Below the pieces are notes generated by a model that saw nothing but the letters and a program-made list of their open reading frames with translations, was not told the DNA's origin and ran no database searches. DNA of 51,466 bases, from the IMG/VR virus record IMGVR_UViG_3300021090_000029, positions 1 through 51,466 of that record; one strand, 5' to 3'. Positions 1 to 51,466 of the stretch are shown one piece after another (the first letter of the stretch is position 1; the number at the start of each line of letters is the position of its first letter). This DNA comes from a virus (taxonomy: Duplodnaviria > Caudoviricetes). A program made the position numbers and the translations under genes.

Positions 1-93
1 ACCTGGCCCATTGAGTAATCCGTTACCCGGTTATTATGTCTGTCAACTAAGGATTTAGTAGGCGTGCCCTGCCCCTGCCCGCGCCCTGGGCGA

Positions 94-113
94 CCCACCC
101 CCACCCCCTCCCC
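94..113 (-). other. G-quadruplex-type motif (four G-runs with 1-nt loops on - strand)
   Basis: + strand CCC-A-CCCCC-A-CCCCC-T-CCCC. Confidence 0.45.
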
Positions 114-644
114 ACCTGAACCCATTACCCCATTCCACCAGGCGAGGAGGAGATATACCCTGGAAGAATGCGGGGGGTGAAATTCGGGGGAATCCGAGGT
201 GATAGACAAGCGGGAGAAGTGATAGGGGTGGTTTATGGGGTCCCCGCTTTTGGGACATTGGAGATACGTACTTTTAGCGTACGCGGTTGTGACGGAGGGG
301 GTATTCTTAGATACGTATAAGTACGAATTTGAAAACGCCTCTTTAGAATCAACTACTTAACTATTATGTCAACTACACTAGGACATGGTTTTTAGCCGGG
401 TTTTAGGCCAGCGGGTATAAAAAGTCGGTATAAAGACATATCACGATATATCGTCATGGCCCCTAGCTGACAAGCGGGACGCTAATATACTAATTGCATA
501 CGCGATAAGTACGCATAAGTACGCGGGGGCTTTTTTGGGCCCGTCCTGCCTGGTTTTTGTGTGTCCGCCAGTCCGACGGCATTCTTGCGAGATCAAGCGA
601 GCACAATCTGTAGTCTCGCCGTGGGGCTATATTCAGATTGGGTT

Positions 645-760
645 TCTATATTCTTTATGATCTTGATATTTTTCTTAAATCCAATATTAAGATTTATTCT
701 TAAGATATTATTCTTATCTTAAGATATTATTCTTAAGAGATATAAGAGTAATTCTTAAGA
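645..760. repeat. AT-rich segment with four TCTTAAGA palindromes; candidate origin or packaging site
   Basis: TCTTAAGA at 698, 717, 731 and 753 in a very AT-rich stretch. Confidence 0.6.
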
Positions 761-834
761 CATGGCAACTCACGTCGGGGAGAACGACAACTCAACTCGC
801 GTAACAAAACTAGCGACGTGGGCTTACGACAGGA

Positions 835-869
835 TATCTTTGTCTATCTTTGTCTATCTTTGTCTATCT
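835..869 (+). repeat. 10-bp tandem repeat TATCTTTGTC x3.5
   Basis: Read directly; ends 2 nt before a -35 box. Confidence 0.9.
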
Positions 870-871
870 AC

Positions 872-900
872 TTGACATTGACATCGACTTGTGGTAGGAT
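872..900 (+). promoter_or_regulatory. sigma70-type promoter for the + arm
   Basis: TTGACA(872-877)-17 nt-TAGGAT(895-900) with extended -10 TG. Confidence 0.7.
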
Positions 901-906
901 TCGTGC

Positions 907-1020
907 ATGAGTAGAACTTCTCGAATCCCTGTCTGGCAGTGGCCCCTGATCCCCGTTATCTGGTTTGTTAAGAAAGTCCTAAGTCCGGCCTGGGTTTGGT
1001 TCAGGAGTCTAAATGCTTGA
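907..1020 (+). CDS. 37-aa Trp-rich peptide, probably leaderless
   Basis: MSRTSRIPVWQWPLIPVIWFVKKVLSPAWVWFRSLNA; ATG 6 nt after the -10 box; overlaps next start. Confidence 0.45.
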   Translation: MSRTSRIPVWQWPLIPVIWFVKKVLSPAWVWFRSLNA

Positions 1021-1411
1021 ACTAAGGATTCGCCCGGCTCAAAACGGTTGGATCGTAAGGGAAACGGACGACGACGATCTGGATGGGGTGGAATCCGTCT
1101 TTGAGATTCCAGATTCCGAACACGGTGACTTAGAGGCCATGCAGGGCCTTTTATACCACATCATTGAAACATTCGGCCTGATCGGGTCAAAGCACGATAA
1201 GAAGCGGCTTCGGGTGGATATTGAGCCGGGGGGTGACCATGGGGAGTCTATCCAGATAGACGGCCATTCTTCTCCGGCTGATCCGGATGAGTTTGTGAAA
1301 AAATACAAAGAATCATTGGAAGATTATGTTTCTCCTACATCTACAGGCATATCGGACCTTTTGGGTCCGGAACCTGCCGGGGTTATAGATTGGGACAAAA
1401 AGGAGGAATGA
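1013..1411 (+). CDS. hypothetical acidic protein
   Basis: 132-aa ORF, AGGAG RBS. Confidence 0.7.
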   Translation: MLELRIRPAQNGWIVRETDDDDLDGVESVFEIPDSEHGDLEAMQGLLYHIIETFGLIGSKHDKKRLRVDIEPGGDHGESIQIDGHSSPADPDEFVKKYKESLEDYVSPTSTGISDLLGPEPAGVIDWDKKEE

Positions 1412-1565
1412 ACCTTTTTAAGTTAAATACGTATGGAAGAAATAGTGCTGTTTTACGTCTAAAGAATGTGGACAGAGGAGAGGCCCCTTAACAGGGGAGG
1501 GAACGGCAAGTAGCCACCTAAACAGAAAAAGCCGTTGGGGTTCCAGGCTACTCAAGGGAGCATAA

Positions 1566-1712
1566 ATGCCGGTAGAACTTGAAAATAAGTTAAAGAAAGC
1601 CGCGCTTAAAAAGTTCGGAACTACAAAAAGCAAGAAGGCGCGGGCGTACATTTACGGGACTTTACAGGAAAAGACAGACTGGCGGCCGAAAATGAAGAAG
1701 GAGGTCTTGTGA
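1566..1712 (+). CDS. small basic hypothetical protein
   Basis: MPVELENKLKKAALKKFG...; AGGGAG RBS; translated by hand. Confidence 0.55.
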   Translation: MPVELENKLKKAALKKFGTTKSKKARAYIYGTLQEKTDWRPKMKKEVL

Positions 1713-1885
1713 ATTATTTTTCAACTCCGAAAAAATTTCGGGAAGTGGTAGAAGAACTCAGCAAGATTGACGAACGGATCGAGAAGCTTGAGGCGTGCAT
1801 TGAGTCTGCGTTTAGATTACTCGGGATCGTATTCGAATTTGATAAATGGGGGACCGGTCGGGCCGTAAAGACGGGTAAAAAGTGA
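1709..1885 (+). CDS. small coiled-coil hypothetical protein
   Basis: GTG start overlapping upstream TGA, GGAGG RBS; MNYFSTPKKFREVVEELSKIDERIEKLE. Confidence 0.5.
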   Translation: MNYFSTPKKFREVVEELSKIDERIEKLEACIESAFRLLGIVFEFDKWGTGRAVKTGKK

Positions 1886-1919
1886 AGAATCTTTACATCC
1901 TGTCCCGCGCTAAGAAATA

Positions 1920-2051
1920 ATGGCCGTAATTCGTTCCGGATGGGACTCAACTCCGGACAAAGAGTTTTTTAAGCGGTCTAGGAAGAAGCGGCTAGAGCGC
2001 GACCGCCAATGGGCCGAGAAGAAGCGCAAGGAGCGGCGGAAGGCTAAATGA
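1920..2051 (+). CDS. small Arg/Lys-rich protein
   Basis: MAVIRSGWDSTPDKEFFKRSRKKRLERDRQW...; translated by hand. Confidence 0.4.
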   Translation: MAVIRSGWDSTPDKEFFKRSRKKRLERDRQWAEKKRKERRKAK

Positions 2052-2072
2052 TGGCCAAATGAAGGCTACGTA

Positions 2073-4148
2073 ATGGCGAAAAAAAAGGCTTCAACTAAAA
2101 CGGGCGGTTCAATAGCCCTTGGTGATAGCCAGGAATCTATCAAGATAGACACGGAAACTAAGTTGGAGTTGGAAAAGTCTGACGTTTCCCAGGCTTACCA
2201 GGGCGGGCTGGATATCAATCTTTCCCGCGTTTTGGATTCAGGAGAGACTTTAGAAACGGCGTTAACTCGACATATCAAAAACGAACTCGATACTGAACTA
2301 GACAATCAGGCATCACTTGAGTCAAAAATCAAGAGGTGGCAGAGGCAGTATAAGGGCAAAAAACGCAGGAAGGATTGGCCGTGGGCCAACGCCGCTAATG
2401 TTGCGGTCCCTATAACTCGATACATCATTGACACGATTGCCTGTAGGGTCATTGATGCCGTTTTTAATCGACGCAAGGTTGTCATCGTTAAGGCCAAGAA
2501 GCCGGAGTTGAATGCTATTGCGCGGCAGATTGAGGAAGCCATCGAGTGGTTCCAGAAACACATCTGGAAATTGAGGGACAAGCTTTACCCGGTCATTTTA
2601 CAGGATTTGAAGGTCGGATGCGGGGTTATTCATGTCTGTTGGGAATCAAAGAAGCGGACAGTTTATAGATATGCGGATGAGATCGAGATTGCGGACAAGA
2701 ACACGCACACGTATTCTTTGGCCGGGACGAGCGACAAGGCCGTAAAAGACGTTCAAACGGTTTATGAGGGTCCGCAGTTGTATCCGATCAGCCGGGAGGA
2801 CCTAGTCGTTTCGTCCGACGCCAAGGATTTTTCGGACGCTTATCTGTGCGGGTATCGACTTTACAAAAGACGGCATGAGCTTGAGTTCGGCGCTAAAAAG
2901 GGGCTCTATCTCAAGGAGGGAGTAAGAAAACTTCTTGGGCCGGACAAGTACGACGAGAATAAAGAAGCCAGGATAGAGGCCCAGGAGAAGGACTTTAAGA
3001 AAACGCCATGGTCAGAACCGTATGAGGTCTATGTTCTATGGACGAAGTACGATGTTGACGACGACGGGGACTTGGACGATATCGTTGTGACTTTTCACAA
3101 CAAAAGCGGGACAATTTTACGGGCGATTTATAACCCGATCTTCACGTCCAATAGGCCGTTTGTTAAATTCGTCGGGGACCCGGTAGAGTTTAGTTTCGAC
3201 GGAAACTCCGGGTGTGAAACGCTTTACTCAATCCAGGAGGAAATCGACACAATTCATAACCAGCGGCTTGACCGGATGACGCTTTTAAACGCCTTCGTGA
3301 CGTTCACGAAATCGGGTTCAAGCCTGGAAAACTTCAAGTGGTTTCCTGGGAAAAACTACGTTGTTGACGATAACCTTGATGAGTCGTTTAGGATCGTGCA
3401 GACTCCGGATGTTTACCCCTCAACGTTTACCGAGGAGGCCAATTTAATCAGCCTCGCGGAGAGGGCCATGGGGGTTACTCCGCAGATGATGGGAATACAG
3501 ACGGCGGAAAGGCCCGTTTTCAAGGAATCGCTTTCAAATCTTGAGGAGGCGAACAAGAAGCACAAGCTTAGGATCGACAATTATCGGAACGCGATTCGAG
3601 AGACTATTTATCAGGGTCTTGAGAATTTTGCTCAGTATCAGCCGACGTTAAGGTACAAAACCGATCAGGGCGGGACTTGGGAGGAGCAAACCGTTGACCT
3701 GCCTGTTAAGATGATTCGGGATGGGCTGGAGATTGATCTAACGGCGTCAACGGAAATGATTAGTCAGGAGGTCCGTCGAGAGGTGAACATGGCGGTTTAC
3801 CAACTCCTGTCTCAATACATGACGAACGTAACAGGGATGGCGCAAGCGTTGGTGAATCCCAATGTCCCGCCCGATTTCAAGAAGGTCCTATTAGAGGCGA
3901 ACAAGATTGGGGTTAACGTCATTACGGAGATTTTGAAGGACTTTGAGAAGAACGACGCGGAGAGTCTTGTGTTGGATTTGACTAAGAGCATTAGTCCTCA
4001 AACGATTATGGCCCCTCCTCCGCCTCCCCCTCAGGGTCCTCCGGGCGGTCCGCCGCCCCAGGGTCCCCAGGGGCCTCCTCCTGGTCAAGGGCCTCAGCAG
4101 GGGCCTCCGCAGGGTCCGCCTCCGCAAGGTCCTCCGCAAGGAATGTAA
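2073..4148 (+). CDS. portal protein with Pro/Gln/Gly C-terminal tail
   Basis: 691 aa, first large gene of the head module; podoviral portal-like motifs (WPWANAAN..VP, LYSIQEEIDTIHNQRLD, G..PQMMG). Confidence 0.85.
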   Translation: MAKKKASTKTGGSIALGDSQESIKIDTETKLELEKSDVSQAYQGGLDINLSRVLDSGETLETALTRHIKNELDTELDNQASLESKIKRWQRQYKGKKRRKDWPWANAANVAVPITRYIIDTIACRVIDAVFNRRKVVIVKAKKPELNAIARQIEEAIEWFQKHIWKLRDKLYPVILQDLKVGCGVIHVCWESKKRTVYRYADEIEIADKNTHTYSLAGTSDKAVKDVQTVYEGPQLYPISREDLVVSSDAKDFSDAYLCGYRLYKRRHELEFGAKKGLYLKEGVRKLLGPDKYDENKEARIEAQEKDFKKTPWSEPYEVYVLWTKYDVDDDGDLDDIVVTFHNKSGTILRAIYNPIFTSNRPFVKFVGDPVEFSFDGNSGCETLYSIQEEIDTIHNQRLDRMTLLNAFVTFTKSGSSLENFKWFPGKNYVVDDNLDESFRIVQTPDVYPSTFTEEANLISLAERAMGVTPQMMGIQTAERPVFKESLSNLEEANKKHKLRIDNYRNAIRETIYQGLENFAQYQPTLRYKTDQGGTWEEQTVDLPVKMIRDGLEIDLTASTEMISQEVRREVNMAVYQLLSQYMTNVTGMAQALVNPNVPPDFKKVLLEANKIGVNVITEILKDFEKNDAESLVLDLTKSISPQTIMAPPPPPPQGPPGGPPPQGPQGPPPGQGPQQGPPQGPPPQGPPQGM

Positions 4149-4397
4149 ATGGTAAGTATTAAGCTGTTGATGCAGGAGTTTGAGGAGATTTCCAAGACCA
4201 AGTTTTGGGAAGCGTATTTGACCGAGTTTAGACGCGCCGAAGACACGGTCAAGGATAAGTTATATACAGGGAAAGTCGATACTTTATCGACATACGGGAC
4301 AGTTTATCAGGAACAGTTGGCGATGTTGAAAAGGATCGAAAACATCCCGAAGAAGATTTTTAGGGATGCCGAGGAAAAAGAGAAACTATCCGGATAA
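4149..4397 (+). CDS. small helical protein downstream of portal
   Basis: 82-aa ORF abutting portal stop. Confidence 0.65.
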   Translation: MVSIKLLMQEFEEISKTKFWEAYLTEFRRAEDTVKDKLYTGKVDTLSTYGTVYQEQLAMLKRIENIPKKIFRDAEEKEKLSG

Positions 4398-4437
4398 CTC
4401 GCCTGGGGCGAAACCGGATTTCTAGGAGGTATATTTT

Positions 4438-5259
4438 ATGGCAGACGACCCAACTGTGACGCCCAGCCCGTCGCAAGACGGAGGCGCAACACAGACGGAC
4501 GCCAAGGGACAACCGGATGCAGACCCACGGTTCGCGGGTAAAAATGCAGACGAACTCAAGGCGATCATTAAGGACCAGGACTCTCTCATTGGCCGCCACG
4601 GACAACGTGTCGGCGACTTAGAAAGAGAAGTCCAGGGACTAAAAGAACTAGCGGACCAGATTCGTTTCAGCCCAGGAGCGGGCCAGCAGTCTCAAGCGAG
4701 GGAGGCTCCCCAACCACCTAAGCCGGAGTTTGATTGGACAAACCCCGAGCCTTATGTGAGGGACCGAGCGGCGGAAGTGGCGCGACAGGAGTTGGCGAAG
4801 TATGACAAATACCGCCAACAGCAGGATCAGGTTCGATACTACGAGGAGGCGAAGGGCAACTACTACGACGGGCAGAAGAAGGCCCTTGGTGGTAATCCTA
4901 AGCTCTTTGAGGGGATCGAGCGGGATGTGGCCGACTATATGTTTACCACGTTTAGGGCCGGGGCGATCGACAAGGATACGCTCCGCAATCCCGATGCGTG
5001 GGAACTTATTGCTAAAAACATCCGACTCCAGCGCGGCGAATATGACCGCATCGTTCCGCAGAAGCCTCACGGCATGTCTCCCCAGCCGCTTGACAGACCG
5101 TCTTCACGCCCGGATTCTGACGCTGACGAAGACGTGGTTCTAGATGAAGAGGACCGCGAGTTTATGAAGAAACAAGGACTTACTGAAAAAGAAGCCGTGG
5201 AGATTATCAAGGGGGAGGTTTCGGCGGCGAAGAAGGGGCTTAGGAGGGAAAGGCGATGA
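4438..5259 (+). CDS. capsid scaffolding protein (putative)
   Basis: Disordered acidic N-terminus, coiled coil, position between portal and capsid; AGGAGG RBS. Confidence 0.7.
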   Translation: MADDPTVTPSPSQDGGATQTDAKGQPDADPRFAGKNADELKAIIKDQDSLIGRHGQRVGDLEREVQGLKELADQIRFSPGAGQQSQAREAPQPPKPEFDWTNPEPYVRDRAAEVARQELAKYDKYRQQQDQVRYYEEAKGNYYDGQKKALGGNPKLFEGIERDVADYMFTTFRAGAIDKDTLRNPDAWELIAKNIRLQRGEYDRIVPQKPHGMSPQPLDRPSSRPDSDADEDVVLDEEDREFMKKQGLTEKEAVEIIKGEVSAAKKGLRRERR

Positions 5260-5726
5260 AACTGCAAGACGTTAAGATTATTGATCTTCGGGCCTCTGTT
5301 CTAGACCGCGAGAAGTCCGATCCCGAGTGCGGGAGATATGTCTTTAAGGAAAAGCGTTACGTAGATTACAAGGGGAAAAGCACGCGTCCGAACTATAAGT
5401 TTCTCTGGTGCCGATGGGAGCCGAAGAATAACTATCGGGAATTCAACGAATGGAATGTCAGGTGGGGCGACACCCTCTTGACGAACGCCGTTGACCCGTA
5501 TATTCCAGAGGGAATCCCGAAAGACGCCGAGGGGCACTTTAGGTATGGCGATGTGATCCTTGTGAAACGTCCGTTGATTAACGAACTGAAGCGGTTGGAG
5601 GAGAACGAAAAAATCTCCAAGCGTGGGGCCGGGGCAAAGATGCAGGGTTTCCAGAACGAAATGAAACTCCAGGGAGTTGATATTTCTGACGATCAGTTTG
5701 CAGAGTTGACGGGGCAGGACAAGTAA
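5256..5726 (+). CDS. hypothetical head-module protein
   Basis: 156-aa ORF, ATGA-coupled. Confidence 0.7.
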   Translation: MKLQDVKIIDLRASVLDREKSDPECGRYVFKEKRYVDYKGKSTRPNYKFLWCRWEPKNNYREFNEWNVRWGDTLLTNAVDPYIPEGIPKDAEGHFRYGDVILVKRPLINELKRLEENEKISKRGAGAKMQGFQNEMKLQGVDISDDQFAELTGQDK

Positions 5727-5769
5727 AGACTCTTCCGTTTAATCTCCCGGCGGAATAAAGGGGGATTAA

Positions 5770-6207
5770 ATGGCTTCTGTACAGAGATACGATCCCATTC
5801 CGGGGGCCGGGGCAATTCTGAATTGCCAGGAAGGCGCTACGGCTGGGAGTTTCAAACAGGGTGATTTGGTTAAGGTGGACTCGTCCGGGCAGGTTGTTAT
5901 TGCCACGGCGGGCTATATTTTCGGGATTGCGGGCAAGGATGCGACCGGGACTCAGGCGACTGTCATCCCGGTGGAACTCATTGATCCGACCGCGATTTAT
6001 GTTGCGAGGTCTGGCACGACTACGGCCCAGGCTGACGTTGGCGAGTTGTTTGATTTCACGTTTACGGCCGGGGCGCATACTCTTGTTGAGGCGGGCGCTA
6101 CGACGGATGTTTATGTCGTGGGCTTGCATTCCGGTGATGCCGTGGGGACTTCGGGCGGGCGACTGCTCGTTCGGTTCCTTGGGGCGTTGTTCACCTCGCA
6201 GACTTGA
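5770..6207 (+). CDS. capsid cement/decoration protein (putative)
   Basis: 145 aa, G/A/T-rich beta protein (FKQGDLVKV) directly upstream of capsid. Confidence 0.65.
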   Translation: MASVQRYDPIPGAGAILNCQEGATAGSFKQGDLVKVDSSGQVVIATAGYIFGIAGKDATGTQATVIPVELIDPTAIYVARSGTTTAQADVGELFDFTFTAGAHTLVEAGATTDVYVVGLHSGDAVGTSGGRLLVRFLGALFTSQT

Positions 6208-6219
6208 GGAGGATAAATC

Positions 6220-7149
6220 ATGGCTACCATTAGAATGTCATGGGACACTACGACTAACAAAGACCTTCTGAAAGAAGGCGTCCTCCGAAAGCTTTTTGAC
6301 ACCACGGCGAGGGAGGCTAAGGTTTACTACAAGGAACTCGTCAATGATCTAAAGACTTCTAACGAGTCGGAGAAGGACCAGCGCATGGCGGGTCTTAACG
6401 GGGCCACGGAACTTGCTGACGGGCAGAATATTCCTATTCAGTCTCCGGTTCTCGGCACGTCAAAGACCTACACCCAGAGAAGGTGGGGCACGGGCTTCAG
6501 AATGACGAAGATGATGGACAAGTTCAACAAGTACAGCCTGTGGCAGAAGTGGTCCAAGCAGTTGGCGAAGGTTATGAAGGAGTCTAAGGATATTGAGATT
6601 CACGTGATGTTCAATAACCCGACTTCTACTTCTCTGACGTGCGGGACCGGGTTTGATTCTTTGGCGCTGGCCTATGCGACGCATACGGGTCTTTTGGCTG
6701 GGTCCACTTCGGATAATTTCGACAATATCCTGAGCGCGGCCCTGTCGTATTCTTCGCTTGAGTCTGTGAGATATTACTTCAAGACTTTGAAGGATGATCT
6801 TGGTCTGGTGGTTGGAACGGACCCGACGCATCTGGTTATTGAGCCAGCTCTTTACCCGACGGCCATGGAAATTCTTAGGTCTGAGTATAAGCCTCATGAG
6901 GACAGCAACACGACCAACGTTTTCAAGGATTATATTAAGGTCTATGAAGACCCGCGTATTACGTCTACGACTCAATGGTTCGTGCTTGCGAAGGGCGATG
7001 GCTACGATATTAACGTGCTCACGGCGCAGGAGCCGGACATGTTGGTTGCCAACGCACCCGATACTAGCCGGGACAGGATCGCTACGAGCGATCAAATCTT
7101 CACTTATGGCTGGGGTGACGCAAGACAGTTCTTCCTCGGAAATTCGTGA
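6220..7149 (+). CDS. major capsid protein (HK97 fold, Mu gpT-like)
   Basis: 309 aa; P.HLVI.P.L...A..IL, N.F, YGWGD.R C-terminus; GAGGAGG RBS. Confidence 0.85.
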   Translation: MATIRMSWDTTTNKDLLKEGVLRKLFDTTAREAKVYYKELVNDLKTSNESEKDQRMAGLNGATELADGQNIPIQSPVLGTSKTYTQRRWGTGFRMTKMMDKFNKYSLWQKWSKQLAKVMKESKDIEIHVMFNNPTSTSLTCGTGFDSLALAYATHTGLLAGSTSDNFDNILSAALSYSSLESVRYYFKTLKDDLGLVVGTDPTHLVIEPALYPTAMEILRSEYKPHEDSNTTNVFKDYIKVYEDPRITSTTQWFVLAKGDGYDINVLTAQEPDMLVANAPDTSRDRIATSDQIFTYGWGDARQFFLGNS

Positions 7150-7181
7150 GCGGCGCATCTTGTTTAGTTAGATGATACTAT

Positions 7182-7241
7182 GGGATGGGCGGGGCGTAGG
7201 TCCGGCGGTGGCCGTGACGATTGCCCCGCCCGCCCCTCTTT
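7182..7241 (+). terminator. GC-rich stem-loop after capsid gene (terminator or attenuator candidate)
   Basis: GGGCGGGGC...GCCCCGCCC followed by a short T-tract. Confidence 0.4.
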
Positions 7242-7267
7242 GTGAGGGGTAAAAGAAGGGGGAACGA

Positions 7268-9472
7268 ATGGCAAAGATTACTGATTCTCTTGTTTGGGAG
7301 GGTGATAAGTTCAATAAAAAGCAGGGGACCATGGCGATCCCTGCGGGTCCGGCGGGTGATGATCCTGGTTTGTTTTTCCTCGAATCAAGGAATACCGCCG
7401 GGACTCTGGGCGGTCTTTATGTCTGGGCGTCCAGCATTAACGAAATCCGCATTAGTGCCACTAAGCCGACTGCCGAGTTGACGGATGGCTCGGCCCTCGG
7501 AACGGCGGCTTCTAGCGGGGCGAATAATCTCCTTTCCAATTTGGGCGTGACGACTATTAATACGTCGCTTATTTCGGACACGGATGTTACGGATGACCTT
7601 GGGTCGGCGAGTTACTATTGGCGTTATCTTTATGCCTCCAAGGTTTTTCTTAGTTCAACGTCTACCCTGACGGGGGGCTCGTCTACGGCGGCCCTGGTCG
7701 GTGATCTTACGCTTGCGGAAGGTAAGATCACGATTGACACGACCACGGACGAAACGACTTACGTTAAGAAGAACGTTTCGGCGGGGACGGCCCCGGCGGT
7801 AGAGATCGAGATTACTCATGCCGACGATCAGGCCGTGGCTCTCCTGATTGATTCGGATGCTACCGGCGCATACGACGCGATGCAGATTACGCATGCCGGG
7901 ACGGGGAGCGGGCTGAAGATCACGACGGGCGCGGCAACGGGGACGGCCCTGACGCTGGTTGCCCCGGCCTCGGAAACGACTGCTTTGGCTCTGTTGGATG
8001 GGACTACGGGATCATGGCTTGGGGCTACCAATGTAGGCATGCTCCACCTGAAGGCGGATGGGACTCTGGCGCATGCCAACGCCTCTCTGCTTTACATCGC
8101 CCATAGCGGGACTACGGCGGCTTCTGCGGTAGGGTCTTCTCTGAGGATTAACGATTCGGCCACGGCGGGGAGCGCGGCCTCTATTGCGGCTTACGTTTAC
8201 TCGGCTAGCCAGCACGTTCTCAAGGTGCAGACGAACACGGTTAGTAAGACGGCCTTGCAGATTGCCTGTGCGGCCTCTACCACGGCGGCCATGGCGATTG
8301 TCGCGGCCACGGATTGGATTGGGGCTAGCACGGTTGGTGCGCTTGAGATTACCGGGACGGGCGTCCTGGAGGCTGGCGCGAATCTGGTTCGGATTAGTTC
8401 TAATGCCGCGAACACGGCGGCTTCATATCTGTGCGAGATCACTTCGACCGGGAACTTTACGAATTCGACCAACGGGCTGTGTCTCAGGGTTACGGAAGCG
8501 GGAACGGCGGCCGGGACTTCTTATGCGGCCTACATCCTGTCTACGGCCAATAACGGGCTTCGGGTTTCTACGGGTGCGGTTGGAGTTACTTCCCTCCTGG
8601 TTGACGGACTTCAGGCTCAGACGGCTTCGATTGCTAAGATTGACGCCGGGACCGGGACGGGGTGGGTTGGCGCGACGGGGGTTGGTGCCCTGCATATCAG
8701 CGGTGACGGGACCCTTGCGCACGCCAACGCTTCGATGTTGCTGATTGCTCATTCCGGGGCGATGGCGGCATCCGGGCTTGGCGGGTCTTTAAGGATTACG
8801 GATACTTCATCGGCGGTGGGTGGGTCGTATGTCGCGGCAATCACCTCGACGAACAACAACCTTCTCTACCTGCTTGGGGTGGCCGTTGCCAAGACGCAGT
8901 TGACGATTCAGGCTCCGGCCTCGCAGACGGCCGCGATGTTGATTTTGGACGGTACAACCGGGTCTTGGTTGGGCGCGAATGGGGTTGGGATGCTTCAGTT
9001 GCAGAATGACGGAGGGTTCGCCCACGTCAACGCATCTTGTTTGCTTATCACCAATTCGGGTATCCCGGCCGATGATTCCAGGGGCCATTGTCTGAGGATT
9101 GTTGACACGGGGAATGCGGCCGCTGGGACGATGGCGTATGCGGCCTTTATGAGTTCTAACGATGCTACGGTGGGGACGCTTTATCTGTCCGCCGCCGCGA
9201 CCAAACCCGCGCTGACGGTCGCCCAGGGGACGTCTTCTTTTGCGGAAGTGGCGACGATGACCGGGGGTGTCGTTAATCTCGTTGCGGTTACGGATGTTAC
9301 GGCGGTCGCTCCTACGGGGGCAGAGATTGCGGGCGGGTCGCTCGGCGCGGCCAACACTCACGCGGCTGGGTTTATGGCGGTCCTTGATGACAATAATGCC
9401 CATGCCGCCCTTTTCATTATTCTTGATGACGGCGCATCCTATCATTGGATTGCCGCCACGAAGTGCTTATAG
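7268..9472 (+). CDS. Ala/Thr/Gly-rich virion fibre with four ~105-aa internal repeats
   Basis: Repeated W[LIV]GA..VG.L.....G..AH.NAS motif. Confidence 0.65.
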   Translation: MAKITDSLVWEGDKFNKKQGTMAIPAGPAGDDPGLFFLESRNTAGTLGGLYVWASSINEIRISATKPTAELTDGSALGTAASSGANNLLSNLGVTTINTSLISDTDVTDDLGSASYYWRYLYASKVFLSSTSTLTGGSSTAALVGDLTLAEGKITIDTTTDETTYVKKNVSAGTAPAVEIEITHADDQAVALLIDSDATGAYDAMQITHAGTGSGLKITTGAATGTALTLVAPASETTALALLDGTTGSWLGATNVGMLHLKADGTLAHANASLLYIAHSGTTAASAVGSSLRINDSATAGSAASIAAYVYSASQHVLKVQTNTVSKTALQIACAASTTAAMAIVAATDWIGASTVGALEITGTGVLEAGANLVRISSNAANTAASYLCEITSTGNFTNSTNGLCLRVTEAGTAAGTSYAAYILSTANNGLRVSTGAVGVTSLLVDGLQAQTASIAKIDAGTGTGWVGATGVGALHISGDGTLAHANASMLLIAHSGAMAASGLGGSLRITDTSSAVGGSYVAAITSTNNNLLYLLGVAVAKTQLTIQAPASQTAAMLILDGTTGSWLGANGVGMLQLQNDGGFAHVNASCLLITNSGIPADDSRGHCLRIVDTGNAAAGTMAYAAFMSSNDATVGTLYLSAAATKPALTVAQGTSSFAEVATMTGGVVNLVAVTDVTAVAPTGAEIAGGSLGAANTHAAGFMAVLDDNNAHAALFIILDDGASYHWIAATKCL

Positions 9473-9551
9473 GGATTAAAGAGTGAAACGGGACTACCGT
9501 ATCGTTAAGACGATGCAGTTGCCCGTAAAGTCTAGCTTTAAGGAGTTTTTA

Positions 9552-9776
9552 ATGAGTGATTTTCAGAGTCAACTACAGTTGCAGATGACCGAGGTGCAGG
9601 GACGGTTTGACGCTCTGGAGGCCAAGAGAAGCGGTCTCGTAGGGAAGCGGGCCGAACTGGACCGGGAAATTTCCGCGACGGTAGAGGAACAAATCCGGGT
9701 GCAGGGCGAGTATAGGGCCCTGGAGAATCTAAAGAAGCTCGGGGAAACGCCGCTTCCTGGCGAAACTCCGAATTAG
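9552..9776 (+). CDS. coiled-coil protein (possible fibre chaperone)
   Basis: AAGGAG RBS before ATG 9552; heptad pattern. Confidence 0.55.
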   Translation: MSDFQSQLQLQMTEVQGRFDALEAKRSGLVGKRAELDREISATVEEQIRVQGEYRALENLKKLGETPLPGETPN

Positions 9777-9849
9777 TGGACGCAAGGCTCATGGGGTCGT
9801 GCCTTTAAACGACCCCATCTATTCCGCAGGTTAAGGCAGGAGGAGCAGG

Positions 9850-10527
9850 ATGAGTAGAGTAGCGGCGAAACTTAGTTGTCGGGAGGCCATGCCGGTTCTG
9901 GAGGTTTATCGGGGGATCAAACACACAACGACTACCGTTGGGACTAGTGCGATTGCTCTTCCGGCTACGAATTTGACGAATCGGAAGGCGTTGTTCATTC
10001 AGAATCTTCATGCTTCCCAGAACGTATTTCTGGGCGGGGCGATCCCGGAGTTGATTGGGGCCAAGGTTAAAGATAACCCGGTCGAGGGGGCTACGATCAA
10101 GCCGGGAAGGTGGTTTCAATCGGCGGCCGGGACGAACGAGTGGTTTTTTGCTACATCGGCTAAGGCCGATCCCGGCCTGACCCAGCCAACGGCGCTTTAT
10201 ACGGCGGCGAACGCTGGCGCAGAGACCTTGAGAACCGCAGGAACGGTTAGTTCTTTGGCCGCTCAGCACGGATGGGGCTGGGGGGACGGGGACACGCTGG
10301 GGTTTAGTACGCTGTATATCAGAACCGACGGAACGACGCAGGAGACTAGTCCGGGTTCTGAGTATGAGGCGGTTATTTCATACTTCGGGATGCCTGATTC
10401 GTCGAGTACATACGGGATTAGGCTTGGCCCGTATGATGGGATCGTTTTAAGTCTCGACGGATCGTGCCGGATTTTCGCTATCGCGTCAGGTATTACGACT
10501 CCTGTCCTGACGCTTGAAATGGTGTAA
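9850..10527 (+). CDS. virion structural protein (putative)
   Basis: 225 aa; RKALFIQN motif; structural-module context. Confidence 0.6.
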   Translation: MSRVAAKLSCREAMPVLEVYRGIKHTTTTVGTSAIALPATNLTNRKALFIQNLHASQNVFLGGAIPELIGAKVKDNPVEGATIKPGRWFQSAAGTNEWFFATSAKADPGLTQPTALYTAANAGAETLRTAGTVSSLAAQHGWGWGDGDTLGFSTLYIRTDGTTQETSPGSEYEAVISYFGMPDSSSTYGIRLGPYDGIVLSLDGSCRIFAIASGITTPVLTLEMV

Positions 10528-10528
10528 C

Positions 10529-11920
10529 ATGGCCGCCGGGTTTTCTTTCAAACAGCACGGCGAGCCGATTACGCTGACCACGGCGACGGTTGACGACTTA
10601 ATTACTAAATCTCCGTGGTTCGACGTTAGGGCATACGGCGCGGCAGGAGACAATACAACTAACGACACGACGGCTGTTCAGGCCGCTATTACTGCGGCCC
10701 AGGCGGTCGGGGGGACGGTTCTTTTCCCGAAAGGGACTTACAAGATTACAACGGCGCTGGCGATTACCGGGGCCATGAACATTCAGGGAGTCCCCGGCGC
10801 GCTGATCCGCAAGACGGGGGCGGGGCACGCGGTTGTTTATGACGGTGCGGCGACAATCGAGGGTATTTCCGTTCGAAACATTTCTATTTCTACGGAGGCT
10901 GGCGGCGGAGACGCGCTGAGGCTCGTCAATGTTATGCGGAGCCACTTCGATAATGTGTTTGTTCCAAGTTGCGCCGCCGTTGGGGTTGATCTTATTGGAA
11001 GTCTTCTGAATACGTTTACTAACTGTGTCGTTTCCGGGAATCTGGCTTACGCGGCGGGGACAAGGGCCGTCCCGACGCACGGTTTTGTAATGGCCTATGA
11101 CGGGGCGACCTATAATGCTAACGCCAATACTTTTACCGGATGTTCGGCCGAGATCATAACGACTTCTCCTGGGATTGGGTTCTATTTCAACACGGCCGAC
11201 AGTAACGTCATTATTGGCGGGACTTCCGAAGGGAACACTATTGGGATTAAGTCTGAGGCCACGTCCGTAAACAATCATTATTTCGGGGTCCATTTCGAGA
11301 CGAACGGGACGAATACGGTTAATATGACCAAATCTAATTTAATGTTGACCGGGGGCGACACGGCGGCTTCTTTGACGGCGAGCGCCCCGGCGATCTTCAA
11401 TATGGACAGCACCCTAACCGATCTTGTTTTTACGATTGATACGGACTCTCCGTACCCGGCGGCTATTCAGCACAGGCACCGGACGACGGACGGTTTTGCT
11501 TATCCGATCAGCATTAACCCGCTCGGCGGGAATATCAATATCTCGGCTGACGGGCTCGGTGCGATAACAACTATCGGAGGGGTAACGAAGCTGACGATGG
11601 CCCATTTCGGGACGATGGTCGCTATCGGTAACAGCGGAGATGCCAAGACGGTTGATTGGACGGCGGGGAACAAGCAAGGAATCACGGCGACCGGGGCTCC
11701 TTGTGTTCTCACGTTTACCGCTCCGGCGGGAGCGTGTAATCTTCTTCTAAAGATCACGCAGGGGGCCGGGGGGGCAAAGACGATGACTTGGCCCGCGACC
11801 GTTAAGTGGCCCGGCGGGACGGCCGTTGATTTGTCGGATACCGCCTCGGACATTGACATCGTTTCTTTCTACTTTGACGGGACGAACTACTACGGTTCTT
11901 CGGCTCTCGACTTTTCTTAG
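10529..11920 (+). CDS. tailspike with pectate-lyase-3-like beta-helix
   Basis: FDVRAYGAAGDNTTNDTTAVQAAI...VLFPKGTYKIT signature. Confidence 0.85.
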   Translation: MAAGFSFKQHGEPITLTTATVDDLITKSPWFDVRAYGAAGDNTTNDTTAVQAAITAAQAVGGTVLFPKGTYKITTALAITGAMNIQGVPGALIRKTGAGHAVVYDGAATIEGISVRNISISTEAGGGDALRLVNVMRSHFDNVFVPSCAAVGVDLIGSLLNTFTNCVVSGNLAYAAGTRAVPTHGFVMAYDGATYNANANTFTGCSAEIITTSPGIGFYFNTADSNVIIGGTSEGNTIGIKSEATSVNNHYFGVHFETNGTNTVNMTKSNLMLTGGDTAASLTASAPAIFNMDSTLTDLVFTIDTDSPYPAAIQHRHRTTDGFAYPISINPLGGNINISADGLGAITTIGGVTKLTMAHFGTMVAIGNSGDAKTVDWTAGNKQGITATGAPCVLTFTAPAGACNLLLKITQGAGGAKTMTWPATVKWPGGTAVDLSDTASDIDIVSFYFDGTNYYGSSALDFS

Positions 11921-11930
11921 GAGATTGTAA

Positions 11931-12305
11931 ATGGCGAAATATATGCCAGATGCTGTCCTAGACAGCAAACTCGATGTAACGGGGGCCGCCGACAGGCTGT
12001 TCATCTGCTCAACTCAGCCGACCACCTACGCCGAGGCCAGCACGACCTACAACCTTGCGACCAAGACCCTGGCGGCCGCGTTCTCTAAGGCCGCCGGAGA
12101 CACGTCCGGGAGGAAGTTGACTTTGGCGGCGCAGAACAGTATCGCCGTTGATGCCGATGGGTTGGCCCAACATTATGCCCTCGGCATTAATGGTTCATCC
12201 ACCTTGCTTCTGGTGGGGACGTTTTCTTCGTCGCAACAGGTTTACACCGGGAACACGATTAACTTCCCGGCGACGGACGTTGAGGAACAGCGAGATTACG
12301 CTTAA
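11931..12305 (+). CDS. virion structural protein (putative)
   Basis: 124 aa; AGGAG RBS; tail-module context. Confidence 0.6.
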   Translation: MAKYMPDAVLDSKLDVTGAADRLFICSTQPTTYAEASTTYNLATKTLAAAFSKAAGDTSGRKLTLAAQNSIAVDADGLAQHYALGINGSSTLLLVGTFSSSQQVYTGNTINFPATDVEEQRDYA

Positions 12306-12318
12306 CTAGATGAACTAG

Positions 12319-13404
12319 ATGGCGACTACGATCTATCTCCCGTCGTCGGGGTCGGCCGCAGTAACCCCGACTACCTGGAACTTTCCTTTCCAGGCGGCGG
12401 CGACCTACACCTTGGCGGGGGCTCTGACAAAGGGGACAACCGCCTTTACGTCGAGGACGACGGCGACGGGAACGACGAGCCCACGGTTTACTTCGGTCAT
12501 GCGGTACGTCATCGGCCCCCTGGCCGCAACGCAGATTGCGGGGACCGTCAACTTGGTCATGCGGTGCAACGAGAGCAATGCCGGGGCAAATGCGACCCTG
12601 GCTCTCGCCGTAAAGCTCATCACTCCGGCTGGCGCGGACAGGTCCGTTCTGCTTGCTTATACGGCCTCAGACCTGGCTTCGTCGCCCTATGAGATGCAAG
12701 CGTCCCTTAACAACTGCCGGGCCTATAGCGCGAGTGAGGCGCGGCCGATCACCCTGACGGCGCAGACGCCGACTTCCGGGGACTACTTGGTTGTCGAGAT
12801 CGGTTTTAGATCGGCGACGACCACGACCAGGAACGTTATCATCCGCCACGGGGATAATAGCGCTAACGACCTCGCGGACGCGGACAGTGGGACGAACGAT
12901 TACGCGCCGTGGGTTATGTTTTCGCAGTCCCTGCCGTTCATTTGGAACCTGTCAACGAATGAGGGTTCCATTGACGGGGTCGGAGACGCGGCTGGGATCA
13001 CCCAGGCCCACATGGTTGGGGCCAATGATGGGGCGGTTGTTCTGGCTGGTGATTCCCCGGAAATAGAAGTCCAGAGCGCTATCAATCTGACGACCGACGA
13101 GGGGGCTTGTTTTGTCTATGGAGATTCCGCCCCGTTGACACAGGCGCACGCGTTTACTGTTTTAGGGGGGGCCGTTCTTTTGTCCGGGGACTCTCCGGTC
13201 TTTTTTCAGGCCCATGGTCTCTCCTGGTTCGGAGGCGGGATAGGGCTTTTTGGGGATGATCCTCCCATAACGCAGGGGCAGAACGTTACGGCCGATCCGG
13301 GATGGATCGGCCTGTTCGGGGACGCGGCGCAAAATGACGGCGGGACCGAAACTTCGGAGGCCAAGCGGATGCGCGAATACTATACCATTTCGTTGGATTG
13401 TTAG
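12319..13404 (+). CDS. virion structural/tail protein with C-terminal short repeats
   Basis: 361 aa; repeated G....GD.P...Q.H units. Confidence 0.6.
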   Translation: MATTIYLPSSGSAAVTPTTWNFPFQAAATYTLAGALTKGTTAFTSRTTATGTTSPRFTSVMRYVIGPLAATQIAGTVNLVMRCNESNAGANATLALAVKLITPAGADRSVLLAYTASDLASSPYEMQASLNNCRAYSASEARPITLTAQTPTSGDYLVVEIGFRSATTTTRNVIIRHGDNSANDLADADSGTNDYAPWVMFSQSLPFIWNLSTNEGSIDGVGDAAGITQAHMVGANDGAVVLAGDSPEIEVQSAINLTTDEGACFVYGDSAPLTQAHAFTVLGGAVLLSGDSPVFFQAHGLSWFGGGIGLFGDDPPITQGQNVTADPGWIGLFGDAAQNDGGTETSEAKRMREYYTISLDC

Positions 13405-13410
13405 GTCCCA

Positions 13411-14943
13411 ATGGCAAACTACTATGTAAAGAACGGCGGGAACAACGCCCTGGACGGTCTGTCCGATGAAAATGCGTGGGAGACTATCGCCAAAGTAAAT
13501 TCATCCGCCGGAGCCAATAGCGTCTATTTCAAGTGCGGTAGCACGTGGCGCGAAAAACTAGTCCTCCCCGGTAGTGGGACGGAAGGAAACCACATCGTCA
13601 TCGGCTCCTACGGGACCGGGGCCAAGCCGCGCCTCCTTGGGTCTACGGCTCCAACCGGATGGGATCAAACTGACATTCCCCCGGACGTGGCCCTCCCTGC
13701 GAACTGTTGGAAGGCGACCCTCGCGGCGGCTCCTTCAAGCGACTTAGTATGGTTCGTCAATGCGGACGGGACTGTTTCGTGGGGGACTAAGCAAGCCGCC
13801 CTTGGGGATTGTAGTGCCGAATACGAATGGTATTGGCACGCCTCCGGGTATCTTGTCGTTTATGCCGCAACCGACCCGGACTCTCGATATACGTCCATTG
13901 AGGTCGCTGTCGCGGCCCTAGAGCCTATCATCACCGGGACCAGGAACTACATCACTATCCAGGACCTTGAGATTGCTTTTAGCGAGGCACGGGGGATCAA
14001 TGCCGACGAGTGGAATACGGGGTTGATTCAGCGGTGCCTGATCCATCATATCGGCTATCAGAACGCCGGGACCGCAGAAGGGATCGCGGATTCGTCGGTG
14101 AACCTAACAATCACCGGGAATACAATCCACAACTGCGGGAACCATGGCATTTTCGTTATCGGATACGACTCTACTTGTAACCCGACTCTCATCACGGGGA
14201 ACACGGTTTATGACTGCTATCACACGTTGATAGATGTTCAGGCCAGCAATACGGACATCCAGAACATTGTAATTACGAAGAACATTCTTTACACGACCGC
14301 TGATTATTCTTTTCCCGCTCTCGGTTGTAACGCGATCTTTGTCCAATGGCAAAACCCGAAAATAGTATCAAATATCGAGATCAGTTACAACCTTATAACA
14401 TCTAGATTCGGGGCGGGTATATTCATTAGTGCCGGGGTCGGGCCTGGGGTTACGATTTACAACAATACGGTGAACGGGGAAAATGCTCTCCTGGGTGCCG
14501 GGTTCTATCCGTGTGTGATTAGCCAAACCGCGACGGCCGGGGCGGTTACGCTCAAAAACAACATTTTTGGTAACAGTCAGACGGCGGGTCTCTACGCTAA
14601 CCCGATAGCGGGGGTCACGGCATGTGACAACAACTGCTATTACAATTCAGTCGGAACGGTTTATGCGCAGACACAGGCGGGGTCGTATCATTCCGACGAT
14701 TTTGCGGCCTACAAAACGGCGACGGGATGGGAGACTAGCGGGCTGTGGGAGAACCCTCTATTCGTGACCCCGGGTTCTGATTTCATGCTTCAATCCGGGT
14801 CTCCGTGCGTTGATGCGGGGGCCGACGTTGGCCTCACGACGGACATCTTGGGGGTGGCCGTCCCGCAGGGTTCGGCCCCGGACATCGGGGCCTACGAGAG
14901 AGCGCCAGAAGATTTGTTCCTGTGCGTTTTTTGGGATATGTGA
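13411..14943 (+). CDS. right-handed beta-helix protein (polysaccharide-lyase-like) with choice-of-anchor-Q-like C-terminus
   Basis: YYV...G.N..DGLS...AW.TI.K start, repeated I..N.I, LQSGSPCVDAG...PDIGAYE. Confidence 0.75.
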   Translation: MANYYVKNGGNNALDGLSDENAWETIAKVNSSAGANSVYFKCGSTWREKLVLPGSGTEGNHIVIGSYGTGAKPRLLGSTAPTGWDQTDIPPDVALPANCWKATLAAAPSSDLVWFVNADGTVSWGTKQAALGDCSAEYEWYWHASGYLVVYAATDPDSRYTSIEVAVAALEPIITGTRNYITIQDLEIAFSEARGINADEWNTGLIQRCLIHHIGYQNAGTAEGIADSSVNLTITGNTIHNCGNHGIFVIGYDSTCNPTLITGNTVYDCYHTLIDVQASNTDIQNIVITKNILYTTADYSFPALGCNAIFVQWQNPKIVSNIEISYNLITSRFGAGIFISAGVGPGVTIYNNTVNGENALLGAGFYPCVISQTATAGAVTLKNNIFGNSQTAGLYANPIAGVTACDNNCYYNSVGTVYAQTQAGSYHSDDFAAYKTATGWETSGLWENPLFVTPGSDFMLQSGSPCVDAGADVGLTTDILGVAVPQGSAPDIGAYERAPEDLFLCVFWDM

Positions 14944-15206
14944 TGCCTAAATCAAGCGAGATTTGGCCTAATTACGATGGCGAGAATGAGGTCTATAGGA
15001 CTTGCCGAATGTGTGGAGACCTGTCAACGGAGACCCCTGTTACGGAGGCTCCTGACGATTTGCTGTATTCGGGGAGACTTTATCCAGAAAGCCAGATGAT
15101 CCAGGAAGAAGACGGGTATTGGTATTGTCAAACGCATTGGAAGATCAGGTGGCCCGCCAAGCGGCGGGACGAATGGAAAATGGAAGTAGAGGAGGAGACC
15201 GAATGA
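14943..15206 (+). CDS. small putative Zn-binding protein
   Basis: CRMC...C..H motif. Confidence 0.55.
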   Translation: MPKSSEIWPNYDGENEVYRTCRMCGDLSTETPVTEAPDDLLYSGRLYPESQMIQEEDGYWYCQTHWKIRWPAKRRDEWKMEVEEETE

Positions 15207-15499
15207 GTTTTGTTCTTCAGCCCTGTAAGGGGAGGATTTATGTCATTCTTGACCCCGTGGCCGAGATGAAGATTGGACTTATTCATTTGCCAGATAAGCA
15301 CCGGGAGCCGTCGAGGATCGGGACGGTCAAGGCCATCGGCGAAGAGGTTACGGAGTTTAATCCCGGAGACCGGGTAGTGGTCAGTTTCTTTTCCGGGGTT
15401 GTTGTAGAGCGGCCGGAAATTACTAAGCCGGGAGACTCCGAGGACGTGCATAGGGTTTTCACGAAGGATGAGATTTACGCCAAGATTGTTGAGGCGTAG
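15203..15499 (+). CDS. groES: co-chaperonin GroES-like protein
   Basis: LQPCKGRIYV...GLIHLPD...GTVKAIG...PGDRVV...EIYAKI. Confidence 0.8.
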   Translation: MSFVLQPCKGRIYVILDPVAEMKIGLIHLPDKHREPSRIGTVKAIGEEVTEFNPGDRVVVSFFSGVVVERPEITKPGDSEDVHRVFTKDEIYAKIVEA

Positions 15500-15507
15500 G
15501 AGTCTTC

Positions 15508-16185
15508 ATGGGTGCATATACGTTCTCTAACTTTCAGGACTATCTTCTTGTCCGCCTTGGGAATAACACCGCCTTTCAGACCCCGACAAACTACCTTTCG
15601 GTTTGGGTCAATGCGGCCTACCGGAGGCTTTGCAATATGGAGAAAGTGCCTGGGATGCGGGGAAGAATTTACTTCCCCGAACTAGAGGCGGATACGACTT
15701 CCGGCACGGCCGACGGTGTAGTGTATGTCTCTGTGCCGTCCAACTGCTTGGCGGTGAGGGAAGTATTCGACGAGACCAACGCCAAGCGGCTGGATTGGAT
15801 TCATTGGAGCAGGTATATCGGATTTACGGACAGGTTAACCAATACGGCTGAGCCCAACTATTGGCATCGGGCCGGGAGCAGGATTTACATCTACCCGACT
15901 CCTGGCGGTTCATATACCGTAAGAATCTATTACCGCCGGAAGCCGACTTCGCTTTCGCTGTCCACGGACGTTACTCTCCTTGGGTCAGAGTGGGATGATG
16001 TTATTCTAGAGTTTGCTACTATGATCGCCTGGAATTGGCAGAATCAGCCGGAGAAGGCCGAGTATGCTAAGAAGGAGGCATTCGATTTAATCTCGCCGCT
16101 GGTTGGGGTTTATGACTCCGAGGAAAAGGCGCGGCGGGAAAGCATCGAGCCGGATCAGGCGTATATCAATAAGGACTCCTACTAA
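15508..16185 (+). CDS. head-tail adaptor / tail tubular protein A-like
   Basis: WVNAAY, IYIYPTP...Y.V...Y, W.DVI motifs. Confidence 0.7.
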   Translation: MGAYTFSNFQDYLLVRLGNNTAFQTPTNYLSVWVNAAYRRLCNMEKVPGMRGRIYFPELEADTTSGTADGVVYVSVPSNCLAVREVFDETNAKRLDWIHWSRYIGFTDRLTNTAEPNYWHRAGSRIYIYPTPGGSYTVRIYYRRKPTSLSLSTDVTLLGSEWDDVILEFATMIAWNWQNQPEKAEYAKKEAFDLISPLVGVYDSEEKARRESIEPDQAYINKDSY

Positions 16186-16385
16186 TGTATGAAGTATCGC
16201 ACGTGGTTCGCAGAAACAGGGAATTGCGGGAATGGGTTATCCAGACATTTGACGAGCAGGGTCAGGCGGCCGCGTGGAAAACAGTTGAGAAATTACGGGA
16301 GATGTATCCCGAGTTTGACGTTACTTTTCAGGGTGAAATTATCTACCATGAGGTTAACAAAAGAGTCCTTGTGGATAGGGGGTGA
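16185..16385 (+). CDS. hypothetical protein
   Basis: 66-aa ORF coupled to upstream stop. Confidence 0.5.
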   Translation: MYEVSHVVRRNRELREWVIQTFDEQGQAAAWKTVEKLREMYPEFDVTFQGEIIYHEVNKRVLVDRG

Positions 16386-16388
16386 ATA

Positions 16389-16760
16389 GTGGGAATACCG
16401 AATGCGGGGTTAGTTCTATTGTCTGGTTTGACCGGGGGGGTGGGTGCTCCGGCCGCCGCGACGTATGCCGCTTACGGGACCGGAACAACGGCTTTTGCCA
16501 CTTCGCAGACGACGCTCGTGGCCGAGACGGCACGTGCCGCCGCGACCGTGACCCAGGCGACAACGACGGCGACGAATGACACGACACAATGGACCAAGGC
16601 ATTCACGATCGGTGGGACGTTGACGATTGGGGAGGTTGGGGTATTTAATCATTCCTCTACCGGGTCCATGCTGACGCGGGACGTTCTTTCGTCACCGAAA
16701 TCCGTTGTATCGGGAGACACGTATACGCCGACGGTGAAATTGGTGTTTGCCCGGCCCTAG
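16389..16760 (+). CDS. virion structural protein
   Basis: GTGTT...QTTL..E, I.EVGVFN....G.ML.R motifs. Confidence 0.65.
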   Translation: MGIPNAGLVLLSGLTGGVGAPAAATYAAYGTGTTAFATSQTTLVAETARAAATVTQATTTATNDTTQWTKAFTIGGTLTIGEVGVFNHSSTGSMLTRDVLSSPKSVVSGDTYTPTVKLVFARP

Positions 16761-16767
16761 GTGATTC

Positions 16768-18051
16768 GTGCGGCAGAAATACGTTGTGAGGCCGCTTTCC
16801 AGCGGGATGCTGACCGATATTCCATCGGTCTATCTGCCGGGGTCTTATTCTCCGTCTGAATTGAATATTCGGATTAAGCAGTCGAGCATTCAGAAGCGGC
16901 CTGGATATACCTTGGATCGGACCTTGAATGCGGCTATCCTCGGAATCGTTCTTTACCAGCAAAGCGACGGGGACAGATACACGCTGTATTTGACGGAGAC
17001 TGATCTGGCCCGCCGCGAGAGCACGGGGACATATTCATTCAAGACAGAGACCTATACGACGGGGTCGGTTACCAATATCACGGGGGCGACCGTAACGGGA
17101 AACGCGACCGGGTGGGACACTTCTGGAATTGCCGCCGGGGACAAGTTTATTCTTGACGCAGACCACACGGCGGCCAGCGAACTAGACGCTCAATGGGCTC
17201 AGGTATTGACCGTTGACGGGGCGACACAGATCACCCTGACGGCGACCTACGGGGGAACGACGGGGGCGCTTCCTCCGGACTCTACCTATAAGGCCAGGAA
17301 ACCCTATACCGTCCCGGCCAACGAACGATGGGCCTGGGCGATTGTAGACGACAACTTCTATTTCTCCAATGGGAATACGGATGTCCAGAAGTGGACAGGG
17401 GCCGGGTATGCCTCGGCCGTTGACTCGACTAACGCCAAGCAAGCGCGGCATTGCATTGAATATGCAGACCGGCTGGTGCTGGCCGACCTATGGAATGTCG
17501 GGGCCGGGGCACGCGATCCGTATCTAATTCAATGGTCCAAAAACCTTGACCCTACGAATTGGGTAGACTCTACGGCCGGGAGTGCGGCATTCTTGGATAC
17601 GGATGATATGATTACCGGGCTTGGGAAGGTTGGGGCGAATTTAGTAGTTTATAAGCGGGACAACATCATTATCGGGAATAGGACCGGGACCGCCACAAGC
17701 CCGATTGAGTTCCCCGTCACTCGGCGCGGGAAGGGATGCGTAGCTCCGTATTCGATCCTTGAGATTTTGGGGACGAATGTGTTTTTAGGCCGGGACGACT
17801 TTTATATGATTGACGGGGATTATCCAAGACCTCTGTCGAAAGAAAAGATGCGATGGAAGTTCTTTGATATCGTATCTACTACTCAGGCGGAGAGGACGTG
17901 GGCCGGGCATAATTCTATTTTGAGCGAGGCATATTGGGTTACGGACACGGACGACGGGAGGTCATGTTTCGTTTGGAATTACCTTAACGATGAGTGGTAT
18001 ATGTATATGTTCACGGATGAAATGCTGGCGTTCGGTCGGGGAGAAGTCTAG
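16768..18051 (+). CDS. tail nozzle / DNA stabilisation protein (P22 gp10 / T7 gp12-like), N-terminal part
   Basis: KRPG, YADRL.L, IQWS...DPT.W, GCVAPYSI motifs. Confidence 0.7.
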   Translation: MRQKYVVRPLSSGMLTDIPSVYLPGSYSPSELNIRIKQSSIQKRPGYTLDRTLNAAILGIVLYQQSDGDRYTLYLTETDLARRESTGTYSFKTETYTTGSVTNITGATVTGNATGWDTSGIAAGDKFILDADHTAASELDAQWAQVLTVDGATQITLTATYGGTTGALPPDSTYKARKPYTVPANERWAWAIVDDNFYFSNGNTDVQKWTGAGYASAVDSTNAKQARHCIEYADRLVLADLWNVGAGARDPYLIQWSKNLDPTNWVDSTAGSAAFLDTDDMITGLGKVGANLVVYKRDNIIIGNRTGTATSPIEFPVTRRGKGCVAPYSILEILGTNVFLGRDDFYMIDGDYPRPLSKEKMRWKFFDIVSTTQAERTWAGHNSILSEAYWVTDTDDGRSCFVWNYLNDEWYMYMFTDEMLAFGRGEV

Positions 18052-19241
18052 TGGCGTGGATTACCGACCTTTCTGCCTCTCCGGTCAGCACTAGTCAAAT
18101 TGACCTGGCGTGGACTAACCCGGAGCTATACTCCCTCAATGCCCTTTACAAGAAGTCCGACGGCGGATGGGAATTCTATGCTTGGGTTGAAGCGACGGCC
18201 GGGGCAGGGTCGTATTCCGTTTCTGGACTTGATGCGGGGACACTGTATTATTTTATCATCTATACCACGTTGTCGGGCGGCTCGGGGGTCGGGTGGTCCA
18301 ACGAAACAAGCGCGACTACATTAGTTAATCTTCCCGTCGCCCCATCTGGAATGTATTGCTACAACGATGGGGCTCAGACTTATATTTCGTGGACGAACAA
18401 CGATACTTACGATCTGATAGAGATTGAGTATAACACTAACGGTGGGGCCTTTGCCGCATGGCAGACTCTGGGTGGGTCGGCCACCTCAGAGAACGACTTT
18501 CTTGGGACCCTGAATGACACTATCGGATATCGAGTTAGGGGGCATAATGCCTCCGGGTATTCAGATTATTCTAATTACGCCTACACGACCTATTGGGGGG
18601 AAACGACCACCGACACGGTTAACGTTTCTACGCAATTCTCCGACTTTGTGACCGAGGGCGGGGGCGGGGGATACGGGGATGATATCGTCAACGTAGTCAA
18701 CGTTTCCAATACTGTCACTCACGCTTTGGTCCTGGCCCAGACATTTACGAATACCGTGAACGTTACGTCTGTTCTTGGCGGGACTTCAACCATGAGAACG
18801 GACTACGGGTATTATTTCGGGGATGAAACGGGGAAAGTTTATCTATTTGACCCGGCCTATTTGGCAGATAATTCTACGGCGTTTACGTCTACCTGGACTA
18901 GCCGGAGGATGGACTTTGAGGATCAGTTTCCTGGGATGGGGAGCAAGTGGAAGATCATCTACGGGGTGAGAATCAAATACAAAGATTTGTATAACGACAC
19001 GCCGCTGATCCTTTCGATTAGCGCGGACGGGGGAGTGACGTGGACGGATAATAGTCGGTCGGTCGGGTCCGGGGCGACCACTGAGAAGGATGCGGAGTTT
19101 CATTTCCTCCCCTTGGCCGGGCAGATGTTTATTTTTAGGATAGCCTCCACATCCACAACGACCGCCTTCCAATTGCTCGGTATGGACATTGCGTTTGATG
19201 TGGCCGGGGAGAGTTTTGAAATCGGGGCATGGGCATCATGA
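18051..19241 (+). CDS. fibronectin type III domains plus nozzle-like C-terminal domain
   Basis: STSQIDLAW...SGLDAGTLYYF, YRVRGHN..G.S.YSN; C-terminal FTSTWTS..MDF...ISADGG.TW...F.FRI. Confidence 0.7.
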   Translation: MAWITDLSASPVSTSQIDLAWTNPELYSLNALYKKSDGGWEFYAWVEATAGAGSYSVSGLDAGTLYYFIIYTTLSGGSGVGWSNETSATTLVNLPVAPSGMYCYNDGAQTYISWTNNDTYDLIEIEYNTNGGAFAAWQTLGGSATSENDFLGTLNDTIGYRVRGHNASGYSDYSNYAYTTYWGETTTDTVNVSTQFSDFVTEGGGGGYGDDIVNVVNVSNTVTHALVLAQTFTNTVNVTSVLGGTSTMRTDYGYYFGDETGKVYLFDPAYLADNSTAFTSTWTSRRMDFEDQFPGMGSKWKIIYGVRIKYKDLYNDTPLILSISADGGVTWTDNSRSVGSGATTEKDAEFHFLPLAGQMFIFRIASTSTTTAFQLLGMDIAFDVAGESFEIGAWAS

Positions 19242-20089
19242 GTGAACAATCTCCGAAATCATTTCCCTACCCTCAGCCCGGTCAGGATCAGGCAGAGTAT
19301 TTAAGGAAGTTGTATATCTCATTGACGGAGCGGGATTCTCAGCAGACGAGATCGACCCACCCCCTTGTGTCGGCAACGCACACGGCGGCGGGATTGACCA
19401 ACGGCCACTTTTTAAAAGCCACGGGGGCAACGACTTTCGGATTTGCCGCCCACGGCCTAAGCCATTCCGACTTGGGGTCCGTGACGGCCAACCAGCATCA
19501 CAGTCAGGCCCATGTCCTAGACGGGGCCGACCATACTGTTAGCGGGCTTACGGGCGGGCACTTCCTCAAGGCGACTGCGGCGACGACGTTTGCGTTTGGG
19601 GCGCACGGCTTGACCTATACTGACGTTGGCGCGGCGGCGACTTCCCACACACACGCCAACCTGACCACTACGGCCAAGGCTTCGGCTTATTGCGGAAGTA
19701 ATTATGTCCCGTCTGCGAGTAGTTGGCTTGAAGTTACTCTTGATTCCGAAGTGTACGACCCCGGCAACAGCTTCGCCTCCAATGCCTTTACCGCCCCCGT
19801 AACCGGATATTATCTGTGTTGTGGGGCAGTCCGCGTAGCCAATGCTTCCGGTGCGCCAAGGTCGATTTCTACGGGGTTCGCCGTGGACGATGCGCTGGTG
19901 GTCATTCCCGGTAGGCATACTAATCTTCCGAACGGGGATACGTTGGCCGAGACGGGATCGGCGATTATTTCTGTCACTTCGGGGCAGACGATTAAGTTGT
20001 ATTTTTACATAGACGATAAAACCAACGTGACGGTGCAGGGGTCGGCTTCACCGATTACATATCTGTCGGTGCATTTGCTTTCGGCATGA
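19238..20089 (+). CDS. tail fibre with His-rich repeats and C1q-like C-terminal domain
   Basis: Duplicated GLT.GHFLKAT.ATTF.F.AHGL; FTAPVTGYY...GQTIKL. Confidence 0.7.
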   Translation: MSEQSPKSFPYPQPGQDQAEYLRKLYISLTERDSQQTRSTHPLVSATHTAAGLTNGHFLKATGATTFGFAAHGLSHSDLGSVTANQHHSQAHVLDGADHTVSGLTGGHFLKATAATTFAFGAHGLTYTDVGAAATSHTHANLTTTAKASAYCGSNYVPSASSWLEVTLDSEVYDPGNSFASNAFTAPVTGYYLCCGAVRVANASGAPRSISTGFAVDDALVVIPGRHTNLPNGDTLAETGSAIISVTSGQTIKLYFYIDDKTNVTVQGSASPITYLSVHLLSA

Positions 20090-20119
20090 GGAGAGAAGTG
20101 GACGAATCTGAACCTCCGG

Positions 20120-20386
20120 GTGCGAACAATGTGGTTCCTGATCGGCGCGACACTAGGGATGGCAAGGGAGTTCCTTTGCATAAAATATCAGAAGGCGGTT
20201 ATATCCCGGTCGCGTGTGCGGGGCTCACTCGCTTCTTTGGTCATTGGTCTTATGGACTTGTTTGTAGTGGCGAAAATAGCGGAGGCCATGGTGGATAAGA
20301 ACATTTGGGCCTTGGCCGGTCCGCTTGGGTTAATCGCCGGGGAAACGATCGGTGCGTTTGTGGGGATAGGGAGTAAGGGAAAATGA
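20120..20386 (+). CDS. small membrane protein
   Basis: Hydrophobic segments, G..IG...G motif. Confidence 0.55.
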   Translation: MRTMWFLIGATLGMAREFLCIKYQKAVISRSRVRGSLASLVIGLMDLFVVAKIAEAMVDKNIWALAGPLGLIAGETIGAFVGIGSKGK

Positions 20387-20802
20387 CAGAAATGATTGCT
20401 CCGTATATCTCGCGGACCGAATACGAATGCCCGCATTGTCATGCCCTGCCCCCGGACTTTACTGACCGGTCGGCTTATGCCATCCTCTTTGAGGACTTTA
20501 GGTTGATTCGGGAGAAGTGGGGCAAGCCGATTGTCATCACGTCCGGGTATAGGTGCCTAGAGCATAACAAAGCCATCGGCGGAGAGGGGTGTTCGGTCCA
20601 CGTGTTCGGGTTGGCTTTAGATGTAGCGGTGAAGGCGGGGACGCAACAAGAGTTCCGCGATTTTGTTAGATTTTTTAACAACGACATTCGGATAGGGTGG
20701 AAGCGGTATTTGGAGACCGGGATACCGATATGCCATTTGGACGTAGGGTATTGCATGTATCCGCGCCCGTCGTTGGCGTTCAGGGATGGTGTGGAATGGT
20801 AG
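20383..20802 (+). CDS. peptidase M15 endolysin
   Basis: E..C..C, ITSGYRC..HN..IGG...S.H..G.A.D, HLD. Confidence 0.85.
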   Translation: MTEMIAPYISRTEYECPHCHALPPDFTDRSAYAILFEDFRLIREKWGKPIVITSGYRCLEHNKAIGGEGCSVHVFGLALDVAVKAGTQQEFRDFVRFFNNDIRIGWKRYLETGIPICHLDVGYCMYPRPSLAFRDGVEW

Positions 20803-21335
20803 AAGAAGTAAGGATTGATTGGGCCAGACTAGAGGCCCCGCTTTGTCATTTCAGGTTTTGGGTTCCCGGCAATCTTAACAAGGCCGGGATCGTAGCTCAG
20901 AAGTTGTGTACGGAATACCTTTACACACCTGACGAAAACAGGCAATACGGGATAGCCCTATCCAAGACCCTGGCTTGCCTAGAGCAGGTCAATGTTACGG
21001 GGCTACATCTTGCGTATGAAACGGGTGACTTTGGCGGGGTCCTTGTTTTTTCCGATATCGTTCCTGGGTTCACGTGTCACGTGTCTTGGAAGATTTGGGA
21101 TAAGTCGTTATGGACTCCTAGTTTCGTCAAAGAGGGGCGAGCATTAGTGGCCTCCGTTATGGACGCATTTAAATTGGAGAAGATGGAATCGGAGACGGCT
21201 GACCCCAAGGTGGCGCGGGTAGCTAAATTGGCCGGGTTCTCCATTGAGGGCGTAAAGAAGAAAAGTTTTAGGTGGGACGGGAAATTATATGACCTAATGA
21301 TGCTTGGCATGGTCAGGGAGGGTGGAAATGGCTAA
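20796..21335 (+). CDS. GNAT-fold acetyltransferase-like protein
   Basis: A...GF..EG.......DG..YD..MLG motif. Confidence 0.65.
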   Translation: MVEEVRIDWARLEAPLCHFRFWVPGNLNKAGIVAQKLCTEYLYTPDENRQYGIALSKTLACLEQVNVTGLHLAYETGDFGGVLVFSDIVPGFTCHVSWKIWDKSLWTPSFVKEGRALVASVMDAFKLEKMESETADPKVARVAKLAGFSIEGVKKKSFRWDGKLYDLMMLGMVREGGNG

Positions 21336-21819
21336 TGATGGTAGTATGGGATTCTGTAGTGGGAAACCGATTGAAACTTCCCCTGGTGTTCCAAAAGATG
21401 TTATGCCGCTCAGAAAGGACCTCATTAAGACCGTCCAAGAAATGGCGGCACGCGGGGCGACCCCGTATTACGGGAATCTCGCATCTAATATTAACCCCTT
21501 AATGGAACAGGCCGCTAACTATTATTCAACTCGCATGGGATATGGCCCCTACAAGCGGTCGTCTCCTATTCAGGGCGGCGTAATGGGAGATTGGGGCGGG
21601 AAAAATGTGACCGGGAATACGACTACCGGTGGTGTCCAGACGACCGGGAGTGGGTCCAGGGCGTTCACCACCGGGGGGCAGGGAGGGCTTGTCGGCGGGT
21701 CAGGTGGAGGCGGAGTAGGGAAGCCGTCGTATGTTGGTCAGGGGGCGACGGGTCCAGCCCCGGGGATAAATCCTCAAATGATGGCCCTTCTTTCCATGCT
21801 CCTGGGTGGACGACAATGA
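21328..21819 (+). CDS. internal virion (ejection) protein, putative
   Basis: Gly-rich, follows GNAT gene as in P22-like layouts. Confidence 0.55.
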   Translation: MANDGSMGFCSGKPIETSPGVPKDVMPLRKDLIKTVQEMAARGATPYYGNLASNINPLMEQAANYYSTRMGYGPYKRSSPIQGGVMGDWGGKNVTGNTTTGGVQTTGSGSRAFTTGGQGGLVGGSGGGGVGKPSYVGQGATGPAPGINPQMMALLSMLLGGRQ

Positions 21820-22037
21820 CGGACTATTTAAGTCAATACAAAATCTGGAACACGCCCATTAAGAACCGGACGCAGACGATGTTCACTCGGTTCGTCCAGA
21901 TGCCGCACGGCGAGACCAGGACGTTCTTTTCTGATTCTCAGGAGGATTGGAAGCGGCGGCAGGACCTATTCAAGAATTACAAGCTCAAGACGAAATACGA
22001 TCAATACTTTGAAAACGCAGGGGGTGAGTCATGGTAA
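21816..22037 (+). CDS. hypothetical protein
   Basis: ATGA-coupled 73-aa ORF. Confidence 0.5.
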   Translation: MTDYLSQYKIWNTPIKNRTQTMFTRFVQMPHGETRTFFSDSQEDWKRRQDLFKNYKLKTKYDQYFENAGGESW

Positions 22038-22576
22038 GTTGGGACGCTCTTGGTCAAATGTATCCTGGTCAGAGTGGTCAGATGCCAGCCGGGCAGGGCG
22101 GCGGACAGGCCGCAACCGGCGGGTATCCGTATCCTGGCGCGGCGTGGTCTCCGTATAACCAGCAACAGCGGCAGGCTCCTACCGGCCCCGGATATCCGGG
22201 TCAGACGGATTGGTATAACCCCGCAAAGATGGGGCCTCAGAACCAGGGATTTCAGGGGCCTCCGCAGGGCGGGTTTCAGACTGCTCCTGGCGGTGGTCCG
22301 GGTGGTGGCTATAACCCTGCCCAGGTGCCGCAGATGCCCTACCCTGGCGGACAGCCTCAAATGATGAATCAGGTTCGCCAGCCCGGACCTTTCGGAATGC
22401 CGTATCCCGGGGCTTCGCAGAATCTGTGGGGAGGGCAGAGGCCTCAGGCTTTGAATCCTTGGGGCTATCAGCCGCCTCGACAGTCCAATCCGTGGGGTGT
22501 CGGCGGATATGCTACCGCCCCGGGCGGGGGTTCGATAGGCGGTTATGACCCTAGATTTGGTCCTCAAAACGGGTGA
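22031..22576 (+). CDS. Gly/Gln/Pro/Tyr low-complexity protein
   Basis: 181 aa, almost uncharged. Confidence 0.6.
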   Translation: MVSWDALGQMYPGQSGQMPAGQGGGQAATGGYPYPGAAWSPYNQQQRQAPTGPGYPGQTDWYNPAKMGPQNQGFQGPPQGGFQTAPGGGPGGGYNPAQVPQMPYPGGQPQMMNQVRQPGPFGMPYPGASQNLWGGQRPQALNPWGYQPPRQSNPWGVGGYATAPGGGSIGGYDPRFGPQNG

Positions 22577-22579
22577 ACC

Positions 22580-23764
22580 ATGGCCTACGGATATAATCCT
22601 TGGCAAAAGGCTCCGCCCCAAACGGGGCAGAGTTATAATCCTGCACAGGGTCCGCAAAACGTCGGACAGCAGGGGAACGTTGGAGTCAACCAAGATTGGG
22701 GCCAGCAGTACGATCAGTATTCTACTTGGAATCCCGGCCAAGATTGGCTTAGCCAATACGGAAATGACACCTATAACATTACCGATGAGCGGTGGTTGAA
22801 TAGTGGTGAAGCGGCGGCCAATAACATTCGTCAGAATTGGTGGCACAATACTAATTGGAACCCGATGGGCGGGGGGTCAGAAACTAGCGTCTATCATCCC
22901 TATTATGGCTGGCAACCTTATGAGCAGGTGGCGGACTTTTACAGGAGCGCCCAGGGTCCGGTAACGTGGGATCAGTTTACAAATACCGGATGGAGTCCAA
23001 ACATGAATTTCCCAGGATGGTACGAAGGCGGCGCTGGTGGCGCTGGCGGCGGAGGGAGCGAGTCTGGCGGGGGAAATGTTATTGATATCGCAGGGATTGA
23101 TCCAAAAGAAGTAGATACGTCTGGGGTGGTTGGGACCGATCCAAACGAATGGTATGGGACAGAACAGGGTCAAATGCAATACCCGTGGGCGTGGGAACAG
23201 GCGAGTGGTGTTCTGGGGCCGATGTCTGAAACCGGGATGCCAGCAGATTGGGACCCTTGGTATCAACAGGCCAAGCAGGTAGCTCAGACCGATATTCAGG
23301 ATCAAATTTCCCAGGCCGCAGAACAGGCCGGTCTTAGTGGTTTAAGATGGTCAACGCCGCTTGGAAGATCGGCCCAAGATATCGCCGGAAGAAGGATGGC
23401 GGAGTTGGGCCAGGAGTGGACTTCTCAGCAGTTGGGCGCGCTAGAGAACGCCAGGGGACGACAATTGCAGTCCACGGGGCAACTCGCCGGGCTGGGACAG
23501 AATTACGCTGATTATGAGAACATGTTGGCTCAGGGGGCGTATCAGACCGGGCAGGGTTTGATGGGCGCGGAGCAGGGTATTTATGACAAGCAGATGCAGG
23601 AGTTTATGAGACTTGCGGCAGAAAACAACCCCTGGCTTAGTATGCTTTTTCAGCTTGGGACCGGACAGGGGGTGGCCCAGCAATATCAGCCTAGTGTCAT
23701 AACTCAGATGTTGGGGGGGGCAGGAGCAATCGCGCCGTTGGCCGGGCTTTGTGGTGGGAAGTAG
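22580..23764 (+). CDS. internal virion/ejection protein, putative
   Basis: 394 aa; Q/G/W-rich N-half and helical C-half. Confidence 0.65.
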   Translation: MAYGYNPWQKAPPQTGQSYNPAQGPQNVGQQGNVGVNQDWGQQYDQYSTWNPGQDWLSQYGNDTYNITDERWLNSGEAAANNIRQNWWHNTNWNPMGGGSETSVYHPYYGWQPYEQVADFYRSAQGPVTWDQFTNTGWSPNMNFPGWYEGGAGGAGGGGSESGGGNVIDIAGIDPKEVDTSGVVGTDPNEWYGTEQGQMQYPWAWEQASGVLGPMSETGMPADWDPWYQQAKQVAQTDIQDQISQAAEQAGLSGLRWSTPLGRSAQDIAGRRMAELGQEWTSQQLGALENARGRQLQSTGQLAGLGQNYADYENMLAQGAYQTGQGLMGAEQGIYDKQMQEFMRLAAENNPWLSMLFQLGTGQGVAQQYQPSVITQMLGGAGAIAPLAGLCGGK

Positions 23765-23773
23765 GAGAATACC

Positions 23774-24091
23774 ATGGCAAACGACTTTTATAATCCTTTT
23801 ATGAAGGGTCCGGACTTCGCCGGAGGACTCAGCGGGGTTATGTCGAACCCCATGATTATGATGATGCTCCTCAAGAAAATGCGGGGTCAGCCGGGACAGA
23901 TGGGGGATACGCCGCTTGGGGTTCAGGGGATGGGTGGATTTCAGGGGACGGGTGCGAGGCCGGGGAATGAATTGATGTCTCAGGCTACATTACCGGGGAT
24001 GATGCAGGACCAGGAGATGACGCAGGGCCAGGGAATTGACCCGCAGATGCTTCAGATGATTATGCAACTCCTCCCATTGCTAGGGCTCTAG
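23774..24091 (+). CDS. Met/Gly/Gln-rich small protein
   Basis: 105 aa, AGGAG RBS. Confidence 0.6.
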   Translation: MANDFYNPFMKGPDFAGGLSGVMSNPMIMMMLLKKMRGQPGQMGDTPLGVQGMGGFQGTGARPGNELMSQATLPGMMQDQEMTQGQGIDPQMLQMIMQLLPLLGL

Positions 24092-24117
24092 CTAGATAGA
24101 TTATATGGGGGTGTTAA

Positions 24118-24984
24118 ATGCCTGTTAATGTAGGCTACAACCCGATGGACCCTGCTAGGTATCAATTATCTCAGCAGGAACTTCACCAAAATAAACTCCA
24201 AAATTTGGTGCAGACTTTATTGGCTATGCAGAAGATGCAGGAGGAGCAGGATTGGCGGTCAAGGGAATTCGACTACGAATCAGAGCAGGACAAGTTTAAG
24301 AATCTCTTAGACGAACGCCGTGTCGGGGCCTATGAACAGGCGGTTAAGCCACAGCCGGACAAGCCCAGGCCGTTGTCAGATTTTGAGACAAAGGTTAAGT
24401 TCTATGTTGACCAGGGGATGTCTCCCATAGAGGCGGCGGCTCGGGCGCAGGGGCAATTCCCGGACGTCGCTCAGCAGACAGTCATCCCTGATGATGTTGC
24501 GACCGCGATCGAAAAGAATATGCGATGGTCCGCCGGGACAGTTTCCGGGATGTCGAACGATTTAAAGAAATCTACGCTTGCCGAATATTTTGAAAGGTCG
24601 CGGCAAAAAGACCCCAAAGAGCCGACCCAGAAGCCCCAATGGACAGACCCGGCGCACCAGCAATATTCTCATATCGACAAGGTCTTGGCCGACTACGATG
24701 CTGAAATAAAAGAGGCGGTAAGGGCGCTTGGGCCAACGTCGGCCAAGGAAAAGAACCCTCAAAGACTAGCCTTGGCAAAGCAGATTAAGAACATGGATGG
24801 GGTCGTAACCTTTTTGAGACAGGCCCAGGGCAAGGTATCAATGGGCCAGCCCCTGTCTCCAGAGGAGTGGAGCACCGTTTTGAAAGTCCAGGATAAGAGT
24901 AAGGGCAAGAATCTCCCGGCGGAATGGTGGAACATGAGCGGGAATGTGCCACCGCCTCCACCCGGTTTTATCATTGATAAGTGA
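24118..24984 (+). CDS. internal virion protein, putative
   Basis: 288 aa helical; ends PPPPPGFIIDK. Confidence 0.65.
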   Translation: MPVNVGYNPMDPARYQLSQQELHQNKLQNLVQTLLAMQKMQEEQDWRSREFDYESEQDKFKNLLDERRVGAYEQAVKPQPDKPRPLSDFETKVKFYVDQGMSPIEAAARAQGQFPDVAQQTVIPDDVATAIEKNMRWSAGTVSGMSNDLKKSTLAEYFERSRQKDPKEPTQKPQWTDPAHQQYSHIDKVLADYDAEIKEAVRALGPTSAKEKNPQRLALAKQIKNMDGVVTFLRQAQGKVSMGQPLSPEEWSTVLKVQDKSKGKNLPAEWWNMSGNVPPPPPGFIIDK

Positions 24985-24988
24985 CCCC

Positions 24989-27900
24989 ATGTCTGAAGCA
25001 CCGCAAACAGCGACTGACCCCAAGACCGGGGAAATGGTGGAACTAGTCAACGGGAAGTGGGTGCCCGTCCAAACCGCCACAAACCCCAAGACCGGAGCGA
25101 GGGCGCACTACGTTGCTGGACAATGGGTAGAAAGCCAACCGGGGCCTAAAGAGGGATCATTCGCGTGGGAAATGGAAAGAAAGATGGCCCCTATCAAGGG
25201 GACCTTGGGTTGGTTGAAAAATGAATTCGGCAAACGAAGCAAGGCTTATGACGAGAATATGCCGCACGTCGATTTGAAGCAACTTGTGTCTGCCGAACAA
25301 TGGGAGCAGACCGCCAAGAACATCGGACCGAACCTAAAAGACGTGTGGCAGGGGATGGTTGTACAACCGGCCAAAACAATCGCCAGGGCCTTTACGGATT
25401 CTCCGAGTCCGTATGGTAGATATGCGTATTTGAAACCCCAGAGCGAGGCTCCGAGAGTTTTGGCGGAAGGCGAGCAATCACTTCAAAAGGAAATGGCCGA
25501 TCTCGGAATGGGGGCTCTGACTTATATCCCTCAACTTTTAGGTGAGGTTATCAAAGACCCCCTGAGGGCTATTCGTGAGAAGCCCGCAGAGGTTGCCTTA
25601 TTGCTGGCCGGGAAGGCCGGGAAAGTTGTAAAGTCCAGGCTTGGTGAAGCAAAGATAAGCGCCCTTAAAAGCGAACTTAGCAAGCGGGCGGCTAGTCAAG
25701 GGGCCGTTTCTGTAACTATGGAAAAGGCGGGGGCCGAGGCAGCTGAGGCCGGGGGTCGGGCCAAGTATCAAGCTAAACTTGAGGAAATGGCCAAGACTTC
25801 TCCTGTGGGAGAATCTTTCGCTGACCTTATGGATCAGCCCGAGATTCAGATTCGTGGACGAGGGAAAGCATTGCAGATTATCCCCAAAGACCCAGAGGGG
25901 TATTCCGTTCAACTCGACTACTTGCCGAAGGCTGACCCGATCATTCTTGCGGAGATTGACCCAAAGTTTGCCCTAGATCAAGCATTGGCGAAGGACTTTA
26001 TCCCCGGCACCAGCCCGGCCACACCGCCGCCATTTACCGAGTTGCCGTGGGACAGGGTTCCGCAGAGGCATCGGGCGGTTGATGCCAAGACGGTGGCCCG
26101 CCGGGGCGGGCTTGAGGCGCGGGGGCTATCCCAGCAATTCGTGGATGCCAACGGGAACAAGATCGTATTCGCCGATGCCATAAAAGCGGCGCGGTCCCGT
26201 CCTCCTGGGGCTCCTCCGCAAATGCCCGCTAATGCGCCCATCCCAAAGGGGGAAAGGGCCGTCCCGTATGCTTACGGAGCCCCGAAACTAACGGCTGATG
26301 AGATTGTTGCGTCTGGCGGGAAAATTCCCGTAGTAAGTGACGCAAAGTCCAGGGTCCCTGTTATGCTGGAAGAACTTGAGCCCTTTACGTCAGGCCGGGC
26401 ACAGGATATTAAATGGGGGCTTACGAAGGTCGGGGGGACTATTAAGTCGGTCCTACAAAACCCGTATCGGGTAACACAAAAATATGCCCCAATTCAACCG
26501 CTCATGGAGGCGTATAACGCGAGCACGGACACAATCGCCAGGGGCGCATTTCAACTGAAGGCTAGACTGCGAGAGTTTGAAAAGACTCCTGGTTTGCGCA
26601 AAGATTCCCGCAAGGTCCTCATGGCCCACATGACGGCGGAACAGCCCGGTGGGGAAATGGCCGTGAAGTTGGGCGGGCTAGAGCAGTATCTACAGATGCC
26701 AGAGAGTCCGTCCGAGGCCGCTATTCATAAAATGATAAAGGAAGACTACGCCAAAGTTGGCCCAAAGATCAATGAGGCCCGCGTTAAAATGGGGCAGGAA
26801 CCGATTCCCCTATTGGACAACTATTCTCCCTTTACGATTAATTGGGATATTCTCGACAAGGCCGACCTAAGCGTTCTTACAGACCCGAAAGATGTTATCG
26901 AAACGACCCTGCGGGAGTTTAACAAGCCCGTTGATACAATGAAATGGCAGTATGAGAAGCGGACGGGGGCACCGCCTGTTATACAAGACGCATTTAAGGC
27001 GTATGAGATGTACATGCGCCGCGCCAATACGATCATCGGCTTGGCCCCGACGGTCGCCAAGGGGGCGTCATGGCTCCATGACTTTACGATCCCAACCCCA
27101 GACGGGAAAGGTCAGGTTTTTCGGCTTAGGGAGAATTATCCAAACCTCCACATCTTTCTGAGATCGTGGGTAGATGCCGTGGCCGGGAAGCGGTATGGCT
27201 CTAATCATCCGTTAATGAAGGGCCTGGAGCATGGGGCGGATATCCTGAACCGCCATATTTCTAGGGCGGTCATGTCCGGGAACGTACGAACGACGATGAT
27301 TCAGCCGACTTCCCTTAGAAATAGCCTGGACAGCCTGGGGTATAAATATACTATAGAGGGGATGGTTGATAACCTTAGCCCGACCAAGCGCAAATTCGCC
27401 ATGGAGTATTCGGATGTTCTGAGACAGAGGAATAGCCCATATCTGTATGTCGAGGAATTAGATAGGACGCGATTCAAGACGATGGGGGATGTTCTGTTTA
27501 ACATCGGCAAGAAGGGGAGCATCCCTCTGCAGGCCTTAGACCTGGAGGCGGCCAGGGCTACGTGGCTTGGGGCGTATCGGCGGGCCATAGATTTAGGCAA
27601 AGACCATCGGGCCGCGTTTAAACATGCCGATCAGATTACGCTTCTCACGCAGTCGTCTGGGGCCGTCGGGCACCGCCCGGCCATCCAGCAGACGCCGACC
27701 GGGAGGCTCTTGACTCAATTCCAAAACTTCGGGATCAACGAATGGAATCACATCGTTGAAGAAGTATTCGGAAAGGGAACGCATATTTCCGGGCTGGCCC
27801 GGGCCACGAACATCGTGCGGTTCATTACTGCCACGTCGCTGGTCAATGCCGTGTTCGAGGATGTCCTTAACGTCCGTTCCCCGTTCCCGAATCCCATGGG

Positions 27901-28279
27901 GGCGGTCAGGGATTATTGGCAGGGGCAAGAAGACCCCTCTGCTTTGGGGGCTATCGGGGCTGGGCTAAAGGAAGCGGCAGAGACCGTCCCCGTGGTCGGA
28001 GGAGCAATTCGGTGGTCAGATGCCCGTGGGAGAACATCGCTTCCGGCCGCCGCGCAGACCGTCTCGGACCTCTTTACAACCACCGGGAAAGTGCTTTCTG
28101 GTAAAATTAAGCCGAGGGACCTGGAAGTTCTATTTAAGATCGCTGGGGTCCCCATGACATCCCAGGCATTCAAGACGTTCAGCCGTCTTTCTCAGGGTAA
28201 GTCTTTGTGGGAGGCGATTATAGGGACAAAGACGGAAATAGAAAAACCGCAGTCTGGTCCGTCATATTTCGTGAGATAA
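24989..28279 (+). CDS. large internal virion (DNA ejection) protein
   Basis: ~1096 aa; C-terminal A...A......TQ...GR..TQFQ.F pattern; position. Confidence 0.7.
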   Translation: MSEAPQTATDPKTGEMVELVNGKWVPVQTATNPKTGARAHYVAGQWVESQPGPKEGSFAWEMERKMAPIKGTLGWLKNEFGKRSKAYDENMPHVDLKQLVSAEQWEQTAKNIGPNLKDVWQGMVVQPAKTIARAFTDSPSPYGRYAYLKPQSEAPRVLAEGEQSLQKEMADLGMGALTYIPQLLGEVIKDPLRAIREKPAEVALLLAGKAGKVVKSRLGEAKISALKSELSKRAASQGAVSVTMEKAGAEAAEAGGRAKYQAKLEEMAKTSPVGESFADLMDQPEIQIRGRGKALQIIPKDPEGYSVQLDYLPKADPIILAEIDPKFALDQALAKDFIPGTSPATPPPFTELPWDRVPQRHRAVDAKTVARRGGLEARGLSQQFVDANGNKIVFADAIKAARSRPPGAPPQMPANAPIPKGERAVPYAYGAPKLTADEIVASGGKIPVVSDAKSRVPVMLEELEPFTSGRAQDIKWGLTKVGGTIKSVLQNPYRVTQKYAPIQPLMEAYNASTDTIARGAFQLKARLREFEKTPGLRKDSRKVLMAHMTAEQPGGEMAVKLGGLEQYLQMPESPSEAAIHKMIKEDYAKVGPKINEARVKMGQEPIPLLDNYSPFTINWDILDKADLSVLTDPKDVIETTLREFNKPVDTMKWQYEKRTGAPPVIQDAFKAYEMYMRRANTIIGLAPTVAKGASWLHDFTIPTPDGKGQVFRLRENYPNLHIFLRSWVDAVAGKRYGSNHPLMKGLEHGADILNRHISRAVMSGNVRTTMIQPTSLRNSLDSLGYKYTIEGMVDNLSPTKRKFAMEYSDVLRQRNSPYLYVEELDRTRFKTMGDVLFNIGKKGSIPLQALDLEAARATWLGAYRRAIDLGKDHRAAFKHADQITLLTQSSGAVGHRPAIQQTPTGRLLTQFQNFGINEWNHIVEEVFGKGTHISGLARATNIVRFITATSLVNAVFEDVLNVRSPFPNPMGAVRDYWQGQEDPSALGAIGAGLKEAAETVPVVGGAIRWSDARGRTSLPAAAQTVSDLFTTTGKVLSGKIKPRDLEVLFKIAGVPMTSQAFKTFSRLSQGKSLWEAIIGTKTEIEKPQSGPSYFVR

Positions 28280-28282
28280 GTC

Positions 28283-28516
28283 ATGAGCAAAGTTACGTCT
28301 CCCCTGGCGTTTATCATCTGGGCGGCTCTCCTGACAGGCGGGTTCATATTCGCGGGGTTTCACAAGGATGCCCCATTTGGACTATTTTCTGAATGGCTTA
28401 CGGGTGGATTGGTCTTTTATATTTCCCGCCGCCTGGGGAAGTTCTGGGTCGGATTGAAATATGGTTGTAAACAGCCGGAAAACGGAGTTATGAAAAATGG
28501 CAGTCCAATTGACTAA
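28283..28516 (+). CDS. holin candidate
   Basis: 77 aa, two hydrophobic helices, basic tail. Confidence 0.5.
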   Translation: MSKVTSPLAFIIWAALLTGGFIFAGFHKDAPFGLFSEWLTGGLVFYISRRLGKFWVGLKYGCKQPENGVMKNGSPID

Positions 28517-29129
28517 ACCTATTCTGATCGGGCTTGCGATTATCCTGCTTATTGTCGGCATCACGTCTGTCAACAAGGCGTGTAAACTTACGGATAAGGT
28601 TTCGTATCTTGGCGGAGAGCTAAAGATTCTTCGGCAGGAAGCCGCGACTCTCAAGAAAGATAAGCTAGCCGAGATCGCCAAAGCCGAACAGACAAAGAAG
28701 GACATGGACAAGATCGTCAAGGCCAAGGATACTGACATTGCCAGGAAGACCGAGATTATCAACCACTTGACCGGGACCATCGGCCAACTAGACGATGCCC
28801 TGGCCGTCGCCAAAACGGACGCGGAGAGGGTGATTATTCTCACGGCCCAGGTAAAACAATGGTCCGATAAGTTTACCTTGGCCGAGGGGATCATTGCAGA
28901 CAAGGATGATGTTATTTTTAGCCTGAATGCGAAATATGAAGCTCAGGTTAAGATTAGCAACAATTGGAAGGCTTTGTTTGATACGGAAATTACCAAGTCC
29001 AAGATACAGGAAGACTTGTCCTCCGCGCTCAAGCGGGACCTGCGGCTTTGCAGATTGGGCGGAAGGGTCAAGTCTGGGCTTGTTATAGCGGGTGTGGCGG
29101 CCGTGGTGTATTTCGTCGCCGCGAAATAA
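28497..29129 (+). CDS. spanin-like coiled-coil membrane protein
   Basis: N-terminal TM, long coiled coil, C-terminal TM. Confidence 0.5.
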   Translation: MAVQLTKPILIGLAIILLIVGITSVNKACKLTDKVSYLGGELKILRQEAATLKKDKLAEIAKAEQTKKDMDKIVKAKDTDIARKTEIINHLTGTIGQLDDALAVAKTDAERVIILTAQVKQWSDKFTLAEGIIADKDDVIFSLNAKYEAQVKISNNWKALFDTEITKSKIQEDLSSALKRDLRLCRLGGRVKSGLVIAGVAAVVYFVAAK

Positions 29130-29148
29130 GGGGGAGGGAGGACATGAA

Positions 29149-29400
29149 ATGGATTGGACACAAATAGGCAGTGCGGCGGCGGTGACAACCCTGGGGTTCT
29201 ATGAAGGGTGGAGATACTTCAAGGAACGCCGAGGCAGGAGAAAGGGCCTGTTAGGCAATCCTGCCAGATGCCAGGACCATGAAACAAGACTACGGGAAGT
29301 GGAAAAATGCACTATCGGCATTAACGCGGTTTTGCCGATGATAAGGGATGATATTGCCGAGATCAAAGAAAGCCTCAGAGACTTTAATCAGCGAACTTAG
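29149..29400 (+). CDS. membrane-anchored coiled-coil protein
   Basis: GGAGG RBS; N-terminal hydrophobic helix, HETRL..VE. Confidence 0.55.
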   Translation: MDWTQIGSAAAVTTLGFYEGWRYFKERRGRRKGLLGNPARCQDHETRLREVEKCTIGINAVLPMIRDDIAEIKESLRDFNQRT

Positions 29401-29561
29401 GAAGTCTCCTGAATCTGTCTCAGACACTACGGTTAAATCTGAGTTTGACCTAATGTTTGCCCCTGAAGACGCAGGGGAATGTCTAATCAAAACGTCCCTG
29501 ACAAAGCCCGTATTAAAGTCAAAGGTGTCTGAGGAGTTATCTGTATTAATGGAGATTTTGT

Positions 29562-31256
29562 TTGGAACTTGAATATAACCGCAACCAGATAATCCGCGAA
29601 TTTTTTTCCCGCCTCTCTATCGAAGATCAGAAGGAATGGCTCATCCACCGCCGGGCCTGTGATCAATCCCTGTTCTTTTTTATCAAAGAAATGGGGGCCT
29701 TCATGAAGGGCGGGGGCGGGGACTCAAGCCTTTTCATACATCGCCCAATCTGTGACAGGTGGCAAAACCCAGACACATATAGACAGGCCGTCCATATGCC
29801 ACGGGCATGGAGAAAGACGACCTGTTTAACCATCTGGGGGAATATCTGGGAGTATCTTCAGAACAACGAAATCCGGATTCTTGTGCCGTCCGAGAAGCAA
29901 GACACGGCGGCGAAATGGATTAAGCAGATAGGGACATTGGTCTTGAATCATCGTCGCCTAAGGTGGATATACCCGGAACTCCTTTTCATAGACAACGAAT
30001 ACATCCGAACGCATAGGTGGTCGGGGTATCAGATTGACATGCCCAGGGTGGGGTTTTACCCGGACCCTACGATCGAGTGTGTGGGGATTCGTGGCGCGGC
30101 CCAGGGCGGGCACTACGATCTCGTCTCTGCGGATGACCTCGTAGGCGAGAAGGGCTTTGAGTCGGCCATCGTCATGGAAGATGCAAAGCGGTGGTTGGAT
30201 AACGTGGAAGAACTCCTGGACGACCCGTCATTCAGGCCCGGTGCATCGCGCATCCGCATCTTAGGAACTCATTGGAGCCCCTCCGATATCGGAACATACA
30301 TTCAAGACCGCTACCCGGAGTTTGCTTTTTTCATCGTCCCCTGCCGCAAAGATTCAAAGCTTCAGCGTGATCCGAAGAAGCCGGAACAAGTCACGTATAT
30401 CAATAACCCGCTGTCGGAAGAGAGCGAGTCCAACTTTCCGGAAGCCTTCCCCACGGAGCACTATATCAAGATGCTGGCGAACCCCGAAAAGGAAATTCAG
30501 TATTGGTCTCAGCACATGAATGTCCCTTCCGGTGGTTCTATCTTCACTAAGTTTGACTATGCCTGGATCAGGTGGTATCACTTTGAAGACCGTCCGGCTT
30601 TATCTGACCCATCTCGCACGGAGAAATGGATTGTCTGCGATGACGGGAAAGAGTTTAGGGTTAATGACATTCCCCTCTACGGGATGATTGATCCCGGCGG
30701 GCTGGCAGAGAAGTGGACCTCTAAGGGGGCTTCCAGGAACGCCATGCTGGTCGGCGGGCAACCATCCGACAGTTATAGGAAGTTCGTTGTGGCAACGTGG
30801 GCCAAGAGAATCAAACAGCCGTCTGACTTCAAGGACGAGCTATGGAGGTTGGACGCAATTTGGCACCCAAGATGGAAGGTGGAAATCTTCGGTCAGCAAG
30901 CCTACATTTATAGGGACATCCTAGAGGAAAAGAAGAAGCGGGGGTCTGGTATTAGGGTGTCATCACTAGAGGCGGACAACCAAAAGAATGCGAAAGAGGC
31001 CAGGATTGACGCACTCAAAGAGCCCATGGCAAACGGGGAGATTTACCTACACAAGTCCATGAAGGATTTAATAGGCGAGATTCAGACATACCCCGGCGGG
31101 TTAACTAAGGATTTAGTTGATATGTTGGGGGCGATCAATAAGCATCATTGGACGAGACAAAAGCCTGGGGATTTATTGAAGCAGAATGCTTTTAGGCCGA
31201 GGGTTTCCGACGACGAGGACGCCTATGACGAGCGGTCTATTTTGACGGGGTATTAG
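29562..31256 (+). CDS. terL: terminase large subunit
   Basis: PRAWRKTT Walker A-like, GGHYD...DDL Walker B, GT.W motif III, IDPG and DLVD nuclease motifs. Confidence 0.9.
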   Translation: MELEYNRNQIIREFFSRLSIEDQKEWLIHRRACDQSLFFFIKEMGAFMKGGGGDSSLFIHRPICDRWQNPDTYRQAVHMPRAWRKTTCLTIWGNIWEYLQNNEIRILVPSEKQDTAAKWIKQIGTLVLNHRRLRWIYPELLFIDNEYIRTHRWSGYQIDMPRVGFYPDPTIECVGIRGAAQGGHYDLVSADDLVGEKGFESAIVMEDAKRWLDNVEELLDDPSFRPGASRIRILGTHWSPSDIGTYIQDRYPEFAFFIVPCRKDSKLQRDPKKPEQVTYINNPLSEESESNFPEAFPTEHYIKMLANPEKEIQYWSQHMNVPSGGSIFTKFDYAWIRWYHFEDRPALSDPSRTEKWIVCDDGKEFRVNDIPLYGMIDPGGLAEKWTSKGASRNAMLVGGQPSDSYRKFVVATWAKRIKQPSDFKDELWRLDAIWHPRWKVEIFGQQAYIYRDILEEKKKRGSGIRVSSLEADNQKNAKEARIDALKEPMANGEIYLHKSMKDLIGEIQTYPGGLTKDLVDMLGAINKHHWTRQKPGDLLKQNAFRPRVSDDEDAYDERSILTGY

Positions 31257-31454
31257 TCCACGTGATATCTTGGGCCGTAACAAAATAATGGGTCCGCCTA
31301 AAAAACCAATTACATATCCAGAACCCCAACGACTAATGACAACCGCACATTCTGAAGCATGGAGTGTAGAAATGGCCGGGTCGGTAACTTGCACTCGGTC
31401 GCCAACTTCAAACCCTACCAACTCATCGGCTATTGAATGGGACAGTTTACTCAC
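31173..31454 (-). CDS. MSKLSR-leader SH3/KOW-like family, copy 1
   Basis: GTG-SKLSHSIADELVGFEVGDRV; 3' end overlaps terL. Confidence 0.7.
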   Translation of the reverse strand: MSKLSHSIADELVGFEVGDRVQVTDPAISTLHASECAVVISRWGSGYVIGFLGGPIILLRPKISRGLIPRQNRPLVIGVLVVGNPRPKSILLQ

Positions 31455-31699
31455 GCAAGCTCCAATTCGTATTGAAAAAACCATTCCCTATCCGTTGCGT
31501 GTTTACAATCCGGAAAAGCGACCCAAACCACAGGCTCAAGATGAACCACAGTCTCAAGGTAAGGATAAGTCTGCCTTATCTGTCCCCGCCTTCCCCGGAA
31601 GTGGCCCCTCTCTGTCAGCGCATTGGGTCCAATGATTACGAAGTCGCCTACCTGGAATCCTATTAGATCGGAGGCGACAGAGCGGGATAGTTTACTCAT
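31451..31699 (-). CDS. MSKLSR-leader family, copy 2
   Basis: MSKLSRSVASDLIGFQVGDFV...WFFQYELELA. Confidence 0.8.
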   Translation of the reverse strand: MSKLSRSVASDLIGFQVGDFVIIGPNALTERGHFRGRRGQIRQTYPYLETVVHLEPVVWVAFPDCKHATDREWFFQYELELA

Positions 31700-31916
31700 C
31701 TAGTAACTCTATGCTTGACTCATACACATACCACGATTCTCCAGTAAAGTCGCTGATTACCCTGGCCTCACGTCCCCCCCCCGGCCAGAAACCGCCCCTC
31801 GCGGCTACGGTCCCAGTTATAAATGGAGGACATGGGGTATCCCGAATATATTTAACCCTGTCGCCAATCTTGAATCCAACCAGATCAACTGCAACAGACC
31901 GGGACAGTTTACTCAA
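31692..31916 (-). CDS. MSKLSR-leader family, copy 3
   Basis: TTG-SKLSRSVAVDLVGFKIGDRV...SIELLDE. Confidence 0.8.
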   Translation of the reverse strand: MSKLSRSVAVDLVGFKIGDRVKYIRDTPCPPFITGTVAARGGFWPGGGREARVISDFTGESWYVYESSIELLDE

Positions 31917-32497
31917 AACACAAACCGCTTCATCCGCTCATCCAGATCGTCCTCAGCGGCCCCTGGCTCTTCCTTTGTTTCAGGCAGTTCCATGACGATC
32001 TTTCTTTCTTCCTTAGTTTCCTCCGCCCCGGAGATTTTGTCAAGGGCCTGGACTACCCTAGGGACCAGCGGCAAGGCGATCAGCGCCTGTTCGTAGAAGG
32101 ACAACCTTTTCGGCCCGGTCCTCCCCTTGGCCATCCTAAACGTAGGCTTCCTTACGGGGTTCCCGTTTTCGTCTTTATAGATATCGCAGACACAGACCGC
32201 GACATCTTGCCCCCCGGATTCCTGTGCCGTGTTGACGACCACGGGGAATACGGCCTTTCCGAAGTCCCCTTCCCAGATACAGGTTGCTCTTTCCCCTGCG
32301 CGGGACATCATTTCGGCCATCCATTTGTGCTGATTGGACTGCCTCCATCTCTCTAAATTGGCGAGTCCCCTGAGTCTGGCCTTCTCTTTCCTGATCGCCT
32401 GTTTTTCCTCTAGGGTGGCCCCCAATTCAGCGGACGGACCTGAGCCAGGGAGGAGTTTCCTCCTTTTGGAGAGCGGGCTAGGAACACCTGAAGGCAT
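31913..32497 (-). CDS. hypothetical protein
   Basis: 194-aa ORF in coupled operon. Confidence 0.65.
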   Translation of the reverse strand: MPSGVPSPLSKRRKLLPGSGPSAELGATLEEKQAIRKEKARLRGLANLERWRQSNQHKWMAEMMSRAGERATCIWEGDFGKAVFPVVVNTAQESGGQDVAVCVCDIYKDENGNPVRKPTFRMAKGRTGPKRLSFYEQALIALPLVPRVVQALDKISGAEETKEERKIVMELPETKEEPGAAEDDLDERMKRFVF

Positions 32498-32499
32498 GG

Positions 32500-32739
32500 T
32501 TACTTCTTATTTCGCGGAGTATTCATCCGGTCTTCCAGATAATCAATCCTTTCCGACTGAGCCGTAACAATGTTCAGTAGTTGTGCCATCTCGGTCGAAA
32601 GGCTCACCAGGACATTGGACAGGTCTCTAACCATATAGAGGATATCCGTATGGTCCTTTTCAATGTATTCAATGGTTCGGTCGAGGCGCGCGATTTGCGC
32701 CCGCGACTGTCGAATCTGTCTGCCATAAAAGATGCTCAT
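32500..32739 (-). CDS. coiled-coil hypothetical protein
   Basis: 79 aa, heptads. Confidence 0.6.
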   Translation of the reverse strand: MSIFYGRQIRQSRAQIARLDRTIEYIEKDHTDILYMVRDLSNVLVSLSTEMAQLLNIVTAQSERIDYLEDRMNTPRNKK

Positions 32740-32996
32740 TCTTTGTCTCCTATAACTTCGTATTCACCGGGCCAAAGATACCAATAAAATCCTGGCCTTG
32801 CTCCGTCTTTGTTCCAGCCGACCTTATTTTTGAGTTTTATGGTTATGTACCCGTGGCCAACCTCAGTAACAATCCCCCCTCTAGACCCCCCAATGCAATG
32901 TTGCCACATACCAAGGACCCTCGGAGTCGGGCGCACGCGATCCCCTACCTGTGGCCCGATCAGTTCCGCGCTAACGGCCCTGGACAACTTGCTCAT
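32736..32996 (-). CDS. MSKLSR-leader family, copy 4
   Basis: MSKLSRAVSAELIGPQVGDRV...LWPGEYEVI. Confidence 0.8.
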   Translation of the reverse strand: MSKLSRAVSAELIGPQVGDRVRPTPRVLGMWQHCIGGSRGGIVTEVGHGYITIKLKNKVGWNKDGARPGFYWYLWPGEYEVIGDKE

Positions 32997-33253
32997 TTTT
33001 TCAAATACTCCGCCCATGCTCTCACGCTCATGGTAGCCACGGCCAGACTAAACATGACCGGGCCAAGTCCCTTGCCGTAAGCTTTGGCCCATGGATCGTG
33101 AAATTGTTTCCCGGTCCCATGGAGCCTCCCGTGGCACATGGCACAAATAGCGACTTCGATTTCCGGCTCATAACAGACGTGATGGTTCATATACTTATTT
33201 CGGTTCCCGCCCAGATGAGAACAGACGGGGCACTTATTCTGCTTCTTCGGCAT
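32993..33253 (-). CDS. HNH-like Zn-finger protein
   Basis: CPVC...HHV...ICAMCHGRLH. Confidence 0.6.
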   Translation of the reverse strand: MPKKQNKCPVCSHLGGNRNKYMNHHVCYEPEIEVAICAMCHGRLHGTGKQFHDPWAKAYGKGLGPVMFSLAVATMSVRAWAEYLKK

Positions 33254-33503
33254 ATTGGACAATTTTATACTCATCACTCAGGAAGAACCAGCCACCGGGG
33301 CGCCCGTCCATGTTCCGGCCCTTTCCTGCCTTCCTTGTCCGCACAGAAATATCCCCATCCGAGTAAATTCTAATCACCTTAAACCGGGCGCGTGTTACCT
33401 TACTTCCCCACCGCCGAATTCCCGCCTCGGTCGCCATAACCACGTCTCCGAGACGGACGCCCCCAACAAGCGATTCGGCCACGGCGCGGGACAGTTTACT
33501 CAT
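33234..33503 (-). CDS. MSKLSR-leader family, copy 5
   Basis: MSKLSRAVAESLVGGVRLGDVV...FFLSDEYKIV. Confidence 0.8.
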   Translation of the reverse strand: MSKLSRAVAESLVGGVRLGDVVMATEAGIRRWGSKVTRARFKVIRIYSDGDISVRTRKAGKGRNMDGRPGGWFFLSDEYKIVQYAEEAE

Positions 33504-33672
33504 GTCTGTTCTGTATGTCAATAATCAGCATTATAGCACAGGCCAATATAAGAAAGCAAATGGCCGTCATCCTGTGCCAAGTCTCCTGTGCCACCGCGAA
33601 GTTCAAGAAGGCAAACACGAAGGCGACGACCGCAAAGACAATGGCCAGGGATTGCTTTAAATCCTTGCTCAC
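33496..33672 (-). CDS. 58-aa two-TM membrane peptide
   Basis: Hand translation MSKDLKQSLAIVFAVVAFVFAFLNFAVA...; coupled at both ends. Confidence 0.55.
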   Translation of the reverse strand: MSKDLKQSLAIVFAVVAFVFAFLNFAVAQETWHRMTAICFLILACAIMLIIDIQNRHE

Positions 33673-33770
33673 TTATGCCTCTTAACCAATTCAGCCAAGG
33701 CCCAAAAGAGCATCCCTCCAAGGATAACGATAGCCCCGATAAGGCACCAATCCAAAGTGCTTAAATTCAC
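33669..33770 (-). CDS. 33-aa membrane peptide
   Basis: MNLSTLDWCLIGAIVILGGMLFWALAELVKRHK; GGAGG RBS; GTGA coupling. Confidence 0.55.
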   Translation of the reverse strand: MNLSTLDWCLIGAIVILGGMLFWALAELVKRHK

Positions 33771-34024
33771 TTGTCCTCCTTTCTTTCCCCAATGGTCTCC
33801 CTTAGCCAATTCAAATAAACGCTAGTCTTCTCTAAGTCTTTCCCCGGCTCCCCCTTAAACGGGAACCTACAGACGTATTGGATTAAACTTCCCCATAAAA
33901 ACCCCTGCCAGGGGGTGACGGGCATAGAGCTTAGCTTGGCTTTAATGAAGTCAATAAGCTCTATTCCACCCGCCGTGTAATGGGCCGGGTGAAGCACCTG
34001 ATCGGCTCCCCAATCACTTCTCAT
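33767..34024 (-). CDS. DUF3310 / T7 gp1.7-like protein
   Basis: V.HPAHY..GGIE.IDFI...Y..R...KG....DL.K...YL. Confidence 0.75.
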   Translation of the reverse strand: MRSDWGADQVLHPAHYTAGGIELIDFIKAKLSSMPVTPWQGFLWGSLIQYVCRFPFKGEPGKDLEKTSVYLNWLRETIGERKEDK

Positions 34025-34370
34025 GTTTGTTCTCCATGTTCGGCTCCTCCCCAAGCAAATACACGGGCATCCCTAATTCAATAGCCCGCGACCGTTCAAT
34101 ACAACTGCCCTCCGAACACTCCCAATTCGGCATCATCACTATGATATCACACCTGGAAATAATTTCCAAGTCCCCGGCCATGAAATCCTCATGGGAAAGA
34201 TCGTCGCCCTCCATGAAGATATTATTCGTATGGGGACAGATAACCGCATAGCCCTTCTTCCAAAGACCACGGGCGGCGGCACGGGCTGAGCAGATGTTCT
34301 CCCATACGTCATTCGCCCCCGGCCCCCTATACGGCCCGGCAAGATAAGCCAAAGATAATCTTTTATTCAT
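34014..34370 (-). CDS. DUF4406 / nucleoside deoxyribosyltransferase-like protein
   Basis: YLAGPY...PH...CD.I.M.PNWE.S.G...E...A...G.PV. Confidence 0.75.
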   Translation of the reverse strand: MNKRLSLAYLAGPYRGPGANDVWENICSARAAARGLWKKGYAVICPHTNNIFMEGDDLSHEDFMAGDLEIISRCDIIVMMPNWECSEGSCIERSRAIELGMPVYLLGEEPNMENKHEK

Positions 34371-34605
34371 TGGTTACAACCACAAAGCCCTTCCCGTTGT
34401 TCACGTATCCACGAGGCAAATCACTCCACCCACTAACCCAATCCTCATGTTTAAACTCGGCCCAAACTTTTATCCCGTCTATTTTCACTATTCGCCCAAC
34501 GGCCCCTGGGCGCACTATCCGTGGGTATAAAGAAGTTGTGACGTAATCACCAATATGAAATTCTCCGGTAAGATCATGGGCTATTTTGTGAGATAGTTTA
34601 CTCAT
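34363..34605 (-). CDS. MSKLSR-leader family, copy 6
   Basis: MSKLSHKIAHDLTGEFHIGDYV. Confidence 0.8.
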   Translation of the reverse strand: MSKLSHKIAHDLTGEFHIGDYVTTSLYPRIVRPGAVGRIVKIDGIKVWAEFKHEDWVSGWSDLPRGYVNNGKGFVVVTNE

Positions 34606-34874
34606 ATTTTCTCCGCAAAAACCGACCCGTTCTCCATTATCTTCTTGTCCTCATACGGCGCAACCTTAACCCTATACCACTCGCTTGCCGCACAGGAAAG
34701 AACGCCCATGATCTCATTGTGGATTTCATAGGCTTCTGTAAACTGATTGAAAAAGGTGTCGCACAGGTTGGCAATGAGGTAGTGAAGCTCCCCGGCCGTC
34801 TCCGGGGGGGAGTCTTCCATCGCCGCGACGAGGCTTCTGAATTGCTCCCGATCCGTCTTGTTAATGTAGGGCAT
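34602..34874 (-). CDS. conserved phage protein (MPYI...GEL.Y...PYED.K family)
   Basis: Motif pattern recognised from phage genomes. Confidence 0.7.
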   Translation of the reverse strand: MPYINKTDREQFRSLVAAMEDSPPETAGELHYLIANLCDTFFNQFTEAYEIHNEIMGVLSCAASEWYRVKVAPYEDKKIMENGSVFAEKI

Positions 34875-34882
34875 TGGTCCTC

Positions 34883-35554
34883 CTAGATAGACGTTTTAGT
34901 AAGTCTGCCGAAGCCCTGGAGCCGCTTCCAAACCTGCTCCAACGAAGTCACGTCTTCCTGACAATGTTTTAGAATCCAATCCAGGCTCTTGCTGTCACCA
35001 GCCTGGGCCTTCTGCCAAATGTCCGGATTCAACCTGTGCGCCTTAGACGGGATTTCAAGCAAATCACACGCCACCTCTAGCCGGTTCCGATGTAATCTCA
35101 TCTTCTTCTTGACATAGTCATAGCAGTCCGTAAAGAAGTTATCCCCGTATTCAGGAAAGTCGGCCCCCCATTTCAAGGCGCGAGTCCGAAGAAACGGCAC
35201 GTCGAATCTCCCGTTGGAACTGTAGTAGCCGATGAGTCGGTCATACTTTTGCGCCGCTTCGTAAAACTCGTGGACAAGTCTTTCGTCGAATTTGTGGGTT
35301 CTGATTTCGCGGGGAGTAATACAATGCGATTCAATTTTGTCCCCGTCCGGCTTAATGCACCAGCACAGCATGTACCCGAACGATGCGTTAAGATTGGTGG
35401 TCTCAATGTCCAGGAACCCAACGGTCTCTTTAGGACGGTCCTTGACTTCCCGGTCATAGCATCTGGGGTGCTGAAGATAAGCGACGTGGTGTTTACACCT
35501 GTGTTGCGCCATCCAAAGGATGTCGTCTTTCGGAAGTTTTGCGATGTTCAACAA
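34883..35554 (-). CDS. DnaQ/RNase H-like 3'-5' exonuclease
   Basis: FLDIET, FD.PFL, HC.EDV (DEDD motifs). Confidence 0.8.
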   Translation of the reverse strand: MLNIAKLPKDDILWMAQHRCKHHVAYLQHPRCYDREVKDRPKETVGFLDIETTNLNASFGYMLCWCIKPDGDKIESHCITPREIRTHKFDERLVHEFYEAAQKYDRLIGYYSSNGRFDVPFLRTRALKWGADFPEYGDNFFTDCYDYVKKKMRLHRNRLEVACDLLEIPSKAHRLNPDIWQKAQAGDSKSLDWILKHCQEDVTSLEQVWKRLQGFGRLTKTSI

Positions 35555-35690
35555 TTGTTCCTTTCAAACGGATCGTTTCCATAGTAAGCATCGTCACGTT
35601 CAATCATCGGTTGGGGCGGGCGCTGACTCCAACTGAGCCTCCCCCCGAGCGCGGCCCAAAATAGAGTAAACGCTAGGCGTAGACGGTCAA

Positions 35691-36782
35691 TCATCTTGTC
35701 GCCTTATATGCCTGATACATAGCGTCAACTTCTAACCCGCCCAACTCCATCTCCTTATTCAAATCCGGGTAGGCCAACTCCTGCTCTTTCGACTGCCCCT
35801 GAAACCCCGACGCCGTCAAATGCTCATACCCCATAGTGTTCTCAAGCATCCACTTGGTTATTCCATAAATCTGTGCAACATTCGGACGCCTCCCCTGGCC
35901 CGCTGGAAGCCACGGCCAAGTCAGCCCCAGGCTAGAATGGAATACGTCCTCACCGTCGTTACTGCCGTAGTACCCCATCGACATTAGAGTATGGACCCCG
36001 CTACCCGGCCCCTTGGCCCAGCCCTTTTCCTCGTCAAAGATAGTAGACATCGACCCGACTTCGTGAGAGGTCGCTGGCGACTTTCCGCCCCCGGCCAACG
36101 TCTTGTAGTCGTCAAACCATTCGCCGGAGTCAATGTAATACTGCTGGATGTGTATGGCCGGGGCGCCGAGTTCAACCAAACGACGGATAATGATCTGCTG
36201 TTCCTCATTTGTTTGGGGCTCATTGGCCGCCTCGTAAATGAGATACGGCAGATATTGCTTCGTTTCCGTAATCAGGCGGTCAAAAATGGCCTGAGGATAA
36301 TTCCCCTGGTATGGTTTTAGCGTAAGGATTGGGGTCAGCTTCCTCTTCACGGCCCATTTCAGGCGGCGATGCAGATGGTCGAAATAGTCACTATCCCGGC
36401 CGGGAATAAAGCTCTTCCAATTAACACTCTCATCGAAGAATCCTGACAAAGACCGGAAACTGTTGGCCCCGTGATCTACCAGCCAATCAAAATACTTGGG
36501 CAAATCATCTTCCTTGAACCCCGGTCCATCTCTCGCGCACAGGATAGTCAATAGCCCCCCGCTATAACAAATGATCTTTCCTGTGTCGTTATACGGGTGA
36601 TCGCAAACGGGCATAACGTACGGTGGTTCGGGCGGCTCTGGCGGCTCCGGGGGCCTCGGCGGTGGCGGCGAAGAAGACAGGCACTTAAAAAACCGGCGAA
36701 AATCCATGTCCCTAAGCGGCCGACCCTTGATCCATTTGTTCCAACAGTAATTCCAATTCATTCTTTTCTCCTTCGCGCTCAT
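35691..36782 (-). CDS. hypothetical protein; Pro-rich linker plus possible glycoside hydrolase-like TIM barrel
   Basis: PPPPRPPEPPEPPEP; GANSFR, YEAANEP resemble clan GH-A. Confidence 0.5.
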   Translation of the reverse strand: MSAKEKRMNWNYCWNKWIKGRPLRDMDFRRFFKCLSSSPPPPRPPEPPEPPEPPYVMPVCDHPYNDTGKIICYSGGLLTILCARDGPGFKEDDLPKYFDWLVDHGANSFRSLSGFFDESVNWKSFIPGRDSDYFDHLHRRLKWAVKRKLTPILTLKPYQGNYPQAIFDRLITETKQYLPYLIYEAANEPQTNEEQQIIIRRLVELGAPAIHIQQYYIDSGEWFDDYKTLAGGGKSPATSHEVGSMSTIFDEEKGWAKGPGSGVHTLMSMGYYGSNDGEDVFHSSLGLTWPWLPAGQGRRPNVAQIYGITKWMLENTMGYEHLTASGFQGQSKEQELAYPDLNKEMELGGLEVDAMYQAYKATR

Positions 36783-37315
36783 TCCTCAGTCGGGTTGTCG
36801 CTGAGGGATTGCATGGTTTCTATCACTTCATCCATGTGGTAGGGGTAGTAATCATGCGTATCAACCCCCACATCGAAAGACTTGCCGTACGGGGAAAGGC
36901 GACCGTGGCTGTGGCCGAACAGATGCCAGCCGCCGTGAAACGAAAAGGGCCACGTCCTCATGGCGTAGTGGCACAGAGTTATGGGCCATGATCTAGGAAA
37001 AGTGGCAGTCTTGAGTGTTTTGAGCCAGACGATCTCGGCCAGATGTTCCCGAATCTCGGGACGCTTGGCTTCGGCATCGTGGCTCCCCTCTATCAGATGA
37101 ATCACTCCGTTCAACCGCTTGAAAATAGGGAGACCGCCTTTCCAAAATAAGTCACCGAGCACATAGACCTGATCGCCAGGGTTTATACGGTCATTCCACC
37201 TCATAATCAGCCCTTCGTTCATGTCCTCGACCGAGGCGAAGGGGCGATGACAGAAGTCGATGATGTTGGCATGACCGAAGTGGTGGTCTGCCGTAAACCA
37301 AAGATTGCCGCTCAC
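36779..37315 (-). CDS. calcineurin-like metallophosphoesterase
   Basis: D.HFGH, LGD, G.HD, HY, GHSHG motifs; GTG start coupled. Confidence 0.85.
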   Translation of the reverse strand: MSGNLWFTADHHFGHANIIDFCHRPFASVEDMNEGLIMRWNDRINPGDQVYVLGDLFWKGGLPIFKRLNGVIHLIEGSHDAEAKRPEIREHLAEIVWLKTLKTATFPRSWPITLCHYAMRTWPFSFHGGWHLFGHSHGRLSPYGKSFDVGVDTHDYYPYHMDEVIETMQSLSDNPTEE

Positions 37316-37629
37316 TCCTTCCCCTCCTTGACTTCGCGGGCGGCGCGGACATAGGCGCAGACAGCTTCGATGAAGTTGCACAACATGAGCCAACTTGAGT
37401 TCCGCCCTCGCCGTTTAACCCTGGAGTGCATGACTCGCGCCAGCATTACCCATTGACCCATCGCCTTCAATCCGGCCCGCTCCGCCGGGGTCCAGAACAT
37501 CGGGTCGTTGCCGGGGATAAAGCCACGGCCAGAGCAATAAAAACAAACTACTTGCGCTGGCTTTCTCCCGTTTATTGCAAATGGTAGGTCCCATCGTTCT
37601 CCGCTCCCGCCGCACGTGAAGCACTTCAC
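37312..37629 (-). CDS. CxxCxGxG zinc-finger protein
   Basis: CFTCGGSG...CFYCSGRG. Confidence 0.6.
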   Translation of the reverse strand: MKCFTCGGSGERWDLPFAINGRKPAQVVCFYCSGRGFIPGNDPMFWTPAERAGLKAMGQWVMLARVMHSRVKRRGRNSSWLMLCNFIEAVCAYVRAAREVKEGKE

Positions 37630-38204
37630 TTCTTTCCCTCCTGGTCTACGCGCCTGAATTCAATCACCCAGACCCAGGGATTAGCGTCCCACCCGAATCC
37701 CCGCTTGGCGTTCAGGGAGTCCCAATACAACATAAAAGCGGCCGTTGGGTTGGGGCATCGGAATCCTTCGGCCCAAGCCCCGCCGTCAACGTGCTGACCG
37801 AATTCGTCTTTTTTGTCGATCTCCTGCAACCTCTCGACCCTGACCGAGAGGACTTCGAGCGTGATCCGAGAGGCAAGGCGAGGCATAAAAATCGGGGATC
37901 GCCATTTCATTGGGCTAGCCGGGCCGTCACCCCGACCGTCTTGATGGTCGGCACGGTAAGAAATACCGCTTGGACAACCAGGAACATTGTCAGCCCAAGT
38001 CTCCCGGACCCAGAGTCGGTCGCCCGGTTGAAATGGCGATATCTTGAGCCATGCCGCTTTATAAGATTCAACCAAGGCTGGCATGATTTCAGGGCGATCC
38101 AAGATTTCGGGAGCATTCTTAATCACTCTCCTCGTCTGCGTCTTTCGTCCGTCGAGGATCGCCCGAACGCTCAGGTCGGAAAAGATGATCGGCCGCTCTT
38201 TCAC
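37626..38204 (-). CDS. ASCH/PUA-like phage protein
   Basis: ERPIIF...AIL.GRKTQTRR, GDRLWVRETW, MPR.ASRI.LE, NPWVWVIEF. Confidence 0.8.
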   Translation of the reverse strand: MKERPIIFSDLSVRAILDGRKTQTRRVIKNAPEILDRPEIMPALVESYKAAWLKISPFQPGDRLWVRETWADNVPGCPSGISYRADHQDGRGDGPASPMKWRSPIFMPRLASRITLEVLSVRVERLQEIDKKDEFGQHVDGGAWAEGFRCPNPTAAFMLYWDSLNAKRGFGWDANPWVWVIEFRRVDQEGKK

Positions 38205-38518
38205 TTCTTCCCCTCCCACTCATCGAGGGCGGCGCGGAGTGCGTCTCGATCTTGACGATAAACCTGCCAAATCATGTATTTCATGCGTTCGTCGTCCATC
38301 TCCACGCCAGAGTCATCCAACATGTCCTTAGCCGCCTCCGCCAATTTCTCGGCGGCGTCGAGGCTGGAGAGGAGGCGGAGGATGGAGTCGGCGCGGGCCA
38401 AGCGTTCTTCCTCATTGGATACATCTTCACACCACGCGCTCAGCTTCGCACTCATCACACAATAGCGCCGTTCCTCTTCCGCCCACTCTCTCAGCGCGTT
38501 CCGGTCAGCGGGGGTCAT
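38201..38518 (-). CDS. hypothetical helical protein
   Basis: 105 aa, coupled. Confidence 0.6.
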   Translation of the reverse strand: MTPADRNALREWAEEERRYCVMSAKLSAWCEDVSNEEERLARADSILRLLSSLDAAEKLAEAAKDMLDDSGVEMDDERMKYMIWQVYRQDRDALRAALDEWEGKK

Positions 38519-38784
38519 GGCTTCGGCTCCTTCTCCTCCTCCGCCTCGGTCCCTTCCGGCGCGTCCTCCACTTCCACGCCGAGGGAGTTGGCGGAATAAT
38601 CTACGATGATGCCCCAGGATTCCAAGATGGTCGCTATAGGGATTTCGGGACTCCCCCCCATGCTGGCGGCCAAAAGAGCCGCCTTAAACGCCCCCGCCAA
38701 CGAAGCCAGGGGTATCGCCCTCGGCTTCTCGCCCCGCTCCACCACCCACCCCTTGATTTCTTTCGCCTTTTTCGTCTTGGCCAT
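38515..38784 (-). CDS. MxKTKKAKEIKGWVVE family, variant 2
   Basis: N-terminus shared with 39521-39796. Confidence 0.65.
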   Translation of the reverse strand: MAKTKKAKEIKGWVVERGEKPRAIPLASLAGAFKAALLAASMGGSPEIPIATILESWGIIVDYSANSLGVEVEDAPEGTEAEEEKEPKP

Positions 38785-38824
38785 GCTTATTCTCCGTTCT
38801 CCTCCCGGCACTTGGCGGGGCGGA
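38737..38824. repeat. 88-bp direct repeat (partner 39749-39836)
   Basis: One mismatch; spans a gene junction. Confidence 0.9.
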
Positions 38825-38969
38825 CGGCCCGAGCCCCGCCCATAGTGTCGAGAACAATCTCAAGGGCACGGCAATACGGCTGACGGAAAAACGGATGATG
38901 CCAATATAGGCACGGACACACGTCGCAGTATCGCGGATCGGGGAGGTTGATTGTGAGAATCATGGTCAT
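38787..38969 (-). CDS. Cys-rich LPDPRYCDxCPC family, variant 2
   Basis: Same ends as 39799-39996. Confidence 0.65.
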   Translation of the reverse strand: MTMILTINLPDPRYCDVCPCLYWHHPFFRQPYCRALEIVLDTMGGARAVRPAKCREENGE

Positions 38970-38979
38970 GCTCCTTCCC

Positions 38980-39441
38980 TCAATCCAGCACTCGGAGTCT
39001 CCGGACCCGGATCTTGACACCCATCGTCGGCAATCCTGCGAATAATATATCCTCGCTCTTGACCTCGACGGTCAGCGGGATGAGATCGTGATCCGCACCG
39101 CACAGGCCGCACCACTCGGGGCGGTATCCGGGGCGGAGGACGTGGAGGCCAGGGCCGCATTGTTGGTCGGAGATAACGGCGCCCTCGGCCTCGACGACCG
39201 CTCCTGTGGGATAGTGGAGGGGAGTCCCGCCATCGAAATTCGGGGACATGCGGCCTGGCGTAACCCATTTGAGAAACCGATGCGTCGGCCCCTGTGCGGC
39301 ATACGCCGCCCGGAAATGCTCATTGAGGGCCAAGGACGTGACCCAGTCGCCGAGCTTGACCCTGTTGCCGTCCGGAGAAACGCTCCAGCCATCCGTGAGA
39401 GGCCAGGATTTGATTGTTTTTACGTTTGCGTTGTAGATCAC
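38980..39441 (-). CDS. conserved phage hypothetical protein (CG.GLH...K.RV type)
   Basis: AAGGAG RBS before GTG 39441 (alternative ATG 39519). Confidence 0.6.
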   Translation of the reverse strand: MIYNANVKTIKSWPLTDGWSVSPDGNRVKLGDWVTSLALNEHFRAAYAAQGPTHRFLKWVTPGRMSPNFDGGTPLHYPTGAVVEAEGAVISDQQCGPGLHVLRPGYRPEWCGLCGADHDLIPLTVEVKSEDILFAGLPTMGVKIRVRRLRVLD

Positions 39442-39520
39442 GCTCAGTCTCCTTTCCCTTTCTTCTTCTCCCGCCAGAAGCGACAGCCGAAATAGCGGCG
39501 GGGTCCACGTTTCGCTCATG

Positions 39521-39796
39521 TCATTCCTCCACGATGAGAGTAGCGCGACGGATACGGTAAACGTTATAATCGGACGCCTGGAATCGCTCTTCAAAGGCGG
39601 CTTTCACCGCGAGCGCGTCCGATCGGGTTCTGAAAAAAAGATGCCCAAACGGAAGTCCCGCCCGAGACGCTGTCGGGTATCCCATGATTAGTCCGGCGGC
39701 CGACGGGCCGCAGCGCCGGAGGCTTGGGACCATATCGGGACCGCCCCACTCCACCACCCACCCCTTGATTTCTTTCGCCTTTTTCGTCTTGGTCAT
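39521..39796 (-). CDS. MxKTKKAKEIKGWVVE family, variant 1
   Basis: See repeat 39749-39836. Confidence 0.65.
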   Translation of the reverse strand: MTKTKKAKEIKGWVVEWGGPDMVPSLRRCGPSAAGLIMGYPTASRAGLPFGHLFFRTRSDALAVKAAFEERFQASDYNVYRIRRATLIVEE

Positions 39797-39798
39797 GC

Positions 39799-39996
39799 TT
39801 ATTCTCCGTTCTCCTCCCGGCACTTGGCGGGGCGGAGAATATATATTCTCCCATCGTCCGTGGCGTAGATATCTTCGTCCATGTCGCTCCAATACTGCAT
39901 GGCACACCAGGTCTCGTCCTCGTTCCCGTTGTCGCCTTGCTTGCACGGGCACCCGTCGCAGTATCGCGGATCGGGGAGGGTGATTGTGATGTGCAT
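39799..39996 (-). CDS. Cys-rich LPDPRYCDxCPC family, variant 1
   Basis: MHITITLPDPRYCDGCPC...RPAKCREENGE. Confidence 0.65.
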   Translation of the reverse strand: MHITITLPDPRYCDGCPCKQGDNGNEDETWCAMQYWSDMDEDIYATDDGRIYILRPAKCREENGE

Positions 39997-39998
39997 GG

Positions 39999-40211
39999 TC
40001 AGACTCCTTTCTTCCCTTTCTTCTTCTCCCGCCAGAAGCGACAGCCGTATTCCTCTGATGTTTGAAGGCGCAGGGCATCTTGATTAGGAAACTCCGTTAG
40101 GCGATCAACCTCATCATTCATGCAGTCGCCCATTGGATCATCGGCAAATAAATGCCAATCCCTGCACGTCCCGCATCGCCACGCGGCGGGCTTGCATTTA
40201 CGAGCGGTCAT
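39999..40211 (-). CDS. small four-Cys protein
   Basis: CGTC..W...C...GC.FW; ATGA-coupled. Confidence 0.6.
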   Translation of the reverse strand: MTARKCKPAAWRCGTCRDWHLFADDPMGDCMNDEVDRLTEFPNQDALRLQTSEEYGCRFWREKKKGKKGV

Positions 40212-40627
40212 GGCCTGGGCCTCCGCACCGCATAAATTTCCATCGAAGAAAGCGAAGGGCCACACTTTATTTTGCCGTCGCAAAAAAACCTCAAAAATCC
40301 GGACTTCGGTAGACAATCAACATTCCACCCGCTAGGGGGCACTAGGTCGGGGACTTTCCCGTATTTATCTAGCCAGTCGAACCCAAATCCACCAATCCCG
40401 TCGAGGTGAATTACGTCTGATCCTCCGCCGATTAGGCCAATCGGATTGTCGTCCTCATCTGCGGCGACAAAAGACATCGCGCGGAATCCACTGTCATGGA
40501 ACCGTCGCCGTGAGCCGCTTCCGGGGATAACAATAAGAGAGGCGCACGTGGCCTGCGCGTCCCAGGGCAAGCGCGGAACGGCCATTAGCTCCGCCCTCGA
40601 CATTGCCGACGCTTTTTTCTTGCTCAC
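40208..40627 (-). CDS. hypothetical protein
   Basis: GTG start coupled; HDSG.R.M, SDVIH.DG. Confidence 0.6.
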   Translation of the reverse strand: MSKKKASAMSRAELMAVPRLPWDAQATCASLIVIPGSGSRRRFHDSGFRAMSFVAADEDDNPIGLIGGGSDVIHLDGIGGFGFDWLDKYGKVPDLVPPSGWNVDCLPKSGFLRFFCDGKIKCGPSLSSMEIYAVRRPRP

Positions 40628-40821
40628 GGCTTCTCTCCCTTCGCGCGTCGTTCCGCTTCGATGCAAGCGGGGATGCGACGGCCGGTTTTCACGTCGTCAC
40701 TGAAAAGACCACAGATACCAAGTCCATTGACCTGCCCGGCATAGTCTGGGGAAAAATATGCGCATCTGCCGCACTTATCCACCGCGCAATCAATCGAGAT
40801 CAGGATGTTGGTCATAATCAT
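40624..40821 (-). CDS. small Cys-rich protein
   Basis: CGRC...CGLF...RIPAC. Confidence 0.6.
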   Translation of the reverse strand: MIMTNILISIDCAVDKCGRCAYFSPDYAGQVNGLGICGLFSDDVKTGRRIPACIEAERRAKGEKP

Positions 40822-41297
40822 TCTCCTGCGTTTATGATATCACACGATTTAGTCTTTGTCAAGTAGTCCGGACAATAAATAATTTTAACCCGAAACGATT
40901 GTTTGCACTCTTTGGAACAATTGAGACACTTGTCGTGATGCCGCTTCTCCCACCAACTACTCCACTCTCCTCGCCTTTTCGGGACATCACCACCCACATG
41001 CGCCCACGAATGTCCGTGACTTCTTTTTATGGCTGTTTTCGTACCGTGAAACTTAATTGTTTCCAATGACTTAAAGGTAACTAAATCGGCCTGTTTTGGG
41101 CTACCAGCTAGTCCCCTACCCGCATTTTTCTCGATAAACTCTATCGCCTTTTTAATCAACGGCTTAGACCCGGACTCCATTTGAGATAAATAGGGCCTAG
41201 AAACCCCAAAAATCGCGGCCAGCAACTTCTGTGAAATCCCCGCAGTTTCACGCGCATCCCGTAATGTTTGCCCGGCATGGCCGATCTGGTTCGACAT
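40818..41297 (-). CDS. XRE-family HTH regulator with C-terminal Cys cluster
   Basis: LRDARE.AGISQ..LA..FGVSR.YLSQME.G; CLNC..CKQS...YCP. Confidence 0.75.
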   Translation of the reverse strand: MSNQIGHAGQTLRDARETAGISQKLLAAIFGVSRPYLSQMESGSKPLIKKAIEFIEKNAGRGLAGSPKQADLVTFKSLETIKFHGTKTAIKRSHGHSWAHVGGDVPKRRGEWSSWWEKRHHDKCLNCSKECKQSFRVKIIYCPDYLTKTKSCDIINAGE

Positions 41298-41304
41298 TCG
41301 TAAA

Positions 41305-41532
41305 TTACTCCTCCGGTTCTAGTTCACTAAGAAAAAAGCAACAGTATCCCCCGCCCCCCATGACTGCGACGGGAACCCCGTCAAATGACAGATATAAACG
41401 CGTGATTGTTCCCGTTTTTCCTGGCCTAATACCAGAGATAAGGCTTGCATAGTCTGGCCGGGCAACAATGACCCTATCCCCCACCTGAAATCCTGTTAGA
41501 CTCTTGGCGATCTCTCTGGAAAGATCGCTCAT
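41305..41532 (-). CDS. MSKLSR-leader family, copy 7
   Basis: MSDLSREIAKSLTGFQVGDRV...FFLSELEPEE. Confidence 0.8.
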   Translation of the reverse strand: MSDLSREIAKSLTGFQVGDRVIVARPDYASLISGIRPGKTGTITRLYLSFDGVPVAVMGGGGYCCFFLSELEPEE

Positions 41533-41765
41533 GGTTCCACTACGAGTTTAAATAAAGAAGCCTCATATCGGTAAGTCTTGCCCCCTTCTATAATGACAAC
41601 CCTTCCGTTTCCTGCCCCCGCAACGGTCGCCGCGCCAAATTTCCTCATCGCATGACACGCCACGCAGTCGCAGTTCTTCCCCATCTCGGGGTCAACAAAC
41701 TCCACTAGGTCTCCGACCTGAAACCCGGTCAAGTCCGATGCCACGGCCCTGGATAACTTACTCAC
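41529..41765 (-). CDS. MSKLSR-leader family, copy 8
   Basis: GTG-SKLSRAVASDLTGFQVGDLV. Confidence 0.8.
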   Translation of the reverse strand: MSKLSRAVASDLTGFQVGDLVEFVDPEMGKNCDCVACHAMRKFGAATVAGAGNGRVVIIEGGKTYRYEASLFKLVVEP

Positions 41766-43378
41766 CTGGAAAATCTCCCGAACATTCCCCTGGGTCTTTT
41801 GAGTCCGGCATCCTCCTCGTCGGTCTCGTAATGCCAGACCGACTGCGGAAGTATCTTCGCGCCCTGAATAATATTAAACTGCATGATCTTCCCGTTAGGG
41901 TTAAGGTCCCCCTTCCAATTCTTGGCCTTGACGATCTTCGCCACACCGCCGTCTAAGGACAAATACAGTCTAGGCTTCTCGCTAGAGAACGTCCCACCGC
42001 GCCCCAGGTCCTGCCCCTTTGTTTTCTGAATAGAGATCACGGCGATACCCTTCCTGAGTTTGGAAAAGATACTCCCCATGTATTCCCCGATCCTATAAAA
42101 CTCGGCCGGGGCCTCCAGGTAGTCTATGATATTCAGCGCGTCCGGATCAATGACATCCGAGAAGTTGTCCGACCGCTCATAAAACTCCACTTTCCAATCG
42201 TCAACCTTGCAATCGTCATGCTTTGACAGCCTTAGTTTAGTTTCCGCGTCCCCCATTTCCGAGGAAAAGTAAAGAACCCTCCGGGTGTTCATGTTCCTTT
42301 TAGCGATGTCAATGCACAGGGCCGTCTTTCCTGAATTGGGAGCACCAGCAATCACCAATAAATTTTGTGGATAGACGGAGATTAAGCTATTCAAATCCAT
42401 CGGCAGGGACACGTCATACTCCGATGTCGGAGCGTTCTTCCAATCAATGACAAGGCAATCCTTGGCGAGCTTCCGATATTCCCCGTCCCGTTTCCCGCCC
42501 TTTTCAAGTAGCCCCTCTTGTCTCATCCTGTGGAGCGCGGCCCGGACGGCGTTCTTTTCTTGCTTGCCGTCTATCCCTAACGACCTATAGACCTCAGAGA
42601 TCAGGAAAGACCCGTCGGTCGCGCCCACAAAATCCCTTACGTCATTGGACAGATTCTTTTCCCCGCGCCCGGCCCTCTCCAGGGCCGATGCAACCAAATG
42701 GTTAATGTCGTCGTCCATCCCCGTTTGGCTGGCGACCCAAGAGCAATAAGAATAGATTTCCTCTCGCCTGGATCGCCCTCGCGCCATGGATAAGGCCAGA
42801 GAAAACAAGTCCTCGTTTCTCCGCCCCGCCACGAAGAGAGCCGTGGGGGTAATGATCCTTGACGCGGCTCGATCCACCTGCCGAATCGCCTCCACGTATG
42901 CGGGGGGCAGGGGGGGTATAGGAGTATCTATTCCTAGAAATTCATCCCATACCCACCCCTTGCCGTGCCCGTTGACAGACGGCGGGGCAACGACATACCC
43001 GCCCTCGCCCCTTAAATCTACTCCGTCTACTCCACGGACATTGTTTCCAAGCCCCGGTTGCCAGCGACAATATAAATGCCTTCCCCCTTTGGGTGTATGG
43101 ACGGTTGGGGCTTGAAAAGTCTCCCCAGCAAGTTCTCTTATTTTCTTGAATCCGGACTCGGAGTCTATGTCGATGACGGCGATATCTGAAAGTTTCCCCG
43201 CCACAATCCCAACTTGAGAATCGGGATACATAGACCACCACTCTTTAAGGTCTTGCTCTAGCGGTTTATGAGACTGCCAATGTTCCCATTTAATTTTAGG
43301 CTTTTTATCCTGCCCTACAGGGATAGGGGTCCAGCCCCGTTTAAGATAATCCTTGGCCGCTACAAAAAGGCTGTTCAT
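41762..43378 (-). CDS. bifunctional primase-polymerase fused to RecA-like helicase
   Basis: VIDID, TP.GG.HLY, D.RG.GGYVVAPPS; GAPNSGKT Walker A, IIDYL Walker B. Confidence 0.9.
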   Translation of the reverse strand: MNSLFVAAKDYLKRGWTPIPVGQDKKPKIKWEHWQSHKPLEQDLKEWWSMYPDSQVGIVAGKLSDIAVIDIDSESGFKKIRELAGETFQAPTVHTPKGGRHLYCRWQPGLGNNVRGVDGVDLRGEGGYVVAPPSVNGHGKGWVWDEFLGIDTPIPPLPPAYVEAIRQVDRAASRIITPTALFVAGRRNEDLFSLALSMARGRSRREEIYSYCSWVASQTGMDDDINHLVASALERAGRGEKNLSNDVRDFVGATDGSFLISEVYRSLGIDGKQEKNAVRAALHRMRQEGLLEKGGKRDGEYRKLAKDCLVIDWKNAPTSEYDVSLPMDLNSLISVYPQNLLVIAGAPNSGKTALCIDIAKRNMNTRRVLYFSSEMGDAETKLRLSKHDDCKVDDWKVEFYERSDNFSDVIDPDALNIIDYLEAPAEFYRIGEYMGSIFSKLRKGIAVISIQKTKGQDLGRGGTFSSEKPRLYLSLDGGVAKIVKAKNWKGDLNPNGKIMQFNIIQGAKILPQSVWHYETDEEDAGLKRPRGMFGRFSR

Positions 43379-43388
43379 TCAAAACTCT

Positions 43389-43661
43389 TTAAATCAGCAC
43401 GATTGAAGACGCATCACAATACCAATGTCCGCATATCGCACGGCCCCTTCCTTTGTGTCCTTTTCCTTTCCTTTTCAATGCCGGGAAATACACTAACCAC
43501 TCATATTCCGTATCGGGCGCTACGATCTTTCCCCGCATGCCGAACATGTCGTCATCAACGCCTTGAACGTGTCCGTATCGGCTAGGCCGGACATACTTGA
43601 CGCGGTCCCCGACCTGAAAACCTGTCAGGTTCGAGGCCACGGACCTGGATAACTTACTCAC
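43389..43661 (-). CDS. MSKLSR-leader family, copy 9
   Basis: GTG-SKLSRSVASNLTGFQVGDRV. Confidence 0.8.
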   Translation of the reverse strand: MSKLSRSVASNLTGFQVGDRVKYVRPSRYGHVQGVDDDMFGMRGKIVAPDTEYEWLVYFPALKRKGKGHKGRGRAICGHWYCDASSIVLI

Positions 43662-44347
43662 CTTTTGTCCTCCGGTATAAGATTATACCAGAAATCAAAA
43701 AGATTGACACGGTTATCCCACAGCCAATCCTTTCCCTCCGAGTGCTGTTCCGTATGGCACTTCCTACAAAGAGGGATCACCTTATACTCATCCGTCCCCG
43801 CGCCCTTCGTTCTCGGGAAATGGGCTGGATCAGACGGCTCATCCCCGCACGCTGCGCAAGCATGTGCCTTGACGTATTCCTTCCACGTTTTACACTTGTC
43901 AAGATTAATCTCGATCGGCCTTGTCCGCCCCGTCCCGCGAACCTTCCCCACCTCCGTCGCCAGATCAGAGCGGCTAAGCTCCTTGGCCTTTCCTAACCAT
44001 TCCTCGGGATTAGACTCGACCAGGGGAGCGATTAGCTGAAGTCGGCGCGTCCCGATTTCGATTAATCTCTCGGTTGGAATCTTTAGTTTCTGAACGTAGA
44101 GTTCGTATTGGTGTATAAGATTATAAACGGTGGATCGCTTCGCCGCAATTTGCGGGTCTGCCAAGTATTCATCGAAAGTTTCCCAACCTAAGAGTTTGTA
44201 ATACGAACGGTCGCGGCACTCTTTATAGAGTCCCGCCAAAATGAATACGGACCTACCTGCTTCTTTTTGGGTAGAGATAATTTCTTCTCTGTTCGAGTGC
44301 GCCAGACTAACTGTTATGTCGATGTTTTTGATTACTGCATTTGTCAT
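43658..44347 (-). CDS. helical N-domain plus DUF968/HNH-like Zn nuclease domain
   Basis: CAACG....DPAH...GAG......IPLCRKCH.EQH. Confidence 0.7.
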   Translation of the reverse strand: MTNAVIKNIDITVSLAHSNREEIISTQKEAGRSVFILAGLYKECRDRSYYKLLGWETFDEYLADPQIAAKRSTVYNLIHQYELYVQKLKIPTERLIEIGTRRLQLIAPLVESNPEEWLGKAKELSRSDLATEVGKVRGTGRTRPIEINLDKCKTWKEYVKAHACAACGDEPSDPAHFPRTKGAGTDEYKVIPLCRKCHTEQHSEGKDWLWDNRVNLFDFWYNLIPEDKR

Positions 44348-44366
44348 AGTAACTCCCATTCCGATG

Positions 44367-44612
44367 TCATAGTAACTCCAATTCCGAAAGAGAAAAACCC
44401 AGACGCGTAGTCGGGATATCCATCTTGACCCCATGGTATATTTCAATTGGTAAATCGAGGCGCACGCGAACCATACCCAACTCCGAAACGAAATCAACGG
44501 TGCCTTGCAAATTAGACATCTCCGGCCAATCGTCAATGGCCCCTGTTTTAACTCGGTCCCCAACAACAAAAATTGTCAATTCTTCAGCTATACGTCGAGA
44601 TAGACGGCTCAT
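44367..44612 (-). CDS. MSKLSR-leader family, copy 10
   Basis: MSRLSRRIAEELTIFVVGDRV...SELELL. Confidence 0.8.
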   Translation of the reverse strand: MSRLSRRIAEELTIFVVGDRVKTGAIDDWPEMSNLQGTVDFVSELGMVRVRLDLPIEIYHGVKMDIPTTRLGFSLSELELL

Positions 44613-44821
44613 AACAACTCCAATTCAGACGGCAAGAACGGAACTGTGCTTAAAATGTCGAGAAAAACATACCCCAGGCTCGAAATTAGAACTATGACCC
44701 CTTCGGTTCCGGCCTCGATTCCCCACGCTAGCGACGCTCTATCCGGCCAAGCTACCCGGACCGTATCTCCAACACCAAGACCGACCAGATCACGAGACAC
44801 CCGCTTGGATAGCCCGCTCAT
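44609..44821 (-). CDS. MSKLSR-leader family, copy 11
   Basis: MSGLSKRVSRDLVGLGVGDTV...SELELL. Confidence 0.8.
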   Translation of the reverse strand: MSGLSKRVSRDLVGLGVGDTVRVAWPDRASLAWGIEAGTEGVIVLISSLGYVFLDILSTVPFLPSELELL

Positions 44822-45036
44822 ATCAATTCCAATTCTTTCGCAGATAAGGCCCACCGCTCTTCTTTCGGTCTAACGTCGAACCTGACCAAATAAAAACCCG
44901 AAAGCGGGTGGGACGGTCCCAATACGGTCCCAATTTGTCCGCAAATACTGTCAGCCGGGACGTTGACTGCCATTACTCTGTCCCCTGATTGAAGACCAGC
45001 CAGGGCAACAGCGACCCGACTAGATAATTTACTCAT
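44818..45036 (-). CDS. MSKLSR-leader family, copy 12
   Basis: MSKLSSRVAVALAGLQSGDRV...KELELI. Confidence 0.8.
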   Translation of the reverse strand: MSKLSSRVAVALAGLQSGDRVMAVNVPADSICGQIGTVLGPSHPLSGFYLVRFDVRPKEERWALSAKELELI

Positions 45037-45938
45037 TATCTTTCAAGGCGCTCTAGTTGTTCTATGAGATTAAAGTCTTTTCTATTACCATTACTCTCCT
45101 TCCATTCCTTGTGTTGCGGGCAAACGTCCCGGACCTGACAATAAGACAGACATTTCATCGGTACATTTGGAATAAGCACTTTAAACTTCCAATTCTTAAT
45201 ATCACGAAACCACCTGTCCTTCACCCCGCACGTCCCGACTTTCAAGGGATCGCGCTCCGATTCTAAGAATTGGGCCAACCGTTCCGTAACGGCGTCCCTG
45301 ACTTTTTCGTCCTCGAATTTTGGCACGTCAATTCTTTCGATGGGCAGGACCCCATCTTCAAGCAGACTCGCCGGGGACCAATCCTTCAACTGAAATTCCA
45401 GCGTCATTTTTTCGGCCGGAAATCCGTAAACCCGATATGTATTCAACTGCCAAAAATAATCTTCGTCATCCCCGCCTTCACGCAACTTCTTTATTTGGTA
45501 TACTTTACCCGTCTTGTAATCCGTGATCTCGCTGTCTGTTTTGCTGTATTTGTCCACCCTCCCGGTTAGCGTCGCTTTCCCCGCCCGGGTTAAAATCTCG
45601 ACGGAGAAAGAAGCTTCCCTAACGGCGTCTTCGACATAGCCATGCGTATCGAATTTCCCGGGCTCGCCTTCCAAGATAGCGTGTAGCCCGCTTCCCAGGG
45701 ACATCGCGGCCATGGAATACGGGCTAACAAAGAAGTCTCGATTGCGGGCTAAGTAAACCTGCTGAACCGTCTTTCGCAGTTCGGTAACATGATAGATTCG
45801 CGGCTCGGGGATTCTGTCGGAATGCATAGCCAGCAACATATCTACAGTCATACATCGCCTCGGTTTGGCCGGGCAACCCTTTAGACAGTATTCGATCTTG
45901 ACGTTCCCGAAGCCAAGCGGACACGCAAAACCCATCAT
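45036..45938 (-). CDS. PD-(D/E)XK Cas4/RecB-like exonuclease
   Basis: G...H..LE, G.VD, DYKT, QL..Y, C-terminal C..YC.V...C. Confidence 0.8.
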   Translation of the reverse strand: MMGFACPLGFGNVKIEYCLKGCPAKPRRCMTVDMLLAMHSDRIPEPRIYHVTELRKTVQQVYLARNRDFFVSPYSMAAMSLGSGLHAILEGEPGKFDTHGYVEDAVREASFSVEILTRAGKATLTGRVDKYSKTDSEITDYKTGKVYQIKKLREGGDDEDYFWQLNTYRVYGFPAEKMTLEFQLKDWSPASLLEDGVLPIERIDVPKFEDEKVRDAVTERLAQFLESERDPLKVGTCGVKDRWFRDIKNWKFKVLIPNVPMKCLSYCQVRDVCPQHKEWKESNGNRKDFNLIEQLERLER

Positions 45939-46457
45939 TTATTCCACCGGATTCAGCGTGTGATAATACTCTTTTAACAAGGCGTCCCCGAAATACGCAA
46001 CCACCTCGATAAAGTCTTGCTTCTTGGAGTCTAGTTCCTCCAGCGTCATCCCCTCAGCGACCTTGGCGAACAACGGCACGGAGATTTCCCCGGCGATCTT
46101 AAACATGGTCTGGAGAATAATCTCCCTCCGTTCGTCGGGTGACTTTTGCTGACGCGGCTTAAATCCGGGCGCGGCAACGGGATTATTGTCTTGGGCTCCG
46201 GCTTCCCGGTCCTGCCTTGCGATAGCCAGGAGATTAGCAAATGTCCCGGTTGCGGTTTGTTTCTCCGCATACGTTGCCTCTACCGTATCTCCAACCTTGA
46301 CCCCCTGGAGTTCCACGAAGGCAGGATTCCCGGAAACGCCGTCGCCGCCTTTGATAGTTTCCCAGGCCCTGATCTTCTTCCCGCCAACGGTAACATCCTT
46401 AAATCCGTCGCCGGGGTAAACACGATCCAACCGTCCGGTCAATTTCTTGACGTCCAT
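45939..46457 (-). CDS. hypothetical protein, possible OB-fold ssDNA-binding protein
   Basis: GAGGAGG RBS before ATG 46457; beta-rich N-half; adjacent to exonuclease. Confidence 0.5.
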   Translation of the reverse strand: MDVKKLTGRLDRVYPGDGFKDVTVGGKKIRAWETIKGGDGVSGNPAFVELQGVKVGDTVEATYAEKQTATGTFANLLAIARQDREAGAQDNNPVAAPGFKPRQQKSPDERREIILQTMFKIAGEISVPLFAKVAEGMTLEELDSKKQDFIEVVAYFGDALLKEYYHTLNPVE

Positions 46458-46473
46458 AAAATCCTCCTCGATA

Positions 46474-46797
46474 CTAATTATTTCCGGGTTTAAAAACACC
46501 CGGTTCATGGCAGAAAGGACATTCGCAATCATCTCCCTGTCTTCCCGGCCGCAACCGGGCGGGAGACTGTCCATCCGGATAGACATTAGTAGCCCTTTCA
46601 AAGGTGGCCGTCATTTCGCGCCGCCTGAATTCCTCGATGTCTTCCTCAGGGATAGTCCGGTTATGGACCTCAAGGTTTGAGGAATAAATAATGTTCGCGA
46701 CCTCCGTAGGGCTCCACAACCTATCCGGATCAACATGATCCAACCATTCCTTAAAATCATCTTGAGTCAGGATGCCGGGGATTAATGGTTCTTTCAT
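46474..46797 (-). CDS. hypothetical protein with C-terminal CxCPxC
   Basis: 107 aa; ATG just downstream of promoter. Confidence 0.55.
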   Translation of the reverse strand: MKEPLIPGILTQDDFKEWLDHVDPDRLWSPTEVANIIYSSNLEVHNRTIPEEDIEEFRRREMTATFERATNVYPDGQSPARLRPGRQGDDCECPFCHEPGVFKPGNN

Positions 46798-46805
46798 GAT
46801 ATTTT

Positions 46806-46834
46806 ATCCTAACATTATTTTTAGCGGTTGTCAA
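46806..46834 (-). promoter_or_regulatory. sigma70-type promoter
   Basis: TTGACA-17 nt-TAGGAT with extended -10 TG; same boxes as 872-900. Confidence 0.7.
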
Positions 46835-47111
46835 GCGATTTCTTTCTTTTCTGCTCGATAAGCTTTAGGCGACTTTCTGGCTGGCAAAAGACACCGTTGC
46901 AGTATTTTGCCGTTGCCTCCTTATCCCACGTAACCCACACACTATTTGCCTCGACTGCCCCCCAATAAGGGTGTACTCCGTATCCCCATACCGTTCCCGC
47001 ATCTCCCTTCTTCAGCCCACAATGGAACTCTGTTTTGTCTTTAATCATAACCCTATCGCCTGGAGCGAATCCGATAAGTCCAGAGGCAATCCGCCTAGAT
47101 AGACTGCTCAT
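46821..47111 (-). CDS. MSKLSR-leader family, copy 13
   Basis: MSSLSRRIASGLIGFAPGDRV. Confidence 0.8.
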   Translation of the reverse strand: MSSLSRRIASGLIGFAPGDRVMIKDKTEFHCGLKKGDAGTVWGYGVHPYWGAVEANSVWVTWDKEATAKYCNGVFCQPESRLKLIEQKRKKSLDNR

Positions 47112-47371
47112 TCATCCTCCGTAATGACTTCGTATTCACCCGGCCAAAGACACCAAGAAACTCCTGGCCTTGCTCCGTCTTTGTTCCAGCCGACCTTATT
47201 TTTGAGTTTAATGGTTATGTCCCCGTCCGGACCAACCTCAGTAACAATCCCCCCTCTGGTCCGTCTAAGATAATCCCCCCACACGACAATACCTCTCTGG
47301 GTCAAACAAACGCGATCCCCGACCTGCGGCCCGATCAGGCTACCGGCAATCCGCCTAGATAATTTACTCAT
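47108..47371 (-). CDS. MSKLSR-leader family, copy 14
   Basis: MSKLSRRIAGSLIGPQVGDRV; C-half nearly identical to copy 4. Confidence 0.8.
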   Translation of the reverse strand: MSKLSRRIAGSLIGPQVGDRVCLTQRGIVVWGDYLRRTRGGIVTEVGPDGDITIKLKNKVGWNKDGARPGVSWCLWPGEYEVITEDE

Positions 47372-48470
47372 CTTGCATCCTTACCACGTCCCCAAAAGGC
47401 GGGTCTGCGTCCTTCGTCATTGTAGCCCAAATGACGGGATAATTCGGCGGCGTCTCCGGAAACTCCCCATAAAGATCGGTCAAGTAGATCAGCACTTTAG
47501 GCGGGGACTCATCACAATGAGCAAACACGGGCCGAAAGTCTGTTCCCCCGCCGCCCCTCGGCTCAAACTGCCCGGCTGACACTAACTCCCCAGGCTCAAA
47601 AGTCTGAATATGCCCTATCTCTGCGTCACACCAGATCATTTCAACGGCCGCGCCGGTTTCGTCGGCTATGGAGACGACTTCCCCGATAAATTGTTTTAGA
47701 ATGTCCCCGCAAATTGACCCAGACGTATCTATGGCCACGGTTATCTTAGACCATCCCTCCGAATAAAGGCCGGGGAAATAAAGTCCCCTGTGGATCAGCC
47801 GCCGCGATGGTTTTGTCCAAGAGTAATCTTCCTTCCTGCAACTGTCTACAAACGGCCTTAATTGGAGCCTCCAATCAATTAACGGATTTACGATTTCGTC
47901 TATGATCCGTTCCAGCCCGGCGGGCAAACTCCCCCGGCTCTTGGCCGATCGGGCGGCCTCCGCTATAACCCCCCGCATTCCCGCTTCTGTTTTTTGCGTG
48001 TCTTTACCGCCGTTGGCGTCTCGGCATGCCCCGAAATTATAAAAACCTTTGATCTTTTTGGCATGTTTGAATAGATCATCGTAAACCCTATCGACAGTCC
48101 AATCATTATCATACTTGTCGTCTAAAAGACAGCCGGGGGGTAATTCCGCCCCCTGCTTCGTAAGAATCCGGTTAATGATGTAGTCTCCGGCGATGTTCCA
48201 AAGTAGCGGATCGCGGCCGTTCCGTCTGGTAATATGAAGAAAGCAAATATGAAGGGCCTCATGCTCCAAAAAAGCCCTTATCTGATTGTCGGTGAGTTTA
48301 TCTATAAACTCCGTACCATAGCCGATAACCCGACCGTCGGTGTATCCGGTAGGCTGGCTGTTGTCCTCTTTCAAAAGCAGTCGGGTAACTAAAAGACCAT
48401 AAAAAGGTTGCCCCCCGACGGCTTTTAACAGATTGATCCTCTGTTTAACGATCCTATCATGGGCTGTCAT
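47364..48470 (-). CDS. DUF2201-type metallopeptidase-like plus VWA domain protein
   Basis: HEALH, WNIA.D..IN, DTSGS MIDAS, GGGGTDF, TD.YG. Confidence 0.85.
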   Translation of the reverse strand: MTAHDRIVKQRINLLKAVGGQPFYGLLVTRLLLKEDNSQPTGYTDGRVIGYGTEFIDKLTDNQIRAFLEHEALHICFLHITRRNGRDPLLWNIAGDYIINRILTKQGAELPPGCLLDDKYDNDWTVDRVYDDLFKHAKKIKGFYNFGACRDANGGKDTQKTEAGMRGVIAEAARSAKSRGSLPAGLERIIDEIVNPLIDWRLQLRPFVDSCRKEDYSWTKPSRRLIHRGLYFPGLYSEGWSKITVAIDTSGSICGDILKQFIGEVVSIADETGAAVEMIWCDAEIGHIQTFEPGELVSAGQFEPRGGGGTDFRPVFAHCDESPPKVLIYLTDLYGEFPETPPNYPVIWATMTKDADPPFGDVVRMQDE

Positions 48471-48718
48471 GCTAGTCTTATGTCCTCTTTCCAACACCAA
48501 TAACCCTGACATGGGCGGGTGTGCCCGCCGCAACTGCGCAAGGTCACGCATTTCGGCCACTCAACTGCCCAACTGTTATCGCGTTGGTCAAAAAACCGAA
48601 CCACTCCACGGGTCCCTTTTTTGATAGCCATGCCACCCAAGTCCAATACAGCTATAACCTCATCGCCGGGCAATATCCCAACTAAATCCCCGGCGATTTT
48701 CCGGGATAGTTTACTCAT
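48467..48718 (-). CDS. MSKLSR-leader family, copy 15
   Basis: MSKLSRKIAGDLVGILPGDEV. Confidence 0.8.
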   Translation of the reverse strand: MSKLSRKIAGDLVGILPGDEVIAVLDLGGMAIKKGTRGVVRFFDQRDNSWAVEWPKCVTLRSCGGHTRPCQGYWCWKEDIRLA

Positions 48719-48719
48719 C

Positions 48720-48752
48720 TTACCCCGCAATCCGGCGCGATAGATCGCTCAC
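48720..48752 (-). pseudogene. leader-only copy 16 of the MSKLSR family (MSDLSRRIAG*)
   Basis: GTG AGC GAT CTA TCG CGC CGG ATT GCG GGG TAA. Confidence 0.7.
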
Positions 48753-49735
48753 ACCAACACCGCCTTGTTCTTCTCGCACCACTTTTCGTACTCTGGATTA
48801 TCCCGCATCGTCCGATGCTTTCTTAGGGCATCCTGGACGATAAGCGTTGCGAACTCCGCCGGGAGCCGTTGTGCATAAATCATGACACGTCCGAAATTAT
48901 CTGGCGTTGTTACGTCCCCTAAAGATGTGGCCACGGCGTACATCGCGGACGTATTCTCAGACGGCGGGACCCGGGCGCTTTTCGGAGATTTTAGGATTTC
49001 TTCCGTTGTCGGCAACTCCCGCCACGTTTTCAGAAATCCATCGTATTCGATTGCCGCGCCCTCGCCGACCGCCCCGGCGGACAAAAGAAATTCCATGCCA
49101 GGATTATGGTTCGCCTTCAAAAGCCGGTCCAGCTTTTCCCATGACCGGGGAGTCGGAAACGCTTTTTCGTTTTTCTTTGTATCGTGATTAAACAGCATCA
49201 CTCTCCGGGCGCGGATGTAGCCGATTACCATCGGGCTAACCTTATTTGCTTGCGCCCACATGATCCATTCGTCTACGTCTGGCTCTAATGTGGCGTGCAC
49301 AAACCTATTAGCCAAGGCCGAGGACATAGAAAAGGCAATCGCCCGATCATTAAGCCTATTTCCCGCCGCGATAACATCCCATCCCTGAGGCAATTCATAG
49401 CTCCCTAAGCGCCGATCCAAAATCAATTGATAAAACGCCGCCTGGATACTAGGGGGGGCCGCCGTCAATTCGTCCAGAAACCATATCCCCGACCCCTCCG
49501 TGGGGAATTCCGCCGGGACAAGCCACTTTGTACGATCCCCCACCGCCGCCGGGACTCCCCGAGTATCCACGGCATCCATTTGCGAGGCCCTTGTATCATA
49601 TAATACCCGCCCCATTTCCTCGGCCACCTGCCGGACGATAGCCGATTTCCCGATCCCTGGCCCGCCCTCAATATAGACAGGTTCGTGGCAAGAGACCGCC
49701 GTAAACAGCAGGGCGCGGAGTTCTGATGGTTTCAT
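48749..49735 (-). CDS. MoxR-type AAA+ ATPase
   Basis: GGPGIGKS, FLDE, AAGNR..D, AL.NRF, TPRSW. Confidence 0.9.
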   Translation of the reverse strand: MKPSELRALLFTAVSCHEPVYIEGGPGIGKSAIVRQVAEEMGRVLYDTRASQMDAVDTRGVPAAVGDRTKWLVPAEFPTEGSGIWFLDELTAAPPSIQAAFYQLILDRRLGSYELPQGWDVIAAGNRLNDRAIAFSMSSALANRFVHATLEPDVDEWIMWAQANKVSPMVIGYIRARRVMLFNHDTKKNEKAFPTPRSWEKLDRLLKANHNPGMEFLLSAGAVGEGAAIEYDGFLKTWRELPTTEEILKSPKSARVPPSENTSAMYAVATSLGDVTTPDNFGRVMIYAQRLPAEFATLIVQDALRKHRTMRDNPEYEKWCEKNKAVLV

Positions 49736-49747
49736 GTGTCCCCCTGA

Positions 49748-49776
49748 GTGATATCATTCGCCTTCGTTGTTGTCAA
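49748..49776 (-). promoter_or_regulatory. possible sigma70 promoter upstream of the ATPase
   Basis: TTGACA-17 nt-TATCAC with TG extension; -10 imperfect. Confidence 0.4.
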
Positions 49777-49786
49777 GCTGTTTTTG

Positions 49787-49847
49787 GCCCGACGCGACCC
49801 GGCCTCCGCAAGGGCCGCGTTTCGTCCTCACCGGACTCGTCAGGGGC
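49787..49847 (-). ncRNA. hammerhead ribozyme, type I
   Basis: GCCC CUGACGA GUCC-gguga-GGAC GAAA CGCGGCCC...GGGUCGCG UC^GGGC. Confidence 0.9.
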
Positions 49848-49849
49848 AG

Positions 49850-50596
49850 TTACCTGATTTTTCCCTCCCACAAAACCTTCCCGCCTTTCCCCCCGTGAAG
49901 TCTCCATTTCTCGCCGCCGAAGGATGGGACTAGCCCCATTTCCCATAGATCAACGGCGGCCTGGAACGGATAAGTCGTCGTTCGAATTTTCTCCGCGCAT
50001 TTCCACGACTTGCGAGGGAGAGCAAAGAACGATCCGGTATAAGCCAAGGCGCTTCCCCAGACGCTTCCCCAGGCGCTTCCCCTGACGCTTTCCCTGACGC
50101 TTTCCCTGACGCTTTCCCAGGCGCTTTCCCCGACGCTTCCCCAGACGCTTCCCCAGACGCTTTCCCCGACGCTTTCCCTGACGCTTTCCCCGACGCTTTT
50201 CATGACGCTTTCCCAGACGTTTGACCATTGTTTTAATAGGGTCAGGTGTTTTGCCGTTATCTTTTTCGGGGGCGCGACCCGGAACGGATGGACGATCGGC
50301 TTGCGGACGAGAATCTTATCCAGCTTCGCAAGCCACTTCTTGTGTGCCGTCGTTGCCTCCGCCATGTGGACTTCGCTCCACCAATCCGGCGGAGCGTCCT
50401 CGTCCAGCCGGAACTTCCACTTGTCCGGCGCGAGATAAGACCCGTTGGCCGGGGCTATCTCGAACCGCGCCCAGTCCCGGGTATATCCGTCGTCTTTTAA
50501 CACATAGTCGCGGACAAGGTCTTCATGCGCATCCGTGCCGAATTTCCAAATGACCTTGCCTGACTCTAGGATCAGCCCGGAAAAGGCTTTACACAT
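49850..50596 (-). CDS. hypothetical protein with SVxE/SVWG tetrapeptide repeats
   Basis: 248-aa ORF. Confidence 0.75.
   Translation of the reverse strand: MCKAFSGLILESGKVIWKFGTDAHEDLVRDYVLKDDGYTRDWARFEIAPANGSYLAPDKWKFRLDEDAPPDWWSEVHMAEATTAHKKWLAKLDKILVRKPIVHPFRVAPPKKITAKHLTLLKQWSNVWESVMKSVGESVRESVGESVWGSVWGSVGESAWESVRESVRESVRGSAWGSVWGSALAYTGSFFALPRKSWKCAEKIRTTTYPFQAAVDLWEMGLVPSFGGEKWRLHGGKGGKVLWEGKIR
50047..50220. repeat. 12-bp coding tandem repeat (~14 units, consensus GACGCTTTCCCC)
   Basis: Read directly. Confidence 0.9.
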
Positions 50597-50741
50597 ATGA
50601 CCGGATTCCGACGTTGAAAGGGAGGAATCCGACCGACGCCAAGAACAGGAAAAGGACTCCCAGGTCTATCCCGAGATAGTCCGCGAGTCCTACCGCAGCC
50701 CCAATCGTGAGGCCCACCTTCGCCAGCCTGATGAGATACAT
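50589..50741 (-). CDS. 50-aa membrane peptide
   Basis: Hand translation MYLIRLAKVGLTIGAAVGLADYLG...; AGGAG RBS. Confidence 0.55.
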   Translation of the reverse strand: MYLIRLAKVGLTIGAAVGLADYLGIDLGVLFLFLASVGFLPFNVGIRSYV

Positions 50742-50806
50742 GCGGTTCTCCTATCGTTTTATTCCCGGCCCCCATATCTAACTAGATAGACGGCCGGGTG
50801 AGAAAT

Positions 50807-50908
50807 TCAGAGATACCGGACACAAAGAGCCCAAAAGCAGATCGTCAGATACATCAGGACGGTCAAGGCCGCCCCGATCCCGAGGATGTTCCAAGCTGTC
50901 TTAGTCAT
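50807..50908 (-). CDS. 33-aa membrane peptide
   Basis: MTKTAWNILGIGAALTVLMYLTICFWALCVRYL; AAGGAG RBS. Confidence 0.55.
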   Translation of the reverse strand: MTKTAWNILGIGAALTVLMYLTICFWALCVRYL

Positions 50909-50932
50909 TCCGTTTCTCCTTCCGTGTCTTCT

Positions 50933-50984
50933 GGCCTCTTCAGTCTCCGCATTACGGAGAGACGGGGGAGTCCCCGTTTCGGCC
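50933..50984 (-). ncRNA. hammerhead ribozyme, type II
   Basis: GGCC GAAA CGGGG-acuc-CCCCG UC^UCUCCG-uaaug-CGGAGA CUGAAGA GGCC. Confidence 0.9.
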
Positions 50985-50986
50985 TG

Positions 50987-51466
50987 TTACTTCTCCTTCG
51001 CCTTGGCAATGGCGGACCCTGAGATTCCGAGGTCCTTCGCCCGATGGCTCGTCCGGGCGAATCCCAGGATTGCCTTCCGCGCCGCGCGATAGGCCTGGTC
51101 CTCGCAGTCGATGGCGCAAAAATGGGCCGCCAACTGCGCGGCGATCCTCGCATCCACCCGGACGCCCCTGGAGCCGCACCAGAGCGGCCAGCAGGCGTAA
51201 TCCAGGTCGGCCCCGCTCAGGTTGGCCCCGCGCAGGTCGGACCAGCTCAGGTCGGCCCCGCTCAGGTCGGCCCCGCTCAGGTTGGCCCCGCGCAGGTCGG
51301 CCCCGCGCAGGTCGGACCAGCGCAGGTCGGCCCCGCGCAGGTCGGCCCCGCGCAGGTCGGACCAGCTCAGGTTGGCCCCGCGCAGGTCGGCCCCGCGCAG
51401 GTCGGCCCCGCTCAGGTCGGCCCCGCCCAGGTCGGCCCCGCTCAGGTCGGCCCCGCTCAGGTCGGC
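50987..51466 (-). CDS. pentapeptide-repeat protein (5' end outside window)
   Basis: 15-bp repeats encoding A[DN]L[SR]G, then DLDYACWPLWCGS...KEK*. Confidence 0.85.
   Translation of the reverse strand, partial: ADLSGADLSGADLGGADLSGADLRGADLRGANLSWSDLRGADLRGADLRWSDLRGADLRGANLSGADLSGADLSWSDLRGANLSGADLDYACWPLWCGSRGVRVDARIAAQLAAHFCAIDCEDQAYRAARKAILGFARTSHRAKDLGISGSAIAKAKEK

Follow-up and report, generated by a model that had tools for sequence, protein, structure and literature searches.

The DNA analysed here, referred to as the window, is the whole of an IMG/VR virus record of 51,466 bp, which is classified as complete (CheckV completeness 100) and linear. The portal, tail-spike, virion and large-terminase genes are located on the plus strand. 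The minus strand carries, from about 51.4 to 32 kb, the replication and early genes, including those for a primase/helicase, an exonuclease, an HNH protein, a regulator, a MoxR-like ATPase and its DUF2201/VWA partner. Two hammerhead ribozyme motifs were identified on the minus strand: HH2, a type II site at the beginning of this operon, and HH1, a type I site further downstream. The whole phage DNA is present in a freshwater-sediment sequencing run, possibly the one from which the record derives, and the HH2 sequence was found to be identical in a second, later freshwater metagenome (2025 run; two identical 151-nt DNA pieces, 50776-51059). In the direction of minus-strand transcription the region is composed of the following features:

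50987..51466, minus strand: pentapeptide-repeat gene upstream of HH2, its 5' end lost at the contig end (PF00805, E 2.7e-53; stop codon TAA at 50989-50987).
50933..50984, minus strand: type II hammerhead HH2, 52 nt (core, helices, minimum free energy fold, descriptor and subclass model).
50916..50921, minus strand: Shine-Dalgarno sequence AAGGAG, 7 nt 5' of the ATG at 50908 (read from the sequence; unpaired in the 141-nt fold).
50807..50908, minus strand: hydrophobic ORF of 33 aa, starting 24 nt past HH2 (ORF list; no Pfam or PHROG match).
50589..50741, minus strand: hydrophobic ORF of 50 aa (ORF list; no Pfam or PHROG match).
49850..50596, minus strand: ORF of 248 aa with a core of 4-aa SVxx repeats, from a large uncharacterised family (945 relatives at E<=0.001, no Pfam match).
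49787..49847, minus strand: type I hammerhead HH1, C17 = 49791 (descriptor; RF00163 16.3 bits, gathering score 34).
48749..49735, minus strand: MoxR-like AAA ATPase, the first gene past HH1 (phrog_1297, E 6.8e-95; PF07728).

Both genes that precede a ribozyme contain genuine internal tandem repeats, as the sequence-only reading of this DNA had stated: a 15-nt unit is present 17.6 times at 51203-51466 and a 12-nt unit 14.2 times at 50050-50219. The association of the ribozymes with tandem-repeat genes may be a coincidence. The contig end falls inside the 15-nt array of the pentapeptide-repeat gene and this gene is not continued at the other end of the record; the end of the 51,466-nt record is probably a break at the repeat rather than a genuine genome terminus. 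Members of the 248-aa family, for which neither Pfam nor PHROG gave a match, share an invariant Met1-Cys2 start and further invariant residues (W, H and E). The central SVxx array is kept family-wide and is thus not a recent expansion. For the products of the ATPase gene (48749-49735) and the DUF2201/VWA gene (47364-48560), both on the minus strand, the closest named relatives belong to the Desulfobacterota (Pseudodesulfovibrio, Desulfosarcina and Desulfobacter; 44-47% identity), which weakly suggests where the host of this sediment phage may belong. No close phage relatives were retrieved from IMG/VR with exact peptide words of the ATPase and the 248-aa protein, and a blastn search of 48700-51466 against GenBank phages returned pentapeptide-repeat matches only, which are uninformative. 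A scan of the whole window for tRNA and tmRNA genes gave no hits. Within 47000-51466, a promoter consensus scan yielded no promoter-like minus-strand site from the contig end to HH1, and a terminator consensus scan yielded two weak terminator-like sites, both within ORFs.

HH2 begins 2 nt past the stop codon of the pentapeptide-repeat gene (TAA, followed by CA). On the minus strand it reads GGCC-GAAA-CGGGG-ACUC-CCCCG-UC up to the predicted cut and UCUCCG-UAAUG-CGGAGA-CUGAAGA-GGCC beyond it. The type II hammerhead that had been proposed at 50984..50933, together with its distance from the stop codon, was confirmed base for base with all core nucleotides, three helices and the type II order, and consists of the following parts:

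50985, minus strand: unpaired A capping stem II on its 5' side, with the A at 50932 as its 3'-side partner (family conservation).
50981..50984, minus strand: 5' strand of stem II, GGCC (11.4-11.1), partner of 50933-50936 (sequence).
50980-50977, minus strand: GAAA, comprising G12 A13 A14 and A15.1.
50962..50980, minus strand: G12 A13 A14 and the stem III hairpin CGGGG/CCCCG with loop ACUC, closed by the pair A15.1(50977)-U16.1(50962).
50961, minus strand: C17, with the predicted cut at 50961/50960 (hammerhead consensus).
50944..50960, minus strand: stem I hairpin UCUCCG-UAAUG-CGGAGA with the subclass loop G-U-N-A-N-G-C (sequence and alignment).
50937..50943, minus strand: core CUGAAGA (C3-A9; sequence).
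50933..50936, minus strand: 3' strand of stem II, GGCC (10.1-10.4; sequence).

All positions of the hammerhead core as defined for clan CL00010 (C3 U4 G5 A6 N7 G8 A9, G12 A13 A14, A15.1-U16.1 and H17) are found in HH2, and the core-adjacent pairs are standard (10.1-11.1 G-C, 1.1-2.1 U-A and 15.1-16.1 A-U). [quoted passage not shown] For the 57-nt stretch both the minimum free energy (MFE) structure and the centroid correspond exactly to the three-way junction (-26.3 kcal/mol, z -2.8), and this fold is kept in a 141-nt context, in which the ribosome-binding site is unpaired. Hammerheads cleave 3' of position 17 and thereby leave a 2',3'-cyclic phosphate and a 5'-OH end. The cleavage site suggested earlier, between 50961 and 50960, agrees with C17 = 50961 in the hammerhead consensus, cleavage itself being a prediction. 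A strict descriptor covering three topologies matched only HH2 and HH1 when applied to both strands of the whole window. From its core, helices and fold we conclude that HH2 is a genuine type II hammerhead and one more representative of a large known group of phage ribozymes.

Two other origins of the motif were considered. A chance motif was ruled out for HH2, as the two matches of the descriptor in the genome compare with 10 matches (type I 1, type II 5, type III 4) in 2825 dinucleotide-preserving shuffles of the window. A terminator or simple regulatory hairpins were also ruled out, since there is no U-run and 11 core positions fit a ribozyme.

For the identification of relatives, IMG/VR was searched with a pattern that fixes only the core and the stem II of HH2 (GGCCGAAAC..GTC..CTGANGAGGCC; pattern 1). 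It was found in at least 120 IMG/VR stretches. Among the 143 matches listed, 127 parse into both stems, and the remaining 16 mostly show a bulge in stem I; with 28 of these 143, 52 nt is the modal length and also that of HH2, and the exact architecture of HH2 is present in 65 of the 135 unique members among the matches listed. A second pattern, in which the loop I motif was fixed and stem II was left free, was applied to IMG/VR and then to bacterial genomes, where it occurred on at least 120 contigs from many phyla. The statistics for pattern 2 were established with the 108 distinct matches from newly found loci among the matches listed. In 102 of these, stem II measures exactly 4 bp, and its pair 10.2-11.2 covaries (U-A 56, A-U 19, G-C 19, C-G 12). 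The unpaired A on the 5' side of stem II is present in 107 of the 108 and in all 139 unique pattern 1 members among the matches listed. The opposition of the two capping residues in the listed pattern 2 members is A.A in 83, A.G in 15 and A.C in 8 cases, and HH2 has the arrangement A-GGCC...GGCC-A. With its 4-bp stem II with A caps and its 6-bp, G-C-closed stem I with the loop U-N-A-N-G, HH2 is by architecture a member of a type II hammerhead subclass that is widespread in phages and prophages. The subclass as delimited here may already stand in the supplements of Perreault 2011 or Olzog 2021.

An alignment of HH2 and 26 distinct 52-mers obtained with pattern 1 (27 sequences, gapless) revealed that G30, U31, A33 and C36 are invariant and G35 is conserved in at least 90%, none of these positions being fixed by the pattern. 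When the hammerhead structure is laid on this alignment 99.8% of 432 cells are paired, and in slid-partner controls pairing falls to 34-44%. Compensatory double changes were detected in 9 of the 16 pairs, and the stem III pairs covary in the 52-nt class; the pattern itself fixes six of the remaining seven pairs, and the last is the invariant G30-C36. The number of double-change cells amounts to 74 compared with 16.4 +/- 3.3 in shuffles, and 74 was reached in none of 500 shuffles. A covariance model built from the 26 relatives with the window left out (R2) scored HH2 at 63.9 bits (rough E 4.8e-14, whole window, filters off), an agreement which is independent for loop, lengths, caps and pairing and exists by construction for core and stem II, because the training set was fetched with these two elements of HH2. 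The next R2 match in the window has 13.3 bits.

The outcome was divided for the Infernal search by which the sequence-only reading had proposed to check HH2: the leave-one-out subclass model recovers the ribozyme clearly, and the Rfam type II model does not reach its threshold. HH2 was not reported when the window was searched with Rfam at the gathering score, and it was absent from an Rfam search of 2467 nt (49000-51466) as well as from a genome search with RF02276, both at E<=10. On a piece of 111 nt (50900-51010), RF02276 detected HH2 with 25.8 bits (gathering score 37; E 0.001 for that small search). Since HH2 is seen in 111 nt and missed in 2467 nt, it is the speed filters and not the score that remove it, and kilobase-scale scans therefore under-report such ribozymes. 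The nine obvious type II hammerheads of one relative, locus L088, scored 28.2-39.3 bits with RF02276; three of the nine reach 37 and six remain below, and the score of HH2 is the lowest among the relatives checked.

The nine ribozymes of locus L088 (880-5160, minus strand) all belong to the subclass and are distributed over about 4.3 kb, with one ahead of almost every small ORF. Some of the downstream leaders are near-identical, which suggests duplicated units of ribozyme plus gene.

In the majority of type II hammerheads loop I forms a pseudoknot of 4 or more bp with the 3' tail (Perreault 2011, PMC3088659), a feature that is not obligatory. By inspection, the loop UAAUG of HH2 has no complement in its tail AGAAGACACGG unless stem I pairs are broken, and across the 304 subclass members among the matches listed no mutual information was detected between the loop positions N32/N34 and the flanks. 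Contacts of the U-A kind between loop I and the end of stem II occur in other hammerheads. The invariant U and A of the loop and the invariant A caps, held at a fixed distance of 4 bp, suggest that a contact between loop I and the end of stem II may substitute for the pseudoknot in this subclass.

A further observation concerns the 3' tail. In 59 of 139 family members among the matches listed (L081-L200, e.g., L086:3341-3397 and L109:2784-2840), the tail reads NUCAG right past stem II and is complementary to the core CUGAN. The first base of this tail tracks N7 (C/G 39, U/A 20, one mismatch), with a mutual information of 0.13 compared with a null 95th percentile of 0.04. The tail implies an alternative hairpin which would sequester the core, perhaps after product release. 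In HH2 (N7 = A) this alternative hairpin is lacking.

Comparison of the flanking sequences showed that the position of HH2 between two genes is typical for the family. Among the matches listed, a long ORF on the same strand ends no more than 40 nt upstream of the ribozyme in 128 of 138 usable members. The gap between stop codon and ribozyme is -1 nt in 45 of the 138 (TA/G, overlapping the first G), 0 in 21, +1 in 5, +2 in 24 and +3 in 9; the members with a gap of +2, as in HH2, mostly read TAA-CA or TGA-CA. A Shine-Dalgarno sequence with a start codon follows downstream in 107 of 139 members listed at a median distance of 29 nt, compared with 24 nt in HH2. Successive same-strand members are separated by a median of 514 nt (quartiles 356-772, range 250-2751; n=64, among the matches listed), so that the 1170 nt between HH2 and HH1 lie within the usual range.

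For the ATPase, 466 relatives were found in IMG/VR, and the loci of the best 80 were compared with the window. Hammerheads were present in three of these 80 loci, always upstream and on the same strand:

L017: type I hammerhead, 37 nt before the ATPase gene, like HH1.
L053: type II hammerhead, 1.5 kb upstream of the ATPase gene, with a Shine-Dalgarno sequence and a small ORF downstream of it.
L080: two type II hammerheads.

A relaxed descriptor added nothing in the same 80 loci (null rate 0.59 per 517 kb). At 54 loci with a relative of the 248-aa gene, neither hammerheads (descriptor and R2 model) nor any of the other genes of the window were found nearby. With three of 80 ATPase loci and none of 54 loci of the 248-aa family, no gene-specific function of the ribozymes is indicated. 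In L053, the type II hammerhead is directly preceded by about 150 nt (1300-1450) that lack a convincing ORF and include a T-loop-like GGTCAAGTCCC; on L053 no tRNA or tmRNA was detected with ARAGORN.

The second ribozyme of the window, HH1, is likewise located 2 nt past a stop codon (TAA 49852-49850), and the predicted cleavage sites of HH2 and HH1 are 1170 nt apart. Since the two differ in topology and stems, HH2 is not a recent duplicate of HH1, in agreement with what had been noted before. In a 91-nt context the hammerhead fold of HH1 is less stable than the MFE structure by 2.7 kcal/mol (-33.5 vs -36.2 kcal/mol). In the MFE structure of this segment (49770-49860) two competing hairpins hide CUGA and GUC. 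Stem I of HH1 comprises 4 bp and can be extended over internal loops by an outer 6-bp helix, UCAGGU/GCUUGA, which includes the upstream stop codon.

From motif, relatives and gene context we consider it probable that HH2 acts as a cis-cleaving type II hammerhead in the leftward early/replication operon of this tailed phage and uncouples neighbouring cistrons. The 52-nt motif would fold as the polycistronic RNA is made and would then self-cleave 3' of C17. With stems I and III formed as hairpins, the 4-bp stem II is all that holds the products together, so that the two halves should part at once. The mRNA of the pentapeptide-repeat gene would end 26 nt past its stop codon with the stem III hairpin and a 2',3'-cyclic phosphate, and the downstream mRNA would carry a 5'-OH and the stem I hairpin at its start, with the Shine-Dalgarno site of the 33-aa ORF lying free behind them. 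The predicted folds of both cleavage products carry these terminal hairpins. As the outcome, stability or decay and translation of the adjacent cistrons would be uncoupled, and HH1 would act likewise ahead of the ATPase gene. In vivo cleavage of HH2 and an effect on expression are inferences, and precedents for cleavage are described for comparable ribozymes. Prophage hammerheads flank genes, and three clusters of them were cleaved in vitro; those from a prophage of A. tumefaciens self-cleaved in vivo after cloning, and the processing of polycistronic transcripts by such clusters was proposed at the time (Perreault 2011, PMC3088659). In Desulfovibrio vulgaris, three type II hammerheads near phage-like genes are reported to cleave in vivo (Olzog 2021, PMC8782182). 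A review from 2019 puts forward the same idea of uncoupling in a general form and regards the purpose as unproven (PMC6765202).

With the catalytic core, the permutation, the intergenic habitat in phages and prophages and the frequent occurrence of several copies per operon, HH2 corresponds to the type II hammerheads of RF02276 and Perreault 2011 (PMC3088659). It differs from them in its low score with RF02276, its 4-bp stem II, its 5-nt loop I and the lack of a pseudoknot, whereas the paper describes a 2-bp stem II as common and a pseudoknot in most representatives. The prophage clusters of Agrobacterium tumefaciens, Azorhizobium caulinodans and Clostridium scindens resemble the arrangement found here, in having two or three same-strand ribozymes, not all of one type, around single genes or short gene blocks; they belong to other phages and other genes, and they were cleaved in vitro, whereas HH2 and HH1 are predicted from sequence (PMC3088659). 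The D. vulgaris trio detected by cyPhyRNA-seq is also of type II, near phage-like or hypothetical genes, and two of the three are about 300 nt apart; its members are 68-70 nt long as annotated, compared with 52 nt for HH2, and are likened to it by description rather than by sequence (PMC8782182).

The tight spacing between upstream stop codon and ribozyme would also be compatible with a translation-gated switch. A ribosome terminating at the upstream stop codon would occupy the stem II 5' strand and the GAAA, and cleavage would depend on upstream translation. Upstream stop codons are located at -1 to +3 nt in 104 of the 138 members listed, with the downstream start at the median distance given above, and the arrangement of stop codon, CA and GGCC is common to HH2 and 24 members listed. 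However, these figures are raw counts, and the compactness of phage genomes would by itself lead one to expect stop codons this close. The invariant A before stem II moreover favours TAA, TGA or TA/G at this place for reasons unrelated to ribosomes, and the literature consulted holds no experimental precedent for ribosome gating. We regard such a switch as unlikely.

It is also quite unlikely, to a slightly greater degree, that HH2 is decayed, i.e., a hammerhead-like sequence inherited within the family whose cleavage in vivo has become too slow to be useful. Such a reading would be in line with the absence of a pseudoknot, with the lowest RF02276 score of all relatives checked (25.8 vs 28.2-39.3 bits) and with the result that no close phage relatives, which could show purifying selection at the locus, were retrieved from IMG/VR. 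On the other hand, HH2 has no core deviation and no core-adjacent mispair, and every position that is invariant in the subclass is kept, including both capping A residues and the loop G-U-x-A-x-G-C. Its stems are fully paired with compensatory differences relative to the other members, and the sequence recurred unchanged in the second, later metagenome.

A function as a cassette boundary, in which near-identical ribozyme cores serve as short homology for recombination that shuffles gene blocks and cleavage is secondary, appears very improbable. The flanked genes are described as variable (Perreault 2011, PMC3088659), the 248-aa gene occurs at the 54 other viral loci without any of its neighbours from the window, and relatives of the ATPase module (best 80 of 466) are mostly without hammerheads. 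Strong covariation together with core conservation, however, indicates selection on the RNA fold and not merely on DNA identity.

The circle idea of the sequence-only reading, in which HH2 and HH1 excise an RNA of about 1170 nt with ends suited to RtcB-type circularisation, is not supported by the analysis. We consider it scarcely credible that a host RtcB-type ligase closes this RNA into a circular mRNA with three ORFs. Double cleavage of one transcript, giving a 1170-nt RNA with 5'-OH and 2',3'-cyclic phosphate ends and three ORFs, is plausible in itself given that both ribozymes lie on the same strand, and the chemistry of such ends suits RtcB. This ligase is common in prokaryotes (10 of 14 control genomes) and circularises hammerhead-cut retrozyme RNAs in vitro with more than 80% (PMC7229834). 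Hammerhead retrozymes and viroid-like circular RNAs share with HH2 and HH1 the double cleavage and the RtcB-joinable ends, but in retrozymes the ribozymes are tandem-repeat copies and the ends lie in one helix, as described by de la Pena 2020 (PMC7229834), whereas HH2 differs from HH1, protein-coding phage DNA lies between them and their ends are not predicted to pair. A search of the phage genome detected no RtcB. The end-to-end duplex has -37.3 kcal/mol, compared with -34.3 +/- 6.6 kcal/mol for the 5' end with internal windows, and the full-length MFE structure contains no end-end pairs. Given the differences between HH2 and HH1, no ribozyme can be rebuilt from them by self-ligation, and HH1 has the more stable competing fold described above. 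For the prophage clusters, circles or splicing were raised as well, and Perreault 2011 reports that neither product could be detected (PMC3088659). A full-text literature search found no report of bacterial or phage mRNA circles made in this way. Members of the family often occupy many successive gene junctions, with a maximum of nine over 4.3 kb in L088, a pattern more in keeping with cutting into units than with one defined circle. Neither a joint nor any transcript ends were found in the contigs of four of 14 sequencing runs; this is a weak argument, as the RNA coverage consists of one 198-nt contig. This sole RNA-library contig on the stretch (50248-50445) lies inside the 248-aa ORF and may be DNA carry-over. 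If true, the idea would mean an exonuclease-proof, translatable phage RNA circle that encodes two small membrane proteins along with the 248-aa repeat protein.

The occurrence of HH2 as such, read as a cis-cleaving element between cistrons, is ordinary, since gene-flanking hammerheads of phages and prophages have been known since 2011 and in vivo cleavage has been demonstrated for type II. A clear ribozyme and most of its close relatives nevertheless fall below the Rfam threshold, and ribozymes of this kind are consequently undercounted by phage annotation pipelines. The sharply defined architecture of the subclass, which lacks the pseudoknot, points to one specific tertiary contact. The layout found throughout the subclass, with an abutting stop codon upstream and about 30 nt to the next start codon, provides a testable model in which both mRNA halves would keep protective terminal hairpins after cleavage.
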